Positions 1 through 60,811 of a stretch of DNA of 60,811 nt are shown piece by piece. The notes beneath the pieces are model-generated. The model made no database searches and was not told the origin of the DNA. It worked only from the letters and a program-made list of their open reading frames with translations. Both the position numbers and the translations under genes were made by a program. Position 1 is the stretch's first letter; every line of letters begins with the position of its first letter. The stretch is from positions 1 to 60,811 of the forward strand of contig QZJO01000003.1 of assembly GCA_003599755.1 (NCBI GenBank). The letters are read 5' to 3'. The DNA comes from Candidatus Parcubacteria bacterium. Lineage in GTDB: Bacteria > Patescibacteriota > Minisyncoccia > Sungbacterales > SURF-37.

Positions 1-30
1 TACCACTTTTCGCGCAATCAAACAACGCGA

Positions 31-288
31 GGGCGCGGCGGAAGGGGGGTGTGGGGGGAATTCCGCCGCGCCCGAGCGCAGAAGCCCCGCCGCTCCGCCC
101 GAATACTTGGAGGGCGGAACCGAGCAGAAATTTCCCTTTCCTTTTTAGAATTTTTTTCAGGGGGCGCGCGTAAAAGAAAAATTGTAAGGGAAAATTTCTG
201 CGAGGTTGCCGCCGGAGCGTTAGCGGAGGCGGGCGGCGGGGCGGGAGCGTGCGATTTAGTTTCGCTTCACCACGCGCTCCGCGCGTGG
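31..288. repeat. Composite palindromic intergenic element
   Basis: Perfect 13-bp IR GGGCGCGGCGGAA 31-43 / 61-73; CCCCGCCGC 85-93 / 233-241; GCAGAAATTTCCCTT 124-138 / 186-201 (1-nt bulge); hairpin 270-288. Confidence 0.7.
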
Positions 289-604
289 CACATTGTCAGC
301 GATTTTGAAAATAGGTGCGAGCTTGGTAAAATAGAGACACCAAAACTAACTTTGTCGGAAATGATTGCTCCGCGCGGCGTACTCGCCGCCCGAGCGGTCG
401 GTTTGGCGCGCGAAGCGCGCCATCAGTTCCGTTCAAAGTAGGTTCGCGCGAAGTGTATAATTACAGCACCAGTAAGGAAATTGCAAGCGATGTCAGTTTG
501 TATCGCTCGGTTCTGTTCGAGACCGCGCATCTTGACTTTTTAAAAATTTTGTTATATTTGTAAAGTGGTTCATTGGCAATACGGTTAGAAAGGAGGTGGT
601 ACCG

Positions 605-880
605 ATGCGTGTCGAAGTGCCAACCTCGCTTCGAGCGATCGTGCTGAATATTCGCGGCAGCGGCGACAAACGGTTCGCCGTCGCGTATGCCGAAACGCCC
701 GAGGCGCCGTTCACAAACTCGACAAGCATCACCTTTTCCCTCTCGGACTGGACCGGTACAACTGATCCCCGAAAGGGCGAGGTGGTGGAGCTCGCTGAAA
801 TCAGGGAGTTCGCCAAAGGTTGGCGGGCCCTATTGGCGAGGCCAGCAACGAGCAGAAAGCAGAGAGGAGATTCGGGATGA
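605..880 (+). CDS. Small hypothetical protein, predicted beta-rich OB-fold-like
   Basis: AGGAGG at 591-596 before ATG 605; ATGA overlap with next gene; fold is inferred from residue pattern. Confidence 0.65.
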   Translation: MRVEVPTSLRAIVLNIRGSGDKRFAVAYAETPEAPFTNSTSITFSLSDWTGTTDPRKGEVVELAEIREFAKGWRALLARPATSRKQRGDSG

Positions 881-1536
881 AAACCCGCACTACCGAGGAG
901 TGGTTGAAGCAACTCGGTTTGCAGCTTCCGGCGAGTGATCGGGAGCGCGGAGAGTTCTACGCGCCGATCGCCGAATACTGCAACGTCAGCACGGCAACGG
1001 TGGGACAGTGGCTCGGGGGTAAGCGGCTCCCCGGAGGGGAACCGCTGCTGCGTCTCCGGTACTGGATCGCGAAAGGGAATGTGCTGGTTGCGGAGCTTGA
1101 GAAGCTGGATCCAGCGGTGAAAGCGCTCGGACAGCTGATCGCCGATGGCGAGCTTGAGCTTGAGAAGGTCTGGCAGGAGATCGGCTACGCTTCGCGCGAC
1201 GGCCTCTTCGACGCCCTGTTGCGCGGGCACATTCCGATCGCTGAACGGCTCGAAAAGATCCGCGAGATCGTGGCTCGGCATCGAAGGGGCGGAACATCTC
1301 CCGCCATCGATGACGGGGAAGCTTCATCCAAGCAGGTTGTGCTTCTCGCGCTTGCCTCGCTTGTGAAGGCAGTCACGCCGCTGGCGGATGTCATGCTTTC
1401 GGACGAGTTCAGCGCCGAGGAGCGGCAGGCTCTGCGCGACGCAACCGGCGGCGACGGGATTTACCGTCTCGCCAACATGATGAACCGGCTCTGTAGCGAA
1501 ACCGCCCGTAAGGCCATCAAGGTCTACACGGGCTAA
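877..1536 (+). CDS. Cro/CI-like HTH protein, probably two HTH units
   Basis: HTH-like IAEYCNVSTATVGQWLGGKRLP; second candidate VWQEIGYASRDGLFDALLRG; AGGAG upstream; ATGA coupling. Confidence 0.65.
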   Translation: MKTRTTEEWLKQLGLQLPASDRERGEFYAPIAEYCNVSTATVGQWLGGKRLPGGEPLLRLRYWIAKGNVLVAELEKLDPAVKALGQLIADGELELEKVWQEIGYASRDGLFDALLRGHIPIAERLEKIREIVARHRRGGTSPAIDDGEASSKQVVLLALASLVKAVTPLADVMLSDEFSAEERQALRDATGGDGIYRLANMMNRLCSETARKAIKVYTG

Positions 1537-1543
1537 CCTCAAC

Positions 1544-1571
1544 AGCAGGAAGCAGGAAGCAGAAAGCAAGG
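1544..1571 (+). repeat. Four tandem heptamers AGCA(G/A)(G/A)(A/G) ending in the SD of the ATPase gene
   Basis: AGCAGGA AGCAGGA AGCAGAA AGCAAGG, continuing into AGG. Confidence 0.7.
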
Positions 1572-1580
1572 AGGCAGCTC

Positions 1581-3269
1581 ATGCAACGGGTCAGCAAGCT
1601 GGAGTTCCACCAAGGGCAGGCGCTGCTCATCGCGGCGGACACCTACCCCACCATTCTGGATGTCCTCTACGAGGAGGTTCAGAACGCGTTGGACGAGGGT
1701 GCCACCAGGATCTGGATCGACGTCAACCAGAAGAAGAAGATCCGCCAGATCACCGTCCAGGACAACGGGAACGGCGCCTCGGTCGAGAAGTTCGAGAAGG
1801 CGCTGGTCACGGTCGGTCGGACGATGAAGAAGGAGGACAAGCTGGGACGCTTCGGGCGCGGACTCGTTTCCCCGCTCGGCAAGTGCGAGCGCTTCACCTT
1901 CACCTCGACGCCGAAGGACAACCCGCGGCTCTACCGCTGCTGGATGTTCGTGACGGACAAGATCGAGCATCAGACCCACAACCTTTCGATCCCCAGCGAG
2001 TCGAAGCAGAACCTGGTATACGGTGTCGCGGGTACGACCTCGAGCCGTCCAGGCGTGGTCGTGGTGCCGTGGCGCACCGAGGTGCGCATCGAGCGCTACA
2101 CCGAAGACCGGCACCGGGGGCATATCGACGTGGATTCCCTGCACGAAGGGATTCTCGACCGCTTCGCTACCACCATGCGGAAGCTCGGCACGGTCATCTC
2201 CGTCAGGATCCGCAACGAGGACGGAAAGGATACGGGACGCGAGTTTCGCGCCGAGTCGTTCAACGGCAAGCCGCTCGAGGTGTTCACCTCGAAGGACAAG
2301 GACGCGGGCGTCACCACCTTCCGTCTCTACATCGCACGCCGCACCGACAAGGGCCGTAAGGGCCGCGTCGGCATCGGCGAGATGGCGAACGACTTCCGGA
2401 TGCACTTCGGGGTCTTCGCCTACGCCGCCAAGGCGTGGCTCGAGGACGAGGTCGTGGCGGCGCTCAGTTCCGGCATCTTCGAGGGCGAGATCCTCACCGA
2501 GAAGGCGAGGCTCCACGCCTCCCGGAAGAAGTTCGAGGAGGATCAGGCACTGGTCGGCCTTTGCGGGTCGATCAACCACTGGTTCGACCAGGTCGGGAAG
2601 AAGATCTACGACGAGGCGAAGGAGATCCGCCGCGAGGAGGTTCTCCAGGAGTGCGGCGAGCGAACCATGAGCGTCATGCGATCGATGCTCTCGGCTCCAG
2701 AGTTCCAGTGGATCCGGGAAGGCGTACTGGGCTCAGTCCGGTACGGCACGGTCACTGCCGACCACATTCCCGTCAAACTGCGCGACCATGGCGAGCTTGT
2801 GGGCGTGCGCGTCACGGGCGGCGGTCCAGCCGAAGGCGGCGAGCACGGTGGCAACGGCAAGCCGTCGAGCGAGCTCTCCGGCGACACGCCGTTTTACGTC
2901 ACGGGACCGCGGGGAACGCAAAGGAAGCTCGTTCGGGACAACTCGATCGGGCTCGGGCTCTCACACAACGAGCTCACGGACCCCAACAAGTTCTGGGAGT
3001 TCGACGAGCGGAGCGGCATCATCACGCTCAACATCGGCCACCCCATCTGGGCGCAGGTCGAGAAGAGCGGCCGCATCGCCACGATGCGCTTCCAAGAGCT
3101 TCTGATCGTCTCAGTTCTCGTGCTGCAGACGATGCCCCCGAACATGCGGGATCAGCAGCGCCTGGCACTTGATGCCATCGTGAAGCCCTTCGCATACACG
3201 TTGACGGAGGGCGACGTGGTGGCAGGCCGGAAGCTCGGCCGTCCCAAGTCCGAGAAGAAGAAGAAGTAG
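1581..3269 (+). CDS. GHKL ATPase, MORC/HATPase_c_3-like, 562 aa
   Basis: GHKL motifs EEVQNALD, DNGNG, GRFGRG; C-terminal ITLNIGHPIW; SD AAGGAGG. Confidence 0.85.
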   Translation: MQRVSKLEFHQGQALLIAADTYPTILDVLYEEVQNALDEGATRIWIDVNQKKKIRQITVQDNGNGASVEKFEKALVTVGRTMKKEDKLGRFGRGLVSPLGKCERFTFTSTPKDNPRLYRCWMFVTDKIEHQTHNLSIPSESKQNLVYGVAGTTSSRPGVVVVPWRTEVRIERYTEDRHRGHIDVDSLHEGILDRFATTMRKLGTVISVRIRNEDGKDTGREFRAESFNGKPLEVFTSKDKDAGVTTFRLYIARRTDKGRKGRVGIGEMANDFRMHFGVFAYAAKAWLEDEVVAALSSGIFEGEILTEKARLHASRKKFEEDQALVGLCGSINHWFDQVGKKIYDEAKEIRREEVLQECGERTMSVMRSMLSAPEFQWIREGVLGSVRYGTVTADHIPVKLRDHGELVGVRVTGGGPAEGGEHGGNGKPSSELSGDTPFYVTGPRGTQRKLVRDNSIGLGLSHNELTDPNKFWEFDERSGIITLNIGHPIWAQVEKSGRIATMRFQELLIVSVLVLQTMPPNMRDQQRLALDAIVKPFAYTLTEGDVVAGRKLGRPKSEKKKK

Positions 3270-3277
3270 AGTAGAGA

Positions 3278-3311
3278 GCCCCGGGGTAGCGAACCCCGGG
3301 GCGTAATTTTT
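3278..3311 (+). terminator. Intrinsic terminator
   Basis: GCCCCGGGG-7nt-CCCCGGGGC then T-rich tract. Confidence 0.7.
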
Positions 3312-3393
3312 CAAAAAGTGTTGACAGAATACTATTTATGTGATAAAGGATGGAAAACACCAATCGGTTCGTTCGAAAGGGGTGAGGAGGAAG

Positions 3394-3738
3394 ATGGCCA
3401 CCTTGGAACAGACGATCAGGCAGGCAGCAGCCCGTTGGGCGGCAACAGCGCCGCTCTCCGAGCTGCTTCCCGTGGTCGGCAACCAGGAGCTTCCTTCGAC
3501 GAACAGTGCGCCAGCTGCACCGGCGCAATCCGTGCCGAAGAAGCGCCGGGCCCGGCGAAGGAAGAAGAACCGCCGCAAGTTCACCGAGGAAGAGCGGAAG
3601 CGAATCGTCGAGGCGCTCGGGAATCTCAAGCCCGGCAAGAAGCGCACGACAGCGATCGCGAAGCTCGCTGGGGCGCTGCAGGCTACGCCGCGGCAGATCA
3701 ACGGCGTCATGTCGCTCGCGAGACGCCGCGCGAAGTAG
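3394..3738 (+). CDS. Small basic protein with C-terminal HTH/homeodomain-like unit
   Basis: GAGGAGG SD; KKRRARRRKKNRRKFTEEERKRIVEAL then helical segment; TTGACA at 3321-3326. Confidence 0.65.
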   Translation: MATLEQTIRQAAARWAATAPLSELLPVVGNQELPSTNSAPAAPAQSVPKKRRARRRKKNRRKFTEEERKRIVEALGNLKPGKKRTTAIAKLAGALQATPRQINGVMSLARRRAK

Positions 3739-3752
3739 CGCGCGGCGAGAAG

Positions 3753-3786
3753 ACGGCCCGGAAGTTGGATACTTCCGGGCCGTTTC
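3753..3786 (+). terminator. Intrinsic terminator
   Basis: Perfect 13-bp stem ACGGCCCGGAAGT/ACTTCCGGGCCGT. Confidence 0.7.
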
Positions 3787-3855
3787 AATTACCACGAAGA
3801 TTGCTCCTAAGATCAATGATATATCCCGGGGTACGGCGAGTGCTTAGCGCAATAT

Positions 3856-4035
3856 ATGGCCGATGACATTAAACGAAAAATCGAAGAACTTGCCGCGCTC
3901 GGTAAAGATCGGAGCGAGATGGATCTGTGGCTCGGCCTTCTGCCGGCGATGACAGATGAGGAGCTTCAGGCGTTGTCGCGCAATATTTCAAGAGAGTTTG
4001 CCCTACTCCGCCCTGCAGGGGCGGATGCGAAATAG
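3856..4035 (+). CDS. 59-aa helical hypothetical protein (below ORF-track cutoff)
   Basis: Hand translation MADDIKRKIEELAALGKDRSEMDLWLGLLPAMTDEELQALSRNISREFALLRPAGADAK; strong hairpin follows. Confidence 0.6.
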   Translation: MADDIKRKIEELAALGKDRSEMDLWLGLLPAMTDEELQALSRNISREFALLRPAGADAK

Positions 4036-4054
4036 GTAGGACAGCGGTGCTTCG

Positions 4055-4088
4055 AGAAAACCGCTCAGCATTCGCTGAGCGGTTTTCT
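4055..4088 (+). terminator. Terminator hairpin
   Basis: Perfect 15-bp stem AGAAAACCGCTCAGC/GCTGAGCGGTTTTCT. Confidence 0.7.
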
Positions 4089-4154
4089 GCAATGCAATGC
4101 GCGTATTGTCCAGGAGGCGGTAATGCGGTATTCTGCAATCAATAAGATTTATCT

Positions 4155-4841
4155 ATGAATAATCGCACTCTTATGATCGGTGGGGTCGCGGCGGTTGCGA
4201 TCATTATCGCCGCCGGCTACTTCTTCTGGCCCGCGGGGATCAGCGAAAACGGCATTCTGCCTGAGCCGCAGTCCATTGTCACGGACGACGCGGGAGAGGG
4301 ACAGTTGGCCGCGCCATCCCCTGTTCCGGCAGGATCGCCGCCGGCGCAAACGGTTTTGGTAAGCGGCGGGGATCTGCGCACGTACCAAAGCGCGGATCTT
4401 GGGCTCTCATTCCGGTATCCGGACCGGTATTTCGTGAGCTGGCCGGTACCATCAAGCACGAGCGTTATCGTGCGGCTCTATAAAACCGCGGATCGCGCCA
4501 AAGTGGATAATGTAACCCTTGAAAAAATCGCCGAGCTTGAATTCGCGCGCTATACCAATCCCCTCGCGACAACCGTGCAAGGGCTTGCCCAGCTCTGGGG
4601 TGAATCATTTCTCGGCATTCGCTTCCGCACCGCGGAGCAGTGCAAGGACATCACCGTTGCCAGCGAACCGGCGTTGCGCTGTTCGCTATATGCGGGAACG
4701 GACCGCGGCGGCTACCGCACGGCAGTATTCACGATGCATGGTGATGAATTCTATCGGTTTTCGGTGAGCGCTCCGAAGAGCGACGATCCGGCCCAGACCG
4801 ATTTCGGGACCATACTTGCCTCGATTCGCTGGAACGACTAG
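4155..4841 (+). CDS. Membrane-anchored extracellular protein, PsbP-like fold likely
   Basis: N-terminal TM, Pro-rich linker, YQSADLGLSFRYPDRY and terminal FGTILASIRW pattern. Confidence 0.6.
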   Translation: MNNRTLMIGGVAAVAIIIAAGYFFWPAGISENGILPEPQSIVTDDAGEGQLAAPSPVPAGSPPAQTVLVSGGDLRTYQSADLGLSFRYPDRYFVSWPVPSSTSVIVRLYKTADRAKVDNVTLEKIAELEFARYTNPLATTVQGLAQLWGESFLGIRFRTAEQCKDITVASEPALRCSLYAGTDRGGYRTAVFTMHGDEFYRFSVSAPKSDDPAQTDFGTILASIRWND

Positions 4842-4862
4842 GATGCTCAAGAATTGCGAATT

Positions 4863-4953
4863 CTCCGCTCGCCGCGCGGCGAGCGGAGCGAACGCGCGCT
4901 TACCCGCTTAAGGCGGGCAGGGCTCGTGGCAGACCTGCCTGTCGGCAGGCAAG
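4863..4953. repeat. Cluster of REP-like hairpins
   Basis: Perfect 12-bp CTCCGCTCGCCG/CGGCGAGCGGAG; CCCGC-TTAAG-GCGGG; CCTGCC-TGTC-GGCAGG. Confidence 0.65.
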
Positions 4954-4984
4954 GCGACTGTTTTACATCCCGCACCATTTATTT

Positions 4985-5056
4985 GGGCACTTAGCTCAGT
5001 GGTAGAGCGACTGTTTTACACACAGTAGGTCGGGGGTTCGATCCCCTCAGTGCCCA
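4985..5056 (+). tRNA. tRNA-Val(TAC)
   Basis: Full cloverleaf; arm ACTGT-TTTACAC-ACAGT; GGTTCGATCC T-arm; CCA not encoded. Confidence 0.95.
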
Positions 5057-5192
5057 CATATAAAAATGGTGCGGGACAGGCGCCGTAGGTCGGGGTTCCT
5101 TGCTCGCCGGCAGGCGAGGATCCCCTCAGCGCGCATTATTGAAGTAGTTTTCTGACATGAAGAAGCCCGCCGCTGGCGCCTCGCATACATAC

Positions 5193-5225
5193 CGGCGCAT
5201 GTACTACAATGTAATACATGCGCCG
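5193..5225. promoter_or_regulatory. Palindrome over RHH start codon, putative operator
   Basis: CGGCGCATGTA-11nt-TACATGCGCCG; ATG 5218 lies in the right arm. Confidence 0.45.
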
Positions 5226-5394
5226 AAAAGTAATTTCATTGTCCCTCCCCGCTCCCCTAGTTGAGCGGATAGAAAAGATACGGCAAGCTGAGAGTCAGAC
5301 GCGATCAGAGCTGATTCGCGCCGCGTTACGGCTTTACTTCAAAAACTTCGAAAAGGAGGTAAAGAGCGGTGCACGCAAACGAAAGCGGGTATGA
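5218..5394 (+). CDS. Ribbon-helix-helix (CopG/Arc/MetJ) protein, 58 aa (below ORF-track cutoff)
   Basis: MRRKVISLSLPAPLVERIEKIRQAESQTRSELIRAALRLYF fits the RHH pattern; ATGA overlap with yraN. Confidence 0.75.
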   Translation: MRRKVISLSLPAPLVERIEKIRQAESQTRSELIRAALRLYFKNFEKEVKSGARKRKRV

Positions 5395-5792
5395 CCGAAA
5401 TTCCGGCTCAAGAAGATAGGCATCTCCAAATTGGGGTGCGCGGCGAGCAAGAGGCTGAGATGTTTGCCGTGAAACGTGGCCTAAAAATCATAGGAAAGAA
5501 CTACAGGAAAAGGTACGGCGAGATAGATTTGATAACGAAGGAAGGGAGAATTGTTCATTTTGTTGAGGTGAAGACGAGTATATTCAGAGAAAATACGGCA
5601 TTCCCTGCTGAAATTCGGGTAGATAGAAGAAAGCAGGGCAAGCTCATTCGAGTATGTGAAACGTATCTCCTGGACGTACTGCACGATGACGGTGAAACCC
5701 AATGGCAGATTGATGTAATCGCTGTTACACTAAATCCCGACCTATCACTTAAGTATATAAATATTATTGATAATGCCGTTTCTGATTTCTGA
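5391..5792 (+). CDS. yraN: YraN/UPF0102 family PD-(D/E)XK-like protein
   Basis: GxxGE, KNYRKRYGEIDLI, FVEVKT, KQxKL, DVIAV motifs. Confidence 0.9.
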   Translation: MTEIPAQEDRHLQIGVRGEQEAEMFAVKRGLKIIGKNYRKRYGEIDLITKEGRIVHFVEVKTSIFRENTAFPAEIRVDRRKQGKLIRVCETYLLDVLHDDGETQWQIDVIAVTLNPDLSLKYINIIDNAVSDF

Positions 5793-5858
5793 TGTGGGAC
5801 GTGAAACAATGGTGTATGTGAAACTTTAAGTTTATTAGATATAGTTTCACGTCCCACA
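5793..5858. repeat. 15-bp inverted repeat of a parS-like sequence
   Basis: TGTGGGACGTGAAAC 5793-5807 / GTTTCACGTCCCACA 5844-5858. Confidence 0.6.
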
Positions 5859-5862
5859 ACCA

Positions 5863-5933
5863 CGGGCCGTAGTATACCGGCAGTACGCCTGCTTTGGGAG
5901 CAGGTAGACTGGGTTCAATTCCCAGCGGCCCGA
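5863..5933 (+). tRNA. tRNA-Pro(TGG)
   Basis: C1:G72, A73; arm CCTGC-TTTGGGA-GCAGG; GGTTCAATTCC T-arm. Confidence 0.9.
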
Positions 5934-6153
5934 ATCGCGAAGCGCTCGTAGGAGATTCATCTCGGACTATATACAAATCTGCATGTTTATGCGGATTTAT
6001 ATCGGACATAGAATGTCGCACAATAATGTCCGATAGATTGCTTCGGCAAATTTGACTTTTTTACTATTTTGTGCAATAAAATAGCTGGTTCTCTTTGTCA
6101 AAACTGGTCGCATGGCCATGCAGTGAACTTCGCACAATGAGCGGAGGATCCCA

Positions 6154-7524
6154 GTGCAAGACCGCATTCCTGGGGATCGGGTTCGATGCTCCGAGAGGCC
6201 CGTAGTAGAGAACGTTTCACGCTGGTTCGTACCGGTTGGGTTGCACGATCGGCCCCATGCCGATGATGCCGTGGCGCGATTCCTGCGCGAAGAATACGGT
6301 CCGCCCGTCATCCTGCCCGAAGAGGATGCGGGGGACGGCATCATCCGTATCGGCCGCCGAGGCGGTATCTATGACGCCCATGGCGGGGAGCGCGGAGAAG
6401 AGCGCGACTGTGAAACCACGCTTGTTGCCCGGTACTTGGGTATCACGGAACGGCCGGAGCTCCGGGCGCTTTTGACCCATGTGCTGGCCGTGGATGCCTA
6501 CGGGCACCAGAAGGGCATGTTCCGGTTCGGCCGGTTGGTCGAGCGCATGTGGTTCGTGTATCCGCAAGAATCGTGGCGGATCGAGCACTGGGCCCGGCTC
6601 CTGGTGCGCGCTGCGGTGCTCTACGAATCGGGGAAAACTCGCGCGATCCAGGTGCCGGCAAGTGAAATCATCGCGTGCATCCGGCATGCGTGGGATGGCG
6701 CATCGCGGGGATTCGGCGCCGACGTGCGCGCGGCGATAGAGCCGCGCATCGCCGAGCTCGACGAGCACTCGGCGATCATGCCGTTCGGCCTTCTGTACTC
6801 TGCGATCGTGCTTTGGAAGATGTTCGCGAAACGCGAGCCCGCGGTGCGCCGGATATGGAGTAAATTCGAGGTCAGTCGCGTGCGGCTCGCGCGCCAATGG
6901 CTGGTCGCATGGCTGGAAGATGCCATGCGGGCCGAGCTCATCTGGCAGCTTTTGTTCGTCCAGGCGCGGCAGGATGTTGAGCGGGCGAGCGCGGATGGGC
7001 GGCTCCTGATGGGAGATATCGTGATCCGGGGCGTGCCTGTCAGGGTAGCCACGGTCACCTCATCGGAGATCCGGATCCATTCCGCGCTGATGGCCGAGTT
7101 TCCAGATCTGTTCGCGCTTGCCGTACGCGACTGGAGCACCGGCAATGTGCGCATCCTTCGGCGGAATTTCCGCCGGCCGGTGAAGCAGTCGCTGCAATTC
7201 GTGGTCGCGCAAGTGCGGGCCGCGGAGCGCGCGCTGCGGCGCGAGCCGGCGGCTTCATGGGATGAGCTGGTGAGCCAGATGGGGCCTGCGGGAACCCGAT
7301 GGTTTTACCAGCATGCGACCCAGAACATCCTGAACGGCGCGCTCACGGAGAAGGTCGAGCCGACGGAGCTGGATGACGCCATGATTCAGCGGTGCCTCGT
7401 GCGGGGTCTCGATGAATCCTGGTGGGAGTGGCGCGCCGCGTTCCTGCGCGAGCACGGCGGCAGGACGCGCCGCGATCAGGCCGAGGCCGAGGCGCTTCGG
7501 GGATCGGGGGAGACGATCGAATAA
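6154..7524 (+). CDS. Hypothetical protein with divergent DHH/MYG1-like N-terminus
   Basis: HDRPHADD, IGRRGGIYDAH, CETTLVARYLG, VLAVD; GGAGG before GTG. Confidence 0.55.
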   Translation: MQDRIPGDRVRCSERPVVENVSRWFVPVGLHDRPHADDAVARFLREEYGPPVILPEEDAGDGIIRIGRRGGIYDAHGGERGEERDCETTLVARYLGITERPELRALLTHVLAVDAYGHQKGMFRFGRLVERMWFVYPQESWRIEHWARLLVRAAVLYESGKTRAIQVPASEIIACIRHAWDGASRGFGADVRAAIEPRIAELDEHSAIMPFGLLYSAIVLWKMFAKREPAVRRIWSKFEVSRVRLARQWLVAWLEDAMRAELIWQLLFVQARQDVERASADGRLLMGDIVIRGVPVRVATVTSSEIRIHSALMAEFPDLFALAVRDWSTGNVRILRRNFRRPVKQSLQFVVAQVRAAERALRREPAASWDELVSQMGPAGTRWFYQHATQNILNGALTEKVEPTELDDAMIQRCLVRGLDESWWEWRAAFLREHGGRTRRDQAEAEALRGSGETIE

Positions 7525-7541
7525 CGATCGAGTTCGAAAGG

Positions 7542-7575
7542 ACCGGAGGCGACGAGCGCGTCGCCTCCGGTTTTG
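7542..7575 (+). terminator. Intrinsic terminator
   Basis: 13-bp stem ACCGGAGGCGACG/CGTCGCCTCCGGT then TTT. Confidence 0.75.
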
Positions 7576-7638
7576 CATTTAGACAGTAATTATGGTATTG
7601 ATTCTGACGTCATAGTACGGTAGAATAAAATTCTGATC

Positions 7639-9459
7639 ATGCAAAATTTTTCAAAAACTTTCATCTACGCCCTGATCGTGTTCGTGCTGTTGTCCGGCAC
7701 GTATGCATTGTTTCAGGGACAGTTTCCCGAGCGCCGGGATATTTCGTTGTCTGAACTGGCGGCCGGAGTTAACGACGGCCGCATCGAAAAAATCACCATT
7801 GAGGAGGATACGCTGACGATCCTCTATAAAAACGGGGAAGAGGCGGTATCCCGCAAAGAAGTCGAATCGAGTTTGTCTGAGACGCTGGTAAATTACGGCG
7901 TGGATCCGAATAAGCTCCGTGAAGTTACGATCGATGTACAGGCAATGGGCGGCTTTGGCTATTGGGCCGGGCTTGTCTTGCCGCTGTTGGCGCCGATTCT
8001 TTTGATCGCGTTTTTCATCTGGTGGACGGCGCGCCAAGTGCAGCGAGGATCGGTGCAGGCGTTTTCATTCGGACAATCGCGCGCGCGGCTCATTACCCCT
8101 GAAAACACGCGTGAGCGGGTGCTGTTCCGCGACGTCGCCGGCGTCAAAGAGGCGAAGGAGGAACTGCGCGAGATCGTGGATTTTCTCCGCAGTCCCAAGA
8201 AGTTTTTCGATATTGGCGCGCGGATTCCCCGCGGCGTGCTCTTGATGGGCGCGCCGGGAACCGGCAAGACGCTTCTTGCGCGCGCGGTGGCAGGGGAGGC
8301 CAACGTGCCGTTCTTCCACATTTCGGGCTCTGAATTCGTCGAGATGTTCGTGGGCGTGGGCGCTTCGCGCGTGCGGGATCTGTTCAAAGTCGCCAAGAAA
8401 TCCGCGCCGGCGATCATCTTTATCGATGAGATCGACGCGGTTGGTCGCCATCGCGGCGCGGGCCTCGGCGGGGGACACGACGAGCGCGAACAGACGCTCA
8501 ACCAGATCCTCGTGGAAATGGACGGCTTTGAAACCAATGAATCGGTCATCATCATGGCCGCGACCAACCGTCCCGATGTGCTGGATCCGGCGCTCTTGCG
8601 GCCGGGCCGCTTCGATCGGCGCGTCGTGATCGACCTTCCGGACATCAATGACCGCGAGGAGATTTTGAAAATCCACGCGAAGAACAAGGCAATGGAGCGG
8701 GACGTGAACGTCCGCACGGTCGCGGAGCGCACGCCGGGATTCTCCGGCGCGGATTTGGCCAACGTGGTGAATGAAGCCGCGATTCTGGCTGCTCGCCAGG
8801 GCCGTAAGACCATCAATCAGCTGGATCTTGTTTCGTCCATTGAAAAAGTAATGCTCGGCCCGGAGCGCAAGAGCCATATCCTGACGCCCAAAGAAAAGGA
8901 AGTCGTCGCGTATCACGAAGCGGGTCATGCGCTCGTCGCCGCGTCGCTCGAACACACCGATCCGGTGCATAAAATATCCATCGTGGCGCGCGGCAAGGCC
9001 GGCGGGCACACATGGAAATTGCCGTCCGAAGACCGGCATTTATTCTCGCGCTCGTATTTCCTTGACGAGATCGCCGTGGCCATGGGCGGGTATGCCGCGG
9101 AAAAATCCGTGTTCGACGAAATCACGACCGGGCCACACAGCGACCTGGAACACGCGACGACGCTCGCGCGGGATCTGGTCATGCGCTACGGCATGTCCGA
9201 CAAGCTTGGGCCGGTGGTATTCGGCGATCGGCAAGAAATGGTGTTTCTCGGCCGGGATCTGGGTACCGAACGGAACTACTCCGAAGATATAGCCAAAGCC
9301 ATCGACGCCGAGGTGCGCCATATCCTCGACAGCGGCTTGAAACGCGCGAAGGATGTGTTGCAACGGCGCAGAGCGCAGTTGGAGAAGATTGCCAAGCGCC
9401 TCATCGAGAAAGAGACCATCGAGCGCGACGAATTTGAAGCAATGCTCCAAGCCGCGTAG
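7639..9459 (+). CDS. ftsH: ATP-dependent zinc metalloprotease FtsH
   Basis: Two TMs, Walker [19 protein letters not shown]. Confidence 0.98.
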
Positions 9460-9466
9460 TGGCTTG

Positions 9467-9638
9467 GAAATTCCAAAATCCGAAGCACCCCGCCCGACCT
9501 CGTATGGGCGAGCCCACCGGGCTATAGCCAGAAAAATTCCAATGACCGAAATTCAAAATTATCAAACGTGTTTTGGCCATTCGATCATTCGGGGCTTGGG
9601 GCGTTGCTTGGGATTTGGAATTTAGTGCTTGGAATTTC
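9467..9638. mobile_element. MITE-like palindromic element, family B, copy 1
   Basis: Terminal IR GAAATTCCAA/TTGGAATTTC; internal AATGACCGAA; resembles 34138 and 51564 elements. Confidence 0.55.
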
Positions 9639-9646
9639 GTCCTGGT

Positions 9647-10012
9647 ATGTCTGACTTTCCGACTCGCGAAACTCCTTGGGGCAAGGAGGTGTTGCTGTGG
9701 GGCGGCCTCGGCGCGCCGGTTACCGTCAAGATTTTGACGGTGAATCCGGGTCAGCGTTTCAGCTTGCAGCGCCATCGGCATCGCATGGAGCACTGGACCG
9801 TGTTATCACCCGAGGGCGGCATCATCCGCATCGGTGACCAAGAGTATCCCGCCGAGCAGGGAAAGGAATTCACGGTGCCGGCCGGCGCGCTGCACCGGAT
9901 GACCGCGCCGCAGGGCGGCGAACTTTCCGTATTGGAAATTGCCACTGGTAAATTCGATCAGGACGATATAGAACGATTGGAGGACGACTACGGGCGCGTA
10001 GCTCAACGGTAG
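9647..10012 (+). CDS. Cupin protein, mannose-6-phosphate isomerase type II C-terminal-like
   Basis: PWG, VKILTVNPGQRFSLQRHRHRMEHW, HRM, DDIERLEDDYGR. Confidence 0.9.
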   Translation: MSDFPTRETPWGKEVLLWGGLGAPVTVKILTVNPGQRFSLQRHRHRMEHWTVLSPEGGIIRIGDQEYPAEQGKEFTVPAGALHRMTAPQGGELSVLEIATGKFDQDDIERLEDDYGRVAQR

Positions 10013-10063
10013 AGCGGTCGCCTTATACGCGACTGGTTCTAGGTTCGAATCCTAGCGCGCCCA
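9992..10063 (+). tRNA. tRNA-Ile(TAT)
   Basis: Cloverleaf GGGCGCG/CGCGCCC-A; arm GTCGC-CTTATAC-GCGAC; GGTTCGAATCC; C4:G69 and A73. Confidence 0.88.
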
Positions 10064-10064
10064 C

Positions 10065-10190
10065 CCGAGCTTATAATCGGCAGCAAGCGAGGAATGAGAA
10101 TTCGTTCTCATTCCGAGTGCGCGAACCGGTTATATCAAGCGAAGCGCAGATATACCTCGGCGGTTCCTGGTTCGAGTCCAGGCGGGCCGG
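10065..10190 (+). pseudogene. Fragmented tRNA-Ile-like remnant interrupted by hairpins
   Basis: CCGA-GCTTATAA-TCGG arm; 10-bp UUCG hairpin 10091-10114; T-arm CCTGG-TTCGAGT-CCAGG 10166-10182; no D-arm. Confidence 0.45.
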
Positions 10191-10210
10191 CCGATGAGGC
10201 GACGAGGAAT

Positions 10211-11821
10211 ATGCCTATGGTGTCTAAATCGTTGTATCTCAAAGCCGGCAAAGCGGCCGACATCCCTTCGGGATCCGGTCGTTTTCTGTACCGGCTGTTC
10301 GAGATCATTCCCGGCGCGCTCGCTTGGATCACGATCATCGGCATTTTTATCGCGAGCAGATTCGCGCCGCTGGGCGCGAGCATTTTCATCATTGCGTTCG
10401 ACATTTATTGGCTCTTCAAAACGATATTCCTCTCGATCCATTTGCGCCTGGGATATGGAAAGATGCGCGAGCATATGCACATCGATTGGCTTGCGAAGCT
10501 CAGCGATTTGCCGGCGCATCGATATGCGAAGGAGATCGGCGTCGAGCGCTGGGATGACGTATGGCACCTTGTCATCCGCCCATTTTATAAAGAACCCTAT
10601 GAAGTATTGCATGCGAGTTTCGCCTCGCTCGTCGAGCAGCGCTATCCGCATGAAAAAATGATCGTGGTCATCGGCGTCGAAGAGCGCGCCGGATCCGAGG
10701 CGCTCGCCATTGCTGAGCGAATCACGGCCGAATTCAAAGGCAAATTTTTCCGCCTCATCGTCGCTGTGCATCCGGCCGATGTGCCGGGGGAATTGGCAGG
10801 AAAGGGCTCGAACGAAACCTATGCGGCGCGGCGCGCCAAGGAAGAAGTCATCGATCCGCTCGGCATCCCGTATGAGCGGATTATGGTCTCATCGCTCGAC
10901 ATTGATACCGTCCTGCCGCCGGACTACTTCGCGATTCTGACATATCACTTCCTGACCGCCGCGAAGCCGCACCGGAGTTCCTATCAGCCGATTCCGGTCT
11001 ATAACAACAATGTGTGGGAGACGCCGGCCTTCGCGCGCGTGGTCGCGGTCTCGGGTACGTTCTGGCAGACCATGCAGCAGGCGCGGCCCGAGCGCCTGGC
11101 GACGTTCTCGTCGCATTCGATGCCGTTCAAGGCCCTCGTCGAGATGGACTTTTGGAACGTGAACATCGTGTCCGAGGATTCGAGGATTTTTTGGAAGTCG
11201 CTCATGTTTTACGACGGCGATTATCGGACCGTACCGCTGTACTATCCGGTCTACCTCGATGCTAATGTCGGACCGAATGTCTGGGCCACGGTGAAGAACG
11301 TCTACAAGCAGCAGCGCCGGTGGGGTTGGGGCGTGGAAAACGTGCCGTACATGCTCTACGGGTTTTTGCAGAACCGCGCGATTCCTCGGCGGCGCAAACT
11401 GTATTACGCGTTCAACCAACTCGACGGATTCTGGTCCTGGGGCACCAACGCCTTCATCATATTTTTTCTCGGGTGGCTGCCCGTGTGGCTCGGCAGCGAG
11501 GCATTCGGTACCACGCCGCTCGCGTACAATCTGCCGCGCTTCACGCGGTGGATCATGACCGCGTCCATGATCGGCATGATCACTTCAGCCATTTATTCGC
11601 TACGCCTCCTGCCGCCGCGGCCGAAGGGCCACCCGTTCCGGAAATACGCCTGGATGGCGCTGCAGTGGTTGCTGTTGCCGGTCACGATCATTTTTTTCGG
11701 CTCGGTCCCCGGCCTAGAAGCGCAAACGCGCCTCATGCTCGGGCGATACATGGGATTTTGGGTAACTCCTAAATTTAGGAGTAGTTCAAAATCGGAAATA
11801 ATACCCGTTCACTCGAAGTGA
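10211..11821 (+). CDS. Membrane GT2-family glycosyltransferase
   Basis: N- and C-terminal TMs, GKGSN, LDID, SEDSR, QQRRW; start trimmed to M40 of the ORF. Confidence 0.85.
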   Translation: MPMVSKSLYLKAGKAADIPSGSGRFLYRLFEIIPGALAWITIIGIFIASRFAPLGASIFIIAFDIYWLFKTIFLSIHLRLGYGKMREHMHIDWLAKLSDLPAHRYAKEIGVERWDDVWHLVIRPFYKEPYEVLHASFASLVEQRYPHEKMIVVIGVEERAGSEALAIAERITAEFKGKFFRLIVAVHPADVPGELAGKGSNETYAARRAKEEVIDPLGIPYERIMVSSLDIDTVLPPDYFAILTYHFLTAAKPHRSSYQPIPVYNNNVWETPAFARVVAVSGTFWQTMQQARPERLATFSSHSMPFKALVEMDFWNVNIVSEDSRIFWKSLMFYDGDYRTVPLYYPVYLDANVGPNVWATVKNVYKQQRRWGWGVENVPYMLYGFLQNRAIPRRRKLYYAFNQLDGFWSWGTNAFIIFFLGWLPVWLGSEAFGTTPLAYNLPRFTRWIMTASMIGMITSAIYSLRLLPPRPKGHPFRKYAWMALQWLLLPVTIIFFGSVPGLEAQTRLMLGRYMGFWVTPKFRSSSKSEIIPVHSK

Positions 11822-13953
11822 TACTGCCGGTCGATTGCTTGCACACGCTCGGCGAGCAACGGCCATGGCGCCAGATCCGCGTCGCGGGCGACGAGCTCCT
11901 GTGCTTCGGCGCGCGCGGCCTCCACCATTTTGATATTTTTCAGCGCCTCCATGCCGACGTCGGATACGCCCCACTGTTTTGAGCCCGAAAGTTCTCCCGC
12001 ACCGCGAAATTGCAGATCGTATTCGGCAAGTTCGAATCCCGTCTTCGCTTTTCGCAGCGCTTCGAGGCGCCGGGTCTCGCCGCCGTTGGTCGTGAACACG
12101 AAACAATACGATTTGCGCGTGCCGCGACCCACGCGGCCGCGGAACTGGTGCAGTTGGGCAAGGCCGAAGCGTTCGCCGCCTTCGATCATCATGATCGAGG
12201 CGTTCGGCACATCCACGCCGACTTCGATCACCGAGGTCGCGACCAGGATATCCAAATCGCCTTTGCGGAATTTTTGCATCACGGATTCTTTTTCAGTCGG
12301 TTTGAGGCGGCCATGCACTAAGCCGATGCGCAGATCGGGGAATACTTCCTCGGACAATTTTTTGTATTCGGCTTTGGCGGATTTTACTTCAGCCCAATCT
12401 AACTTCGCCTGGCTTTGCGGTTTGCCGGATTCCGCGTCGTCATCCGTATTTTTTTCTTCGATCTTCGGGCAGATCACGAATACCTGGCCGCCGCTTTGGA
12501 CTTCGCGGCGGACCAACGCATAGGTCGCATCGCGCTCTGACGGCGCGATGATGCGCGTTTCGATTGGCTCGCGGCCCGGCGGCATCTCATCCAGAACGCT
12601 GAGATCCAAGTCGCCGTACATGGTAAGCGCGAGCGTACGGGGAATAGGCGTCGCGCTCATGGAAAGAAAGTGGGGCTGCACGCCCTTGGTTGCTTTCTGC
12701 CGCTGTCGCACGCCGAAGCGGTGCTGTTCATCGACGACCGCAAAACCAAGCTTTTTGAATTGCACTTTTTCTTCGATGAGCGCATGTGTGCCAATGAGAA
12801 TCTGGATTTCGCCATCGCGGCACCAGCGGATCATCTGACTTTTCGAAATATGCGTGGCGTCGCGCGGGTTAACTTTTGAAGGAAATTTCTTGGCTTCCGC
12901 GCCGGTCAGAAGGCCGATGCGGATTTTGAACGGCGCGAGGCGTTTGATAAATTCGGCGAAGTGCTGGCGGCTGAGGATTTCGGTCGGCGCAAGATACGCG
13001 ACCTGATAGCCAGCCGCGACTGCGTTGAGCGCGGCAGCTGCGGCGACTAATGTTTTGCCTGATCCGACATCGCCTTCGAGCAGGCGCGCCATGGGGTGTC
13101 GGCGTTCGAAGTCCTTGAGTATGTCTCCGATGGCGCGCTCTTGCGCGCCGGTTAGCGGAAAGGGGAGCGTGCCCAAAAAACGTTTGAGGAGTTCGGTATC
13201 GGTTGGGATGCGGAATGACGGTTCTTTCTCGCGGCGTAAGCGCTCGCGCTGGCGCGAGAGCTGAATGAGAAAAATTTCTTCGAATGAAAACCGTTTGCGC
13301 GCGCCTTCGGCCTCGCCCAAGGTCTTGGGCTGATGAATCGCGCCAAGCGCTCTGGCGAGCGCGGGCAGGTGGTATTTTTGGAGAATTTCGGGCGGAATGG
13401 GATCGGCCAGCGCGCCGATCTCAGACAAAAGTTTCGCAATCGCGTGGCGCAGCCAGCGCGACGTGATGCCGTAACTTTCCGGATATACGGCCAGATACGG
13501 CAGCGCGGCGGTCGTGATTGTCTCGTCATCGGCGAGCGGCTCGTATTCGGGGTTTTGTAGCACGAGCAGGGTTTTGCGCCTGCCCACTTTGCCGGAGAAT
13601 CGGGCGCGCGTGCCGGGCCTGAGCATGTTTGCGACATAGGGCTGGCGGAACCAGACGACATCGAGCGCGCCGGTTTCATCCTGCAGCACGCCTTCGGCCA
13701 TATTCATTTTGCTTTTCCAGGCCTTGCGCGCCTGCAGGCCCACGACCGTCGCGATGATGGAAGCGGTCTCGCCTTCGCGAAGATCCTTGATACGCTTCAG
13801 CCCACCGAGCGATTCGTAGCGTGATGGGAAATGGAATAGAATATCGCGCGCGGTGCGGATGCCGAGTTTGGCGAGTGCCGAGCGCTGCCGCGGCGTGACG
13901 CGGAATACTTGTTCGACGGCTGTTTCCAGGTTTACTGCGGCAAGGGTCGGCAT
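11809..13953 (-). CDS. recG: ATP-dependent DNA helicase RecG
   Basis: GDVGSGKT, VDEQHRFG, MSATPIPRT, QFRGRVGRG; start at ATG 13953. Confidence 0.97.
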   Translation of the reverse strand: MPTLAAVNLETAVEQVFRVTPRQRSALAKLGIRTARDILFHFPSRYESLGGLKRIKDLREGETASIIATVVGLQARKAWKSKMNMAEGVLQDETGALDVVWFRQPYVANMLRPGTRARFSGKVGRRKTLLVLQNPEYEPLADDETITTAALPYLAVYPESYGITSRWLRHAIAKLLSEIGALADPIPPEILQKYHLPALARALGAIHQPKTLGEAEGARKRFSFEEIFLIQLSRQRERLRREKEPSFRIPTDTELLKRFLGTLPFPLTGAQERAIGDILKDFERRHPMARLLEGDVGSGKTLVAAAAALNAVAAGYQVAYLAPTEILSRQHFAEFIKRLAPFKIRIGLLTGAEAKKFPSKVNPRDATHISKSQMIRWCRDGEIQILIGTHALIEEKVQFKKLGFAVVDEQHRFGVRQRQKATKGVQPHFLSMSATPIPRTLALTMYGDLDLSVLDEMPPGREPIETRIIAPSERDATYALVRREVQSGGQVFVICPKIEEKNTDDDAESGKPQSQAKLDWAEVKSAKAEYKKLSEEVFPDLRIGLVHGRLKPTEKESVMQKFRKGDLDILVATSVIEVGVDVPNASIMMIEGGERFGLAQLHQFRGRVGRGTRKSYCFVFTTNGGETRRLEALRKAKTGFELAEYDLQFRGAGELSGSKQWGVSDVGMEALKNIKMVEAARAEAQELVARDADLAPWPLLAERVQAIDRQYHFE

Positions 13954-14044
13954 GCGTCGGTGGTCAGCTTGAGTATATACTATACAGCGGTGGCGGCTGG
14001 CGTTCGCAGGGGCGCAACGGCTTAGCCAAGAACAGGAGTGTAGC

Positions 14045-14365
14045 ATGGAATGGGGTGTTGTCTGCGCGATATGCGGCAGACGATTTCTTCAAGGAGACCA
14101 AGCGGTATTTGAGGGATCATCGTTCGTGCATCAGGCCTGCTTCGGGCCCGTGCAGCGGGCGTTTACGGTCCTTCGCGTACTGCGCGAGATCGCGGGCGGC
14201 GCGGGCATCTGCTATGCGTGCCTCGCGTTGCGACTTCCGTCCTGGGAAGACGGTGAGTTGCAGCGTGCGGTGTTCTGGCTTCGCGGGCAAGGCAGGATCA
14301 GCGTGCATACGGAGCACTGTCCGGTATGCGCAAAGCGCCGCTCGCTTGTCGCCGCGAGGCCGTGA
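14045..14365 (+). CDS. Small Cys-rich hypothetical protein with two putative Zn sites
   Basis: CAIC..HQAC and CYAC..CPVC; AGGAG upstream. Confidence 0.55.
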   Translation: MEWGVVCAICGRRFLQGDQAVFEGSSFVHQACFGPVQRAFTVLRVLREIAGGAGICYACLALRLPSWEDGELQRAVFWLRGQGRISVHTEHCPVCAKRRSLVAARP

Positions 14366-14585
14366 TGCGGACAGCGATATGTCCGCATATAAAAACCGCC
14401 GGAGCAGTCCTTTGGTCTTGAGAAGACCGTCGGCGCCCGGCGGTTCGATTTTCAAAAATATCGCGCCGTGCCTCCGCAGTTGTTTGGCCAGTTGGCGTAT
14501 CTGCGATTATGGTCTATGCGGGGAGTTCCGCGCGGCGTAAGCAGGACGGCGACAAAACGAGGCCGCAGCACTGGCTCCGTCGTTT

Positions 14586-15722
14586 TTATGTAAGATCTGA
14601 ATCGGAACGCTGCGGTTCGTGCGATGCAGCCGCCGCGCCGGGATTTGTTCGCACGAGAAATAGCGTGGCCGTTACCGTAGAGATCGGCACGGCAAGCACC
14701 GCGCCGATGCTGCCGACAATCATGCGGATGATCTCGGCAGTGAACGGTTCGCGATTGATAGTGACGAGCAATGGCGCCTCGGATTGGTAGAGCAACAAGA
14801 GGAGCGGAAGTGCCGCGCCGACGTAGACGAGGGCGAGCGTGTTGATGAGCGCGGCGACGTGTTCGCGGCCGATTTTGATGGCCCGCGCGTAGATTTCCCG
14901 GCGTGTGAGCGCGGGATTCGCGCGGTGCAATTCCTCGACTGCCGAGGCCTGGGTGATGGCGATATCGTCAAGTACGCCGAGCACGCCGATGAGAATGGCG
15001 GCAAGAAACAGCCCCGAAAAATCCAAGCGACCCTGTGTATTGAAATTGAGATATACCGAATATTCCTCCGTGAATCCGGACATGTTGACCGACGCGACGG
15101 CGATCTGGGCCAGTACGACCGTGATGAGGACGGCAGAGAGTGTGCCGATAAGCGTCGCGACCGACTTGCGATTGATGCCATACGTGACGAAGATCGCCGC
15201 GGTCAGGATTGCAGCCGCAACGCCGGCACTCGTCCACAGGGGCGAGGCGCCGTCGAGCAGTTGCGGGAAGAGCACGAAAAATATGAGCGCGATGCCGCCG
15301 CCGAGCGCGGCAAGGGAGCGCACGCCTTGTCCGCGGCCGAACACGGCGACGACGGCAATGAAGAGCAGAAGGAATCCGAGGAGCGCAAGCCGGCGGTCCG
15401 GTTCGCCGACCGAATAGAGTTCCTCGCCGTTGACGGTGACGATGTAATCGAGAAAGAATCGATCGCCGACGCCGAGCTTCGCGTAGTCATTGCCGACGGT
15501 AATGATCTCGCCTCGCTTCGGGCCTTCCAATAGCTCAACGCGCAGGGTCTGGAAGTGCGTGCGCGTGCTCGTGCCGGGAATGAGCCGCTCCTCTTCCCGG
15601 ACGACTTCAACGACGCGCGCCCGCCACGTGGTCTCGGAGGCCTCGGGGAGCTCCTGGGCAGTGGTGCTGAGCGGTCCGCCGATCGCGAGGAGCAGTGCGC
15701 CGATAAGCAATACGGTTCGCAT
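14586..15722 (-). CDS. YibE/F-family multi-pass membrane protein
   Basis: GVLDDIAITQAS, GREHVAALINTL, FTAEIIRMIVGSIG; multiple TMs. Confidence 0.9.
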   Translation of the reverse strand: MRTVLLIGALLLAIGGPLSTTAQELPEASETTWRARVVEVVREEERLIPGTSTRTHFQTLRVELLEGPKRGEIITVGNDYAKLGVGDRFFLDYIVTVNGEELYSVGEPDRRLALLGFLLLFIAVVAVFGRGQGVRSLAALGGGIALIFFVLFPQLLDGASPLWTSAGVAAAILTAAIFVTYGINRKSVATLIGTLSAVLITVVLAQIAVASVNMSGFTEEYSVYLNFNTQGRLDFSGLFLAAILIGVLGVLDDIAITQASAVEELHRANPALTRREIYARAIKIGREHVAALINTLALVYVGAALPLLLLLYQSEAPLLVTINREPFTAEIIRMIVGSIGAVLAVPISTVTATLFLVRTNPGAAAASHEPQRSDSDLT

Positions 15723-15791
15723 GTTCGTAAGTGTAGCATGGCAGCTATTGCCGCCCGCGCATGAGTATGCAATACTGAGGAAAATCGAATA

Positions 15792-15959
15792 GGACATCAA
15801 GAGTGCGGAGATTTACCCGCCTAAATTTCGAAAGAAATTTGGAAGGGTGAAAGGGAATTGGCCCAATGCTCCGCCCGCAACTTGCCCCGGCATTGAGGAA
15901 GCCCCTCGACAAGCTCGGGGTAAAGTGCGAAATCCAACCCTGCAAGGGGGAAGATGTGC
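15792..15959 (+). ncRNA. SAM-I (S-box) riboswitch aptamer, variant with insertions
   Basis: P1 ACATC/GATGT; ATCAAGAG 15796; AGGGAATTGGCCC 15852; GCAACT 15877 / AGTGC 15924; GAAATCC; P4 CCCT-GCAA-GGGG; AAGATG. Confidence 0.8.
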
Positions 15960-15974
15960 ACGAAAGAACACGGC

Positions 15975-16006
15975 ACCGCCTTTGCAGGGCGGTTGTTTTG
16001 TTCTTT
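15975..16006 (+). terminator. Riboswitch expression-platform terminator
   Basis: ACCGCC/GGCGGT stem then TGTTTTGTTCTTT; CCTTTGCAGGG can alternatively pair with the P4 region CCCTGCAAGG. Confidence 0.7.
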
Positions 16007-16023
16007 GAAAGGAGGAGGTAGCG

Positions 16024-16584
16024 ATGGAAGAGCGAATCTACTACCGCGTAGAGAAGGGGAACATTCGATTTGAGTTTGATAGGGATGAGCATGTTCCGAG
16101 CAGACGGCATCCACGCACGTATCGGCACTATCATGTTTCCGGAATCGTGCCTTCCGCCGTAGTTCGTCAAGGGGAGCCCGCCGTTCGGCGTTATGCCGAA
16201 CGGTTCGTACAGCGAGAAATCGGTCGCCAGAAAGCGGCGGATCGCCGATACGATGAGCGGCTCAAAACACTGGACATCCCCATCGTGGTCATGCACGGAA
16301 GCGTGCGACTGGTCGGCCGTGTTCGTTGGTCCGAGACCGAGGATTCCTTCGTTTTGCTGCTGGAAAAACCCGTGCAACGCGAGATCGTTTGGTCGTACGG
16401 CCGAGGATTCGGCGCTGCCATGGCCGGGAAACGGGTGCTTGAGAGATGGAACCTTACCGCAAATGCGCGGCGGGCTGCGGAAGCGGAACTGATCCTCGCC
16501 TTCGAGCAGCAGCGCCCCAACAGCCCTCATAATCTCGTCGAGCGTCTCAATCGCAACGCCGCACCCGAGAAGGAGAAGCAATGA
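16024..16584 (+). CDS. Hypothetical protein, first gene after the SAM-I riboswitch
   Basis: AAGGAGGAGG SD; 186 aa; no motif recognised. Confidence 0.75.
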   Translation: MEERIYYRVEKGNIRFEFDRDEHVPSRRHPRTYRHYHVSGIVPSAVVRQGEPAVRRYAERFVQREIGRQKAADRRYDERLKTLDIPIVVMHGSVRLVGRVRWSETEDSFVLLLEKPVQREIVWSYGRGFGAAMAGKRVLERWNLTANARRAAEAELILAFEQQRPNSPHNLVERLNRNAAPEKEKQ

Positions 16585-17195
16585 TGCTTGAGATCAAGTT
16601 CCCGGACGAGAAAAACCGTTCGCGCGCAGCCATGGTTTTGCGCCTTGCCGCGCATGAGGTTGTGCTGGGACAGCGGTGGGAGCGGCTGCAGGTGACCGAC
16701 CAGATGCTTCCGGTACTCGCGCTGCACGACATTCGGTACGAGATCGTGAGCGAGCAGGAGCTCGCCGACGAGGCCGCGGAGTACGAGCGGCTGATCAGCG
16801 GCGCGGTGCTCTTCGATCTTCGGGAGCACGCCTACCCGAGCCGCCGCGGCGATTCGTTCCGGAGTTTGCAGGTGTTCGAGTGCTGGGTGTGCCGTGCTCA
16901 GACAAATCGGGTAGTGATGGGCGGATGGCCCGGACTCGGCGTTCGTGCTCCTTGCCCGAACGCGATCGAATGCTGGCACCATGAGCTGGAGAGCACGATC
17001 AACTGGTCGCGGCGGCCGCATCCGGAATCCGTCAAGCGCGAGTTGGAGCATGAAATCGCGGCGTTGCGCGCCTTTCATGCCGCCGATATCAAAAACGATA
17101 TCGCGGGCACGCCGGACTTCGCGCTGAAGCGCAGCGTCACCAATACGATGGGCCATAAGCGGGGCTGTGGCTGTACGCATTGGCTGCGTTGGTGA
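16581..17195 (+). CDS. Hypothetical Cys/His-rich protein, possible metal binder
   Basis: ATGA coupling; CWVC, CPNAIECWHH, HKRGCGCTH. Confidence 0.75.
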   Translation: MMLEIKFPDEKNRSRAAMVLRLAAHEVVLGQRWERLQVTDQMLPVLALHDIRYEIVSEQELADEAAEYERLISGAVLFDLREHAYPSRRGDSFRSLQVFECWVCRAQTNRVVMGGWPGLGVRAPCPNAIECWHHELESTINWSRRPHPESVKRELEHEIAALRAFHAADIKNDIAGTPDFALKRSVTNTMGHKRGCGCTHWLRW

Positions 17196-17202
17196 ATGCA
17201 AT

Positions 17203-17233
17203 AACCGGGAGCGACGAGATGTCGCTCCCGGTT
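17203..17233. terminator. Bidirectional terminator between convergent genes
   Basis: 13-bp stem AACCGGGAGCGAC/GTCGCTCCCGGTT. Confidence 0.7.
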
Positions 17234-17257
17234 TATCAGTTGATTCTTTATAGTCCA

Positions 17258-17785
17258 CTATGCACGCATCTTGTTGTAGAAACTCCAAGAATACCAGGCG
17301 AGAAATCCCAGTCCGGCTCCGTTTACCACGAGCGCAATTCCGCTGGCCGTAAGATCCCCGTTGCTATCCAGAAATAGAATATTCAGAACTTGATACGTTC
17401 GATACGAAACGTATACGACGCCGATCAGCGTTATGAGGAATAAACTTTTGCGAATTTTCTTTTTAAAATTGAGATCTTCTATATTCGCAGGATTCGAAGC
17501 CAACATGCGCTGCAGCCGTCGGTTCGCGAAGAGGAATATAGGCAAGAGCGGTATGGCGACCGAAACAAATACGACAATCGAAAGTCCCATGTCCGAGGGT
17601 CGTCCGAACGAATTTTTGAGAACTTCTTGCACGGCATTCGCGAGGAAGTATACGAGCGCCCATAATGCCCCGAGGGCGATATGCGCCGCGAAGCTTAGCC
17701 GCGAATCCGCTTTTACGATATTTACCGCCGGTTGCGGAGCAATCGATGCGGGAGGTACTGGCGAAGCGCCGGGTTCGTTATTCAT
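17258..17785 (-). CDS. Four-TM hypothetical membrane protein
   Basis: Four hydrophobic segments in 175 aa. Confidence 0.7.
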   Translation of the reverse strand: MNNEPGASPVPPASIAPQPAVNIVKADSRLSFAAHIALGALWALVYFLANAVQEVLKNSFGRPSDMGLSIVVFVSVAIPLLPIFLFANRRLQRMLASNPANIEDLNFKKKIRKSLFLITLIGVVYVSYRTYQVLNILFLDSNGDLTASGIALVVNGAGLGFLAWYSWSFYNKMRA

Positions 17786-17891
17786 GCACTCTAATTAAAC
17801 GGGTGGTATGTGCCTTCACCGTAGAGGCGTCCGGAATAATAGGCAAGCATTGAATATGCACACGCGAGCGGCGCGGTTATCGGGCGATGCG

Positions 17892-18203
17892 TCATCCTTG
17901 ACGATGGATGAACACGAGAACGGCCGAAGATATGGCAATCGATACCAAGAAGAAGAATAGAACATTTTCCACTGGGAAATTATAGATCCAAAAGCCGAGT
18001 ATTTTATCTTCTGAAAAGAACCATGCGCCCCAATGTTCCGCGAAGGGATCAGTGACGAGCTGGTACAGAACGCCGAATGCAGCCATGGCCGCGACGATTC
18101 GGATATTTCGTCTGAGGAAACGGTAATCGTATGCCCAGAACAGACCTATCGCCGCGAAGGTGAATACGAGCAGGTATACAAGATATGAGTATGCGCCGAA
18201 CAT
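17892..18203 (-). CDS. Lycopene cyclase domain protein (CrtYc/Yd-like)
   Basis: 3 TMs, D..W.F, FPVENVLFFF motif. Confidence 0.8.
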   Translation of the reverse strand: MFGAYSYLVYLLVFTFAAIGLFWAYDYRFLRRNIRIVAAMAAFGVLYQLVTDPFAEHWGAWFFSEDKILGFWIYNFPVENVLFFFLVSIAISSAVLVFIHRQG

Positions 18204-18204
18204 G

Positions 18205-18522
18205 CTACTCGCGTATGCCGTATGCGTCCCATAAAAGAGCGGTGACGCTCCCGAACAGCAGTGTCACGAATATGATAAATACCCATTCTTCAATAGGCAG
18301 GCCGAGCCACTCGATGCCCAGTACGTAAGGCCGCTCAAAATACCAAATTCGTTCGCGGATTGCGATGATATCCCAGGGATATGCGAACGGAATTGCAGCA
18401 ACGGGCGCAATCAAGAGCGGACGGATATAGCGCGCGAGTGTTTCGCGTCAAACGATCCAAACAAGCGCCAATGGCAGCAAGACGAATACCGAAAGCCAAA
18501 TCGGATAAGAGTATGCAAACAT
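18205..18522 (-). pseudogene. Second lycopene cyclase domain gene with in-frame TGA
   Basis: MFAYSYPIWLSVFVLLPLALVWIV*RETLARY...WD..W.F..LPIEEWVF; TGA at 18448-18450. Confidence 0.75.
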
Positions 18523-18647
18523 GTATGGCGTACGACCTCGGCTTGAATTTACTCTACCATATGAAGCCTTGTTGCCGGACGAAAAATTGACTTGATAGAG
18601 AAATTGGATACTAATAGACAAACAGAAAAATTCAACGGAGGTTTGGC

Positions 18648-19145
18648 ATGAGACGACGAAGTGCCACGGCGCTCGCCTCCCCGGACGAGAGACAGGCCTT
18701 CGGGGGACGAATCAGAGAAGCGCGGGAAGCAGGGAGTCTCTCGCAAGCGGAGCTCGCTCGAGTGGTCGGCGTGACCGCCCCGTACATCAGCCAGATTGAG
18801 ACCGGTAGTCGGATACCCTCCGATACGATCATCAAGAAGATCGCCACAGCGCTTCCGAATTCAACTCTGGACTGGCGTAACCTCGTCTTGGAGGCAAGGC
18901 GTATCCAGAGTCCGGATGAGGAAGTTGCCGCGCTTTTCGTGAAGAGAACGCCGAGCGTTACTGAACTCACGAAGCTCTCGCGGTGCCCCTCGTTTGCAAA
19001 ATTCACGATGCGGCTCGAACGAAGCGCTCTTTCGCCAGAGCAGATAGAAGATTTGCTCGTGGTTTTCCTGAAGTACTTGGACCTCGCTGAAGAAGGGATC
19101 AAGCGACGGCTGCCTTTCAGTCTCGTCCCGAAGATCAAGAAGTGA
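18648..19145 (+). CDS. XRE-family HTH regulator
   Basis: IREAREAGSLSQAELARVVGVTAPYISQIETGSRIPS. Confidence 0.9.
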   Translation: MRRRSATALASPDERQAFGGRIREAREAGSLSQAELARVVGVTAPYISQIETGSRIPSDTIIKKIATALPNSTLDWRNLVLEARRIQSPDEEVAALFVKRTPSVTELTKLSRCPSFAKFTMRLERSALSPEQIEDLLVVFLKYLDLAEEGIKRRLPFSLVPKIKK

Positions 19146-19164
19146 ACCCGCCGGCAGCACAATC

Positions 19165-19199
19165 GAAAGACGCGTCCAGCGCCGGCGCGTCTTTCTTTA
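19165..19199 (+). terminator. Intrinsic terminator
   Basis: GAAAGACGCG/CGCGTCTTTC then TTT. Confidence 0.6.
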
Positions 19200-19418
19200 T
19201 CATCATTCTTGGTTTTGAGAACCAAATATTGCGGCGTGCGACCTCGATCTGAACCTCCGAGGTCAGGGTTTTAGAGGCGCTTTGATAGCTAGCTTCACTC
19301 TACCCTATGAGGCCTCTCGGCTCGCCTCGCTTTCGCTTGGGCGAAGCGGGTCGGGGCTCGTTTTCAGAGGTTTCGGAGAAAAATGAGACACTTGCGGGAT
19401 ATCGGCATTTCGTGTCTC

Positions 19419-19463
19419 AAAAAGAAAGCCCCGACATGTCCGTACTGCTTGGACATGCCGGGG
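19419..19463 (-). terminator. Intrinsic terminator of the 358-aa gene
   Basis: Minus strand CCCCGGCATGTCC/GGACATGTCGGGG then CTTTCTTTT. Confidence 0.65.
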
Positions 19464-19487
19464 AGTTCGACGCCTGAGCTTCTGAGA

Positions 19488-20564
19488 TCAGGCGGTGAAG
19501 AGATGGCCGGTGGCGCGACGCAGGCGCTCGCGGGTGTTGCCCGTCCTGCGCTTGGTCGCCTTCTGCTTTGCGGAGAAGACGCCGCCGGAGGCGAGGTCGT
19601 CGCTCGACCAGCCGATGAGGTTGAACGGGCCGAAAAGCACTCCCGGCGAGGCCTTGTAGACCGAGAGGACCTCGGTCTCCGTTCGCGTTCCCTCCGCGAT
19701 GAGGCGGCGGTGGCGCTCCTCCATGGTGATCGTGCCCTCGACGATCGAGAGATGCGGCTCGAGGGAAGCCGGCACGGAGTCGAGGAACATCGCGACGTGC
19801 GAAGGAACCGGATGCGGGAAGTCCGCGACCTTGTGAACGCGCGCGTCGACGACGTGGTGGACGTGGCGCTCGGCGATCTGCCGGGTCATGATCGTCCGGT
19901 CCCGCAGGATGCGGTAGGTCGTCTTGGATCCGAGAGGCTGGGAATCGTCCACCGTGACTTCCTCTCGCTTCTTCCCCTTCACGACCGTCGAGGTGAACTC
20001 GTGACGGAAGTAGGAGTAGCAGCAGGCGTCGACGCCGGCCCACTCGACGAGGCCGATGAGCTCGGTCTCCGCCATGAGCTGCAGCCAGTCGGCAAGCGGC
20101 TTGAGCGTGCGCTCGATGCCCTGATGCATCTCGGCCTGAAGATCGCTGACGAGCTCGGGGATGGGCTTGGCCGCCACGATGTACGGGAGCCGGAGCGGCT
20201 GCACGGTTTCGGCGGGCGGGATCTGCTGTGCGAGGAGTTGCCAGGCCTCTTCCCAGGCGTGGGCGTTCCCCGGCGCGACGCCGCTGATGGAGCAGCGGAC
20301 CGCCGAGCGCACGCAGTCCTGGAATTCAGCGTGGTAGCGCTGGAGCAGCGCGAGATCCTGGGCGTAAGCGGCGTAGATGGGCGACTTCGTCTCGAGGTCG
20401 TCGGCCACGAGCGCGAGGATCTTGGAATCCTGGCGGATGACCGCTGCGAGCTCGCGGAAGAGCTCGACGTTCGGGATGGGTTGCGTGAAACGCTCTTCGG
20501 GAGTGACCGTCGCGAAGCGGCGGCCGCCCACTTCCATGAGAACGCGATCGGACGTGGTGTCCAT
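19488..20564 (-). CDS. Hypothetical protein, 358 aa
   Basis: GGAGGA SD before ATG 20564; strong GC3 bias; own terminator. Confidence 0.75.
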   Translation of the reverse strand: MDTTSDRVLMEVGGRRFATVTPEERFTQPIPNVELFRELAAVIRQDSKILALVADDLETKSPIYAAYAQDLALLQRYHAEFQDCVRSAVRCSISGVAPGNAHAWEEAWQLLAQQIPPAETVQPLRLPYIVAAKPIPELVSDLQAEMHQGIERTLKPLADWLQLMAETELIGLVEWAGVDACCYSYFRHEFTSTVVKGKKREEVTVDDSQPLGSKTTYRILRDRTIMTRQIAERHVHHVVDARVHKVADFPHPVPSHVAMFLDSVPASLEPHLSIVEGTITMEERHRRLIAEGTRTETEVLSVYKASPGVLFGPFNLIGWSSDDLASGGVFSAKQKATKRRTGNTRERLRRATGHLFTA

Positions 20565-20734
20565 CGTTCTTCCTCCGCGTTTAATAGTCCGCCGACTTGA
20601 TGGGTTGTTTTGGAACTTTCTGTGCCAGAATTCTTGCATAAAAAGAGGAAATTTTCAAGCCCGAAAAATAGAAAACAGGTACGGGACTTACATCATCCCG
20701 TACCCGTCGCTGCTTGCTACTGGGTACTGCTTCT

Positions 20735-22078
20735 CTACCGGCCGGGACCCTTCGGTCTGCCGCCAGCCGGAACCGGCGTCGCGGCCATGTCGTCCTTGGC
20801 GGTCGTCACCGTCTTGCCGGTGACGATCCCGAGATCCGTGCCGAGCTGCCGAGCCGTGTGGGCCGTCAGCAGCTGAACGAGATCGGCCGCGGCGGAGGCA
20901 GCCTGCGCATTCCCCGCCTGACCGCCGCCCATCACGATCTGCGGAACGAGCTGGGCGCCCTTCAGCGCCTCGGCGTACTGGGCGTTGATCTTCACGAGCG
21001 CTTCGAGCTTCTTGTCGAGGGCGCCGTCGGCGTTCATGACGAGCTGGCGCTTCGCCGCCTCGCCTTCGCCCTCAAGGATGAGCTTGCGCTTGTTCTGCTC
21101 GGCCGCTTCGGCTGCGAGTTTGGCGACCTGCTTGTTCTTCTCGGCCTCGGCGACATCTTTGGCGTTGACCTTCTCCTGCTCCCACTTGGCCTGGGCGGCG
21201 TTGGCCTTGCCTTCCCATTCCACGGTGATGGCGCGCTGCTCGGCCTTCTTGGCGGACGCGACCGAGGTCTGCACGTCCATCGCAATCTGCTGCTGCTGCT
21301 GGATCTGCGCCTCGACGGTGTCGTCGTAGGGCAGCTTCTTGATCGTGAAGTTGAAGGCGCGGATGCCGAACTCGGCGAGCGCGGAGATCTCCTGGCGCTC
21401 CGGCTTGCCGTCCTTGTCCACCACGATCTCGGCGGCGGTGATGGTCTTCTCCTGCCCCGACAGCATGTCCTTGAAGCGGACCTCGCGCTGTCGGGTCTTG
21501 TAGACGCCGAGCTGGATCTGATCCTCCACGTAGTGGATCAGGTCGTTCCGCTTCTCGGCGTAGGACTCCTTGGAGCTCATCGTCGGACCGGCGTGGTAGA
21601 TCGCCTTGTTGGCGCTCGTCTCGATGACCTGCTGCTGGACCGCTTCCTGGCTGCCGTAGCGCGTGTGGATCGCGGTGAGGTTCTTCGCGTCGAGCGGCAT
21701 GTCGTACTGGATCGAGCCCAGCATCGTGCCGTGGCCGCCGTCGTTGAAGCGGACTTCGAGCCCGCAACAGACGAGCTTCCTCGTCACCTTGCCGTCCTTG
21801 TCCTTGATCTCCTCATACTTCTCGGTGTCGAAGCGGTAGATGGACCGCTTCTTGTAGGTGGTCACCTTGCCGAACCACTGCGGCTTCACGCCGGCCGTGG
21901 TGTACCAGGTGAGCGTGCCTTCGAGGGGCGACTGCACGACGAGGATCTCGTCGGCATCGATCTTCTCGAAGGACATGAAGACCGCGAAGACGATGACCAC
22001 CGCGAGGATGGCGGCCATGCCGAGAGCGAAGATGCGGCGAAGTGAGATCGGCCCCTGCGTTGTCTGCGTCGGACTCAT
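20735..22078 (-). CDS. SPFH/band 7 (flotillin-like) protein
   Basis: N-terminal TM, SPFH-like core, EAEK/AEAAE-rich coiled coil, LVPQIVMGG tail. Confidence 0.85.
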   Translation of the reverse strand: MSPTQTTQGPISLRRIFALGMAAILAVVIVFAVFMSFEKIDADEILVVQSPLEGTLTWYTTAGVKPQWFGKVTTYKKRSIYRFDTEKYEEIKDKDGKVTRKLVCCGLEVRFNDGGHGTMLGSIQYDMPLDAKNLTAIHTRYGSQEAVQQQVIETSANKAIYHAGPTMSSKESYAEKRNDLIHYVEDQIQLGVYKTRQREVRFKDMLSGQEKTITAAEIVVDKDGKPERQEISALAEFGIRAFNFTIKKLPYDDTVEAQIQQQQQIAMDVQTSVASAKKAEQRAITVEWEGKANAAQAKWEQEKVNAKDVAEAEKNKQVAKLAAEAAEQNKRKLILEGEGEAAKRQLVMNADGALDKKLEALVKINAQYAEALKGAQLVPQIVMGGGQAGNAQAASAAADLVQLLTAHTARQLGTDLGIVTGKTVTTAKDDMAATPVPAGGRPKGPGR

Positions 22079-22121
22079 CGAGCCCCTCCTGTTGTACGGA
22101 ATGTTGGTTGACGGTTGGCGG

Positions 22122-22373
22122 TTAGGACCTGGCCTTGCGCCGGTCCTTGCCGCGAAGATCGGTCACCCGACCGCGCTCCTCTTCGACCACGTGCTCGAGC
22201 TCGGCTGCCTGAGCGTCCTCGCGGAGCTCGGTCAGTTGCGATTCGAGCTGGCGCTGTTTGGACCGGAAGATCGGAAAGACCTTGGTCCCGCGCCACATCG
22301 GGACGAACACTTGGGTCGCGAAGATGAGCAGAACCACTGCGATCACCAGGAACTCGAGGTACCGAAGAAACAT
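22122..22373 (-). CDS. Small single-TM coiled-coil protein upstream of SPFH
   Basis: AGGAGG SD; TM then charged helix. Confidence 0.75.
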   Translation of the reverse strand: MFLRYLEFLVIAVVLLIFATQVFVPMWRGTKVFPIFRSKQRQLESQLTELREDAQAAELEHVVEEERGRVTDLRGKDRRKARS

Positions 22374-22434
22374 CGCTAAACACCTCCTCTTTGGACTGGT
22401 TGTGAAACAAGCTCTCCGTTATTTTCGCGACTAT

Positions 22435-22463
22435 ATATTACTAAATTATATGCGCTCTGTCAA
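22435..22463 (-). promoter_or_regulatory. Sigma70-type promoter of the TM-SPFH operon
   Basis: TTGACA-17 nt-TAATAT on minus strand. Confidence 0.65.
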
Positions 22464-22607
22464 GAATTCATGCTACGTTGTGGATCCCCGTACTTCCTGG
22501 CCGGTGCCCGCGCGGACGGCTCATCGATAACTAAGTAGCCATCGAAATCACCATGAAAACATTGACCTACGAAGAGGGGAAGGCGCTATGGCTTGCATGA
22601 TCCAAAA

Positions 22608-22638
22608 GAAAATCCACCGCGACGAGCGGTGGATTTTC
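22608..22638. terminator. Terminator hairpin downstream of tRNA-Arg
   Basis: 13-bp stem GAAAATCCACCGC/GCGGTGGATTTTC. Confidence 0.6.
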
Positions 22639-22770
22639 TCTTCTCGCGGCGTCTCAGCCGACTGCCATGTTTGATCTGATCGAATTGGTGCGGATCCAAT
22701 CGAACCAGACCGTCGTTTCAGGCAAAGAAAGCTCCTGGCCCTCTCGGTCTTGGGAACAAGATGTTGAGGG

Positions 22771-22843
22771 CGTGCCCGGGAGGAATTGAACCCCCGACCT
22801 CTTCCTCCGCAGGGAAGCGCTCTATCCGCTGAGCTACGGGCAC
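22771..22843 (-). tRNA. tRNA-Arg(GCG)
   Basis: Cloverleaf GTGCCCG/CGGGCAC-G; arm CTTCC-CTGCGGA-GGAAG. Confidence 0.92.
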
Positions 22844-22949
22844 AAAAATTTTGGCAAATCCTTCGCCGAATTCCATTTGTCTGCCGACCCGCCGTGGGCG
22901 GGCAGGGCTACGGGCAAACGAAATATTTCATTTCGGCCCGACTAGCGTA

Positions 22950-23558
22950 TCAAAATCCGAGGAATTTTGCCAGCGTATCGATGGTAGATTCCTCGTAGCG
23001 TTCTTCGGGCAGATATTCCAAAAGTGTTTCGCGCAGTTCCACGGGATCGGTGTCGCCGAGCGGGATGCGGATGCGCGGCATAAAGCTCCGCTTTACCAGG
23101 ATCGTCAATTCCTTGAACAGCGGCGGATCGTACGAGATCCAAAACGATTGGGCATTTTCGTATTCATAGAGCTCCGAGCCAACGCGTACGCCGCGGTCGG
23201 TGACGCGTACGGTGATGGTCTTGGGCCGGCGGAACGCGGATGCGATGAGCAGCGATCCGGAAATCACGAGCATCGCGGCAAAGAGCATGTTGCCGAACCA
23301 TATGGCGCCTGCGGCGCCGAGGATCAATGCGCTACCGCTCAAGGTAAGCCAGCGTCGGCTTTCGGGAAGCGGCTGGGCGTCGAGCGTTTCCCAGGCGAAC
23401 AGTTCCTCGCCGGCTGAAAAATCGGCAGCGGCAAGCTCGGGGTGCGCGGCTTCGGCGGTTTCGATCAATGGCGGGACAACCGGGGCCGGGAGTTCGTGCC
23501 CGGTATCCAGGGGAATGGTTCGCACGGCGACCGTGCGCAGATCCAACGTTCGTGGCAT
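22950..23558 (-). CDS. Two-TM membrane protein, DUF5673-like
   Basis: W..W TM pair, ITVRVTDRGVRVG..YEYENAQSFW, IDTLAKFLGF end. Confidence 0.7.
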   Translation of the reverse strand: MPRTLDLRTVAVRTIPLDTGHELPAPVVPPLIETAEAAHPELAAADFSAGEELFAWETLDAQPLPESRRWLTLSGSALILGAAGAIWFGNMLFAAMLVISGSLLIASAFRRPKTITVRVTDRGVRVGSELYEYENAQSFWISYDPPLFKELTILVKRSFMPRIRIPLGDTDPVELRETLLEYLPEERYEESTIDTLAKFLGF

Positions 23559-23672
23559 GCGTTCAGTATAGCAGAGGTTTAATGACAATCGGGTGTGGTT
23601 ATGCACCGGTTCGACATGTATTGAAGACGGGCGCCCTCGAAGCTTCGAGGGCGCCCGGGGAAAGACGGACGA

Positions 23673-24203
23673 CTAGGGTGCCTTGGCGGCTGCTTTGCGC
23701 CGTTCGGTTTCGCGCTGGACGCACTGCTCCAGGCGTTCGGCGCGTTTCTGGCCAACGGTCTGTGTTTCCTTGAGCTGGCGCCGGAGCGCGGCGTTCTCCC
23801 GGCGGAGCTTCGCGGCTGAATCTTGGAACGCCCGTTGGCGATCCATGAGCGGCTGCCGGACTTCTTGGGCCTTGGCCGCGTCGTACTGGGTGCGCGGCAC
23901 ATACGGCACGAAGAGCAGATCGCCGGGCTTGAGGTTTTTGGCCTCCGCCTTGGCGCCTGCATCCGCGGAGCCGAAGTTCTGCTGGTACGATGCTCCGATG
24001 CAGCGCGTCGCATCGAAGCCCGGCGGCAGCTGGCTTTTCTTGGCCAGATCCGCACAGATGTTCTCGATCGGCGTGCCGCCGGCAAGGTCTTGTTCGTGGA
24101 CTTCGACGAGTTCGACGCCAGCCTGATCGGAGGCGCGATATCCCTCGGCTGGCTGCGCCATAAGCGCTGCGAGTATCGCAATGATGGCCGCACTCTGATG
24201 CAT
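23673..24203 (-). CDS. Secreted protein with LysM-like segment and coiled coil
   Basis: Signal peptide; NLKPGDLLFVP; coiled-coil C-terminus. Confidence 0.6.
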   Translation of the reverse strand: MHQSAAIIAILAALMAQPAEGYRASDQAGVELVEVHEQDLAGGTPIENICADLAKKSQLPPGFDATRCIGASYQQNFGSADAGAKAEAKNLKPGDLLFVPYVPRTQYDAAKAQEVRQPLMDRQRAFQDSAAKLRRENAALRRQLKETQTVGQKRAERLEQCVQRETERRKAAAKAP

Positions 24204-24220
24204 GAACCGTTCCTTTCGGT

Positions 24221-25000
24221 CTAACGCCATCCGCCGCGCGGGCCGTGCCGGCGCGGGGAGGGGCTCGTGACATGCTGCGTAGGATTCGAGGTCGCGTGGC
24301 CGCCGTACCCCGCAGCATCGGCCTGGTTCGCGTTCTTGTTGGTGTTCGCGTTGCGGTTCGAGTTCGTCGCGTTGGTGCGCACGTTGGTTGATGAGCGGAC
24401 GTCAACGGGGCTCTGCGCCTTGCTTGTCGCCGAGCCGCCTTTCGCGTCGGCGTTCGACTTTGCGTTTGAATCGGCGCGCGCGGCTCCGCCGGTCGCGGTG
24501 GAGCGCTGATCCTGCCCTTGGCCCTGTTGCTGTTGCTGATCGACCGAGAGCGCCGCGTCCGTGGCCTGCTGCGGCGATACGTCGCCGCCGACGCCGGTGA
24601 CCGTGAGGGATTCGTTCGCGTTGATCCTCGTGGTCGCGGGGCGCAGGAGTGCGGCCGCGCCGATCTGTCCGCCGGCGAAGAGTGCGGCGGGCACGACCGT
24701 GCCGACCAGAGCGTTTTTCAAACTGTTCTCGCCGACGCAGGTCTTGGGATTGAGTGACTGCACTTGGCGCACCATGTGATCCTTGTCCAGGTGCACCAAG
24801 AGCGTCTCGTCGCACACGTGCGCTGGGAACTTGTCGCCGCCCATCAGCGTGGAGAGTTTGGTCACCCACCAGCTGTCGCCGTTGGCGGCCTCGCTCAGAA
24901 GCATCCGGTTCATGTGATTGCGCGCGGCCTCGCCCGTGCAGGCCATGAGGCCAAGACAGCTGGTCAGCAACGCGAGCATGCGGATGGTTAGTCGGTTCAT
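24221..25000 (-). CDS. Putative lipoprotein with low-complexity tail
   Basis: Lipobox-like LMA-C; Q/N/A/T-rich C-terminal half; AAGGAGG SD. Confidence 0.65.
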   Translation of the reverse strand: MNRLTIRMLALLTSCLGLMACTGEAARNHMNRMLLSEAANGDSWWVTKLSTLMGGDKFPAHVCDETLLVHLDKDHMVRQVQSLNPKTCVGENSLKNALVGTVVPAALFAGGQIGAAALLRPATTRINANESLTVTGVGGDVSPQQATDAALSVDQQQQQGQGQDQRSTATGGAARADSNAKSNADAKGGSATSKAQSPVDVRSSTNVRTNATNSNRNANTNKNANQADAAGYGGHATSNPTQHVTSPSPRRHGPRGGWR

Positions 25001-25016
25001 CCGTGGCCTCCTTGGC

Positions 25017-25745
25017 CTATTGGCAGGATGTGGTCTCTTCCTTGAGAAATCCGTTGGCGAGTGACGCTCCGGCCATCACGCCAGTAGCGGCATTCCATAC
25101 GCCGGTAGCGAACGCGCCGCCTGACGGCCGGATTGTTGTGACCGATGCGGGCGCGCATGGCCGGAACACCGGGGGCGGAGTCGGCGGGGCGAGTGGCGGC
25201 GGGACCTGAGCGACTGCTGGCGGTTCGGCGCGGCTCACCACAGGTGGTTCGACGCGGCTCACCACTGGCGGCGCGCGCCGATCGATGATCGGGTTACCGC
25301 ACATGAGCGAGATGAACGCGCGGCCGCGATAGGCAAGCACGCGTTCGCCCTCGTAGCAGGGCCGCTGAAACGTGCCAAACGAAAATAGGCGCCGTTCCCC
25401 TGGTTTCGACGCCGAGACGGTTGCGGGCCGGATGTATTCGATCGCCACCGACGAGTTGTTCGCGGGCCAATCGCACCGGACGATCCGCACTTCGCCGCTC
25501 TGGAGAAACGCGATGAGCTGCTTCGGATGGCCAAGCGGGATGCCGGCCGCCTTGCCGATACGGTCGGCAAGCACGGCGGGCGGCACGCGGAAGCTCTGCG
25601 ACTCGATTTTCTTGATGAGATCCTCCTTGATCCGGACGGATCGGTCGAGTGAGATGTAGAATGGCTTTCCTTGCTCGGCAAACGATGCCGTGGGGCCGAG
25701 GAAAACCGCGAGAACCGCGCACAAGATGCCGATGGCGTGGCGCAT
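25017..25745 (-). CDS. Secreted hypothetical protein with Pro-rich repeat
   Basis: Signal peptide; SLMCGNP; tandem PPVVSR(V/A)E; AAGGAG SD. Confidence 0.7.
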   Translation of the reverse strand: MRHAIGILCAVLAVFLGPTASFAEQGKPFYISLDRSVRIKEDLIKKIESQSFRVPPAVLADRIGKAAGIPLGHPKQLIAFLQSGEVRIVRCDWPANNSSVAIEYIRPATVSASKPGERRLFSFGTFQRPCYEGERVLAYRGRAFISLMCGNPIIDRRAPPVVSRVEPPVVSRAEPPAVAQVPPPLAPPTPPPVFRPCAPASVTTIRPSGGAFATGVWNAATGVMAGASLANGFLKEETTSCQ

Positions 25746-25933
25746 AGGTACTCCTTCGGGGAAGCGCTGGTTTGGAAAAGGACGGTTGGACGCCTAAACC
25801 GTAGGACGACTGTTTCGGCGCCGATCTTACAGCTCATAGGCACCGCGTTGACAAGACGGCTGAGCGTGCTTAGCTGGCGGCAGTCTGCTCGTTTATCCAG
25901 CGAGTGCTGGATTTACTTCGCGGAGGGAGATCG

Positions 25934-26125
25934 GTGAACTTCATTCAGCGCGGCCTCGCTCGGTTCGATGTCGCAGCGGCACTGGTCGTCGGCCTGGTTA
26001 TCGTCATCGTTGATATGGCCGCGACCGGCGGGATACTGTCACGAGATGCGGCGACGACGATAGTAATCGCGGCATTCGTCATCGGCATGGTGGCGATCGT
26101 ACTGCACTGGATCCGGCGGCGGTAA
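25934..26125 (+). CDS. Small two-TM protein
   Basis: GGAGGGA SD, GTG start. Confidence 0.55.
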   Translation: MNFIQRGLARFDVAAALVVGLVIVIVDMAATGGILSRDAATTIVIAAFVIGMVAIVLHWIRRR

Positions 26126-26145
26126 CCGGAAAGGAGAAACACGCG

Positions 26146-26373
26146 ATGAAAGGGAAGGCCTGGCGGCCCAAGGAGGACGTCATGGTTACGGCAAAGCTCA
26201 CGATCCTGGGGATCGTGTTCGCGGCGATCTTCGGAATCATCACGGAAGCTGCCGTTCGCGGCCTCTTGTCCGACGGCAGCGCGACGGTTCTTGCGCTCGC
26301 GCTGAGCGGTTTTGGCGTGGCGCTGGCCGTGCGGATGCTGCGCAATCAGGAGGGGAGAAATCGTGCTCGATAA
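26146..26373 (+). CDS. Small two-TM protein
   Basis: AAGGAG SD. Confidence 0.55.
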   Translation: MKGKAWRPKEDVMVTAKLTILGIVFAAIFGIITEAAVRGLLSDGSATVLALALSGFGVALAVRMLRNQEGRNRAR

Positions 26374-26515
26374 AGCGGTTTCCTTCGTGGTCGGCTTGCC
26401 GCGCCAGATCCGGGAAGAGCCGCTCTTGATCTTCCCGCTGGCGATGTTCCTGGCGATCATCGTGTTGGCGGTTTTCGCTTTCCTGGCCACTGTTTGTCCC
26501 GATGAACCGCCATAG
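26363..26515 (+). CDS. Small single-TM protein
   Basis: AGGAGGGG SD, GTG start, overlaps previous gene. Confidence 0.5.
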   Translation: MLDKAVSFVVGLPRQIREEPLLIFPLAMFLAIIVLAVFAFLATVCPDEPP

Positions 26516-26600
26516 CGGTACCCCCGCTATGGTCTGCCGCCGTGCATGGGCGAGAAAAATCTCGTCACCTGTGCGGCGGCTTCTTTATTTTTTGTTGTAG

Positions 26601-26810
26601 CGGAGGGTGCAGGACTCGAACCTTCAAGGATCCCGCAACTTCCGCGAACAAAGCGGGCATTGAAGTCGGCGAGGATCCCGTGCCTCTCGAACCGACGATT
26701 GAGGAGATGCGACACTGGTTCGCGGAAGTGCGGGATCACGCACTCTGACCTCACTTCGTTCGGGACGGTGCGGTTACTTTCGCCCACCGGTTTTCAAGAC
26801 CGGTGCATGG
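26601..26810 (-). pseudogene. tRNA-Ser(TGA)-like remnant with a large hairpin in place of the variable arm
   Basis: Arm CACCGGT-CTTGAAA-ACCGGTG 26785-26805; T-arm and ACCCTCCG end 26601-26623; 20-bp IR 26629-26649 / 26718-26737; no 5' acceptor seen. Confidence 0.6.
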
Positions 26811-26853
26811 TTCCGCCTTGTTTGGCGAAAACCCGGGCTTTTTAGATCCGTAG

Positions 26854-26940
26854 CGGAGGAGGTGAGATTCGAACTCACGAAGGGATTGCTCCCTTAACGG
26901 TTTTCAAGACCGTCCCATTCAACCACTCTGGCACTCCTCC
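26854..26940 (-). tRNA. tRNA-Ser(TGA)
   Basis: Class II cloverleaf; arm ACGGT-CTTGAAA-ACCGT; G73. Confidence 0.95.
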
Positions 26941-27024
26941 TCCGCTCCGGCTCCAATGCAAAGTACGCCCGTTGGAAGCGAATATCTTCGCTTCAAACCC
27001 ATTCTGCCAACCTCTTATTTAAGT

Positions 27025-27224
27025 CTCCCTCGGAGGCGGAAGGATTCCGGCGCTCTGCGCCTAGAACCGTCGCGGCACGCGCACTTCGTGCGCTAACGCC
27101 GCTCTTTGAAACCTTGCGGTTTCAATACTTCCACCACAGGGAAACTTCCGTTTCCCCGACCCCTTTCCCAGGTTCGAATCTTCCACTCCTCAGTCACTTC
27201 GCTCCCTCGGAGGCGGAAGGATTC
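27025..27224. repeat. 23-bp direct repeat of the tRNA-Ser(GCT) 3' end enclosing hairpins
   Basis: CTCCCTCGGAGGCGGAAGGATTC at 27025-27047 and 27202-27224. Confidence 0.75.
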
Positions 27225-27295
27225 GAACCTTCGAGGGGCTTTTGGCCCCTAACGCATTAGCAGTGCGCTGCATTCGGCCACTCTGCCACGCCTCC
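27208..27295 (-). tRNA. tRNA-Ser(GCT)
   Basis: Class II cloverleaf; arm GCGCA-CTGCTAA-TGCGT. Confidence 0.95.
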
Positions 27296-27323
27296 TTTAT
27301 TCTGGGGCACGATAGCATATTTC

Positions 27324-28022
27324 CTATCCTTTGGCGATAACTACGGCCCAAATCGTCCGGGCTCCGTGCGCGCGGAGCGTCCGCGCGGCTTCCCGCAGCG
27401 TGGCGCCTGATGTCGCGACGTCATCCAAGAGAATTATTTTTTGGGGCACAGATACGCGGGGATCGCCGATGCCAAAGGCATCGGCGACATTGGCTTGTCG
27501 CGCGGCATGGGATTCCAGCGAGGATTGCGGCGGCGTGCCGCGGGTCCGGCGGAGCAGGGGCCGGAGGGGAATGCCGCTCGCCCGGGAAAGCGCGCGGCCG
27601 AAGAGTTCTGCTTGGTTGAACCCGCGCTCCCGTTCGCGGTTCGGATGAAGCGGAATCGGCACGAATACCGCGTCTTTGGGCAGCGAAATGTGATAGCGCG
27701 CGAGCCATCGCATTACTTCGTCGGCCAAGAGCGGAGCAAGATCCTGGACGCGATCATATTTAAAGGAATGGATAAGCGTACGCGCCAGAGGATCGCGATA
27801 GGCGAATGGCGCGATAAATCGCTGAATCCGCCATTGTTTATAGCATGAGGGACAGAGCCGGGCATCAAGCCGCCGGCTGCCGCACGCGGGGCAAGCGGGT
27901 CCGATCGGGGTAATGCCCGCGCGACAGCTTCTGCAAAGCAGTGCCCCTTCGGCCCGGCATTGCAGGCAGGCGCGCGGAAACAGGAGATCCAGGAGCCACT
28001 CGCGGACGCCGGCCGTACGCAT
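27324..28022 (-). CDS. comF: ComF family protein
   Basis: Double zinc ribbon, RERERGFNQA, LLDDVATSGATL. Confidence 0.92.
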   Translation of the reverse strand: MRTAGVREWLLDLLFPRACLQCRAEGALLCRSCRAGITPIGPACPACGSRRLDARLCPSCYKQWRIQRFIAPFAYRDPLARTLIHSFKYDRVQDLAPLLADEVMRWLARYHISLPKDAVFVPIPLHPNRERERGFNQAELFGRALSRASGIPLRPLLRRTRGTPPQSSLESHAARQANVADAFGIGDPRVSVPQKIILLDDVATSGATLREAARTLRAHGARTIWAVVIAKG

Positions 28023-28131
28023 GGGACCATACTAGCGGATCTGAATTGAGCGCTGTGCACACCGTATCGAAGCATTGCCATGGTATACTGAACATGCGCT
28101 ATTTTGTTTGGTCCGCTCGACGTTTCAGCGG

Positions 28132-29232
28132 ATGCGTATACCGTTTCTCCAAAATCTACGGTTTCCCGCGATCTCGCTCTGGGGCTTCGGACCAGCGAGT
28201 TTTGTTGGCATTGACGTTGGTAGCGACTCGGCCAAGGTAGTACAATTAAGAAAAGAGCGCGCACGCGCGGTACTCGAAACGTACGGTGAATTGCGCACGG
28301 GACACTATTTTGCCAAAGATGCGCCCAGCGCGTCGGCGGGATTCCTCGGCGCATCGGACGAATCGATTGCCAACGTCCTGGTAGACCTGGTTCGCGAGGC
28401 AAAAGTGACGACGCGCCGAGCCGTTTTTTCCATACCGGCGACCGCAAGTTTTCTCACCGTCATTCCATTGCCGCTCTTGGACGAATCCGAAATCGCCGCA
28501 GCCGTGCCCTTTGAGGCCAAAAAATACATTCCCATGCCGACCAGCGACGTTGCCCTGGATTGGGAGCTCGTGAGCCGTAACGAACAGGAGCGCCGCGTGG
28601 AGGTGCTGCTTGCCGCGGTACCCGCGGAGCTCATCGCCAAATACCAGCGCGTGGCCGAACTCGCGAAGCTTCGGGCCGAGGCCATGGAAATCGAGAGTTT
28701 CAGCTTGGCGCGTTCACTCTTGATGGGGGATCGCGGCGTATCGGCAGTGATCAACTGGGGCGCGATCGTGACCACGCTTTCGATCGTAGACCAGGGGCGT
28801 ATCCGCGCGAACCATAATTTCGGCCGCGGATCGTTCGAGATCACGACCGCCCTCGCGCAGACTCTCGGCGTCAATCTGGAGCGAGCCGAGGCGATGAAGC
28901 GGGAAGTCGGCCTTTCCGAGAAGCCGGAGGAGCGGCAAATCACCGAAATCATCGGGCCGATCGTGGACGCCGCTCTGACCGATATCGAACGAGCCATGAC
29001 CGCCTATAACCAGCGCGCCGAGCGGCGCATCGAAAAAATAATTTTGACCGGCGGCGGCTCCAATCTGGCCGGCGTCGTACCGTATATCGCGAAACACTTT
29101 GATCTGGAGACGGCGATTGGCAATCCGTTCGTCCGCACCGTATACCCCGCGTTTTTGGAGCCCGTACTCCGGGAGATCGCGCCGAATTTCGCGATCGCGA
29201 CGGGCGCGGCATTACGCCAAATAACCGTATGA
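28132..29232 (+). CDS. pilM: Type IV pilus assembly protein PilM (cluster 1)
   Basis: GIDVGS, EAKKYIP, ILTGGGSNL actin-like motifs. Confidence 0.92.
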   Translation: MRIPFLQNLRFPAISLWGFGPASFVGIDVGSDSAKVVQLRKERARAVLETYGELRTGHYFAKDAPSASAGFLGASDESIANVLVDLVREAKVTTRRAVFSIPATASFLTVIPLPLLDESEIAAAVPFEAKKYIPMPTSDVALDWELVSRNEQERRVEVLLAAVPAELIAKYQRVAELAKLRAEAMEIESFSLARSLLMGDRGVSAVINWGAIVTTLSIVDQGRIRANHNFGRGSFEITTALAQTLGVNLERAEAMKREVGLSEKPEERQITEIIGPIVDAALTDIERAMTAYNQRAERRIEKIILTGGGSNLAGVVPYIAKHFDLETAIGNPFVRTVYPAFLEPVLREIAPNFAIATGAALRQITV

Positions 29233-29327
29233 CCTTTCGATGCAACTCAGGGCGAGGATGCGAAACGCCAGCGCATATGCGCCAAAGATGTTTTTGCCTT
29301 ACTCGTGGTGAGTTTATCGAACCATGA
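29229..29327 (+). mobile_element. 99-nt MITE-like element, family A, copy 1, ATGA-bounded
   Basis: 89/99 identical to 32965-33063; imperfect terminal IR. Confidence 0.8.
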
Positions 29328-29893
29328 TCGATCCGCGGCCGGCATTTATTCCGCATCCGACGGTCCAGCCCCAAAGCCGGCCGCTCATGATCATCGGCGC
29401 CAACTGGTTCTTTACCGTGGGCATGATCGTGTTCGTGCTTGGCGCGCTCGCGACCGCGGGCGTATTCGGCTACAAGGGATACTTGCAGCGTGTCCGCGCC
29501 GGAGAAATGGATGCCGTGCGCGCGCGCGAACAGCAATTGCGCTCGAGCCAAGCCCTTGAGGAGATCACGGCGTTTTCCCAATCCCTTGCCGCTGCGCAAA
29601 ACCTCCTGCAGGACCACGTGTTCCCGACGAGCATTCTTCGGCTCTTGGAAGATACGACGCATCAGAACGTGCAGCTGCGAACGCTTTCGTTCAACCGCGG
29701 CGAGCGGCGCGTGGCGCTTTCCGGCATTGCGCGATCCTACCAGACGGTTGCGGAGCAGATCATGGTTTTGGAGTCGAGCCCCCATGTGGAGCGAGTGACG
29801 TTCGGTGGACTCGCCAGCGATGCGCAGAATCGCGTTTCATTTACCATGACGCTGACGCTGCGGCCGTCCGCATTTGGCTATCGAGAACCATAA
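29324..29893 (+). CDS. pilN: PilN-like protein
   Basis: Single TM, LSGIA.SY..VAEQI pattern, synteny. Confidence 0.75.
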   Translation: MIDPRPAFIPHPTVQPQSRPLMIIGANWFFTVGMIVFVLGALATAGVFGYKGYLQRVRAGEMDAVRAREQQLRSSQALEEITAFSQSLAAAQNLLQDHVFPTSILRLLEDTTHQNVQLRTLSFNRGERRVALSGIARSYQTVAEQIMVLESSPHVERVTFGGLASDAQNRVSFTMTLTLRPSAFGYREP

Positions 29894-29897
29894 CTCC

Positions 29898-30431
29898 ATG
29901 CGCTCACTGCTCGGGATAATTCTGTTCGGCATCGGCATCGGCCTTGCGGCATTCGTCGCATGGCCGCAGTGGGACGCCATCGCGACAATCGAGGCGGACA
30001 CCGAGGCGATTCGGCAACTAAAAGCCGAGATAGAGCAGCTAATCGCTCACCGCGACCGGCTCTTGGCGGAGCGCGAGGCCATTGACCCTGCCGATATCCG
30101 GCGGATCGAGGCCATGGCGCCCCGCGGGGTCGAAGAAAAGGAATTGATTCGAACCATGGAAACGCTCGCGCTCCAGCATGGATTGCAGCTGCGGGATCTG
30201 ACGATCGAGCCGAGTGCGCAAAGCGCGGGCGTCGGCACGCCGTCCGAAACCGCGTATACCGCCGTACCGATCCATGTCACGGTCGTAGGCAACCTTACGG
30301 CATTCCGGCAATTTCTCTCTTCCGTGGAACAGAATTTGCGTCTGATTGATGTGGTGCAATTGTCTCTGAACGCGCCGGATGGCAACGCGGTGGCGTTCCC
30401 CGTCGAGAGCAACGTATATTATCGCCCATGA
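29898..30431 (+). CDS. pilO: PilO-like protein
   Basis: TM, coiled coil, GNL..F..FLSSVEQNLRLIDV. Confidence 0.8.
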   Translation: MRSLLGIILFGIGIGLAAFVAWPQWDAIATIEADTEAIRQLKAEIEQLIAHRDRLLAEREAIDPADIRRIEAMAPRGVEEKELIRTMETLALQHGLQLRDLTIEPSAQSAGVGTPSETAYTAVPIHVTVVGNLTAFRQFLSSVEQNLRLIDVVQLSLNAPDGNAVAFPVESNVYYRP

Positions 30432-30718
30432 CCGCGACCATATCCGACAATTTGAAAATCTTGCTTGCCGTCGCGATTCTCTTGGGCGTGGGATTCATCT
30501 GGTATATGTACATCGGCCCGATTCTCGATGCGCCCGAAGCAGTGTATGCGGAGACGGTCATTGATCCGGAGAATCTCCGGCGCTACCGGCGATTGAACGC
30601 CGCGTCGTTCAATCTGGAATTCTTTACGGGGCCGGAATTCCGCGGCTTGCAAAGCCCGCCGCTTACGGCAACGTCGTCGCTTCCGGCCGGCCGGCCGAAC
30701 CCCTTCGCGCCATTCTAA
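30428..30718 (+). CDS. Small TM protein in the PilP position
   Basis: ATGA coupling; GRPNPFAPF end. Confidence 0.65.
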   Translation: MTATISDNLKILLAVAILLGVGFIWYMYIGPILDAPEAVYAETVIDPENLRRYRRLNAASFNLEFFTGPEFRGLQSPPLTATSSLPAGRPNPFAPF

Positions 30719-30749
30719 GGCGCTTGGTCATGGTTCAGATGCGCAATTC

Positions 30750-32474
30750 ATGGCAAAAACCGTACTCGATATCCTTGCCGCCAACGGCGCGATCACGAAA
30801 GAGCAGGCGGCCGAGGCGAAGGAGCGGATAAAAGACGAGCGCCGGCCCATCGATGAGGTCGCAACCGCACTCGGCGTTTCCGAGCGCGATTTTGTCATGG
30901 CGCAGAGCGAACTTTTGAAAATTCCCGTCAAATTCCTGAACGGCCGGCAGGTGCCGTTCGATGTCTTGAAGGCCATCCCCGAGGACTCGGCGCGGTTCTA
31001 CCAGACCGTGCCGTTGGGCGAGGCCAACGGCATGCTCGAGGTGGGCATGGTGCATCCCGAAGACGTCAACGCGCAGGAAGCGCTGAAGTTCATTTCCTCG
31101 CGCATGAACCGGCCGTTCAAGGTGTTTCTCGTCACGCCGTCGGATCTGAAAAAAGTCCTCGAGTCATATCGCGGCTTGTCGGGCGAAGTGACCGAAGCGC
31201 TCTCGCAGTTCAGCCAAGATTTGGCCGATGAGTCGGTGCGTATCGCCGGTGGCACGCGAGCCGAGCCGGGCGGAAATTCCCCCGAGGAGGCGCCGATCAC
31301 GAAAATGGTTGCGGTTATTTTGCGCCACGCCGTCGAGGGGCGGGCATCGGACATCCATGTCGAGCCCGGACGCGATAAATTGCGGGTGCGCTTTCGCGTG
31401 GACGGGGTGCTCTATACCAGTTTGTTTCTGCCCTTGAATGTGCACAGCGCCGTCATCACGCGCATTAAAATCATGTCGAACCTGAAGATCGACGAGATGC
31501 GCGTACCGCAGGACGGTCGCTTTCACGCGCAAGTGGTAGGAAAAGAGATCGACGTGCGCGTTGCCACGTTTCCCACGAGTTTCGGGGAAAAAGTAGTGAT
31601 GCGGATTCTTGATCCGGAAGTCGGCATCAAGACGCTGCCGGAGCTCGGCCTCGAAGGGCGGAATCTTGCGGCGCTCGAGGAGGCGATCAGGCGGCCCTAT
31701 GGCCTGATCGTGATCAGCGGGCCGACCGGCTCGGGCAAGTCCACGACGCTCTATGCGCTTCTGAATATTTTGAATCAGGAAGGCCGTAATATCGTTTCGC
31801 TCGAAGACCCGATCGAATATCTGATCTCGGGCGTGAACCAATCGCAGGTACGGCCCGAGATCGGCTACGACTTTGCCAACGGTCTGCGCCAAATTCTCCG
31901 CCAGGACCCGGACATCATCATGGTCGGCGAAATCCGCGACGGCGAGACCGCTCAATTGGCGATCCATGCCGCGCTGACCGGCCACCTCGTGCTCACGACG
32001 CTGCATACGAACAACGCCGTCGGCATCGTGCCGCGGCTCGTAGACATGGGCGTGGAGCCGTTTTTGCTCTCATCCACGCTTGTGCTCGGCGTCGCACAGC
32101 GGCTTGCGCGGCGCCTCTGCGAGGATTCGCGCAAAGAAGTAAAAATCGAGGGCCGCGCGCGGGAAATTATCGACGAGGCGATCGCGGATATGCCGCAGGC
32201 GATGCGATCCGAATACGAGGCCGCCGCCAAACGCGGCGTGATGTGGGAAGGCGTCGCATCGCCGACCTGCCCCAAAGCGACCCGCGGGCGCATCGGACTT
32301 TTCGAAGTGGTCGAGATGACGCCGGAATTGGAAAAAATCATTCTGACCGGCATTTCGGAGACGAAGATTCAAGCCGAAGCGCGCCGCCAGGGCATGGCGA
32401 CCATGCGCCAGGACGGCATCCAAAAAGTCCTTCAAGGCGCGATTGGTATTCGCGAACTACTCGAAGTAGTATAA
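30750..32474 (+). CDS. pilB: PilB/GspE assembly ATPase (cluster 1)
   Basis: ASDIHVEP, GPTGSGKST, LRQDPD, GHLVLTTLH. Confidence 0.95.
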   Translation: MAKTVLDILAANGAITKEQAAEAKERIKDERRPIDEVATALGVSERDFVMAQSELLKIPVKFLNGRQVPFDVLKAIPEDSARFYQTVPLGEANGMLEVGMVHPEDVNAQEALKFISSRMNRPFKVFLVTPSDLKKVLESYRGLSGEVTEALSQFSQDLADESVRIAGGTRAEPGGNSPEEAPITKMVAVILRHAVEGRASDIHVEPGRDKLRVRFRVDGVLYTSLFLPLNVHSAVITRIKIMSNLKIDEMRVPQDGRFHAQVVGKEIDVRVATFPTSFGEKVVMRILDPEVGIKTLPELGLEGRNLAALEEAIRRPYGLIVISGPTGSGKSTTLYALLNILNQEGRNIVSLEDPIEYLISGVNQSQVRPEIGYDFANGLRQILRQDPDIIMVGEIRDGETAQLAIHAALTGHLVLTTLHTNNAVGIVPRLVDMGVEPFLLSSTLVLGVAQRLARRLCEDSRKEVKIEGRAREIIDEAIADMPQAMRSEYEAAAKRGVMWEGVASPTCPKATRGRIGLFEVVEMTPELEKIILTGISETKIQAEARRQGMATMRQDGIQKVLQGAIGIRELLEVV

Positions 32475-32584
32475 GGAAGAGCTATGCCCGGTAGTGCAAT
32501 GCAAGCAAGTTCTGCCGCGCATTCAGTTCCGGAAAACTCCGCGACCGTTTTGGTAATCAACCGCTATTCGTTGTACTGCCGGGT

Positions 32585-32968
32585 ATGAAAATCCTGATCG
32601 TCGATGATGATCCGTTCGTCGTTGAGATGTACGGACTGAAACTGAAATCCGCGGGGCATACCGTGGAATCCGCCGAAGACGGCCAGCGCGGCATGGAAAT
32701 GATCATGCGCGGCGGATGGGACGTGGTGCTGCTCGATATCGTGTTGCCGATTCTTGATGGATTCGAGGTGCTCGAAGCGCTCCGCCGCAGGGGTGCGGCG
32801 CATCCGCCGATCATTTTGCTGACCAATGTAGGCGAGCGCGCGGATATCGATCGCGGCCTCCTGCTCGGCGCGGCCGATTACCTCGTCAAAACGCATTTCA
32901 CGCCTGCCGAAGTGCTTGCCAAAGTAGAAGCGGCCGCCAATCACGCGGCTGCCGCACCGCAACCATGA
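32585..32968 (+). CDS. Receiver-only response regulator
   Basis: IVDDD, LLDIVLP, LTN, YLVK. Confidence 0.92.
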   Translation: MKILIVDDDPFVVEMYGLKLKSAGHTVESAEDGQRGMEMIMRGGWDVVLLDIVLPILDGFEVLEALRRRGAAHPPIILLTNVGERADIDRGLLLGAADYLVKTHFTPAEVLAKVEAAANHAAAAPQP

Positions 32969-33063
32969 CCCTTCGACTCCGCTCAGGGCGAGAATACGAA
33001 ACACCAGCGCATATGCGCCAAAGATGTTTTTGCCTTACTCGTGGTGAGCTTGTCGAACCATGA
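32965..33063 (+). mobile_element. 99-nt MITE-like element, family A, copy 2, ATGA-bounded
   Basis: TTCGAC..GCTCA..CGAG / CTCG..TGAGC..GTCGAA arms. Confidence 0.8.
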
Positions 33064-34124
33064 CTGACCAATTCGACGCCCTTTTGGAAGTCGTCCTGAA
33101 GGAAAACGCCTCCGACCTGCATTTGTCCGTGGGTCGGCGGCCGACGATTCGCGTCGCGGGCGCACTGATCGAACTTGGCCGGTTCCCGATTTTGACGCCG
33201 GCCGCGGCCAAGGAAATCATCATGGCGATTCTTGCTCCAGGGCAACAGGAGCGGTTTTTGGCGGAAAAAGAACTCGATTTTTCATACGGTTTTCGCGAGA
33301 ACAAGGCGCGGTTCCGCGTGAACGTATTTTTCCAGCGCGGATTCATGGGTGCCGCACTCCGGTTGATCCCGTCCAAAATCCGTACGTTCGAGGAACTCGG
33401 CCTGCCGCCGACCATCGCGGAATTTTGCGAGCGGCAGCAAGGATTCTTGCTCGTGGTGGGTCCGACGGGCCACGGCAAATCCACGACGCTCGCCGCCATG
33501 ATCGACTACATCAATCATCGCCGCACCGACCACATCATTACGGTCGAGGATCCGATCGAGTATCTGTTTACGCCGGACCGCGCCATCGTGGATCAGCGCG
33601 AGGTGGGTGCGGATACGACGAGTTTCCCCCGCGCGCTCAAGTCGGTGTTCCGCGAAGACGTGGACGTGGTGATGATCGGCGAAATGCGCGACGCCGAGAC
33701 CATGGGCACCGCGGTTACCGCGGCCGAGACCGGTCATTTGATTTTCTCGTCGCTGCATACCAACTCCGCATCCCAAACGATCGATCGTATCATCGACAGC
33801 TTTCCGTCGCATCAGCAGGGCCAAATTCGAGCGCAAATGGCGGCTACGCTCGTCGGCATCATTTCGCAGCGCCTGATCCCGCGCGTGCAGGGAGGCCTGG
33901 TACCCGCGGTGGAGTTGATGATCGCCACGCCGGCGGTACGCAATTTGATCCGCGAAGGCAAGCAGCACGAAATTGATTTCGTGATCGAGACCAGCTCCGA
34001 CCAGGGCATGACCAGTTTGAACCGGGCGCTCGCGGATTTGGTCCGAAGGAACGAGATCACCCTCGAAAACGCGGCAACCTATTCGCTGAATCCTCAGGAA
34101 TTGGCGGTGCTGTTGCGGCGCTAA
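33060..34124 (+). CDS. pilT: PilT retraction ATPase
   Basis: ASDLHL, GPTGHGKST, GEMRD, AVRNLIRE. Confidence 0.96.
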   Translation: MTDQFDALLEVVLKENASDLHLSVGRRPTIRVAGALIELGRFPILTPAAAKEIIMAILAPGQQERFLAEKELDFSYGFRENKARFRVNVFFQRGFMGAALRLIPSKIRTFEELGLPPTIAEFCERQQGFLLVVGPTGHGKSTTLAAMIDYINHRRTDHIITVEDPIEYLFTPDRAIVDQREVGADTTSFPRALKSVFREDVDVVMIGEMRDAETMGTAVTAAETGHLIFSSLHTNSASQTIDRIIDSFPSHQQGQIRAQMAATLVGIISQRLIPRVQGGLVPAVELMIATPAVRNLIREGKQHEIDFVIETSSDQGMTSLNRALADLVRRNEITLENAATYSLNPQELAVLLRR

Positions 34125-34137
34125 CGAACGGGTGCAC

Positions 34138-34308
34138 GAAATTCGAGGCACGAATACCGAAATCCGAAACAATGTCTAAATTTATAAATGACCGAATGAC
34201 GAAAACGCACGGATGCTTTTATTGGGAACATTCGGGTTTGTCTCGGATTTCGCCCGCCTCGCCCGACTCGGGACAAGTCGGGGCTGGGAATTTCGGATCT
34301 CGGGTTTC
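34138..34308. mobile_element. MITE-like palindromic element, family B, copy 2
   Basis: GAAATTCGAGGCACGAA start, AATGACCGAA core, GAATTTCGGATCTCGGGTTTC end. Confidence 0.55.
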
Positions 34309-34319
34309 ACTCTGTTGAT

Positions 34320-35537
34320 ATGGCACGGTTCACTTATCGAGCGCGGACCAAAGGCGGGGAACTGAAAACCGGCACCGTGGAGGCGCGCTCGGCGGACGCG
34401 GCCATCGAGTCGCTCCAGCGGGCCGAATTTATCGTGACCGATATCCAAGCCGCCGGCGGAGCGGATATTGCCGCGACGTCGATTACGGTGCCGTTTTTGC
34501 AGGGTATCAAGGCCAAAGATATCGTCGTGTTCTCGCGTCAGCTCGCCACGCTTCTGGAAGCGAAAGTGCCGATCACGCAGTCGTTCAAGACGCTCGCCGA
34601 AGAGTCCGACAATCCGAAAATCCGGCAAATCATCCAGGCCGTGCTCGATGACGTGAGCGCCGGCTCGGCGCTTTCGCAGGCCTTCAGCCGCCATCCGGAA
34701 ATGTTCTCGCCGTTTTACGTCAATCTCATCCGGGCGGCCGAGGAATCGGGAAAGCTCGAGGACATTTTTTCATATCTGGCCGACCATCTCGAGCGCTCGT
34801 ACGAACTATCGGCCAAGGCGCGCCACGCCCTGATCTATCCGGCGTTCATTCTGACCGCGTTCATTATCGTCATCGTCGTGATGCTCGTCGTCGTCATTCC
34901 GCGTTTTACGGTGCTCTTCGAAGAACTTGGGCAAGAGCCACCGCTCTATACGCGCATTCTCATCGGCTTCTCCGGATTCTTGCGCCAATGGGGGGTGCTC
35001 GTGCTCGCGGCATTGGGCGCGGGCGTTATTGGCCTTTGGCGATGGATGCAAACGCCCAAGGGAGCGCTCTGGCTCGATCGGCTCATGATTGATATCCCGA
35101 TTTTCGGGAATCTCTTGCGCAAGATGTATCTGGCGCGGTTTGCGGATAACCTTTCGATTCTCATTGACGCCGGCGTGCCCATTATCCGGGCGCTCGAGAT
35201 CGCGGCCGACGTCATTTCGAATCGCGTTTATAAGACGATTATCATGGAGGCGCGCGAGTCCGTGCGCGCCGGCAATACCATCAGCGATGCTCTGGAGCCG
35301 TACCGCGAGATGCCCAAACTCGTGACCCAAATGGTCCGCATCGGCGAAGAATCCGGCCGCTTGGATTTCATTCTCAAGCGGACGGCCAAGTATTACCGGC
35401 AGGAAGTCGATGACCTCTTGGAGAATTTCGTATCGCTGATCGAGCCGATCCTGATCCTTGTGCTCGGCGTCGGCATCGCGTTTCTCGTGATTGCCGTGTT
35501 GGTGCCGCTCTACAACCTCTCGGCCGCGATCAGTTAG
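34320..35537 (+). CDS. pilC: PilC/GspF platform protein (cluster 1)
   Basis: FSRQLATLL, EESGKL, GEESGRLD, EPILI. Confidence 0.95.
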   Translation: MARFTYRARTKGGELKTGTVEARSADAAIESLQRAEFIVTDIQAAGGADIAATSITVPFLQGIKAKDIVVFSRQLATLLEAKVPITQSFKTLAEESDNPKIRQIIQAVLDDVSAGSALSQAFSRHPEMFSPFYVNLIRAAEESGKLEDIFSYLADHLERSYELSAKARHALIYPAFILTAFIIVIVVMLVVVIPRFTVLFEELGQEPPLYTRILIGFSGFLRQWGVLVLAALGAGVIGLWRWMQTPKGALWLDRLMIDIPIFGNLLRKMYLARFADNLSILIDAGVPIIRALEIAADVISNRVYKTIIMEARESVRAGNTISDALEPYREMPKLVTQMVRIGEESGRLDFILKRTAKYYRQEVDDLLENFVSLIEPILILVLGVGIAFLVIAVLVPLYNLSAAIS

Positions 35538-35589
35538 GCGGATATAAGAGGCCATCAGTTCGTTCCTCAGGCAACGGGTAGACGGAAAG

Positions 35590-35633
35590 TTATCCACATG
35601 GCGTTCGGATTTGGCAGGAAGAGGCGGTATACT
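35590..35633 (+). promoter_or_regulatory. Consensus DnaA box plus extended -10 upstream of the major pilin
   Basis: TTATCCACA 35590-35598; CGGTATACT 35625-35633. Confidence 0.45.
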
Positions 35634-35698
35634 GACGTATAGATAGAGAAATAACCCTTTTCTCGCGGTAAAGGTCAATTACTAATCAGTTATCTTCA

Positions 35699-36268
35699 AT
35701 GAATACGTTCACTTCGTTTTTCATGCGCGGGGACGCAAAGCGAACCGAGAAAGGGTTTACCCTGATCGAATTGCTCGTCGTTATCGCCATCATCGGCATT
35801 CTCGCGTCGATCGTTCTTGCGTCGCTCAATACGGCGCGACAAAAATCGCGTGATGCCCGCCGGATCGCGGATGTTAAACAGATTCAGCTGGCGCTGGAAC
35901 TGTTTGCTGACGGCAACAGCCAGGAATATCCTGATACGATTGCCGCACTGGTATCGCAATACATCCCCGTTGAACCAAAAGATCCGAGTACACAGTTATC
36001 GTACTCATACGATAACCTCACGAATGGTGCGGGGTGTCAGCTTTCCGATACGGCCCCCTGCGTCATCTATCACCTGGGTGCCAATCTCGAGGATTCAAAT
36101 AATCAGGCGCTTGATAATGATGCGGATGTGTGTGCAGCAGTGCCCGCAGCCGGCTGCTCTCGAGCGCTCACTGGAACAACCCTTTCGGGTATTGATGGCG
36201 GCGGCGCAACCCCCAACGACTGTATCGGAACAGGCGGGGGCGTATACTGCTACGACGTGACGAACTAG
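35699..36268 (+). CDS. pilA: Probable major type IV pilin
   Basis: KG/FTLIELLVVIAIIGILASIVL; own promoter motif and terminator; six Cys. Confidence 0.85.
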   Translation: MNTFTSFFMRGDAKRTEKGFTLIELLVVIAIIGILASIVLASLNTARQKSRDARRIADVKQIQLALELFADGNSQEYPDTIAALVSQYIPVEPKDPSTQLSYSYDNLTNGAGCQLSDTAPCVIYHLGANLEDSNNQALDNDADVCAAVPAAGCSRALTGTTLSGIDGGGATPNDCIGTGGGVYCYDVTN

Positions 36269-36289
36269 CGATTCCTATCTGGTTCGTTG

Positions 36290-36323
36290 ATCCGCTCCCT
36301 GATTCAGGGAGCGGATTTGTTTT
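36290..36323 (+). terminator. Intrinsic terminator after the pilin
   Basis: 12-bp stem ATCCGCTCCCTG/CAGGGAGCGGAT then TTGTTTT. Confidence 0.8.
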
Positions 36324-36357
36324 GCATCGCATACGCGGATTCTGCGACAATACAGCA

Positions 36358-37221
36358 ATGAACGCCGCAGAGTGGATGCCGATAGTTGCGGTTGCGGGGG
36401 CGATCGGGCTTGCATCGGGAAGTTTTTTAACCGTGGCGCTCGATCGCGTGGACTCCGGGGGCACGATTCTTCGCGGCCGATCGCGCTGCCCTTCCTGTAA
36501 AAAATCGCTCCGCTGGTACGAGCTTGTCCCGCTTGCGAGCTTCATGTGGCAGCGCGGCCGCTGCCGTTCCTGCGGAACCGCCATACCGCTTTGGTATCCG
36601 GCAATTGAGGCAACGCTCGGCCTGGCCCTGGTCGGCGTTCTCGTTGCCGGAGCGCTCGGGACGCTTTTGCCGCCGCCGTTTCGCGATCCGCTGCCGCTTT
36701 CACCCGCGCTAGAGCTGCCGGCATTTATTCCCGGGATTGCGGATCTTTTGTATTACGGATTCGTTGCCGTATGCGGTGCCGCGATCGCGTTTTATGATCT
36801 GCGTCGCTTGTTGATCCTGCCGCAACCGACCTGGGCGCTTGCGGCGCTCGGCGCGTTTGCGCATGCCATGCGGGCATACCAGGCAGGATCGGTCATAGCG
36901 ATCGTTCCTGCCGTGGCTGCCGCTGCCGCGATATTCGGGCTCTTTTGGCTGCTTTGGTTTTTGTCGCGGGGCCGCGGCATGGGGCGGGGTGACGCGGATG
37001 TTGCTTTCGCATTGGCGCTCGCGATCGGATTCCCGGGATCGATCGTCGCGATCATTCTCGCGTTTTGGTTCGGCGCGGCGTATGGTATACTGGCGTTAGC
37101 ATTCAGGCGAATCCGCTGGAAAAGCGAAGTGCCTTTCGCGCCCTTCTTGGTCCTTGGAGCATATGCCGCGATCACCATCGCCACGACGGCCGCGCTCTGG
37201 ACCGGCACCTATGGCTGGTAA
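36358..37221 (+). CDS. pilD: Prepilin peptidase
   Basis: RSRCPSC..RCRSC, YDLR, MGRGD, PFAPFL. Confidence 0.93.
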   Translation: MNAAEWMPIVAVAGAIGLASGSFLTVALDRVDSGGTILRGRSRCPSCKKSLRWYELVPLASFMWQRGRCRSCGTAIPLWYPAIEATLGLALVGVLVAGALGTLLPPPFRDPLPLSPALELPAFIPGIADLLYYGFVAVCGAAIAFYDLRRLLILPQPTWALAALGAFAHAMRAYQAGSVIAIVPAVAAAAAIFGLFWLLWFLSRGRGMGRGDADVAFALALAIGFPGSIVAIILAFWFGAAYGILALAFRRIRWKSEVPFAPFLVLGAYAAITIATTAALWTGTYGW

Positions 37222-37681
37222 ACCATCAGGCCGAACGCCAACGAAACGACCGCAATCCGATTCCGGATATCCGTATATGCCGGTGGCGTTGTTATTCGGC
37301 GCATCGGTTGCCGTGTTTTTGTTCAACCAGTACGAGCTCTTTGTTTCCGATATGGCGGCGTATGATCGGCGCGAGCCGGGCGCATATGCGACAAAACAGC
37401 AATATACGCGCGTCACGATCGACTTTGGAGACGGCACGCGGCGCGCCTTTTGGGGGCCGGTGCAAAACGGCATGACCGCGATGCTGGCGCTGCGCGCTTC
37501 GCAAGAAGCCGGCCAATTCAATATCGAGACCGATGACGCGGGCCGCATCACGAATATCGCCGGCATCCGCGCCCAAAACGGAAAGGCATGGCGCCTTTTT
37601 ATCAATGACGCGCCGGCTTCCGACGTCTCGGGCAATATCGAGATCCAACCAGGCGATCAGCTCGTATTTCGATACCAATAA
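37211..37681 (+). CDS. Membrane-anchored DUF4430-like protein
   Basis: TM then VTIDFG, ITNIAG, WRLFIND, IQPGDQLVFRY. Confidence 0.7.
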   Translation: MAGKPSGRTPTKRPQSDSGYPYMPVALLFGASVAVFLFNQYELFVSDMAAYDRREPGAYATKQQYTRVTIDFGDGTRRAFWGPVQNGMTAMLALRASQEAGQFNIETDDAGRITNIAGIRAQNGKAWRLFINDAPASDVSGNIEIQPGDQLVFRYQ

Positions 37682-37762
37682 CAATACGTAATATGCGGCG
37701 CGCGTGTCTGGGCACCGGCGTTTTCGGTGTATACTGATGCTGTGAAGACCGTATCGGCAGCC

Positions 37763-38383
37763 ATGGCGTATGGGTCTGGTGGCTTGGAATATCGCCGCGG
37801 CTTTTCGACGTTCGAATTGCTGGTGGCGATCGCTATCATTGTCGGCGTCTCAGTGGTTTTTCTGTTTCAATTCCCGGCCTACACGGGCGCAAATCGCGTG
37901 CAGAAAAATTCGCGCGCGCTGGCGTTGGCACTCCGCAAGGCGCAGAACATGGCGCTTGCCGTGCAGCCCGTCCGAACCTGCAATGACGAATTGAAAACGC
38001 CTCTGTACTTCGGCGTGTTCGTGGATCGTCGCACGAGCCCGCCAACCGCGTTGATATTTGCGGACTTCACGCCATCTGGCGCAGGGGACGGCCGGTATAT
38101 GGAGGAGGGTGACTGCCCCAGAGACCGGAATCGGGACGAGATCATCGAGCGCATTCCATTGGATGCGGGGACGATCATCCCGAATATCGCGTGCCCGACG
38201 ACCGGCCCGGGCGTGTGCGACGATATCGTGAATATTGCCTATGAGCCGCCCGAAGCCCGCGCCAAGATTTCAGATGAAGCAAGCGATGTCGGCCAAAGCG
38301 CCGAGATCACGTTCGGCGACGTGAAGACCACGCTGCAGCGAAGTATCGTCATCCGTGCCACGGGCCAATTATTCATACGCTGA
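37763..38383 (+). CDS. Minor pilin, FimT/GspH-like
   Basis: RG/FSTFELLVAIAII. Confidence 0.8.
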   Translation: MAYGSGGLEYRRGFSTFELLVAIAIIVGVSVVFLFQFPAYTGANRVQKNSRALALALRKAQNMALAVQPVRTCNDELKTPLYFGVFVDRRTSPPTALIFADFTPSGAGDGRYMEEGDCPRDRNRDEIIERIPLDAGTIIPNIACPTTGPGVCDDIVNIAYEPPEARAKISDEASDVGQSAEITFGDVKTTLQRSIVIRATGQLFIR

Positions 38384-38392
38384 CCGCCGCGC

Positions 38393-39004
38393 ATGCGCAC
38401 TATCAAAGGATTCACGCTCCTGGAGACGCTCGTTGCCCTCGCCATTGTCGTGGGCGGCGTACTCGGGCCATTCGCGCTTGCGAATCGCAGCTTGGCGGTC
38501 GCAAAGTTTTCCCGGAACGAACTCATCGCGGCAAATCTTGCGGCCGAAGGCATTGAATTGATCCACGGCTATCGGACCTCGAATCTCCTTTCCGGCCAGA
38601 TCCCTCCGATGTGGGATCAGGGGCTTGGCCAGGACGGTTCATCACGGGAGTACCAAGTAGACGTGATCTGCACGAGCTCGACCTGCCGGCCGGGATCGGG
38701 CAGAACGCCGAATTTTCAGCGCTGTGGTCCGGTCAATTGCGCGAATCCGCTCCTGTGGGATGCCGCCACCGGCCTCTATAGCTATGCGGGCGGCGTGCCC
38801 ACGCCGTTTGTCCGCGTCGTTACCATTGATCGTCGCGATCCGCCGAGCAATCGGCACTACGACGATGCGGCGTCCCCGGTAGAAGTTCCTCGGGAAGATC
38901 AGATGACCATCATCAGCCGCGTAACGTGGGTTGACGGCGGCAGAACGCGGCAGGTCGAGCTTGTGGAGGTGCTATATAACTGGGGCCAAGCACTCGTAGA
39001 ATGA
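38393..39004 (+). CDS. Minor pilin, PilV-like
   Basis: KG/FTLLETLVAL; NLAAEGIE. Confidence 0.85.
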   Translation: MRTIKGFTLLETLVALAIVVGGVLGPFALANRSLAVAKFSRNELIAANLAAEGIELIHGYRTSNLLSGQIPPMWDQGLGQDGSSREYQVDVICTSSTCRPGSGRTPNFQRCGPVNCANPLLWDAATGLYSYAGGVPTPFVRVVTIDRRDPPSNRHYDDAASPVEVPREDQMTIISRVTWVDGGRTRQVELVEVLYNWGQALVE

Positions 39005-39067
39005 GCACTCCTTTGTTGCGGTGCGGTTTTACCCCGCCCTTTGCTCCCCTTCGTTCATGGTAACGCT

Positions 39068-39640
39068 ATGCACGAGTGTATGAATATTTGTTCGCGCGGA
39101 CATATCAAAGATCAAAGAGCGGGGTTTACGCTTCTAGAAATGATCGTGGCGCTCGGCATTTTCAGCATCCTCGTGATCATCGCGTTCGGCGTGGCGTTCA
39201 GTTTGAGCCAGGCGCAGATCAAGGCGGCCAAAATCCAGGCCGTGCAAGGCGACCTTCGATTCTCGCTCGAAAATATAACCAAAGAGATGCGCACCGGTCG
39301 AAATTTCATTCCCGCAAACGCGATCAGCGGATTGTCCGGCGCGTTTCGCGAGATTACGTTCACGCGCCGCGACGGAAAGATCGTCCGCTATGCGCTCGGC
39401 GCCGATGCCATTCAAAAAACCGTGACCGATTCTTCGGGGACGCCGCTGACGGCCGGCGCGGTAACCGGCGAGGACGTAACGGTCGACGGCCTCGTGTTTT
39501 ACGTGACCGGCACGGGCACGGGCGACGGCCAGCCGCGCGTGACCGTTTCTATTCGGGCGCGCTCGCGCGAGCCGCAGCTCGTCTCGTCGCTCGAATTGCA
39601 AACGAGCGTTACCGCGCGCGGCCATGATCTCCAGCGCTGA
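39068..39640 (+). CDS. Minor pilin, PilW-like (start uncertain)
   Basis: AG/FTLLEMIVAL. Confidence 0.85.
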   Translation: MHECMNICSRGHIKDQRAGFTLLEMIVALGIFSILVIIAFGVAFSLSQAQIKAAKIQAVQGDLRFSLENITKEMRTGRNFIPANAISGLSGAFREITFTRRDGKIVRYALGADAIQKTVTDSSGTPLTAGAVTGEDVTVDGLVFYVTGTGTGDGQPRVTVSIRARSREPQLVSSLELQTSVTARGHDLQR

Positions 39641-40028
39641 TATCCCTATGCATCTTTCGCGAAACCGATCCGGCATGGCTCTTCCGCTCGTCGTCCTTTT
39701 GGTTGGGGCGTTTTTGGTGATCAGCATGAATGTATTCCAAAACGTGTATACCGAGCAGATTTTAGTCGGGACGCTGCGCGATTCGTTCATCGCGGTCTAT
39801 AGCGCCGACCAGGGCATGGAGCGGATTCTCTATCTGGATATTGCCCAGGGCGCTATTGTCACGCCGCCCGACTATACCGAGACGCGTGAGCTCTTCAACG
39901 GCGCGTGCTATACCATAACGGTGCGGCGCCCGGGCGCTTTCACCAGCGCCAACGCCAGCGCGACATATCCTTGTGACGCGGGCGAGCAGGCCGTTCGCCG
40001 CCGCATCGACGCCGTATATCAGAAATAA
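39624..40028 (+). CDS. PilX-like minor pilin
   Basis: SG/MALPLVVLL lacking E5; AVYSADQGME. Confidence 0.65.
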   Translation: MISSADIPMHLSRNRSGMALPLVVLLVGAFLVISMNVFQNVYTEQILVGTLRDSFIAVYSADQGMERILYLDIAQGAIVTPPDYTETRELFNGACYTITVRRPGAFTSANASATYPCDAGEQAVRRRIDAVYQK

Positions 40029-40039
40029 TCGCGTTTCGC

Positions 40040-41842
40040 ATGGAATTTTCGGAATTCGCCGCTGCGCTTGAACGGCTCGAAGCGACGAGCTCTCGGAACG
40101 AGCGTACGGCCCTGTTGGCGACCCTGTTAAAAAAGACCCGGCCCGAAGAGATCGCCGCGGCTTCGTATTTATTGCTTGGCGAGTTGGTGCCGGCGTATCG
40201 CGGCATTGAATTCAACATGGCCGAAAAGCTCATGATCAATGCGGTCGCCGCGGCGTTCGATGTGGAGCCCGCGGCCGTTGCCGCCCGCTTCCGCGCCAAG
40301 GGGGATCTGGGGGACGCGGCCGAGGAGCTCGCCGCGCGCCGCGGACCCGGGCATGCGAAACGCCATACCGTGGCCGACGTATATGCGGCATTGCTTAAAC
40401 TCGCCGAATACGGCGGCGCGGGCAGCCAGGAGCGCCGCGTGCGCGGCATGGGCGCCCTGATCGGCGGACTGGATCCGCGATCCGTAAAATTCGTGGCGCG
40501 CATCCCGCTTGGCAAGCTGCGCCTCGGGTTTTCGGACGCGACGCTCTTGGATGCGCTTTCTATCATGGCGGCAGGGGACAAATCGGCTCGCCCCGCGATT
40601 GAGGCCGCGTACAACGTAACCGCCGATATCGGCGCGATCGCCGAGCGGGTGCGCAGAGGCGGCCTTGCCGCGATCCGGCGCATCGGTCCCAAGCCCGGCA
40701 TTCCGATTCGCGCGTCGTTGGCCGAACGCCTGCGTTCGCTGGAAGACATCATCCTAAAAGTGGGTCCGATCGTGGGCGTAGAGCAGAAGCTGGACGGCAT
40801 CCGGACGCAGGTGCATGTATGGCGCGACCGGGGGACAAAGCGCGTTGAGCTTTTTTCCCGCAACTTGGAAAATATCACGGCGATGTTCCCCGAAATCGTA
40901 GCCGCCGCCGAGCGGCTGAATGTCCGCGACGCGATCCTCGACGGCGAGGCGATTGGCTACAATCCGCGCACGAACACTTTCGCGCCGTTCCAGGAAACCG
41001 TGCAACGCAAGCGCAAGCACGACGTCGCGGCGTTTTCAAAAAAAATACCTATTGCCGTTTTTGTATTCGATATCCTCTATCGGAACGGCGAATCCCTGCT
41101 CGCGCGGCCGTTCCGCGAGCGGCGGCGGGAGCTGGAGAAGCTCTTGCCGCGGCCAGTCGGCGCGATGCATTTGGCCGGCGCCGAAGAAACCGACGTGCTC
41201 GAACCGATCCAACGGGCGCTCGATGCCAGTATCGCGGCGGGCCTCGAAGGCCTGGTTGTCAAGAATATGGAAGCGCCCTACGAGGCGGGCAAGCGCGGGT
41301 TCCATTGGATCAAGATCAAGGGCGCATCGGCCCTTGCGTCGCTGCGCGGCGGGGCGGTAAAGGCGAGTACGCAGCTTTTGGACACCGTGGATACGGTCGT
41401 CATGGGCATATATCGGGGACGCGGCAAGCGCGCGAAATTCGGCGTGGGCGGGCTCTTGTTGGGCGTGCGCGGCGCGGATGACCGGTTCTACTCGATCTCG
41501 CGCCTCGGCACGGGATTGTCCGACGAACAGTTTCGCGAAGTGCACGAGCGCGCCGCGAAGCTCGGCGTGCGTGAACGACCGGCCGACTATGTCGTGGATG
41601 CGGGCGTCACGCCCGATATCTGGCTTCGTCCGTCGCTCGTGACCGAAATTCTCGCTGACGAGATCACGCGTTCGCCCAACCACACCGCGGGCCGGACCGC
41701 GGATGGGCGGGGCTATTCCCTGCGGTTTCCGCGTTTGGTACGCTTTCGGGATGATAAGGGACCGGCCGATGCCACGACCGTGACCGAAATCGCCGCCATG
41801 CATAAGCAGCAAAAAGTCGGTTCGCTGAAGCGCCGCCGCTAA
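40040..41842 (+). CDS. lig: ATP-dependent DNA ligase, archaeal/eukaryotic type
   Basis: EQKLDG, LDGE, FDIL, EGLVVK, LRFPRLVRFRDDK. Confidence 0.95.
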   Translation: MEFSEFAAALERLEATSSRNERTALLATLLKKTRPEEIAAASYLLLGELVPAYRGIEFNMAEKLMINAVAAAFDVEPAAVAARFRAKGDLGDAAEELAARRGPGHAKRHTVADVYAALLKLAEYGGAGSQERRVRGMGALIGGLDPRSVKFVARIPLGKLRLGFSDATLLDALSIMAAGDKSARPAIEAAYNVTADIGAIAERVRRGGLAAIRRIGPKPGIPIRASLAERLRSLEDIILKVGPIVGVEQKLDGIRTQVHVWRDRGTKRVELFSRNLENITAMFPEIVAAAERLNVRDAILDGEAIGYNPRTNTFAPFQETVQRKRKHDVAAFSKKIPIAVFVFDILYRNGESLLARPFRERRRELEKLLPRPVGAMHLAGAEETDVLEPIQRALDASIAAGLEGLVVKNMEAPYEAGKRGFHWIKIKGASALASLRGGAVKASTQLLDTVDTVVMGIYRGRGKRAKFGVGGLLLGVRGADDRFYSISRLGTGLSDEQFREVHERAAKLGVRERPADYVVDAGVTPDIWLRPSLVTEILADEITRSPNHTAGRTADGRGYSLRFPRLVRFRDDKGPADATTVTEIAAMHKQQKVGSLKRRR

Positions 41843-41853
41843 TCACTACCGTC

Positions 41854-42153
41854 ATGGCCATCACCAAAGCAGACGTGCATCATATTGCGCGCTTGGCGCG
41901 GATCGCCCTTTCGGCACGCGAGGAAACCGCGCTGGAACAGGAGCTTTCCGGGATTTTGGATTTTATCGCCGAACTGAATGCCGTGGACACCGCGGCGGCC
42001 GAACCGCTGACCGGCGGCACGGATTTAGTAAACAGTTGGCGCGACGATGCGCCGCCCGCGGAGCAGGCAGGCGACCCTGCCGCGCTCATTGCCGCAGCGC
42101 CCGAGCATCGCGATGGCTATATCGCGGTGCGCGCCGTGTTTGATCGCGCATGA
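41854..42153 (+). CDS. gatC: Amidotransferase subunit C
   Basis: HIARLARI, WRDD; coupled to gatA. Confidence 0.92.
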   Translation: MAITKADVHHIARLARIALSAREETALEQELSGILDFIAELNAVDTAAAEPLTGGTDLVNSWRDDAPPAEQAGDPAALIAAAPEHRDGYIAVRAVFDRA

Positions 42154-43604
42154 GTACGCAATCGTTTCCTACCGGGGTTCGCGATATTGTCGCCGGTTTT
42201 GCCGCGCGAACATTCAGCGCCGAAGAATATGCGCGATTCGTGCTCGGTGAGATTGAACGCCGCGATCCGGAACTCCATGCGTTTCTCGAAGTGTTCGACG
42301 ACGTGGTACAACAGGCGCGCGAAAAAGACGCCGAGCGCGCCGCAGGCAGTGCGGCGCCGCTTTTGGGCATTCCCGTCGCGACCAAGGATAACCTGTTGAT
42401 CCGCGGCCGCCGCGCCGGCGCGGGATCCAAAATTTTGGAAGGGTACGTCGCGGCATACGACGCGACGGCTATCGCGCGTCTCGGCCAAGCAGGTGCCGTA
42501 TTTTTGGGACGGACGAACATGGATGAATTCGCCATGGGTTCTTCGACGGAACACTCCGCGTTCGGCCCCACGAAAAATCCCCATGATCCCACGCGCGTGC
42601 CAGGCGGCTCGTCGGGCGGATCGGCCGCTGCGGTCGCGGCCGGCTTCGCACCCGCGGCGCTCGGGTCGGATACCGGTGGTTCCATCCGCCAGCCCGCCGC
42701 GTTTTCGGGCGTGGTCGGCTTCAAGCCGACATACGGGACGGTATCCCGCTCGGGCCTTGTGGTCATGGCCTCTTCGCTTGATCAGATCGGTCCGTTTGCC
42801 CGTTCGGTGGATGATGCGCGCTTGCTCTTCAACGTCATCGCGGGCCGCGATCCGCTTGATGCGACGAGTGCCGCCGCGCCGAGTGCGACCGCGGCGGCGA
42901 AAAAACCGCTGGTTATAGGCGTGCCCAAAGAATATTTCGGCGACGGCCTTGATCCGGCGGTCGCGCGATCGGTGCGCCAAGCTCTCGCGGCATGGGAACG
43001 CGCCGGCGCGCGCCTGGAAGAAATTTCGCTGCCGCACGCGCGGTTCGGCTTGGCGGCCTACTACATCATCATGCCGGCCGAGGTGTCGTCGAATCTCGCG
43101 CGCTTCGATGGCATTCGGTACGGTTATCGCGCGCCCGATGCGGAGAATCTTTTGTCCACGTATGAGCAAACCCGGGCGCAAGGATTCGGCGCCGAGCCGA
43201 AACGCCGCATCATGCTGGGAACATTTGCGCTTTCGCACGGCTATTATGACGCGTATTATGAAAAAGCGCAGCGTGTGCGCCGGCTTATTCGCGATGATTT
43301 TGCGGCCGCATTCCGGTCCGTCGACGTTATCGCGGGGCCGACCGCGCCGATGCCGGCGTTTCGCATCGGCGAGCGCACGAGCGATCCCCTGCAGATGTAT
43401 TTGGCCGACATCTACACCGTTGGCGTGAACCTCGCCGGTCTGCCCGCGATCTCGCTGCCGGCAGCTCCCGTTTCGGTAGACGGCGCGTCGCTGCCGGTCG
43501 GTTTGCAGCTCATCGGACAATGGGGTCGCGACCACGCGCTTCTCGATGCCGCGGCAGATGCCGAGGCGGCGATGCCTGACGGCAGGCGGGCGATCACGGC
43601 CTGA
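42150..43604 (+). CDS. gatA: Amidotransferase subunit A
   Basis: TNMDEFAMG, GGSSGGS, GSDTGGSIRQPA. Confidence 0.97.
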   Translation: MSTQSFPTGVRDIVAGFAARTFSAEEYARFVLGEIERRDPELHAFLEVFDDVVQQAREKDAERAAGSAAPLLGIPVATKDNLLIRGRRAGAGSKILEGYVAAYDATAIARLGQAGAVFLGRTNMDEFAMGSSTEHSAFGPTKNPHDPTRVPGGSSGGSAAAVAAGFAPAALGSDTGGSIRQPAAFSGVVGFKPTYGTVSRSGLVVMASSLDQIGPFARSVDDARLLFNVIAGRDPLDATSAAAPSATAAAKKPLVIGVPKEYFGDGLDPAVARSVRQALAAWERAGARLEEISLPHARFGLAAYYIIMPAEVSSNLARFDGIRYGYRAPDAENLLSTYEQTRAQGFGAEPKRRIMLGTFALSHGYYDAYYEKAQRVRRLIRDDFAAAFRSVDVIAGPTAPMPAFRIGERTSDPLQMYLADIYTVGVNLAGLPAISLPAAPVSVDGASLPVGLQLIGQWGRDHALLDAAADAEAAMPDGRRAITA

Positions 43605-43617
43605 TTTCCAAATTCAC

Positions 43618-44190
43618 ATGCTCACGCCCGAAGCAATCAACGATTTCTTTTCGTTTCTCTACACGGGCTGGATCGGCACGCTCGCGTTTTGGCTGCGCCT
43701 CATCGCCGGGATTCTTACCGCGGCCATGTTCGCGGCGGTCGTGGTAATCAGCATGAAGTTGAACATTATCAAGCGCATGGAGAATGAACGCTATCGCCGG
43801 TCGCTTGGTCTTGCTGACGGCCAAGCTATGCCGAGCGACGCGTCGGCTATAGCCGCTCCCGAACCGGTCTCAGCCCCGTGGCGGAACGTCGAGGAAAAAA
43901 TTCAGTCCATGAATCCGGCGGACTGGAACATGGCCGTGATTCAAGCCGACGCGGTATTCGACGGCGTACTCAAGGACATGCAATTGCCCGGTAGCACGTT
44001 TGCGGATCGGCTGCGGAATCTTGACACGGCCAAACTTGCGTCGCTCAACGATGTGTGGGAAGCGCATAAGCTTCGCAATCGCATCGCGCACGAGACCGAC
44101 CGCACATTGACGCACGATGAGGCGCGACGGGCGGTTGATTTATTTGCCAAGGGCCTTCGCGAGATGCAGTATCTGCCCGAGGAAGAGTAA
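43618..44190 (+). CDS. Single-TM hypothetical protein
   Basis: TM then W..AVIQAD..FD..L..G.TFADRL..WEAHKLRNRIAHE. Confidence 0.75.
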   Translation: MLTPEAINDFFSFLYTGWIGTLAFWLRLIAGILTAAMFAAVVVISMKLNIIKRMENERYRRSLGLADGQAMPSDASAIAAPEPVSAPWRNVEEKIQSMNPADWNMAVIQADAVFDGVLKDMQLPGSTFADRLRNLDTAKLASLNDVWEAHKLRNRIAHETDRTLTHDEARRAVDLFAKGLREMQYLPEEE

Positions 44191-44197
44191 TGAACGG

Positions 44198-44231
44198 AAA
44201 AACCGTCCCGATGGCCATCGGGACGGTTTTT
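44198..44231. terminator. Bidirectional terminator
   Basis: AAAAACCGTCCCGATG/CATCGGGACGGTTTTT. Confidence 0.85.
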
Positions 44232-44232
44232 A

Positions 44233-44907
44233 TTATGAACGCGCGGGGTTCGGTTCTTTTTTGGCGCGGGCGCCGACTTCGGGCGCGGGCGCGAGCGGGG
44301 GCGCGGCTTCGCTCCGCTTTTTGATGATGTCGTCGACGATACCGTATACCTTGGCTTCTTCCACGTCCATGTAGAAATTTCGGTCCGTATCGCGTTCGAT
44401 TTTTTCAATCGGCTGGCCGGTATGTTTGGCAAGAATCTCGTTGAGCCGCTGTTTGACCTTGAGGATGCGTTCGGCCTCGATCTTGATCTCCACCGCCTGC
44501 CCCTCGGCACCGCCCATGACTTGATGGATGAGGATTTCGGCGTTCGGCAGGGCATAGCGCTTGCCCGGCGCGCCCGATGCCAACAGCACCGCCGCGGCCG
44601 ACGCGGCCATGCCGACGCAGATCGTCGAAACGTCGGGCTTTACATATTGCATGGCATCATAGATCGCCAAGGCCGCGGTCACATGGCCGCCGGGGGAGTT
44701 GATGTAGAGCTTGATGTCGGATTTGGAATCCTGCGATTCCAAGAATAAGAGCTGGGCGATCACGAGATTCGCGGTCTGGTCCACGATCGGGCCGGACATG
44801 AACACCACGCGGTCTTTCAAAAGACGCGAGTAAATGTCGTATGCCCGCTCGCCGAAGCTCGATTTTTCGATGACGGTCGGGATGAGGATTTGGTTTTTGG
44901 GTTCCAT
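44233..44907 (-). CDS. clpP: Clp protease proteolytic subunit
   Basis: YINSPGG, GMAASAA, IHQ; start at ATG 44907. Confidence 0.97.
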
Positions 44908-44926
44908 GGTGATATGCGAACGAATG

Positions 44927-46252
44927 TTATGCGGATGCGCGCGGGCCGAGCGATTCGAGAAACGCGAACACTTTTTCGTTCCGCGCGATACCGCGATGGT
45001 ACGCGACAAATGCCTCGCGGTCAATGGTTTTGAGATCGTCCTCGTTCATGCCTTCGTGCGCCACGGTGCGGTTCACGGCCGCGATAACGTCTTCTTCGGT
45101 CGGCTCGATATGTTCGCGGCGCGCGATCTCGCGGAGCACCAGCGCGAACAGCACCCGCCGGCGCGCGTCATCCCGCCAGTCGCGTTTGAGTTCGTCTATG
45201 CTTTTTTTGAGATGCGCGAGATACTGATCCAGCGGCACGCCCATGCGGTCGGCGGTGCGCCCGAGTTCGCCGAGCATTTTTTCCAGCTCTCGTTCGATGA
45301 GCGGCTCGGGAATATCGGCCTTCGTATCCTTGGCAATGGCTTCGGCCATCGCGATACGGAGTCGTTCCCGCTCTTTTTCCGTTTTTTCCGCGACCAGGCC
45401 TTCTCGAATGCTGTTGGTGACTTCGGCGGCGCCGGAAAACTTTCCGAGCGAGCGCGCGAATGTCTCGTCCCAGGCGGGCAGCTCGCGCTTCTGCACGAGA
45501 TTCATTCGCGTCGTGAATTCGAGGCGCTTACCCGCAATGCTCGACGACGGGAATTCCTGTGGAATCACGAGCGTAAATGACTTTTCATCGCCCGCACGCA
45601 ACCCGATAAGCTCGTCGTCGAATCCCGGCGGCATGCGGCTTTCGCCGAGGACCAGCGGATGATTTTTCGATTCGCCCGATTCGATGGCGACGCCGTCGGC
45701 TCGCGTCGAGAAATCGATTTCCACGCGATCGCCCTTGGCTGCCGGCCGGTCCACGGTTACCAGTTTTGCCCGTGATTCGCGGAGCCACTGCTGGGCCTGT
45801 TCGATTTCGGCGTCGGTTACCACGGGAATGTTCTGGGTCGCGAGTACTTTGGCCGCGATGGCGCGGTAATCCGGGAGCCGAATGGGCGGCAGATGCAGGA
45901 CAACGACGCGAAATTCCACGTCCTGGCCCGGCGCCAGGCGTGTAATCGTAGCCGCGGGCGCGTCGATGGGATCAAGCGACGTGCCGGGAAACTCCTGCGT
46001 CTCGATCTCTTTGAGCAGATCGGGCATATGCGCCTGCAGCCACCGGCCGGCGGCTTCCTCCAGGATTTTCGCTTCGCCCACGCGCGCGCGGATCACGGTG
46101 GCCGGCGCCTTGCCTTTGCGGAATCCCTCGATTTCCAATTCATTGCCGATGGCCGCGGCCGCGGCCGGCAGCAAGGGTTCGATCTCGGCATACGGCGCGG
46201 TGAGCACCGCGGTAAGCTCGGTCGGCTTTTTGTGTTCGATGGTGTAGCGCAT
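44927..46252 (-). CDS. tig: Trigger factor
   Basis: [24 protein letters not shown]. Confidence 0.95.
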
Positions 46253-46344
46253 AAGAGGAGCGTGGCGCGCACCCGAAGCGCGCGCCTCTACAGAATGACG
46301 GTTGCCCGCAGAGGGTAATTACCGCATTCGGCCGCGAATGGACC

Positions 46345-48330
46345 TCAGACGAGGAACGGCGCGATGAGTAAGGCGACGATATTGGCGATCTTAATCATGG
46401 GATTGATCGCCGGTCCCGCGGTGTCCTTATAGGGATCGCCGACCGTATCGCCGGTAACGGCGGCTTGATGCGCGGGAGATTTTTTACCGCCGTAATGGCC
46501 TTCTTCGATGTATTTTTTGGCGTTGTCCCAGGCCGCTCCTCCCGATGTCATAGACAGGGCCACGAATACGCCGGTCACGATCGAACCGATGAGGAGGCCG
46601 CCGAGCGCGGTGGCGCCGTGTTCGCCCAGGGCAAATGCCACCGCGATCGGTATCGCGACGGGGATAAGCGAGGGTATGATCATTTCGCGGATAGCGGCGC
46701 GCGTCACGATATCCACGGTCGCACCGTAATCCGGCTTGGCCGTGCCTTCCATGATGCCGGGAATTTCCTTGAACTGGCGGCGCACTTCCGCGACTACGCC
46801 TTGAGCGGCTTTCGAGACCGCGCGCATGGCGATTGAGCCGAACAAATACGGCATCAGGCCGCCGATAAAAAGGCCGACGATGGTGTAGGGGTCTGCCAGA
46901 TCGAATCGGACGTCCGCGCCGGCGTAGCGCAATTCTTCCGTATACGACGCGAAGAGCACGAGGGCGGCAAGGCCTGCCGACGCGATAGCATAGCCCTTGG
47001 TCACGGCCTTGGTCGTGTTGCCGACCGCGTCCAAAGGATCGGTCACGGCGCGCACATCTTCGGGTAGGCCAGCCATTTCGGCGATGCCGCCGGCATTATC
47101 GGTGATGGGACCGAATGCGTCGATCGCGACGATGATCGCGGTCAGCGAGAGCATGCCCATCGCAGCCAGCGCCACGCCGTAGAGGCCCGCGAGCACGTAC
47201 GCTGCAAGGGCGGCGGCCGCGATCACGAGCACGGGCAATACGGTCGCTTCCAGTGACATCGCCAGGCCCATGATGACGTTGGTGCCGTGGCCGGAATTTG
47301 ATGCCTCGGCGATCATGCGCACCGGTCGGAAGCGTTTGGATGTGTAGTATTCGGTAATGATCACCATGAGTACGGTCACCAGAATCCCGATGAGCGCGGC
47401 GGTGGCGTGCGTCCAGGTAAAGACCGCGCCGTACCATGCGGCAAGACCCAAGAATCCGGCCGCGGCGAGTGCCGCGGTCACGCCGAGTCCGCGGTACAGC
47501 GCGCCCATGATGTTTTTCTTTTCCGGATCCACGGATACGAAGAAGCTGCCGATCACGGCCGCGACGATCGCGATCGCGCCGATGACGAGCGGTATAAGTA
47601 CGGCGGGCGATTGCGCACCCGATACGAGCGATGCCAAAAGCATCGCCGATATGGCGGTCACGGCATACGTTTCGAACAGGTCCGCGGCCATGCCCGCATC
47701 ATCACCGACCATATCACCAACGTTGTCGGCGATCACGGCCGGATTGCGAGGATCGTCTTCGGGAATGCCGGCCTCCACTTTACCGACCAAATCCGCGCCG
47801 ACATCAGCCCCTTTGGTAAAAATGCCGCCGCCGAGGCGCGCGAATACCGAGATCAACGACCCGCCGAATGCGAGCCCGACGAGCGCGGCCAAACTTCCGG
47901 TGAGCCAATAAAATGCGGTCACGGTAAACAGGGCGAGTCCGGCGACGAGAAATCCGGTTACCGCGCCGCCGGTGAATGCTACGCGAAATGCCGGTGCGAG
48001 GCCCGAGCGCGCCGCTTCCGTAGTGCGGACATTGGTTTCCGCGGCCGTCATCATGCCGACGTAGCCGGCAAGGGCCGAAGCGATCGCGCCGGCCAAGAAT
48101 CCGAGCGCCACGAGCGCGCCGAGCGAAACGGCAAGCAAAACCGCGACGACAAGCGCGACCCAGAATACGGTGACGTTTTGGCGGTATAAATACGCCCGCG
48201 CGCCGGCTTTGATGGCTTCGGCGATCTCCACCATCGTGCCCGATCCTTTGGGCAGCGCGAGGGTACTCATGCGGAGCCAGGCGGCATACGCGATGGCAAG
48301 AAGCGATACGGCGAGCGGGAAGAGAATCAT
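46345..48330 (-). CDS. hppA: Membrane H+-translocating pyrophosphatase, K+-independent type
   Basis: [32 protein letters not shown]. Confidence 0.95.
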
Positions 48331-48351
48331 ACGAGGGTTGATGAGCGCAAT

Positions 48352-49797
48352 TTATGCGGTTTTATCGGATTCGGGGTCGGCTGGTTGTTCGGCGGATTCT
48401 GCTGGCTCCTCGGCGGCGACTTGTTTTTCCATAGCTTCTTGCGATTCGCCGAGCTGCGGCGGTTTGGCGGGATCTTCAGCGGGCGTTTGCAGAGCCTCGG
48501 CCGCATCGCTCGGCGGGGGGCCGGCCGCATCCGCGTTGGCAACAGCATCGGTCGGCGGCGCCGATTCGCCGGCCGGGCTTGCCTCGCCTGCAGGCGGACG
48601 GACGTCAATTTTCCAGCCGGTCAATTTCGCGGCCAAGCGCACGTTCTGGCCGCCCTTGCCGATAGCGAGCGACAATTGGTCTTCGGGCGCGGTGACGATC
48701 GCTTCGCGCCGGTCGGCATCGAGCGCCACGTTGAGGATTTTGGCCGGCGAAAGGGCGTTTTGAATGAATCGGCCCGAATCATCCGACCATTCGATGATGT
48801 CGATTTTTTCGCCCGCGAGTTCATTGGTCACCGTCGAGACGCGCACGCCGCGCTGGCCGACCATGGAGCCGACCGGATCAACGGCCGGATCCGTGGACGC
48901 GACCGCGACTTTGGAGCGGCTGCCCGCCTCGCGGGCGATCGCGCGGATTTCCACGACGCCGTTGGCGATTTCCGGCACTTCCAATTCAAAAAGTTTGCGC
49001 AAAAAGCGCGGATGCGAGCGCGAGAGCACGAGTCCGGGGCCGCGCATGTCTTTTTCCACGACGATGAGCAGGGCCTTGAGCCGATCGCCGAGCGCATAGC
49101 GTTCCCGGGCGATCTGTTCTTCGGCGGGCAGCACGCCCGCGCCCCGCCCGAGATTCAGGAAAATCGTCCGGCCCTCGATCCGCTGCACCACGCCGGAAAT
49201 GATCTCGCCTTCGCGGACTTTATATTCGCTATAGGTTGCCTCGCGCTCCGCTTCGCGCACCCGCTGAATGATGACTTGTTTCGCGGTTTGGGAGGCGATG
49301 CGGCCGAATTCGTGGCGAGCATCAAGCGGAAACGAAAGCTCCATGCCCGATTCGGCATCTTTCCGGATCGCCCGGGCTTCGGCAAGCATGATATGGCGCT
49401 CGGGATTGAAGCGCACCTTGCGCGGCGCCGCTTCGCCTTCAGCGCCGGGACGGACGAGCTCCTCTTCGCCCTCGTCGGCGTCTGCGCGCCGGGCCTGCCG
49501 GCTGGGCCGCTCTCCCTCGCTGGCGGGTGCGCTGGTTTCCATGCGTTCTCGTTCTTCGGCTTCTACCTCTTCCTCGGATTTGATCATCGACTCGTCCACC
49601 ACGAGCTTTACCTGGGTAAACGAAAGTCCCCCTGATTCGGGATCGAATTTGGCGCGAATGATCTGGCCGCGCTTGCCGTAATCCTTCTTATAGGCGGCCG
49701 CGACCGCAAGCTCGATGGTTTCGATAACTTTGGTCTCGGGAATGCCCTTGTCATGAGCGAGCTCCCGGACAGCCTGGCCGAATTGCTTGAGATCCAT
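48352..49797 (-). CDS. nusA: Transcription factor NusA
   Basis: FGRIASQTAKQ, REAGSRSKVAV, LSLAIGKGGQNVRLA. Confidence 0.97.
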   Translation of the reverse strand: MDLKQFGQAVRELAHDKGIPETKVIETIELAVAAAYKKDYGKRGQIIRAKFDPESGGLSFTQVKLVVDESMIKSEEEVEAEERERMETSAPASEGERPSRQARRADADEGEEELVRPGAEGEAAPRKVRFNPERHIMLAEARAIRKDAESGMELSFPLDARHEFGRIASQTAKQVIIQRVREAEREATYSEYKVREGEIISGVVQRIEGRTIFLNLGRGAGVLPAEEQIARERYALGDRLKALLIVVEKDMRGPGLVLSRSHPRFLRKLFELEVPEIANGVVEIRAIAREAGSRSKVAVASTDPAVDPVGSMVGQRGVRVSTVTNELAGEKIDIIEWSDDSGRFIQNALSPAKILNVALDADRREAIVTAPEDQLSLAIGKGGQNVRLAAKLTGWKIDVRPPAGEASPAGESAPPTDAVANADAAGPPPSDAAEALQTPAEDPAKPPQLGESQEAMEKQVAAEEPAESAEQPADPESDKTA

Positions 49798-50097
49798 CCC
49801 GTGAGAAGCAGGCCCCGATAGTATACCGCGCAAGCGCGGTAACTACGGGGCGAGACTTGGTGTTACAGAGACCTTTGTCATGATAGAGTCCCGTAGCCAA
49901 ATCCGACAGGATTTGTGGTAACGGGATCGCGGTCATTTTGATATACCGAGACGCGCTTGATTAAGTGATATATACGGTCAACATCCTGACAGGCCTCCCG
50001 AGAAGCGACCGCGGCTTCTTACGGGATCCATGCATGGGGCGGTAAAAAGGGTATTTTTAAGGGTCCGCGCCGCGGACCCTGAAACGTCATCGTGCCA

Positions 50098-50126
50098 AAC
50101 ATACCGCTCTAAAACGCCTTTGTCAA
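50098..50126 (-). promoter_or_regulatory. Sigma70-type promoter pointing into the nusA upstream region
   Basis: TTGACA-17 nt-TATGTT. Confidence 0.5.
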
Positions 50127-50192
50127 TGCCGCCCGCCCCCGTGTGCATACCCCTGCCCCGAGGATGCGCGGGCCATGGTATACTGTGCAGTG

Positions 50193-51143
50193 ATGATGGG
50201 GAACTTGCATCGGTTGAACGTGATCGCGGAGTGCCGCGGCGCGCACCTCGGCCTGTGGGCGTGTCCGCCGTTTCTCTTCGTGGTGATGGGCATTGTCGAT
50301 ATATCGGCAATGCTCGGATCCTACGTGCTGGCAAACCGCTATCTTGATGAGACCACGACGGTTTTGCTTATCACGGCGGTTGCCATATTCATCTTCGTGA
50401 TCGGCAATTTCATCATTACCGGCTTCAACCAGATCGCGGAAGCCAACCGCATCAAGAACGAGTTCATCTCGGTGGTATCGCACCAGCTCCGCTCGCCCTT
50501 GTCGGTGTTCAAATGGGTGCTCGATGCCATGGCCCATACGTCGGTGGACGCCGCGCGGGATCCGGCGACGCAGTCCTACCTCGGGATGCTCCGCGACAAC
50601 GCGGAAAAGATGATCCAGCTTGTCAACATGCTTCTCGAGGTCTCGCGGTTCGAGTCCGGCCGGCTCGTACTGCGCCAGGATCGGGTTTCCCTGGACCTGG
50701 TCACCGAGGAATTCGTGCGCTCATACGCGCCCTATGCCAAGGCCGCGCATGTGACCATTCAGTTCACGGCGCCGGCGAATCTGCCGCCGGTCCGCGGCGA
50801 CAAAGAAAAGATCAAGATGGTCGTGCAGAATCTCATCGACAATGCCGTGCGCTATTCGCGTTCGGGCGGGCAAGTGACGATCGTCGTCGCATCTTTGGGG
50901 CCGGCAATGGTCGAATGGCGGATCTCCGATATCGGCATCGGCATCGCCAAAAGTCAGCAGCGCTATATTTTCCAGAAGTTCTTTCGCACCGACAAAGCGG
51001 TGCAGCATCAGACCCAAGGATCGGGATTGGGCCTCTACATCGCCCGCTCGCTCGTTGTCGCCCAGGGCGGCGACATGGGCTTTACGTCCGAAGAAGGCAA
51101 GGGAACGACGTTCTGGTTTCATCTGCCGGCATATTCCACATAA
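50193..51143 (+). CDS. Sensor histidine kinase
   Basis: Two TMs, SHQLRSPL, NLIDNA, DIGIG, GSGLGL. Confidence 0.93.
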   Translation: MMGNLHRLNVIAECRGAHLGLWACPPFLFVVMGIVDISAMLGSYVLANRYLDETTTVLLITAVAIFIFVIGNFIITGFNQIAEANRIKNEFISVVSHQLRSPLSVFKWVLDAMAHTSVDAARDPATQSYLGMLRDNAEKMIQLVNMLLEVSRFESGRLVLRQDRVSLDLVTEEFVRSYAPYAKAAHVTIQFTAPANLPPVRGDKEKIKMVVQNLIDNAVRYSRSGGQVTIVVASLGPAMVEWRISDIGIGIAKSQQRYIFQKFFRTDKAVQHQTQGSGLGLYIARSLVVAQGGDMGFTSEEGKGTTFWFHLPAYST

Positions 51144-51152
51144 CCATTCTGT

Positions 51153-51521
51153 ATGGCAAAGATCGTATTCATCGAAGACGAACCCGCATTGCAGCAGTCC
51201 CTCGGCGATTTTCTCCGTTCGAACGGCCACGAAGTCATGGCGGCCCTGAACGGCGAAGACGGCCTCGCCATGATCCAAAAAGAGCATCCGGACCTGGTGC
51301 TGTTGGACGTGATCTTGCCGCGCATGAACGGCATCGAGGTACTGCGCGCCATCCGCAATGACCCGGCCACGCAGGCCACGGCGGTCATCATGCTCACGAA
51401 TTCGGAGGCCGGGGAGACGATCGAAGAAGCGGTGCGCCTCGGCGCCAAAGCGTATCTGGTAAAGACCTCGTATTCGCTCGACGAAGTATCCGAGAAGGTG
51501 AAGAACGTGCTCGGAGCCTAA
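51153..51521 (+). CDS. Receiver-only response regulator
   Basis: IEDE, LLDVILP, LTN, YLVK. Confidence 0.92.
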   Translation: MAKIVFIEDEPALQQSLGDFLRSNGHEVMAALNGEDGLAMIQKEHPDLVLLDVILPRMNGIEVLRAIRNDPATQATAVIMLTNSEAGETIEEAVRLGAKAYLVKTSYSLDEVSEKVKNVLGA

Positions 51522-51563
51522 CGGGCCGCCGCATCTTACCTCACGCTTCCCGATTCAGTTAAA

Positions 51564-51708
51564 AAATTCGAAGCACGGAATACGAACCAATGTCCCCACG
51601 TCCGAATGATCGAAATGCGTTTCGATATTTTACGTTTTCGGATTTCTTTCGCATTTCGCCGAAAGCCCGAGGGCTCGGCCCTCTCGGGGTATTCGAATTT
51701 CGAGTTTC
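51564..51708. mobile_element. MITE-like palindromic element, family B, copy 3
   Basis: AAATTCGAAGCACG start, AATGATCGAA core, TATTCGAATTTCGAGTTTC end. Confidence 0.5.
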
Positions 51709-51718
51709 TCAGTGAGCT

Positions 51719-53488
51719 ATGCGAATCAGCGACGATCAATTGAAAGCGTTCATTACGGACGGCGGGCTCGTCGGCGCGGATGTGCTCGGCCGCGCCGAAA
51801 TGGAAGCAAAAAAGACCGGCCAATCGCTGCATGAAGCGATTTTGCGCCTTAAACTCATTGACGAGGGCGACTTGCGCAAGCTCGAGGCCTATATTTTCGG
51901 CATCCCGTTCATCGACCTTTCGAAGGAAACGATCGATCCGGAAATATTGCGGCTGATTCCCGAACCGATCGCCAAGAAGTCGAACGTCATCGCATTCCGG
52001 AAATCCGGCCGCGATCTTCAAGTCGCGATGCTCGACCCGGACGATATCCAGACGATCGAGTTCATCAAAAAGACCACGAATCTGCGCGTGCTGCCCCGGT
52101 TGACGAATGCCGAGAGTATCAAAGCAGGACTGCGCCAGTACCAGAAAAGTTTGGAGGCAGAGTTCGGGGAGATCATAAAAAAGGAATCGGGCGACATCCG
52201 GATTCTTGCCGGTGCGGGAGGCGTGGAAGGCGGCGAGGCCGCGATCGAAGGCGTCGAGGATCTGAAGAAGCTCGCCGAGGACCTTCCGATCATTAAAATC
52301 GTGGACACGCTCATCCGCCACGCCGCCCTGCAAAGCGCGTCCGACATCCATATCGAGCCGGCCGAAAAGGAAGTGATCGTACGCTACCGTATCGACGGCT
52401 TGCTGCATGACGCGATGACGCTTCCGAAGCAAATCGCGCCCGGCGTGGTCGCGCGCATCAAGGTGATATCCAACCTGAAACTCGATGAACACCGCCTACC
52501 GCAGGACGGCCGATTCAGAGTGGACGCGCCGGATTACCGTATTTCCATGCGCGTTTCGGTATTGCCGGTCGCTGACGGCGAAAAAGTGGTCATGCGGCTT
52601 CTTCCGGAAAACGCCCAAGGGTTCACGCTCGAAAAGTTGGGATTCTTCGGCTATCAGCTCGACATGATCCATAAATATATCCGCCGTACCACCGGCATCA
52701 TGCTCGCGACCGGGCCGACCGGGTCGGGCAAGACCACGACGCTCTATACCGTCATCGATATTTTGAACAAGCCAACGGTCAATATTTCGACCGTTGAGGA
52801 TCCGATCGAGTACCGCATCCCCCGGGTCAACCAAACGCAGGTTCGGCCGGAGCTCGGCCTCACGTTTGCCAACGGTTTGCGCTCTCTCCTGCGTCAGGAC
52901 CCGGACATCGTCATGGTCGGCGAGATCCGCGACGGCGAAACCGCGGACCTTGCGATCAACGCCGCGCTGACCGGCCACCTGGTGCTCTCGACGCTGCACA
53001 CCAATTCGGCGGCTGGCGCGCTGCCGCGCCTCGTGGATATGGGCATTGAGCCGTTTTTGATCGCCTCCACGGTCAATGTCATCACCGCCCAGCGGCTCGT
53101 GCGCACGCTGTGCGCCGAGCGCGAGGAGTATCGGTTAACCGAAGCCGAACTCAAGAACCTTTCCCAGCAGGCGGATCTGGACCGCGTATTAGCAACGCTT
53201 AAGCACGAGAAAATCGTGCCGCAGGATGCGACATGGAACGACATCGCCTTCGCGCGGCCGAAAAAAACGGCTGAGTGCCCGGACGGGTACAAGGGGCGCA
53301 TCGGCATTCATGAAGTGATGGAAGTCACGCCCACGATCCGGGAGCTCGTCATGAAGCGTTCCAGTTCCGATGCAGTGGAGCGCCAAGCGCGCAGCGAGGG
53401 CATGATTACCATGCTCGAGGATGGGTTCATGAAAGCGGCGCAAAAAATCACGTCGATCGAAGAGGTGCTGCGGGTCATCAGCGAATGA
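51719..53488 (+). CDS. pilB: PilB/GspE assembly ATPase (cluster 2)
   Basis: ASDIHIEP, GPTGSGKTT, LRQDPD, GHLVLSTLH. Confidence 0.95.
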   Translation: MRISDDQLKAFITDGGLVGADVLGRAEMEAKKTGQSLHEAILRLKLIDEGDLRKLEAYIFGIPFIDLSKETIDPEILRLIPEPIAKKSNVIAFRKSGRDLQVAMLDPDDIQTIEFIKKTTNLRVLPRLTNAESIKAGLRQYQKSLEAEFGEIIKKESGDIRILAGAGGVEGGEAAIEGVEDLKKLAEDLPIIKIVDTLIRHAALQSASDIHIEPAEKEVIVRYRIDGLLHDAMTLPKQIAPGVVARIKVISNLKLDEHRLPQDGRFRVDAPDYRISMRVSVLPVADGEKVVMRLLPENAQGFTLEKLGFFGYQLDMIHKYIRRTTGIMLATGPTGSGKTTTLYTVIDILNKPTVNISTVEDPIEYRIPRVNQTQVRPELGLTFANGLRSLLRQDPDIVMVGEIRDGETADLAINAALTGHLVLSTLHTNSAAGALPRLVDMGIEPFLIASTVNVITAQRLVRTLCAEREEYRLTEAELKNLSQQADLDRVLATLKHEKIVPQDATWNDIAFARPKKTAECPDGYKGRIGIHEVMEVTPTIRELVMKRSSSDAVERQARSEGMITMLEDGFMKAAQKITSIEEVLRVISE

Positions 53489-53538
53489 AGCGTTTGGCCC
53501 CTGTAAGCACGAACGAGCGGGCAGGGTCGCCAAACCTT

Positions 53539-53674
53539 CACCCCGACACCAAACCAAAGGCATCGCGGTATACCCAATACCGAAGGCATGAAGAATCAAA
53601 CTGCAACAACCGTATTCCAAGCCCGAAACCGTCACCTGAACGCACAGTATTATGCCTTTGGTTGGTGCGGGGTG
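53539..53674. repeat. Long inverted repeat between pilB2 and pilC2
   Basis: CACCCCGACACCAAACCAAAGGCAT 53539-53563 / ATGCCTTTGGTTGGTGCGGGGTG 53652-53674. Confidence 0.65.
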
Positions 53675-53718
53675 CTTAATTTCGTAATTACTCGCTATCG
53701 CTCGTAAACGAAATTAGC

Positions 53719-54939
53719 ATGCTCTACGCTTTTCGCGCGGTGGATCGAACCGGCAAAACGATTTCCGAGACGCGCGACAGCGCGTCCGAGCGGGAGCTTG
53801 CCGACGCGCTGCGCAGCGAGGGATTTCTGCTATTGGAAGCGACGCCGCAAGGTACTGTCGCACCGGGCAAGCGGCGGGGCCTTTCGTTGCCGATGTTTCT
53901 TTCCCGCGTGACGCTCGTCGAACGCATGGTCTTCGCGAGGAATCTTGCCGTCATGGTGGGTGCGGGATTGTCGCTCACGCGGGCCTTGGAGGCGCTCGAA
54001 GAGCAGTCGACGAACCAAAAATTCCGGACGATTCTTGCCGATATCCGCGAGTCGGTGACGCGCGGCGTATCGTTTGCCGATTCGTTGCGGCCGCATGAGC
54101 GGGTATTCGGACCGATTTTTATTTCCATGATCGAGTCGGGCGAAATATCCGGAAACTTGGAAAAAGTGCTGAAAACCCTGGCGAAACAGATGAAGCGCGA
54201 TCATGATCTGCGATCGCGCGTGAAGGGCGCGTTGATTTATCCCGCCATCGTCATCGGGGCGCTCGTCGTTATCGGCATGCTTATGATGATCTATGTCGTA
54301 CCGACGCTGACCCAGACGTTCGCGGAACTGGAGATCGACCTGCCGCTTACGACCAAAATCGTTATCGGCGCTTCAAATATATTCCTGCAATATTACTACT
54401 TGGTGCTCATTGCCGGCGCCGCGCTGGTTTTGGGCGCATGGTATGCTTTGCGCCTTCCGTCCGTGCGCCTGGCGTTCGACAGCGCCATCCTGCGCGTGCC
54501 GCTGTTCGGCCCGCTGATCCAGAAACTGAATTCGGCGCGATTCGCGCGCACGCTTTCGTCCCTCATCGGATCGGGCACGCCGATTACCCGCGCGCTCGAA
54601 GTAACGGCTGCGGTGCTCGGCAACCATCGGTTTCGCCAGTCGCTCGAAGGAGCTGCGGCCGTAGTGCAGCAAGGCAAGCCCTTGTCCGACGTGCTGAAGA
54701 AGCACCCGGAGCTGTATCCGCCGCTCGTTACCGAAATGCTCCAAGTCGGGGAAGAGACCGGCGCGACGACATCCATGCTTTTACGCCTCGCATTGTTTTA
54801 CGAAGAAGAAGTCACGGCAACGACGAAAAACATGTCCAGCGTCATCGAGCCGGTGCTCATGATCGTGATCGGCGCGATCGTTGGTTTTTTCGCGATATCT
54901 ATGATCCAACCGATTTACGGCGGGCTCGGCGGCATTTGA
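53719..54939 (+). CDS. pilC: PilC/GspF platform protein (cluster 2)
   Basis: FARNLAVMV, GEISGNL, GEETG, EPVLMI. Confidence 0.95.
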   Translation: MLYAFRAVDRTGKTISETRDSASERELADALRSEGFLLLEATPQGTVAPGKRRGLSLPMFLSRVTLVERMVFARNLAVMVGAGLSLTRALEALEEQSTNQKFRTILADIRESVTRGVSFADSLRPHERVFGPIFISMIESGEISGNLEKVLKTLAKQMKRDHDLRSRVKGALIYPAIVIGALVVIGMLMMIYVVPTLTQTFAELEIDLPLTTKIVIGASNIFLQYYYLVLIAGAALVLGAWYALRLPSVRLAFDSAILRVPLFGPLIQKLNSARFARTLSSLIGSGTPITRALEVTAAVLGNHRFRQSLEGAAAVVQQGKPLSDVLKKHPELYPPLVTEMLQVGEETGATTSMLLRLALFYEEEVTATTKNMSSVIEPVLMIVIGAIVGFFAISMIQPIYGGLGGI

Positions 54940-54955
54940 CCGCCGGAATGATGGT

Positions 54956-55423
54956 ATGATTACTGCATCCGCGCGGCGCGGCGTCACGGCTCTCGAGCTT
55001 CTTTTGGCGATCGCCTTGGTCGCGATCATCGCGACGCTCTTGGCATCGGGGTTTTCGCTGTTCCGCCGGTCCGTGGCAGTCGGCGCGGCGACCGAGACGA
55101 CGCTGGCGGTGCTGGCCGAAGCGCGATCACGCACGCTCGGATCGCGCGACGCGGCAAGCTGGGGCGTGCATTTCGAGACGAGCCGCATCGTGCTCTATAA
55201 AGGTCCGGCATTCAGCGAGGGCGCGGCGGGTAATGAAGTCACGGCGCTTGGCGGCGACGTGCGCATCGCAACGATCGCGCTGGCCGGCGGCGGATCCGAC
55301 GTGTTGTTCGATCGGTTGACCGGCGCGACGTCCCAAGCCGGAACGATCACGATCGAACATGCGCATGATGCGTCGCGGTTTCGGGTCATTACGGTCTTAG
55401 CTACCGGTATCGCGAGCTTATGA
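54956..55423 (+). CDS. Minor pilin, FimT/GspH-like
   Basis: RG/VTALELLL. Confidence 0.8.
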   Translation: MITASARRGVTALELLLAIALVAIIATLLASGFSLFRRSVAVGAATETTLAVLAEARSRTLGSRDAASWGVHFETSRIVLYKGPAFSEGAAGNEVTALGGDVRIATIALAGGGSDVLFDRLTGATSQAGTITIEHAHDASRFRVITVLATGIASL

Positions 55424-55917
55424 AAAAGGGATTCGGCCTCGTGGAGGTACTGGTCGCTTCGGCCATCATTGGCATCACGTTTTTCGCGATCGTGGGTGCG
55501 GTGCGCCTGGCGGCGATTGCCGTGGAGGATGCGACGCACGAATCCCGCGCGGGATTTCTATTGGATGAGGGTATTGAGGTCGCGAAGCTCTGGCGCGATA
55601 CCTCGTGGAGCGAATTTTATCAAAAGCGCATGACGGTGGGAGAGACCTACTATCTGATATTTGCCGCTGGAACATGGACGATTGCGACGGTAGACCCCGG
55701 CCCGATCAACGGCGTTTTTACGCGTACGCTGGCGCTTGCGGACGTCTGCCGCGACGATGTGACGGCCGATATCGTCGGCGCCGCTCCGTGCTCCGGCGGC
55801 TCGACGATAGATCCTGGTACGCGCCAAGTCCAGATCAGCGTGAGCTGGAATCGCCGGGGCACGGGTACGCGTACGAAAACCGTTAGCACGTATGTCGCCA
55901 ATATTTTCCAAAACTAA
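55420..55917 (+). CDS. Minor pilin, PilV-like
   Basis: KG/FGLVEVLVAS; LLDEGIE. Confidence 0.85.
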   Translation: MKKGFGLVEVLVASAIIGITFFAIVGAVRLAAIAVEDATHESRAGFLLDEGIEVAKLWRDTSWSEFYQKRMTVGETYYLIFAAGTWTIATVDPGPINGVFTRTLALADVCRDDVTADIVGAAPCSGGSTIDPGTRQVQISVSWNRRGTGTRTKTVSTYVANIFQN

Positions 55918-56434
55918 AGGGTCTTTGCGCCGCGGCGCGTCTCTTTTGGAGACGGTGCTCTATATTGCGCTCGTCGTATTCTTGCTGGCCGCGGTGCTGA
56001 CGACGTTTATTCAGCTTTCGGACACGTACCAGCGGGCGCGCGCCAAACGCGTCGCGAACCAAAACGGCCTTGCCGCCATGGAGCGGATGCTCCGCGAGAT
56101 CCGTCTCGCGCATGATATTGATGACGCCGGCAGTTCATTTGGTACGCATCCGGGCGAATTAACGCTGGACACGATCGAGAGTCCGTCGGATCCGACAGCC
56201 ACGACCCGCCGTTTCTCCCTTTCCGGTACCGCACTTGTCTTGTCCGAAGGCGGGGGAGCAGACGCGCCACTCACCAGCGGCGCGCGCATCACGGACCTGA
56301 AATTTTACAGCACGACCACGGAGCGCGATACCCGTGCCATCCGCATTGAAATGACGGTCGAGGCAGGCAATGGCGAATCCCTGATTTCTCTTCCGTTCGC
56401 GGCATCCGCGGTCCTGCGCGAGACCTACCAATAA
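55892..56434 (+). CDS. Minor pilin, PilW-like
   Basis: RG/ASLLETVLYI; MERMLREIR. Confidence 0.82.
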   Translation: MSPIFSKTKGSLRRGASLLETVLYIALVVFLLAAVLTTFIQLSDTYQRARAKRVANQNGLAAMERMLREIRLAHDIDDAGSSFGTHPGELTLDTIESPSDPTATTRRFSLSGTALVLSEGGGADAPLTSGARITDLKFYSTTTERDTRAIRIEMTVEAGNGESLISLPFAASAVLRETYQ

Positions 56435-56440
56435 ATATCT

Positions 56441-58318
56441 ATGCTGCGCATCCGATTGCACTCACAATCTACGACACGCGCGCCGCAGCGCCGATCCGGT
56501 CAGGCGGCGATGATCTCCATGCTCTTTTTCATGGCGGTTTCGCTGGCGATCATTTTCGGCATCGCCGTCGCGGCGCTCCGCGAGACCCGCATCGCGCACA
56601 CGAACCACGACGCGCGGCGCAGTTACTACCTTGCCGAAGCGGCCATCGAGGATGCGCTGTATCGCGTGCAGGCGAGCAAGCCCTTTGATGCGAACGAGAC
56701 GATCACGATCGGCGGATTTTCCAGCACTGTTGCCATCACGGGAGACGGCGACGGTTACACGTTAGAAGCCGAAGGGGATATTGATTCGGCGATTCGGCGG
56801 ATTTCGGTCATCCTGGAAAACGGCATCGGCGCTTCGTTCACCTATGGCGCTCACGTAGGATGGCTTGGCATGGACCTTAATAATTCCGGCGCACGCATCG
56901 TCGGCAGCGTGTATTCGAATGGTCTGATCCACGGCGAAAACGGACCGCGGTTTACCGGCGACGCGTGGGTTGCTTCGAACGCGGATCCGAGCGATCAAAA
57001 GCAGCTTGGCCAAAGTTCGAGTACGGATTTTCGCCGCGCGAGCGCCAATATGGATTTCGCCCAATCGTTCGTGCCGTCGCTTACCGCATACCCGAAGGAA
57101 CTGCGCATATGGCTGCGCAAAGTGGGAAGCCCCTCGAATAATGTTAGCGTGAAAATCCGCGAAGACAGCGGCCAAAAGCCCTACGTCGGCAGCGGCGCAC
57201 TCGAGTTCGGTAACGGGTCATTCTCGCCGAACGACGTCGGGTGCGCCGCGCCGGCCGATTTCTGCCAGCTAACGATAGCGCTTTCCAATATCAATCCCCT
57301 TATCGAAGGGACGAAATACTGGTTCGTACTCGACGGTTCAGCATTTAATGCAAGCAATTACTTCGAGATCGCGTTGCATACCGATGGAAGCTATTCGGAC
57401 GGCACGGCGATGTTGAGCGGTGATTGGCAGTCGGGAACGTGGGCGGGCCTGAGTGCGGATGCCAAATTCGATCTGCATCTTGAGATAGATCAGAATCGGA
57501 TCGAAGGCGAAAATAACAATGGCATCATCGTCGAAGGGGATGTGCATGCGTATGAGATAGACCAGAATGTGAAAATTTGCGGCAACGGCTACTATACCCT
57601 GATTGAAGGAACTCCGACCACCGGTTCATTAGGTTTTCTCAATGATCCCGATTCCAATACCTGCGCTCCACCGCTCGATACGGACGGCACGCCGTTTCCA
57701 TCGAGTCCAACGCCCGAGCCCGTCGACCTTCCGCTGACGCTCGAGACGATTGGCGCGCTCGTGGAGCGGGCCGATAGCGGCGACATAATTCCGGGGCTGA
57801 CGCTGCAAAACGGACAGACCCGAACGTTTGATCGAGAAACGAAAATCGAAGGCGATTTGCGGGTTGAATCGAATGCCGTACTTACGTTGAACGGCGATAT
57901 TCATATTACCGGGCAATTTACCTGCGATAGCGGTACGGTGCGCCTGGATCCGGCGTTCGATTCGGGCAGCGGCGTCATCATCGTGGATGACCGAGCGGTT
58001 ATTAATAATCAATGCGATCTCATCGGCAGCGGCCATCAAGACAGTTATGTAATGATTCTCTCGCGAGCGCCCGTACGGGAAAGCGGGAATGCCATTCATC
58101 TGCGGAATCTTTCGAATGCGCTTACCAAAGTTATCGCATACGCCCATTTCGGCGACGTCCTGTTGGAAAATAATCTTACAATCCATCAGGTGACCGGCGT
58201 CCAAATTCGGTTGCAAAATTCGGCGGAGGTCGTGTACGAAAGCGGTCTGGCGAACGTTTCATTTACCTCCGGTCCCACGGGCGGCTGGGTAGTACAGCAG
58301 TGGCGCGAAATCGAGTAA
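56441..58318 (+). CDS. PilX-like pilin with large C-terminal putative adhesin region
   Basis: SG/QAAM, YYLAEAAIEDAL; beta-rich tail ending GGWVVQQWREIE. Confidence 0.75.
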   Translation: MLRIRLHSQSTTRAPQRRSGQAAMISMLFFMAVSLAIIFGIAVAALRETRIAHTNHDARRSYYLAEAAIEDALYRVQASKPFDANETITIGGFSSTVAITGDGDGYTLEAEGDIDSAIRRISVILENGIGASFTYGAHVGWLGMDLNNSGARIVGSVYSNGLIHGENGPRFTGDAWVASNADPSDQKQLGQSSSTDFRRASANMDFAQSFVPSLTAYPKELRIWLRKVGSPSNNVSVKIREDSGQKPYVGSGALEFGNGSFSPNDVGCAAPADFCQLTIALSNINPLIEGTKYWFVLDGSAFNASNYFEIALHTDGSYSDGTAMLSGDWQSGTWAGLSADAKFDLHLEIDQNRIEGENNNGIIVEGDVHAYEIDQNVKICGNGYYTLIEGTPTTGSLGFLNDPDSNTCAPPLDTDGTPFPSSPTPEPVDLPLTLETIGALVERADSGDIIPGLTLQNGQTRTFDRETKIEGDLRVESNAVLTLNGDIHITGQFTCDSGTVRLDPAFDSGSGVIIVDDRAVINNQCDLIGSGHQDSYVMILSRAPVRESGNAIHLRNLSNALTKVIAYAHFGDVLLENNLTIHQVTGVQIRLQNSAEVVYESGLANVSFTSGPTGGWVVQQWREIE

Positions 58319-58349
58319 AATACGAATACGTTCCCGTTTTTGCGATACC

Positions 58350-59441
58350 ATGTTTCAGCAGCTGACCCGCCGCATGCTCCGGCCGCCGGCATTCGGCCTC
58401 GATATCTCCGATCTGTCGATCAAATTCGCGCGCATCGCCGCCGAGCGCGGAGTATTTCGTTTAGATGTATTCGGAGAGATTGAAGTCCCGGCGGGAGTGA
58501 TCAACGGCGGCGAGATACAAAATGAATCGGAACTGATTCGGCTCTTGCGCGCGGGACTCCGGAGCGAGACCGGCCAGCACGTCCGCGAGCGGTTCTGCGT
58601 CGCATCGCTGCCCGAGGAAAAAAGCTTCGTGCATATCCTTGAATTACCGCCCAACATTCACGGTGAGGATTTGGGTAATGCCGTGCGTTGGGAAGTGGAG
58701 GGGGTGGTTCCGCTGCCTATCACGGAGATGTATTACGATTACGAGCCGTTTGGAAAAGGAACGACCGACCACCAAGACGTCCTTTTGATCGCCTTTCCGC
58801 GGAGCATTATCGATAGCTATCACCGCGTGCTGATAGCCGGCGGATTCGTGCCCTTGGCGCTGGAGCTCGAGTCGCAGTCGGTATCCCGGGCACTAATCAA
58901 ATCCGGCGCCCCGACGAAGCCAACCATTATCATGGATATCGGCGCGACCCGGACGAGCTTCATCCTGTTTGCCGGCGGATCGCTCGTATTCACCAAAAGC
59001 ATTCCGGTGGGCGGACGGGAACTGGAACAAGCCATTGCCGCAGCGCTTGGCATTCCGCTCGAGCAGGCGCGCACAGTCAAAATAGAGGCCGGCCTGAATC
59101 GAGGCATGCGGGACGGCAAGGTCTTTGCCGCGCTCGCGCCCGAGCTCGGGACAATTGCCACCGAGTTGGAGCAGCAGCTGTGGTTCTATCGGGACCACAC
59201 CGCATCCCAACACCGCGATTGGGGCGATGTAGCGCGCGTGATGCTCTGCGGGGGCGACGCGAATCTCATCGGGCTCGAACAATATCTTTCGGCGGCGGTC
59301 CGCCGGGAAACCGCAGTAGGCAATCCGTTTATTAACGTGGCAATTCCTGCCGGGAGCGTGCCGCCTATTCCGAAAAATCTTTCGCTGAAATATACGACTG
59401 CCCTCGGACTCGGTTTGCGGGCCGCCGCATATATGCCTTGA
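58350..59441 (+). CDS. pilM: PilM (cluster 2)
   Basis: GLDISD, MDIGATRT, MLCGGDANL. Confidence 0.92.
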   Translation: MFQQLTRRMLRPPAFGLDISDLSIKFARIAAERGVFRLDVFGEIEVPAGVINGGEIQNESELIRLLRAGLRSETGQHVRERFCVASLPEEKSFVHILELPPNIHGEDLGNAVRWEVEGVVPLPITEMYYDYEPFGKGTTDHQDVLLIAFPRSIIDSYHRVLIAGGFVPLALELESQSVSRALIKSGAPTKPTIIMDIGATRTSFILFAGGSLVFTKSIPVGGRELEQAIAAALGIPLEQARTVKIEAGLNRGMRDGKVFAALAPELGTIATELEQQLWFYRDHTASQHRDWGDVARVMLCGGDANLIGLEQYLSAAVRRETAVGNPFINVAIPAGSVPPIPKNLSLKYTTALGLGLRAAAYMP

Positions 59442-59977
59442 ATATGTTGGGACTGAATCTCTTGCCTCCGGTAGAAAAGCGGAATCTCGCTATTATCTGG
59501 CGCACGCGCGTGGTAATGCTTATTAGCGGTGGCGTAGTCGCGGTGGTTGCGATTGGCGTCCTGTTGTTGTTGCCGACGTACTTTTTTATCGGCCTGCAAA
59601 CGGCCGAAACCGTTCGGGCCGCGGAATTGGAACGGCAAAGCCAGGCGCAAAGCGGCATCGAGGCCGAAATTACCCGTATCCGGGCGGCAAATCGGCTCGC
59701 GGAGATAGTCGAGCAATATCAGGCCGGACGCCGTCCCGTATTCGGGCTCTTCGAGACCGTTATACGCAAGGCGGGCGGCGTTCGTATTGAAAATTTGGAG
59801 TTCAAAGGCAAGGAACGGCAATTCGTGCTGCGGGGATTCGCGCCGACGCGCCAGGATTTACTGGCATTCGTGGCCGCACTCGAGGCCGATGAAGCGATCG
59901 CTGAGGTCTCTTCGCCGGTCGCGAATCTCATTCGGGAAGTCGCCATCAGTTTTTCGTTGACCATCACGCTCAACTGA
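59438..59977 (+). CDS. pilN: PilN-like protein (cluster 2)
   Basis: LNLLP, TM, LRGFAPTRQDLLAF. Confidence 0.8.
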   Translation: MNMLGLNLLPPVEKRNLAIIWRTRVVMLISGGVVAVVAIGVLLLLPTYFFIGLQTAETVRAAELERQSQAQSGIEAEITRIRAANRLAEIVEQYQAGRRPVFGLFETVIRKAGGVRIENLEFKGKERQFVLRGFAPTRQDLLAFVAALEADEAIAEVSSPVANLIREVAISFSLTITLN

Positions 59978-59982
59978 CCCCT

Positions 59983-60519
59983 ATGTGGCTTGTCATTCGA
60001 ACGCAACAACAATTCTGGATCGTGGCCGCGGCTATGGGGCTGGTCGCCCTCGGGGCGATCATCGCGTTCGTGTTCGCGGTGCAGTATGTCCTGCAAGAAT
60101 GGGATGTGCTCGCCGCGGCGCGGGCTGGGCTCGGCGGCGATGAGGCGGTGCGCCGCGGCGTCGGCGTGGCGAATGATTTGCTGGTCCAAAACGCGAATGA
60201 TCTTGCGGTCTTGGAATCGAGCTTCGCGGATCCCAAAAATCCGCTGCCGTTTATCGAGAGTATCGAGGCGCTCGGGCGACGGCTCGGCGTACGCGCGGAA
60301 CTCACGCTGACGTCCGGCAGCGATACGCTCGCAGACCGATACCAGATCAACGCCGATGGGGAATTCATCCGCGTCATGGCGTTTTTGCGATCATTGGAAG
60401 CGCTGCCGTTTCTTATTGTTCTGGGCGATGTGACGATTTCTCGAGCCGGAACCGGCGATGCGGTCCGGCTCGCGACGGACGTAACGCTGGTATCCGGGCC
60501 GAATAACGGAGGGCGATGA
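59983..60519 (+). CDS. pilO: PilO-like protein (cluster 2)
   Basis: TM, FIESIEAL, GEF..VM.FL..LEALP. Confidence 0.7.
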   Translation: MWLVIRTQQQFWIVAAAMGLVALGAIIAFVFAVQYVLQEWDVLAAARAGLGGDEAVRRGVGVANDLLVQNANDLAVLESSFADPKNPLPFIESIEALGRRLGVRAELTLTSGSDTLADRYQINADGEFIRVMAFLRSLEALPFLIVLGDVTISRAGTGDAVRLATDVTLVSGPNNGGR

Positions 60520-60811
60520 ACTTTTCACTTTCGCAATTGAATACAATCGATGTCCGACGCTTGCTGCAGGATCGGCGGGTGCCGTCGGCGACCGAAGTAT
60601 TATCGCTTGCCTGGTGGGTGCTCGGCGTATGTCTCTTATTGGTTCTGGCGCTCGACGGATGGATGTTCTATCGCTATGGCTTCGGCACCGCGCCGACGCC
60701 CGAACAGCCGAATCGTGCCGAGACGATCCGCGTGCGGGAAGAAATGATCCAGAGCGCGGCCGGAATCATTCGGGACCGGCGCCGGGAGTTCGGCGAGGCC
60801 GGATTTATCCC
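60516..60811 (+). CDS. Partial TM protein in the PilP position, runs off the window
   Basis: ATGA coupling; MNFSLSQL...LAWWVLGVCLLLVLALDGWMFY; no stop before the end. Confidence 0.6.
   Translation, partial: MNFSLSQLNTIDVRRLLQDRRVPSATEVLSLAWWVLGVCLLLVLALDGWMFYRYGFGTAPTPEQPNRAETIRVREEMIQSAAGIIRDRRREFGEAGFI

Follow-up and report, generated by a model that had tools for sequence, protein, structure and literature searches.

What does a GHKL-type ATPase do when it is encoded beside small, putatively DNA-binding proteins in a Patescibacteria genome? The ultra-small Patescibacteria account for much of the diversity of bacteria and carry few recognisable defence systems, and to our knowledge almost nothing is known about how their tiny genomes handle phages and foreign DNA. 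The question is raised by a gene cassette near one end of contig QZJO01000003.1 of a Candidatus Parcubacteria bacterium, of which positions 1 to 60,811 were analysed (hereafter the window).

Layout and expression signals of the cassette

Reading the sequence of the window confirmed four same-strand ORFs, named A to D, which are accompanied by the following signals.

432-461, + strand: candidate sigma-70-like promoter (TTCAAA-18-TATAAT; consensus scan, 10/12 matches)
532-558, + strand: promoter-like box, TTGACT at 532-537, T/A-rich spacer and TATATT at 553-558 (read from the sequence)
605-880, + strand: gene A, 91 aa, Shine-Dalgarno sequence (SD) aaaggagg
877-1536, + strand: gene B, 219 aa, SD gagaggag
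1581-3269, + strand: gene C, 562 aa, SD caaggagg, 44 nt downstream of B
3278-3302, + strand: intrinsic terminator of the A-B-C operon (hairpin scan; 10-bp stem with 9 G-C pairs, T-rich tail GTAATTTTTC)
3321-3348, + strand: promoter-like region of gene D, TTGACA at 3321-3326 and an A/T-rich -10-like stretch at about 3342-3348 (read from the sequence)
3394-3738, + strand: gene D, 114 aa, SD gtgaggagg
3755-3781, + strand: hairpin 3' of gene D, 11-bp stem GGCCCGGAAGT/ACTTCCGGGCC (read from the sequence)

A, B and C are tightly coupled in one operon whose ribosome-binding sites and terminator are strong, the start ATG of B sharing the ATGA at 877-880 with the TGA stop of A, and gene D is a unit of its own. 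The ORFs, the SDs and the 3278-3302 hairpin thus uphold the sequence-only reading, which had described a three-gene unit with strong SDs and its own terminator, plus a separate D. The separate termination that it gave D stands in part: the 11-bp hairpin is present, but its tail is T-poor and the terminator scan made no call there. The consensus promoter scan made no call on the 3321-3348 region of D.

The promoter of the A-B-C operon is ambiguous, with two alternative candidates apparent in the sequence. The candidate at 432-461 lies 144 nt from gene A. The 532-558 box encloses a palindrome (TTTTTAAAAA, 537-546) in its spacer, and the consensus scan was silent on it because its 15-nt spacing is short. 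A cTTGACTTTT box is also found upstream of many homologous cassettes, and this family-wide TTGACTTTT box corresponds to 532-540 in the window. We also found a leader motif, TCTTTGACAA, that is conserved beyond chance (IC 7.99 versus 6.51 ± 0.17 in shuffled sequences, with the SD region excluded) and could be an operator of B, although the window's own copy is weak (5.95 bits). An SD-sequestering hairpin or RNA thermometer formed from the conserved leader motif was ruled out, as the predicted unpaired probability of the SD was 0.52 in cassette leaders and 0.46 in control genes (Mann-Whitney p = 0.84).

The high GC3 reported for the unit holds: gene C reaches 0.86 where the window averages 0.70 (sd 0.066), and it takes 4th place among the 574 long ORFs of the genome. 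Cassette loci with hosts of 33-59% GC share the raised GC3 (41/41). The highest-GC3 genes of the genome, considered as an expression proxy, were a mixed and uninformative set.

A two-gene core with optional neighbours

Here, we show that B and C are the invariant core of the cassette. The sequence-only reading had proposed a module of four genes; its members do co-occur elsewhere, A in 16 and D in 4 of 56 loci, but only B and C, adjoining in 56/56, constitute the core, and A-B-C-D is the variant of one lineage, to which the window belongs. Clustering of all ORFs within 3.5 kb at the 56 loci left A as the sole conserved neighbour beyond the pair.

Protein B is predicted to be helical, with N-terminal XRE-type HTH region(s) (about residues 20-137), a flexible linker (about 138-150) and a conserved four-helix tail (151-218) bearing the motif PL...SD.F..EER..LR..G..G.FRL.N...RLCSE.AR; the conserved W45..P52.G54 falls in the first HTH. 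Its AF2 model (pLDDT 91.8) gave weak Foldseek matches to XRE/Cro proteins (P22 c2 repressor, C.Kpn2I and HigA, all with E above 0.4). An HTH assignment of B, as in its earlier double-HTH description, is suggested by homologues, 7/55 of which match Pfam HTH_3 (best E = 1.1e-6) and six HTH_31, but the window's own B matched no Pfam HTH model. Relatives of B carry one to three copies of the HTH module, the long ones combining two or three copies with a single tail, and duplication in the family is restricted to this module. Sequence change has been faster in B than in C, the columns of the B alignment averaging 18% identity and those of C 41%. The B profile collected 1,412 clusters at 50% identity (E up to 1e-10), and a word-indexed homologue search with it returned almost nothing.

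Gene A is an optional accessory of the cassette. Its homologues lie directly upstream of B where present, and these loci are scattered across the ATPase tree, which implies that A was lost repeatedly. The product is basic (pI 9.8) and predicted to be all-beta, with the motif ITFSL..W.G...P..GQVV.L....F.KGWRA..ARP. Its earlier description as OB-like agrees with a five-strand pattern in the alignment, but no Pfam or PDB relative of A was found. Gene D is a lineage-specific accessory, flanking the cassette downstream in the window and in locus L024 but upstream in loci L021 and L049. The 3.5-kb indel that sets the closest relative apart from sister species with an empty site includes D. Its product is very basic (pI 12.0, 27 K/R) and combines an N-terminal RWA..APL.EL motif, a KKRRARRRKK tract and a C-terminal ..PRQI.. 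helix region. Of the HTH proposed for D, Pfam/PDB-type searches gave only hints (E 0.07-0.24); Pfam and PDB held no informative match for D, and a word-indexed search found no homologue.

The cassette as a whole is accessory. Full-length C was present in 4/401 sampled Patescibacteria genomes (about 1%), in 1/30 relatives and in 1/4 species within one genus, and two sister species of the closest carrier have an empty site. Insertion sites vary with the lineage. The B+C pair also occurs on one or two contigs of probable huge phages. One is a 354-kb IMG/VR record, for which the phage call relies on IMG/VR and CheckV, the absence of rpS3 and translational GTPases, and a phage RNase H; Terminase_6N and Terminase_6C were not found on it. 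A second copy lies on another phage-like contig, and both contigs are probably huge phages as judged from a few markers. Together with the raised GC3, this distribution points to a mobile unit. In the window, the cassette begins 600 nt from the contig end, leaving its left border out of view, and none of the 30 relatives has a homologue of the 228-aa gene downstream; no empty site was found for this locus. A search for flanking direct repeats or att sites around the window's cassette gave nothing convincing, and no part of positions 1-4200 recurs elsewhere in the same genome. A 21-nt repeat family with copies at 532 and 6052 was considered as att and rejected, as it represents a general promoter box.

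The ATPase and its known relatives

The regions predicted in protein C are as follows.

Residues about 1-180: GHKL domain
Residues about 184-320: S5/transducer-like middle domain
Residues 322-383: long helical hairpin
Residues about 400-435: partly disordered Gly/acidic linker
Residues 438-548: beta-rich domain and three helices

Judged by its sequence, C is a catalytically intact GHKL+S5 ATPase of the GHL branch. Pfam HATPase_c_3 matches residues 28-139 above its cut-off (E = 3.7e-13), and seven residues (E31, N35, D38, D61, G63, G65 and G94) do not vary among the 53 homologues. All GHKL motifs for Mg-ATP binding (I-III: E..N..D; D.G.G; G..G.G) are present, as had been read from the sequence, and the catalytic Glu, the Mg-binding Asn and the glycine-rich ATP-binding motifs are invariant in the family. 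Model matches and hhalign place a second alpha/beta (S5-like) domain after the GHKL domain, and candidate basic active-site residues are R273 (conserved in at least 90% of the 53 sequences) and R315 (invariant). The protein is basic (pI 9.2), as is the family (median 9.07, 96% above 8). Foldseek with the AF2 model (pLDDT 89.4) gave the N-terminal regions of Hsp90, GyrB and MutL as top matches, with 370-480 columns matched to MutL N-terminal, GyrB 43K and Hsp90 N+M structures.

Among known proteins, C is closest to Hsp90/HtpG and MutL. Full-length Hsp90s are its best fold matches (E = 2.5e-13, about 475 aligned columns), and hhalign to E. coli HtpG reaches a probability of 96% (E = 3e-9) over C residues 17-285, extending to HtpG residue 326. 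The LNIGHP motif (residues 483-488, within the 438-548 domain) had been likened to the Hsp90 C-domain, and profile-profile comparison weakly agrees: against a 6-sequence HtpG profile, the C-terminal stretch of C is collinear with the dimerisation helices of HtpG (563-617) at E = 1.1e-3 and a probability of only 21%, aligning GiLxFNxxHPLW...LMrlQE..aiQALtL of the C family with ILELNPxHxLV...LLLDQALL of HtpG. From this Hsp90-like layout, a dimeric ATP-gated clamp is therefore predicted. Unlike Hsp90, however, C has no match to Pfam PF00183 (E up to 0.1), reaches 20.4 bits with NCBIfam HSP90 (NF010683), whose cut-off is 455, belongs to a basic family (HtpG has pI 5), and contains the long helical hairpin and disordered Gly/acidic linker; it is a patchy accessory protein with an obligate HTH partner, whereas Hsp90 is housekeeping.

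MutL provides the strongest PDB sequence matches (E = 1.2e-7, GHKL motifs I-II), and its N-terminal structures match the C model at E of about 1e-10. Both proteins run from an ATPase through a flexible linker to a C-terminal domain, and B would recruit C to DNA much as MutS, likewise a protein of its own, recruits MutL. In contrast to MutL, C scores 27.3 bits against a cut-off of 180 with TIGR00585, over residues 28-75 only, and has neither DNA_mis_repair and MutL_C domains nor a MutS partner.

Prokaryotic MORC and paraMORC1-5 likewise have a HATPase_c_3-type GHKL domain followed by an S5-like domain, a sporadic spread suggesting lateral transfer and, in paraMORC1 and paraMORC5, a family-specific C-terminal extension (PMC2292703). 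The earlier assignment of C to MORC is nevertheless rejected. The MORC S5 signature GhXhhpXXRhl (Iyer, Abhiman and Aravind 2008, PMC2292703) was absent from the S5 region of 53/53 members in a pattern search, its single match lying at residue 63 of one member, within the GHKL domain. MORC and paraMORC proteins are typically fused to, or encoded near, SFII helicases, DNA methylases or domains of the restriction-fold, HNH or TIR type (PMC2292703); no SFII helicase, restriction-fold, HNH, TIR or methylase domain was found within C or near it in the 56 loci, and its tandem-HTH partner is not described in PMC2292703. The restriction-modification-like locus expected for a MORC-type ATPase did not materialise, the annotated neighbours being housekeeping genes. 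The absence of nucleases and methylases that had been noted in and near the ATPase is confirmed: Pfam, NCBIfam, PHROGs and PADLOC gave no such domain in or next to the unit, and no nuclease, methylase or helicase recurs near the cassette across the 56 loci.

Defence databases touch C only at its GHKL core. The best PADLOC-DB 2.0.0 matches were TmtA (E = 8.2e-9) and MzaB (E = 1e-3), and NCBIfam returned the sacsin N-terminal domain (E = 7.5e-9) and MzaB (E = 7.4e-6). Tiamat (TmtA)/sacsin-type GHL proteins and MzaB of Mza are likewise GHL ATPases, from conflict systems, but the matches span about 80 GHKL-core residues of models of 480-1550 positions (for TmtA, C residues 18-95 versus positions 68-144 of 1486). 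TmtA is a large protein with a GHL N-domain, a DUF3684/TPR core and a C-terminal PD-(D/E)xK nuclease (10.64898/2026.09.30.754977), whereas C has only 562 aa and lacks both core and nuclease. No Mza partner genes accompany the cassette, and A, B and D had no significant match in PADLOC-DB 2.0.0. Beyond the GHKL N-terminus of C, the families of PADLOC, NCBIfam and Pfam leave the unit uncovered, and a literature search found no description resembling the B+C pair, in line with the earlier suggestion that the module is undescribed.

A predicted clamp on DNA and its alternatives

We tentatively propose, at somewhat less than an even chance, that the cassette is an undescribed two-component system of Patescibacteria in which an HTH adaptor and a GHKL ATPase form a clamp on DNA, probably against foreign DNA. 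B would be the DNA-binding adaptor, joining its XRE-type HTH modules (one to three) to a single conserved tail, and C a basic ATPase, probably a dimer held by Hsp90-like C-terminal helices; A and D would be optional basic accessory binders. B would bind DNA, as its HTH fold suggests, and its tail would dock on C, as the strict co-occurrence and the single tail per protein suggest. On ATP binding, the C dimer would shut at its N-terminal gate in the way that Hsp90, MutL and MORC do, and the closed dimer, by analogy with its family, would clamp or bridge the B-marked DNA until ATP hydrolysis resets it. DNA binding by B, the B-C contact and dimerisation of C are all points that we infer. The likely use would be foreign-DNA control, that is, silencing or exclusion of phage or mobile DNA, or phage-phage competition.

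Some observations count against a clamp: the housekeeping neighbourhood holds no defence island, PADLOC matches only the GHKL N-terminus, and no effector such as a nuclease was identified.

A bolder version of the clamp proposal, which we consider unlikely, would make C the first Hsp90-architecture ATPase to act on DNA, constitutively dimeric, ATP-gated and recruited by multiple HTHs for nuclease-free silencing or exclusion of foreign DNA. The pair would then be a two-protein prokaryotic counterpart of MORC-type silencing confined to Patescibacteria and giant phages, and the raised GC3 might keep the cassette from being its own target, if that target is AT-rich, or stem from GC-biased conversion if the cassette recombines often.

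Alternatively, the C-terminal domain of C (about 386-548) would be a cryptic metal-dependent nuclease under GHKL+S5 control, as in MutL/paraMORC3, with B guiding C to target DNA in a restriction-like or abortive-infection defence; we doubt this. Polar residues of the kind found in metal sites are conserved in the domain (H395 and N484 throughout; R448, H487, Q505 and E506 in at least 90%; H435, C492 and E493 frequently), its position behind an N-terminal ATPase and a disordered linker is the MutL layout, and related GHKL families mostly act with a fused or adjacent nuclease (PMC2292703; 10.64898/2026.09.30.754977). However, the C-terminal profile matched none of the nuclease families of Pfam (E up to 1) and had no meaningful sequence match in PDB, and the beta-beta-alpha stretch near N484/H487 has no catalytic His ending its first strand and aligns with non-catalytic Hsp90 C-terminal helices.

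It also appears quite improbable that the cassette is a selfish or phage-derived, moron-like, self-transcribed unit, spread by recombination and kept by addiction or superinfection exclusion in the manner of phage rIIA-type GHKL proteins, with no further benefit to the cell. Such a unit would be consistent with the cassette's own candidate promoter and terminator, its deviant GC3 at every one of the 41 loci, and insertion sites that differ from lineage to lineage without an integrase. The copies on the probable huge phages nest within the bacterial tree. A viral fold search gave many rIIA-like proteins (E of 1e-8 to 1e-10), but these match no better than any GHKL+S5 protein (TMq about 0.33). 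Toxin-antitoxin loci often consist of an XRE-HTH gene upstream of a larger gene, a layout that B and C share, but we know of no GHKL toxin. Moreover, purifying selection has acted on an old C family (members share 30-57% identity and all keep the catalytic residues), as expected if its function has been retained.

Finally, C is very unlikely to be a divergent Hsp90-type chaperone in a phylum without HtpG (with B as autoregulator, co-chaperone or client and A as a p23-like co-chaperone): the fold matches, the HtpG alignments over the N-terminal domain, half of the middle domain and the C-terminal helices, the LH..R of C (R315) at the Hsp90 catalytic-loop Arg position in alignments read by eye, and the failure to find canonical HSP90 in 151 sampled Patescibacteria would suit this role, but the basic C (pI about 9, where Hsp90s are acidic) misses the HSP90 models, and a general chaperone would not be expected in about 1% of genomes, patchily within a genus and with an obligate HTH partner.

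The B-C family is sizeable, unannotated and strictly paired, and the pair is predicted to join an Hsp90/MutL-type clamp to a DNA-binding adaptor, with no recognisable nuclease. That the cassette exceeds its varied hosts in GC3 so uniformly is an evolutionary signal in its own right. If the pair acts on DNA, it would offer a simple two-protein bacterial model of MORC-like, nuclease-free genome control and widen the known range of Hsp90-architecture machines.

Gene content and genomic context of the cassette

A distance of 600 nt separates the cassette from the contig start, and the genome (928,662 bp, 13 contigs) holds no second copy. Its four genes share one strand and fall at the coordinates that the sequence-only reading had given.

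Features of the cassette in the window
605-880, + strand: gene A, 91 aa, pI 9.8
877-1536, + strand: gene B, 219 aa
1581-3269, + strand: gene C, 562 aa, pI 9.2
3278-3302: terminator-like hairpin closing A-B-C, 10-bp G+C-rich stem with a T-rich tail
3394-3738, + strand: gene D, 114 aa, pI 12.0, 27 Lys/Arg

The stop of A overlaps the start of B (ATGA), 44 nt separate B from C, and Shine-Dalgarno sequences are strong at all four genes. For D, reading of the sequence gave a TTGACA box of its own and a hairpin 3' of the gene, neither of which was called by the consensus scan. Positions 1-500, at the contig start, are G+C-rich and look non-coding. They hold two imperfect inverted repeats, one at 26-43/61-78 and the other at 118-146/179-207, as well as two promoter-like sites, at 305-332 and at 432-461; no Rfam match was found here. 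On the other side, D is followed by a 59-aa acidic orphan ORF (3856-4035), a perfect 15-bp hairpin (4055-4088) and a 228-aa orphan protein with a hydrophobic N-terminal helix (4155-4841). Because no homologue of the 228-aa protein was found among 30 relatives, the accessory stretch may run from the contig start as far as tRNA-Val. At this tRNA-Val(TAC), a 14-nt stretch of the anticodon arm (5007-5020) is copied exactly 53 nt upstream (4954-4967), and an 88% repeat of the 3' end (5040-5056) lies at 5119-5135; integration events at the tRNA could have left such repeats as scars. Further along, a 23-nt near-palindrome (5186-5232) overlaps the start of an RHH gene that precedes yraN, and a tRNA-Ile (anticodon UAU) is predicted by ARAGORN at 9992-10065.

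We recovered 56 full-length homologues of C from the protein database (30-57% identity) and 55 C-bearing loci from a contig set with one genome per species. The closest homologues come from Sungbacteria and Parcubacteria, and a genome search likewise assigns the host genome to Patescibacteria. Across the whole set, almost every homologue bears the label of this phylum, and the handful of exceptions are provisional labels of metagenome bins. Scored with HMMs built from cassette neighbours, B is the gene immediately upstream of C, in the same orientation, in 56/56 loci, while A is found in 16/56 and D in 4/56, the latter on either side of the cassette. B+C is the invariant core, and the four-gene module of the sequence-only reading is a variant of one lineage. 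Clustering of every ORF within 3.5 kb brought out no further gene that recurs, so B+C is not accompanied by a nuclease, methylase or helicase, in agreement with the earlier remark that nuclease and methylase partners are absent. The annotated flanks are housekeeping genes that differ per lineage (for example PMM/purD, lysS/mraZ, murC/S1, M50/proS). At L005 (108-5531), a homologous locus on a Patescibacteria contig, the B-C pair lies between a reverse transcriptase (RVT_1) plus TrmB-like gene and a GIY-YIG gene; at no other flank were genes of mobile-element or defence type seen.

In the maximum-likelihood tree of C, A-bearing cassettes are dispersed in one of two major clades, often beside A-less sisters, implying repeated loss of A. 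The window copy groups with a Sungbacteria cassette that likewise has A and D. Another homologous locus, L073 (4410-5163), carries two A-like genes, one at the usual position and one divergent, just upstream on the opposite strand.

Architecture of the ATPase and its partners

C matched a single Pfam family, HATPase_c_3 (residues 28-139, E 3.7e-13), and its catalytic Glu, Mg-binding Asn and glycine-rich ATP-binding motifs are conserved without exception across 53 sequences. In defence and NCBI libraries, it matched TmtA, MzaB, sacsin, MutL and BbrUII-type enzymes in the GHKL core only, with all scores far below family cut-offs. The MORC-family label first given to C does not hold, as the MORC signature is absent. 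The AlphaFold2 model (pLDDT 89.4) comprises five parts: the GHKL domain is followed by a second alpha/beta domain, a helical hairpin of 60 residues, a Gly/acidic linker that is partly disordered and, last, a beta-rich domain ending in three helices. Full-length Hsp90 structures ranked first in Foldseek (E 2.5e-13, ~475 columns), followed by GyrB 43K and MutL N-terminal fragments; against viral models, the matches were giant-virus proteins, phage topoisomerase subunits and rIIA-like proteins. Profile comparison with E. coli HtpG covered the N-domain and half of the middle domain (probability 96%, E 3e-9). The C-terminal profile (GiLxFNxxHPLW...LMrlQE..aiQALtL) was collinear with the dimerisation helices of HtpG (563-617) over 52 columns, at E 1.1e-3 and a probability of 21% with an HtpG profile of six sequences, which lends weak support to the previously noted likeness of an LNIGHP motif to the Hsp90 C-domain.

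The model of B (pLDDT 91.8, 13 helices) has ~135 residues in its N-terminal region, which a flexible linker connects to a tail of four helices. Its Foldseek matches were of XRE/Cro type, all weak; Pfam HTH_3 matched 7/55 B homologues (best E 1.1e-6), and others matched HTH_31, HTH_17 and HTH_23. With a limit of E 1e-10, a B profile search of 1.84 billion representative proteins returned 1,412 clusters. Long family members (380-696 aa) have two or three HTH modules and one copy of the tail, a layout that would fit a DNA-binding part of variable valency joined to one docking part. Sequence divergence is faster in B than in C (mean column identity 18% vs 41%). A shows a five-strand pattern and an invariant W...G.RA motif; no relatives were detectable, so its "OB-like" label remains a guess. 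D-like proteins have in common an N-terminal RWA..APL.EL, a poly-basic tract and a C-terminal ..PRQI.. helix, and there are only hints of an HTH in D.

A possible operator, a motif resembling TCTTTGACAA, is present in roughly half of the cassettes, where it lies downstream of the promoter box and ahead of the ribosome-binding site. A Gibbs search of the leaders, with the SD region left out, gave 7.99 bits against 6.51 +/- 0.17 in shuffled leaders, and the density of the motif in leaders was ~7x that in the remaining intergenic DNA of these loci, by a matrix trained on those leaders. The best leader match in the window, TCATTGGCAA (570-579), is weak. The idea that the motif hides the SD in a hairpin was rejected.

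Distribution, mobility and base composition

Full-length C was present in 4/401 sampled genomes of the phylum, the window's genome counted, and in 1/30 relatives, the carrier being one of four species of its genus. In this carrier, a 3.5-kb D-A-B-C block lies between a PMM-like hydrolase gene and purD; in two sister species, nothing of the block is seen, and these two genes are adjacent, at distances of ~220 and ~840 bp. A clean presence/absence polymorphism of this kind shows that D belongs to the mobile unit. Another copy resides on a 354-kb IMG/VR record (CheckV 98% complete), with ThyX, dUTPase and phage-type RNase H adjoining the B-C pair; neither rpS3 nor a translational GTPase was found on this record, and no terminase model matched it. 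A second such copy, on a phage-like 217-kb contig, lies beside thymidylate kinase, dCTP deaminase and phage endonuclease VII. These two copies cluster together in the C tree, inside bacterial diversity.

Cassette G+C exceeded that of the flanks in 47/50 loci (mean +7.3 points), and GC3 exceeded the mean of flanking long ORFs in 41/41 loci for C (mean +0.18) and in 39/41 for B (+0.11), although these counts overstate the statistics because related loci are not independent. GC3 of C correlates with host GC3 (r 0.73); among the 574 long ORFs of the window's genome, C has the 4th-highest value. The top value in this genome (0.905) belongs to a 475-aa protein (20738-22162, - strand), SPFH/band-7-like by sequence reading, with a long Ala/Lys/Glu-rich coiled coil. 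A single recent transfer from a GC-rich donor cannot explain the GC3 excess, given that cassette members are 30-57% identical and their hosts span 33-59% G+C.

Proposed function

The evidence on the cassette would fit a DNA-directed ATPase clamp. B would bind DNA and bring in C, which would act as a dimer, ATP-gated as in other GHKL+S5 machines, and A and D would be optional basic helpers. Prokaryotic MORC/paraMORC systems (PMC2292703) and Tiamat (10.64898/2026.09.30.754977) have been described; our literature search returned no description of a B+C-type pairing, nor of such a system in Patescibacteria. For Saccharibacteria, natural transformation is on record (PMC10633639).

A rival possibility is that the C-terminal domain of C is a cryptic nuclease. 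No relatives of this domain were found by sequence in Pfam or PDB; H395 and N484 are invariant and R448, H487, Q505 and E506 nearly so, and a catalytic site is therefore conceivable. The cassette might otherwise be a selfish or phage-exclusion unit. As for C being a protein chaperone that stands in for a missing HtpG, no canonical HSP90 (Pfam PF00183, Hsp90/HtpG) was found in 151 sampled Patescibacteria (genome G000 included; 131 of high quality), but the C family is basic (pI >8 in 96%, against pI 5 for HtpG), a charge that, in our reading, speaks for nucleic acid over protein as the client. Returning to the DNA-directed clamp, the sporadic, mobile and phage-shared distribution of the cassette suggests that it takes part in conflicts with foreign DNA.

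Follow-up and report, generated by a model that had tools for sequence, protein, structure and literature searches.

Analysis of a 60,811-nucleotide stretch of contig QZJO01000003.1 from a Candidatus Parcubacteria bacterium (the window) revealed a two-gene operon preceded by a leader in which positions 15792-15959 are, judging from their sequence and predicted fold, a genuine and structurally unusual SAM-I (S-box) aptamer, expected to bind SAM. The leader is very probably a functional SAM-I riboswitch of the transcription-termination OFF type. The two genes, ORF1 and ORF2, encode cytosolic proteins, each from an uncharacterised family. Members of both families are also found behind SAM-I elements elsewhere, and we therefore assign the families to a SAM-starvation regulon; the two proteins probably belong, as components not yet described, to the response to SAM shortage. 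No paper joining SAM riboswitches with Patescibacteria/CPR was found in the literature searched. The host is a probable minimal or ultra-small bacterium, as judged only from the taxonomy of its relatives (Patescibacteria MAGs).

The features of the locus, with the strand and the source of each assignment, are as follows.

15748-15776, + strand: promoter-like site with -35-like TTGCCG, 17-nt spacer and extended -10 TGcAATACT (read from sequence)
15792-15959, + strand: SAM-I (S-box) aptamer, four-way junction P1-P4 (RF00162, minimum free energy (MFE) fold, hand alignment)
15794-15798 / 15953-15957, + strand: P1, ACAUC / GAUGU, 5 bp only (read from sequence)
J1/2, + strand: AAGAG (read from sequence)
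15805-15810 / 15869-15874, + strand: P2a, GCGGAG / CUCCGC (read from sequence)
15812-15851, + strand: 40-nt hairpin in the P2 5′ strand, between P2a and P2b (fold)
P2b, + strand: AGGGAAUUGGCCC (read from sequence)
15858-15861 with 15934-15937, + strand: pseudoknot of P2 loop UUGG with CCAA of J3/4 (complementarity)
15877-15881 / 15925-15928, + strand: P3 base, GCAAC / GUGC (read from sequence)
15883-15922, + strand: distal P3, extended by ~30 nt beyond the consensus (RF00162 alignment, fold)
J3/4, + strand: AAAUCC (read from sequence)
15938-15948, + strand: P4, CCCU/AGGG (read from sequence)
15938-15989, + strand: antiterminator, 15938-15948 (P4 strand) with 15979-15989 and 15956-15962 (P1 3′ strand) with 15971-15976 (MFE)
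15963-16006, + strand: intrinsic terminator, core stem 15975-15982 / 15986-15993, then U-rich UGUUUUGUUCUUU (scan, fold)
16010-16018, + strand: Shine-Dalgarno sequence AGGAGGAGG, AGGAGG 6-8 nt before ORF1 (read from sequence)
16024-16584, + strand: ORF1, 186 aa, member of an uncharacterised ~180-aa family (homologs, AlphaFold2)
16581-17195, + strand: ORF2, 204 aa, N-terminal ferredoxin-like domain (1-72) and Cys/His-rich domain (~77-204) (homologs, AlphaFold2)
17203-17233, + strand: closing 13-bp GC-rich hairpin past the ORF2 stop, common to the convergent gene 17258-17785 on the - strand (read from sequence)

All of the S-box landmarks listed in the earlier note were found in place, and when 15792-15959 was folded alone with ViennaRNA the MFE structure was the four-way junction of P1, P2a/P2b, P3 and P4 (-72.8 kcal/mol). 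The whole leader gave a folding z of -5.4 against shuffles. The comparison with the Rfam SAM model proposed in that note yielded a match, at a score under the threshold: RF00162 was the sole family matched in a permissive local scan of the leader (15650-16100, 451 nt, both strands), with 25.6 bits and E = 0.0015, below the Rfam gathering score of 44.4 bits. The whole-window Rfam scan at gathering cut-off therefore listed six tRNAs only and not the riboswitch. We attribute the low score to the 40-nt GAAA-capped hairpin in P2 together with the long P3. The RF00162 alignment begins within the P2 insert, at 15835, and P1 is mis-placed in it, which we again ascribe to the interruption of P2 by the hairpin. 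Neither the P2 nor the P3 insert is repeated elsewhere in the window.

The aptamer was compared with the RF00162 consensus and with the related leaders by hand alignment and per-sequence folding; in a MAFFT alignment of these leaders P2a, P4 and the P1 3′ strand were mis-registered, even when the inserts were trimmed. By hand alignment, 40 of the 48 strongly conserved (upper-case) consensus positions were matched. Six of the eight mismatches make up three compensatory pairs (P1 U:A to A:U, P2a G:C to C:G and P3 C:G to U:A), and the other two are located in the K-turn. The conserved core is present, namely P1 AUC/GAU, J1/2 AAGAG, AGGGA..GGCCC, GCAAC, GGUGC and J3/4 AAnnCC; AUC/GAU, AAGAG, GCAAC and GUGC, which we take to be the stretches contacting SAM in the SAM-I crystal structures, are unaltered. 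Examples of the SAM-I class are the yitJ and metK leaders of Bacillus subtilis and the metF aptamer of Thermoanaerobacter tengcongensis. The window element shares with this class the P1-P4 junction, AAGAG in J1/2, GCAAC/GUGC in P3, the pseudoknot between the P2 loop and J3/4, and the terminator/antiterminator OFF platform; but it differs in its sub-gathering score, in one G.A in place of the tandem, in the 40-nt helix opposite the bulge, in a P3 that is ~30 nt longer, and in its target genes, which belong to two uncharacterised families instead of Met/Cys/SAM genes.

The most unusual part of the aptamer is P2, which departs from the standard K-turn (3-nt bulge plus tandem G.A / A.G). A remnant of the K-turn is kept, consisting of the bulge AAU 15865-15867 and G15868.A15811 (1b.1n); position 2b is C15869, in a Watson-Crick pair with G15810, and one G.A pair only is possible. 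The 40-nt hairpin (7 bp, a 3x3 internal loop, 8-9 bp and a GAAA loop; -18.5 kcal/mol folded alone) follows A15811 (1n) and precedes the C-helix strand GGG 15853-15855, facing the bulge, and makes the K-turn site a three-way junction. Elaboration of a K-turn into a three-way junction is known as a k-junction, as in TPP riboswitches, and the placement of the hairpin fits that definition (PMC5061560). It has also been found that the SAM-I K-turn can be replaced by a pk-turn with SAM binding retained (PMC3672288). What the window element shares with both is a site that serves to bend the helix and so allow a loop tertiary contact; it differs from the k-junction in that only the 1b.1n G.A is kept and 2b.2n is C-G. 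With the hairpin, P2 would presumably still kink and let the UUGG loop reach CCAA of J3/4. Literature searches, which were not aimed at exactly this point, returned no k-junction-type SAM-I aptamer, and we know of none described in SAM-I.

Downstream of the aptamer, the terminator with an alternative pairing, the Shine-Dalgarno sequence and the two genes coupled through a shared ATGA were each present as previously described. The leader is 298 nt in length. The terminator fold has an energy of -22.2 kcal/mol; the antiterminator is the MFE structure when the full leader is folded, and likewise for 15930-15995 (-28.7 kcal/mol), and it cannot coexist with P1, P4 or the terminator stem. With ample SAM, the ligand would occupy the four-way-junction aptamer and hold P1 and P4 in place, and the hairpin 15975-15993 with its U-tract would then terminate transcription ahead of ORF1. 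Under SAM shortage, the terminator would lose its 5′ half to pairing with the P4 strand and the P1 3′ strand (15938-15962 with 15971-15989), and with this antiterminator formed RNA polymerase would read into the translationally coupled ORF1-ORF2. We regard the aptamer features, the alternative pairings, the reality of both genes and the recurring SAM-I linkage as shown, and we infer SAM binding, termination in vivo, zinc binding and a link to Met/SAM metabolism.

Two flanking elements proposed earlier held up in part. The -10-like motif, TGCAATACT, is present at 15768-15776 with TTGCCG 17 nt upstream; since the site scored 8/12 in a promoter scan with a cut-off of 9/12, the promoter can be called plausible only. 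The closing terminator does exist as a 13-bp hairpin past ORF2, and it was not called by the terminator scan because its T-run is weak. In a sequence-run search for transcripts, the sequence was present only in soil-metagenome DNA runs.

ORF1 and ORF2 are considered real genes because both have homologs and confident AlphaFold2 models (pLDDT 93.5 for ORF1 and 88.9 for ORF2). They had been termed orphan proteins; uncharacterised they are, but the label orphan is wrong, since both belong to conserved families. At E ≤ 1e-3 the ORF1 family comprises 79 cluster representatives, of which 25 remain at E ≤ 1e-10. For ORF2, 21 homologs were found, and its ~130-aa Cys/His-rich domain occurs in about 20 lineages, mostly Patescibacteria MAGs. 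The Cys/His clusters pointed out in ORF2 indeed form a conserved domain, and its invariant or near-invariant residues include C101, C104, C125, C131, H133, H134, C198 and H200. ORF2 is a predicted zinc protein, and its many invariant polar residues suggest an enzyme. Only the N-terminal ~60 residues resemble generic ferredoxin-like domains (for example the UreE C-domain and PstA), with E of about 0.2-0.9.

Database searches gave ORF1 no match in Pfam, NCBIfam, PADLOC, PHROGs or PDB, the PDB profile search returning two chance-level matches only (E 0.34 and 0.51); ORF2 had no significant match in Pfam, NCBIfam, PADLOC, PHROGs, PDB or BFVD, and its PDB profile search was empty. Foldseek comparison of both models with PDB, and of ORF2 also with BFVD, found nothing at E ≤ 0.001. 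Pfam, NCBIfam, PADLOC and PHROGs searches with both proteins and all family members produced nothing consistent. Neither ORF showed likeness by sequence or fold to proteins of the Met/SAM regulon (MetK, MetE/H, MetNIQ, Mtn enzymes, LuxS etc.), which bears out the earlier observation that neither resembles a Met/SAM gene. An HNH/EndoVII (AHH) nuclease, with the CWHHE region as the catalytic AHH motif, was considered for ORF2 from weak matches in three members (best E 0.025). This reading was rejected because in the two members inspected, P0006 and P0007 (E 0.03-0.05), the matches align outside the catalytic motif, pairing a helical stretch after the CWHH motif with profile positions 68-98. A phage or mobile origin of ORF2 was likewise rejected, the family being absent from viral contigs.

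One outcome named earlier as refuting was that homologs are never linked to riboswitches, the genes having merely replaced metK behind a stranded element. Inspection of homologous loci proved this false. Counting the window, 5 of about 21 ORF2-family lineages and 2 of the 6 ORF1 loci examined lie in SAM-I-led operons. Among the four other ORF2 lineages, three have leaders above the Rfam threshold: the L002 group (46.3 bits), L021 (67.1 bits) and L051 (52.5 bits, leading a four-gene operon); the fourth, L015 of Uhrbacteria, scored 38.0 bits and leads a three-gene operon. The ORF1 homolog in L047 has a SAM-I element of 41.4 bits upstream, in a five-gene cluster. These leaders belong to the same riboswitch class as the window element, resemble it in terminator design and precede the same protein families, whereas their operon partners are different.

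The aptamer core of the window is near-identical to that of the threshold-passing homolog leaders (46.3, 52.5 and 67.1 bits), and aptamer, hairpin and U-run were found in all 5 of the 5 related leaders. Pairing is maintained by covariation, the pseudoknot changing from UUGG:CCAA in the window to CUGA:UCAG in L015, and P2b from GGG:CCC to GAG:CUC in L047. Clear TTGACA-type boxes lie directly 5′ of P1 in the L002, L015, L021 and L047 leaders. At the K-turn site two kinds of leader were seen: L021, L047 and L051 have a canonical K-turn, unlike the window aptamer with its 40-nt hairpin, whereas in L002 and L015 P2 lacks the K-turn, as it does in the window aptamer, and bears at the position of the hairpin an extra loop of 6 nt (UGCUAA / UGCCAA).

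The SAM link is not obligatory, as about 16 of the 21 ORF2-family lineages and 4 of the 6 ORF1 loci examined have no riboswitch. Many of these loci have a short leader with a -10-like box near the Shine-Dalgarno sequence, and by eye no structured leader element shared by the riboswitch-less ORF2 homologs was seen. The SAM-I-linked ORF2 members are scattered across the poorly resolved ORF2 family tree. ORF1 and ORF2 are combined in the window operon only, and all-against-all BLASTP of the proteins of riboswitch-led operons found no shared family besides ORF1, ORF2 and paralogs of the ORF2 N-domain.

Three other explanations have to be weighed against a working SAM switch in front of a SAM-shortage operon. 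If the element were stranded and decaying, the insertions in P2 and P3 would have inactivated the leader, ORF1-ORF2 would have replaced a Met/SAM gene, and expression would be constitutive or constitutively terminated. The sub-threshold Rfam score, the non-canonical K-turn, the size of both insertions and the presence of ORF1 between leader and ORF2 in this genome only would agree with decay; the consensus mismatches, however, are compensatory and not random, and no damage is seen in the pseudoknot, the presumed ligand-contacting stretches, the terminator or the antiterminator. Moreover, the ORF2 family is riboswitch-linked in four other lineages, and the K-turn-less P2 with an extra loop is found at the same site in L015 and in the above-threshold leader of L002, and therefore points to a maintained sub-type. 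Decay is thus considered very unlikely. Even less credible is a change of ligand, by which the aptamer would sense a SAM relative (SAH, MTA, decarboxylated SAM or similar) and the operon would handle that metabolite: the stretches assumed to form the SAM pocket are unaltered, the changes are peripheral only (K-turn, distal P3), and the L021 (67.1 bits) and L051 (52.5 bits) leaders score as ordinary SAM-I elements with canonical K-turns. In favour of such a change are the unusual architecture of P2 and the dissimilarity of ORF1/ORF2 to any SAM-I regulon member.

The remaining explanation concerns protein function only: the operon would be not metabolic but an alarm or stress module answering SAM depletion, such as an effector of defence or dormancy set free once the SAM pool crashes through phage SAM-degrading enzymes or lost host supply. 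An OFF switch would indeed allow expression only at low SAM, and the proteins have no metabolic homology or PDB fold match; the partners in the operons are small, lineage-specific proteins that differ greatly from one operon to the next, and in one case a homolog is found coupled with a MoxR-like AAA ATPase. Yet ORF1 and ORF2 have no PADLOC or PHROGs match, viral contigs lack the ORF2 family, no toxin-like or immunity-like partner is conserved, and most homologs are single genes amid housekeeping genes with seemingly ordinary promoters. We regard an alarm module as unlikely.

Returning to the preferred reading of a SAM-responsive switch governing a SAM-shortage response, a direct role of ORF1/ORF2 in acquisition or recycling of methionine/SAM is possible, if somewhat doubtful; no tie of either protein to Met/SAM chemistry was found by homology, fold or conserved neighbour. 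More speculatively, the ORF2 Cys/His domain with its ferredoxin-like partner and the ORF1 family might be new-fold SAM-starvation effectors, so far mainly of Patescibacteria, acting either as novel Met/SAM-regenerating or scavenging enzymes or chaperones where the textbook pathways are lacking, or as a riboswitch-gated alarm on collapse of the SAM pool (host supply, phage SAM-degrading enzyme), with the aptamer being a natural SAM-I in which a k-junction-like junction replaces the K-turn; we put this combined proposal forward tentatively and consider it rather unlikely as a whole.

The standard Rfam threshold misses the window aptamer, which bears on the sensitivity of covariance-model annotation. 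If its P2 is k-junction-like, the SAM-I K-turn has been swapped in nature for a helical junction, which bears on the rules of RNA folding. Riboswitches are among the few regulators whose signal can be read from sequence, and the genes behind them carry a functional label. Here the label reads as a need under low SAM, and it attaches to two conserved families that have no annotation, Pfam model or relative of solved structure. The link in five ORF2 and two ORF1 lineages offers a testable entry to these dark-matter proteins and to the way these epibionts manage their methyl donor.

Inspection of the leader found every S-box landmark that the earlier note had described, in the same order, together with the downstream elements of the operon.

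Features of the leader and operon (all on the + strand)
15794-15798 with 15953-15957: P1, ACAUC with GAUGU, AAGAG next (read in the sequence)
15805-15810 with 15869-15874: P2a, GCGGAG with CUCCGC (sequence)
15812-15851: P2 insert after A15811; 7-bp helix, 3x3 internal loop, 8-9-bp helix, GAAA loop
P2b, GGG with CCC enclosing the loop AAUUGG (sequence)
P3 base, GCAAC with GUGC (sequence)
J3/4, AAAUCC, then P4, CCCU with AGGG (sequence)
15975-15993: terminator-like hairpin with U-rich tail downstream (terminator scan)
Upstream of ORF1: Shine-Dalgarno AGGAGG (sequence)
16024-16584: ORF1, 186 aa, overlapping ORF2 in ATGA
16581-17195: ORF2, 204 aa, overlapping ORF1 in ATGA
17203-17233: closing hairpin, 13-bp, GC-rich (sequence)

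An Rfam scan of the whole window at gathering thresholds listed six tRNAs only and no riboswitch. In a permissive scan of 15650-16100, RF00162 was the sole family matched (25.6 bits, E = 0.0015); the search proposed in the earlier note thus gave a match, but one under the gathering score of 44.4, and this SAM-I variant escapes the standard threshold. The alignment begins at 15835, within the 40-nt hairpin interrupting P2, and we attribute the loss of the real P1 and P2a from the model alignment to that hairpin. Folded alone, 15792-15959 adopts the canonical four-way junction as its minimum-free-energy structure (-72.8 kcal/mol), and the fold of the whole leader beats shuffled sequences by 5.4 standard deviations. 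Hand alignment to the Rfam consensus found matches at 40 of the 48 strongly conserved positions compared; six of the eight mismatches form three compensatory pairs (U:A to A:U in P1, G:C to C:G in P2a and C:G to U:A in P3), and the other two are K-turn adenines 2b and 3b. The P1 AU, J1/2, GCAAC and GUGC stretches, where the SAM-contacting nucleotides of the SAM-I crystal structures lie, are all intact. Match, fold and consensus together uphold the proposal of a SAM-I riboswitch ahead of the two genes, and we conclude that the leader holds a genuine SAM-I riboswitch of the OFF type, variant in architecture, with predicted SAM binding and termination.

The variant character lies in P2. C15869 and U15870 pair with G15810 and A15809, the tandem sheared pairs are absent, and G15868.A15811 is the only G.A pair left at the K-turn site. 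The bulged strand retains CCC-AAU-G, and A15852 connects the insert to P2b. The leaders of L002 and L015, two loci with ORF2 relatives, likewise have a K-turn-less P2, but at the exact site of the 40-nt hairpin in the window they carry a loop of 6 nt (UGCUAA or UGCCAA), whereas canonical K-turns are found in the leaders of L021, L047 and L051. The inserts have no second copy within the window. A pk-turn can stand in for the SAM-I K-turn with SAM binding kept (PMC3672288). Judged from its sequence, the window aptamer may offer a natural K-turn replacement within a well-studied riboswitch.

Constrained folding with P1 enforced kept the aptamer plus a terminator hairpin at 15963-16006 (-22.2 kcal/mol alone), identical to the minimum-free-energy structure predicted for this stretch when no constraint is set. 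An alternative fold (-28.7 kcal/mol) pairs the P4 strand 15938-15948 with 15979-15989 and the P1 3' strand 15956-15962 with 15971-15976, and is incompatible with P1, P4 and the terminator stem. The terminator with an alternative pairing claimed earlier was thus recovered computationally as two mutually exclusive folds, the classical S-box OFF design with predicted termination: at high SAM transcription would terminate ahead of ORF1, and at low SAM it would read through into ORF1-ORF2. Aptamer, hairpin and U-run are present in all five related leaders. The -10-like motif TGCAATACT noted before is present at 15768-15776, with a TTGCCG hexamer 17 nt upstream, but the pair fell under the cut-off of the promoter scan and is too weak for more than a plausible promoter.

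Upstream, and divergently transcribed, lies a gene for a membrane protein of the YibE/F family (14586-15725, - strand; Pfam E = 9e-68). About 45 nt separate its start from the promoter-like site, so that one intergenic region probably holds both promoters. Elsewhere, the window includes genes for FtsH, RecG, an ATP-dependent ligase, GatA, trigger factor, H+-PPase and NusA; this gene content and the labels carried by relatives are the basis on which the analysis placed the window in Patescibacteria. A tRNA at 9992-10063 has the anticodon loop CUUAUAC and anticodon UAU (AUA-reading tRNA-Ile type; Rfam alignment). A 106-aa ORF (14045-14365), which has the motifs CxxC...C and C..C and matches zinc-finger Pfam models weakly, diverges from recG (11809-14046, - strand); its first two bases overlap the last two of the recG start codon.

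The two proteins had been called orphans, which proved incorrect: ORF2 has 21 homologs in a 5.8-billion-protein collection and more loci in genomes and metagenomes, and ORF1, for which a word-indexed search gave no match, has 79 cluster representatives by exhaustive HMMER search (25 at E <= 1e-10), forming a family of about 180 aa. Both are real, conserved, unannotated genes. Named ORF2-family records belong to Patescibacteria (Yanofskybacteria, Uhrbacteria, Parcubacteria), and two MAGs bear the submitters' label Gammaproteobacteria. AlphaFold2 models were confident (pLDDT 93.5 for ORF1, 88.9 for ORF2). The HMM and structure searches found no annotated family or fold: neither protein had a match above chance level in Pfam, NCBIfam, PADLOC, PHROGs or sequence profiles of the PDB, and at E <= 0.001 Foldseek gave nothing in PDB or BFVD. 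Weak AHH nuclease matches in three ORF2 relatives fell outside the catalytic motif in the two members inspected, and this assignment was rejected.

ORF2 homologs are mostly about 130 aa and align to residues ~72-204, with the motif YDxxxxxYPxxRGDxFRSLQVFECxVC..TNxVVMGG..G.R..CP....CWHHE ... KNDIxGxPD ... CxH. In the second ORF, for which Cys/His clusters had been reported, eight Cys/His residues are conserved across the family; numerous polar positions are invariant too, and the pattern is suggestive of an active site and of one or two sites for metal. Some members of about 218 aa (L008:3001-3657, L040, P0019) have an internal insertion duplicating the CxxC...C..WH zinc module. The first ~70 residues of ORF2 form a ferredoxin-like domain found elsewhere only in L005 and L051, its closest relatives, where standalone 63-92-aa paralogs of this domain lie directly upstream of the ORF2 homolog (L005:133-675, L051:1366-1907; their E-values refer to a tiny database). 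This adjacency suggests that the small domain acts jointly with the Cys/His domain.

Loci with ORF1 or ORF2 relatives behind SAM-I elements
L002/3/4/17/18: ORF2 family; 46.3 bits, above threshold; core near-identical to that of the window
L021: ORF2 family; 67.1 bits; homolog whose N-terminal zinc ribbon differs, followed by a MoxR-like AAA ATPase
L015 (Uhrbacteria): ORF2 family; 38.0 bits; switch leads an operon in which genes of 333 aa and 106 aa come before the ORF2 homolog
L051: ORF2 family; 52.5 bits; three small genes and the ORF2 homolog behind the switch
L047: ORF1 family; 41.4 bits; fifth gene after the riboswitch encodes the ORF1 homolog

By the earlier note, the idea would fall if no homolog were riboswitch-linked; ORF2 relatives are linked in four other lineages and an ORF1 relative in one. 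Counting the window, SAM-I precedes 5 of about 21 ORF2 lineages and two of the six ORF1 loci examined, and two of the three bearers of the N-domain, the sub-family of the window itself (the locus of the third, L005, is truncated on its upstream side). Linked ORF2 members are scattered over a poorly resolved tree, and therefore the link has been kept or gained repeatedly. Covariation between leaders was seen in the pseudoknot (UUGG:CCAA to CUGA:UCAG, L015) and in P2b (GGG:CCC to GAG:CUC, L047). Because the leaders of the other homologs are short, with a -10-like box near the Shine-Dalgarno, SAM control is common, not obligatory. Six riboswitch-less ORF2 homologs (L016, L026, L034, L035, L013, L044) have in common the short sequence (G)TAC(C)TTTGACA / TTTACA, located 10-25 nt ahead of the Shine-Dalgarno, which could serve as a small operator or as a promoter element placed very near the gene.

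Gene content around these loci varies. The zinc-ribbon extension in L021 (374-2279) has a CxxC...C pattern, and the homolog overlaps the ATPase gene (AAA_5, bpMoxR) by 47 nt. In L047 (337-5427) the five small genes encode proteins of no detectable family (107, 102, 158, 241 and 193 aa, the last being the ORF1 homolog), and genes for a ZIP metal permease and for an ABC transporter lie downstream. The four-gene cluster of L051 (78-3810) is flanked on one side by a multi-pass membrane protein of 304 aa and on the other by a protein of the Lactamase_B (metallo-beta-lactamase) family. By eye, the two resemble the N-terminal and C-terminal portions of a competence protein of the ComEC type, and the cassette may sit inside or between comEC halves.

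The OFF logic of the switch implies that ORF1 and ORF2 would be wanted when SAM is scarce. As had been claimed, neither resembles Met/SAM genes, and no tie to known Met/SAM chemistry was found; comparison of the riboswitch-led operons gave no conserved partner except the N-domain paralogs. We tentatively prefer the reading that they help to obtain or recycle methionine/SAM, ORF2 being a putatively metal-binding, zinc-dependent enzyme or chaperone. A non-metabolic response to SAM depletion would fit the same switch logic, but searches of PADLOC, PHROGs and, for the ORF2 family, viral contigs gave it no support and we consider it improbable. Through predicted SAM binding and termination, the riboswitch controls two proteins whose families are conserved but uncharacterised and are met again in other operons led by SAM-I, and the operon thereby gives dark-matter proteins a physiological label.

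Follow-up and report, generated by a model that had tools for sequence, protein, structure and literature searches.

Correia/NEMIS elements of Neisseria, ERIC and RUP are small non-coding MITEs with terminal inverted repeats (IRs) and target duplication, which form hairpins in the mRNA and occur inside operons. Rickettsia palindromic elements (RPEs) sit within genes, preserve the reading frame and are incorporated into the host protein, and REP/REPIN elements were reportedly described, together with RAYT transposases, by Bertels and Rainey in 2011. MIRU are short intercistronic repeats of operons that sit at start codons and contain an ORF coupled to the downstream gene by a 4-nt overlap, and their insertion hardly affects expression, as PMC12548453 states (citing Supply 1997).

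The element analysed here, found in a 60.8-kb stretch of DNA (the whole of which is referred to as the window), resembles MIRU in being intercistronic and in carrying an ORF that overlaps the flanking stop and start codons, an arrangement also seen family-wide. It is, however, a long imperfect palindrome, ATGA-flanked and present as one unit per site, whereas MIRU are mycobacterial variable-number tandem repeats, and its family extends over CPR and many other phyla. Since the host belongs to the CPR, each site holds a single unit and the comparison is one of descriptions, we file the element as one that appears to work like MIRU, not as a member; relatedness in sequence is not expected. On this comparison MIRU is the closest known analogue, the same trick probably being used here by a widespread family for which a full-text literature search returned no paper with the arm sequences or their peptides.

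The element also has several features of a MITE, as it is 99 nt long with no transposase coding, its sole ORF being a non-conserved 32-codon frame, and has terminal IRs whose arms are invariant in six subfamily members. With Correia/NEMIS, ERIC and RUP it further shares the hairpin, the operonic location and, for its subfamily at the L22|S3 junction, a target-site duplication. Unlike those MITEs, it targets an ATGA overlap instead of TA or a similar site, it has a phase-preserving stop-free frame built in, and no autonomous insertion sequence matching it was found in the limited space searched. Dispersed imperfect palindromes in tandem or inverted multimers, as in REP/REPIN, are matched by arrays in the broader family (L018, L051); in contrast to those 20-40-nt units, the unit here measures ~95 nt, has no GTAG head, lies at a gene boundary and is accompanied by no RAYT gene in the window. 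RPEs are likewise palindromic and frame-preserving, whereas the window element lies between genes as a separate ORF.

Two ATGA-bounded repeats in a type IV pilus operon

Two copies of the 99-nt element lie 3.7 kb apart on the forward strand in one operon, the type IV pilus operon of an uncultured, Sungbacteria-like (CPR) soil bacterium. Copy A (29229..29327) occupies the junction between pilM (28132..29232; 366 aa as in the public protein set; Pfam PilM_2, 8e-42) and pilN (29324..29893; Pfam PilN), and copy B (32965..33063) that between a stand-alone response-regulator (RR) receiver gene (32585..32968; Pfam Response_reg, 4e-23) and pilT (33060..34124; Pfam T2SSE). Pairwise alignment gives 89 of 99 identical positions, with 10 mismatches and no gaps, and the homology ends precisely at the outer ATGAs. 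In each copy the TGA of the upstream ORF (29230-29232 for PilM, 32966-32968 for the receiver protein) falls within the left ATGA and the ATG of the downstream ORF (at 29324 for PilN and 33060 for PilT) within the right one, with 96 nt, a multiple of three, between the two ATGAs. A 32-codon ORF spans each copy, reading MTFRCNSGRGCETPAHMRQRCFCLTRGEFIEP in copy A and MTLRLRSGREYETPAHMRQRCFCLTRGELVEP in copy B. The initial annotation had described the two copies with their mismatches, imperfect IRs, ATGA bounds and open mini-ORFs, and all of this is seen in the sequence as quoted there.

The inner 46 nt are the same in both copies, and a 31-nt core occurs twice in the window against none expected from shuffles, so that the repeat lies far beyond chance. 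Neither nhmmer nor blastn-short found a third copy in the window, no further copies came to light in contigs from the likely source sample, whose coverage is thin, and the copy number in the element's own genome looks low. The GC content of copy A is 49%, compared with 59% for the window. Two public runs of separate studies (X1, soil; X2, rhizosphere) also have contigs with the junction between the end of pilM and the element, so that this junction is no assembly artefact. A contig of run X1 joining the end of the receiver gene through the element to the start of pilN was considered as a rearrangement and rejected, being a de Bruijn chimera formed via the 46-nt identical core.

The operon had been described as poor in Shine-Dalgarno (SD) sites, and indeed none of its nine pil genes carries an SD core motif; the window has many native ATGA overlaps. 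A 366-aa cluster entry with 100% identity to the pilM product exists, and an alternative TTG start at 28075 is possible for this gene. In alignments PilN lacks 5 N-terminal residues compared with its relatives, and PilT shares its N-terminal MTDQF with one relative (L004).

Each copy is predicted to fold as RNA into one long imperfect hairpin that leaves both ATGAs unpaired, at 29236..29321 (+) in copy A (element nt 8-93; -31.3 kcal/mol, z = -2.3) and at 32972..33057 (+) in copy B (-28.4 kcal/mol). The arms comprise TTCGAY/RTCGAA, CTCA/TGAG and GCGAG/CTCGT, and the apex GCGCATATGCGC is a perfect 12-bp palindrome. Four of the ten differences between the copies make up two compensatory pairs, T-A in copy A becoming C-G in copy B at nt 13/88 and A-T becoming G-C at nt 17/85. 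Across the six-member subfamily the outer stems are invariant (TTCGAY/RTCGAA, CTCA/TGAG, GCGAG/CTYGT), whereas the interior, the apex included, is not conserved. Nine of the ten differences are non-synonymous, and the only peptide residues common to the subfamily are those at the ends (MT[LF]R..SGR...CGE[LI]VEP, common to the window element and three relatives, L054, L026 and L030), which the conserved DNA termini dictate. Judging from these alignments, the conserved feature is the hairpin, and the peptide is not conserved. The sense strand folded preferentially in 14 of 21 copies, which is not significant (p=0.13). Two roles for the hairpin region were rejected: that of an intrinsic terminator, as no T-run follows the hairpin, and that of the GGTGAG of the 3' arm as an SD site, as this motif is 12 nt away from the ATG and buried in the stem. 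Rfam 15 gave no match at the gathering threshold and one chance match (E=5).

An empty site and the wider palindrome family

Closest to the window element are 102-nt elements found at L22|S3 in related Sungbacteria (L054, L026 and L030), between ATGA(CCC) repeats. In another relative (L057) the overlap of L22 with S3 is a single ATGA, and this empty site, opposite the occupied ones, shows insertion into ATGA with duplication for the family. The initial annotation had proposed precisely such an insertion and had suggested a search of relatives for sites with a single ATGA. For the subfamily the proposal holds; at the two window junctions one of the observations that the annotation had named as refuting it was in part made, since all available relatives there have spacers (18-196 nt at pilM|pilN, 10-106 nt at RR|pilT) and no ATGA overlap, the nearest of them (PilT 82%, PilM 62-70% identical) having spacers of 10-24 nt or longer at both. 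We infer that ATGA was the state of the window junctions before insertion, and the pilM/pilN junction may be remodelled, given the shorter PilN. Unrelated inserts at the same junctions also contain exact bridging ORFs, one of 37 codons at RR|pilT, bounded by GTGA...ATGA (L004), and one of 32 codons at L22|S3 (L056).

A pattern built from the termini only, and requiring ATGA at both ends so that all counts refer to ATGA-bounded copies, retrieved 36 metagenome loci, 33 of which hold the internal motifs CTCAGGG(C/T)GA and (C/G)TGGTGAGC, unforced by the pattern. Host GC across the family loci ranges from 34 to 69%, and the family arms read TTCGAC..CTCAGGG on the left and GGTGAG..GTCGAA on the right. 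By these shared sequences, the window copies can be placed in a widespread, modular family of palindromes, in which they are of a sub-type with ATGA-flanked ends. Members found without the ATGA requirement have no ATGA and end in CCA/CCC...CC(A/G), and in one metagenome the ATGA-bounded unit forms the interior of a larger, ~131-nt palindrome. Elements with the shared termini and architecture are found at unrelated junctions (L22|S3, LivK|LivH, CoaE) of many organisms. An exact 20-mer of the conserved core gave one chance match in GTDB genomes (L001) and none in JGI metagenomes; viral contigs yielded one chance match to the termini pattern (L006) and none to the subfamily interior, the basic 35-nt unit or the long forms.

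In 21 copies, long ORFs end and start exactly in the two ATGAs. Pfam domains begin at residues 1-17 in eight of the downstream proteins scanned, including AcrB, HisS, LivH, a CCG-domain protein, an ABC ATPase and CoaE, and only at residue 164 in the glycosyltransferase downstream of one copy (L037). The phase is kept in seventeen of these 21 (binomial P=1e-5 against 1/3) and 15 are stop-free, where shuffles predict 3.4 (P~1e-8), compared with 6 in phase and 3 open among the 14 non-junction copies (Fisher p=0.006), which lack such a bias. This enrichment supports the earlier proposal of an element with a bridging ORF, the support coming for the most part from beyond the window. Counted by distinct junctions, 12 of 18 are bridged and 6 unbridged, so that the bridge is not obligatory. 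One junction is represented by an 84-nt and a 105-nt version (L034 and L039), the longer with extra copies of a 21-nt internal unit, and both are in phase and stop-free. The open frame of the two window copies alone is weak evidence and becomes significant at the family level only: given the phase, ~29% of their shuffled interiors stay stop-free, and a second frame is open too. A scan for doubly coupled mini-ORFs based on open frames only was dropped, as it is too noisy in GC-rich DNA.

A candidate ribosome relay and its alternatives

The explanation that we consider probable is that both repeats are sister copies of one mobile element, a small non-coding palindrome that forms a hairpin, inserts into ATGA overlaps and has a bridging frame that relays ribosomes. 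The sub-type would enter a 4-nt ATGA overlap formed by an upstream TGA stop and a downstream ATG start, and would leave ATGA at both ends, keeping both the stop and the start. A ribosome ending the upstream gene would begin anew at the AUG that overlaps its stop codon and read through the 32-codon frame, thereby opening the hairpin (about -30 kcal/mol), which would otherwise end 2 nt upstream of the following start codon; the ribosome would then stop at the UGA overlapping the downstream AUG and restart there, the 32-codon peptide being a throw-away product. The mini-ORF would thereby be translated and the coupling preserved or attenuated. Termination-reinitiation coupling collapses at spacers of ~20 nt (PMC10666635), and such a relay would matter because of this collapse, the lack of SD motifs in the nine pil genes and the frequency of ATGA overlaps.

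A more far-reaching version is possible and is put forward tentatively, namely that the elements represent a cross-phylum family of mobile palindromes specialised on operon junctions, which targets ATGA and encodes the relay by design, with ends that restore stop and start, a length divisible by three and a frame free of stops; its mobiliser could be a minimal structure-specific nuclease. Ssn nucleases go with hairpin repeats (PMC11893778), and a tie to GIY-YIG (Slx1/Ssn-like) nucleases is a lead only, the terminal sequences of the window element differing from those of GIY-YIG mini-elements. Pfam searches detected no transposase in the window, nor a Y1 transposase; among the fetched loci no nuclease ORF lies beside family copies, and the sole match of a GIY-YIG motif scan is an unrelated relic, a decayed copy of such a mini-element, in the pil operon of L004. 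No long forms with the element termini were found in viral contigs, no full-length relative with the same ends encoding an 85-95-aa GIY-YIG nuclease in the fetched loci and viral contigs, and no related autonomous element with the same ends in the window, the viral contigs and the loci beside copies, a limited search space.

Rather unlikely, in our assessment, is that the mobile palindrome is a tolerated passenger whose mini-ORF goes unused, pilN and pilT starting independently without SD sites, the frame excess resulting from the purging of harmful fusions and long out-of-frame overlaps, and any effects arising via the RNA hairpin (stability, processing). The SD-less spacers of 10-24 nt in relatives, which imply that overlap coupling is not essential in the lineage, the unbridged third of the junctions, the chance openness of the window frames (P ~0.29) and the conservation of the hairpin instead of the peptide are all consistent with it. 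Fusion avoidance, however, does not predict a frame running exactly from stop to start in 15 of 21 copies, a hairpin of this stability 2 nt before a start codon should block SD-less initiation unless unwound, and the unrelated inserts in L004 and L056 bridge the same junctions exactly.

It is highly improbable that the repeat is an element dedicated to the pilus operon, copied between junctions within it, which would set the PilM:PilN and regulator:PilT ratios and whose apex palindrome would be a protein operator or an RNase/attenuator site. Such a role would accord with the presence of both copies in one operon, with their identical inner 46 nt and with the lack of other copies in the window or in the thinly covered source-run contigs, but not with the recurrence of its termini and architecture at junctions outside such operons across many organisms, the variable interior and apex of the subfamily, the missing T-run and the lack of an Rfam match. 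That the ORFs are genuine genes for a micro-protein of the pilus machinery is extremely unlikely: both frames are open with start and stop codons, yet nearly every nucleotide difference alters an amino acid, the subfamily shares only the end residues set by the DNA termini, and a search of 1.84 billion representative proteins with the mini-ORF peptide gave only spurious tandem-repeat (satellite) translations.

Selfish DNA in coupled operons

The mobile palindrome with its putative relay bears on how selfish DNA persists in tightly coupled operons without breaking them, and on how downstream genes are kept translated where a genome has few Shine-Dalgarno sites. Hundreds of spurious small ORFs in metagenome annotations stem from this family (MTLR...VEP, FDKLR... 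and VSLSNHE peptide types), and its recognition would clean up such gene calls. The element also provides a concrete, testable case of the MIRU principle beyond mycobacteria. If the specialist version is true, the element could colonise even the ribosomal-protein and pilus operons of CPR genomes that are streamlined and poor in SD sites. Should the relay work, these elements would be natural, portable translational couplers, and the loss of some ribosomes at each reinitiation step could allow them to set subunit ratios.

Anatomy of the two copies in the pil operon

The pil operon, in which Pfam assignments give the order pilM-pilN-pilO-orf96-pilB-receiver-pilT-pilC-pilin, carries the only two copies of the element within the window. 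Each is 99 nt long; they align without gaps, are identical at 89/99 positions and cease to be homologous exactly at their outer ATGAs. In copy A (29229-29327), PilM terminates at the TGA within the left ATGA (ORF end 29232) and PilN starts at the ATG within the right one (29324); in copy B (32965-33063), the TGA on the left belongs to a stand-alone receiver protein (end 32968) and the ATG on the right to PilT (33060). The initial annotation, which had described two 99-nt ATGA-bounded copies at pil junctions, is borne out by these coordinates, identities and ORF ends, and the 32-codon ORFs that it had read across the element are open in both copies with the peptides it quoted. A 31-nt core occurs twice in the sequence, compared with 0 occurrences expected from shuffles.

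Each copy folds into a single long imperfect hairpin (-31.3 and -28.4 kcal/mol) that spans nt 8-93 of the element and leaves both ATGAs single-stranded. Nine of the ten differences between copies A and B change an amino acid and one is silent, and four of the ten form two compensatory pairs (nt 13/88, T-A to C-G; nt 17/85, A-T to G-C); the stem has therefore been kept and the peptide has not. Against 1.84 billion representative proteins, the mini-ORF peptide matched translated satellite repeats only. When the interiors are shuffled and the phase is given, 29% remain open; the open frame in the two window copies alone constitutes weak evidence. The element has no match in Rfam and no usable Shine-Dalgarno (SD) site, and no T-run lies 3' of the hairpin. 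The divergence between the copies is very uneven: eight differences fall in the first 39 nt (29229-29267 vs 32965-33003) but two in the remaining 60 nt, and the copies share an identical 46-nt core. This pattern suggests either partial gene conversion between them or tighter constraint on the region immediately 5' of the downstream start.

The named relatives of PilM and PilT belong to Candidatus Sungbacteria (CPR/Patescibacteria). The junction between the end of pilM and the element is present, with 1-4 differences, in contigs from a public soil run and from a public rhizosphere run of another study, so the insertion is real and common to a natural population. The soil contigs, which are thin (about 4x depth), contain the same two copies only. 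One soil contig joining the end of the receiver gene to the start of pilN was rejected as a graph chimera formed via the 46-nt identical core. Elsewhere in the window (50175-55000) lies a second pilus/secretion-type cluster, including a histidine kinase, a PilC paralogue (53719-54939) and a PilB paralogue (51719-53488) with 73-76% nucleotide identity to pilB over two stretches of 300 and 75 nt (31448-32102 vs 52441-53095).

A widespread family and its copies at gene junctions

A pattern specifying just the termini (ATGACCNTTCGA and TCGAACCATGA, 60-90 nt apart) retrieved 36 metagenome loci. Of these, 33 have internal motifs in common on which the pattern placed no demand: CTCAGGG(C/T)GA follows the left arm and (C/G)TGGTGAGC precedes the right arm. 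The family copies have variable interiors, lengths of 84-111 nt and hosts with a GC content of 34 to 69%; an exact 20-mer of the core yielded nothing real among GTDB genomes or JGI metagenomes. The family has a modular build: the two arms are linked through GGGTCATGG at the apex or, at unit boundaries, through CCATGACCC, its reverse complement, with tandem arrays of units at one metagenome locus (L018) and a variable number of internal 21-nt units. The LivK|LivH junction of two related organisms holds 84 nt in one (L034, 2373-2456) and 105 nt in the other (L039), both in phase and with an open mini-ORF. ERLSGHG-like 7-codon units occur three times in the 105-nt copy and once in the 84-nt copy, which also differs from it in a stretch near the 5' end. 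Relatives on viral contigs, for which ATGA was not required, end in CC(C/A)TTCGAC...GTCGAACC(A/G), with CCACCC joining the units in arrays; copies bounded by ATGA therefore represent a sub-type of the family. At four loci of one metagenome (L023, L028, L038 and L043), an 86-88-nt ATGA-bounded unit lies, out of phase, inside a palindromic repeat of ~131 nt with conserved flanks, so the ATGA is not always target-derived. On the minus strand of the window (25224-25263), two tandem 24-nt units, GTGGTGAGCCGCG(T/C)CGAACC, closely match the right arm of the family. A 242-aa Pro-rich ORF contains them in frame as PPVVSRVEPPVVSRAEPP; the match may be coincidental, or the units may be a family relic that the ORF has absorbed.

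The relation between element and junction was counted over 35 copies, comprising metagenome members, the L22|S3 copy of L054 and the two window copies. Twenty-one lie exactly between two long ORFs, with the upstream stop in the left ATGA and the downstream start in the right; 17 of these are in phase (P=1e-5 against an expectation of 1/3) and 15 are stop-free, where the shuffled-interior rate multiplied by 1/3 predicts 3.4 (P~1e-8). Among the 14 copies off junctions, 6 are in phase and 3 stop-free, and open frames differ between the two groups (Fisher p=0.006). After collapsing orthologous sites, 12/18 distinct junctions are bridged by an in-phase, stop-free frame; the six unbridged ones include L040, in which the element extends the downstream gene in frame at its N-terminus, and L032, whose frame runs to 5 nt beyond the start codon. 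These counts supply independent replication of the frame fit, which, as the initial annotation had cautioned, two copies of shared ancestry could not. Pfam searches on ten ORFs flanking the 21 junction copies (8 downstream, 2 upstream) identified real genes in 10/10 cases. Downstream, the domain starts at residues 1-17 in AcrB, HisS, LivH, a CCG-domain protein, an ABC ATPase and CoaE, and later in FtsI (residue 55) and a group-1 glycosyltransferase (residue 164); upstream, the L22 protein has a Pfam match. The sense strand is not significantly favoured by fold energy.

Occupied and empty target sites

The closest relatives of the window element, with up to 74/99 identity, lie between rplV (L22) and rpsC (S3) at three loci (L026, L030 and L054), whose S3 proteins are most similar to those of Sungbacteria and whose copies share the end peptides MT[LF]R..SGR...CGE[LI]VEP with it. 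At a locus with an 81% identical S3 (L057), the L22/S3 overlap consists of one ATGA (...AAAGCGATATGACCCACCGAG...), and the occupied sites read ...CATATGACCC[TTCGAC...CGAACCATGACCC]ATCGAG.... An empty site with a single ATGA, as sought in relatives, is thus found in the closest subfamily. The insert comprises 98 nt between direct repeats of 7 nt (ATGACCC), compared with 4 nt (ATGA) at the window sites. These repeats would fit a target duplication of ATGA; insertion next to an ATGA by an element itself ending in ATGA would give the same repeats equally well.

The corresponding search at the two pil junctions returned no overlap, as all fetched relatives, distant ones (PilM 62-70%, PilT up to 82% identical), have spacers there, of 18, 22, 24, 51, 77, 105 and 196 nt at pilM|pilN and of 10, 10, 17 and 106 nt at receiver|pilT. 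PilN in the window is 5 residues shorter at its N-terminus, and a deletion together with the insertion is possible. An ATGA overlap may have been the state of both pil junctions before insertion.

Translational coupling, mobility and known systems

The portrayal of the operon as SD-poor holds, since the SD core motif is found in 0/9 pil genes (12/58 starts in the whole window vs 12% background). Native ATGA gene overlaps are common in the window. In E. coli and Haloferax experiments, termination-reinitiation coupling was almost lost at a spacing of about 20 nt (PMC10666635). Across a 91-nt hairpin insert, coupling would survive only if a translated frame carried the ribosome over. Three spacers of other sequence fit such a relay. 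In a related Sungbacterium (L004, 13297-13410), an unrelated 106-nt receiver|pilT spacer forms an exact 37-codon bridge from the GTGA of the receiver stop to the ATGA of the pilT start; in another (L056, 1406-1504), an unrelated 99-nt insert at L22|S3, containing GCCTTCA four times, runs from ATGA to ATGA as an exact open 32-codon bridge. In the window, the pilB|receiver spacer (32475-32588) measures 110 nt vs 7 nt in the closest relative (L012) and holds a 34-codon ORF (32484-32588). This ORF opens 9 nt beyond the pilB stop and terminates within the receiver-start ATGA, a bridge attained by 5% of shuffles.

Within the 195-nt pilT|pilC spacer (34125-34319) lie a GC hairpin (CCCGAC..GTCGGG) and an ORF of 48 codons (34172-34318), its TGA ending 1 nt short of the pilC ATG. 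Unrelated hairpins or short-period repeats, including GTTAGATAAAA/TTTTATCTAAC, CGAATATACAAATC units and heptamer runs of the CAAAAT/ATTTTG type, occur in further spacers of Sungbacteria pil and ribosomal operons (L004 9111-9306 and 12843-12928; L007 8156-8232; L008 8111-8215; L055 about 1400-1500). These junctions seem to have been invaded repeatedly.

No transposase is encoded in the window, no GIY-YIG ORF lies beside the family copies in the fetched loci, and no long form with the termini of the element was found in viral contigs. In the pil operon of L004, a decayed mini-element between pilO and the next gene (10480-10635) has 17-nt inverted ends (GTGCTACAACTTCGAAC), GTATGC on both sides and a truncated GIY-YIG ORF (MYFVYVLQSLRDGKRYVGFTT...) in frame from an upstream ATG; no link between it and the present family was found.

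The element has most features of a MITE, except a known autonomous partner and a demonstrated high copy number, and lacks those that define REP/RAYT systems. Rickettsia palindromic elements (RPEs) are an in-gene counterpart. Mycobacterial interspersed repetitive units (MIRUs), in the account of a 2025 review (PMC12548453, citing Supply 1997), are mobile repeats whose insertions lie at start codons and bring an ORF coupled at -4 spacing. The present element works like a MIRU but differs in host, palindromic structure and single-unit organisation, and is not classed as one for these reasons. A full-text search of the searchable literature returned no paper with the arm sequences or their translated peptides; the family and its habit of occupying ATGA junctions across phyla appear undescribed there, the principle being already known.

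Family membership, junction statistics and the one empty site support the core of the initial interpretation. The best reading is that of a mobile palindrome which would insert at ATGA overlaps and whose throw-away ORF, if translated, would relay ribosomes through two successive termination-reinitiation events and may affect expression.
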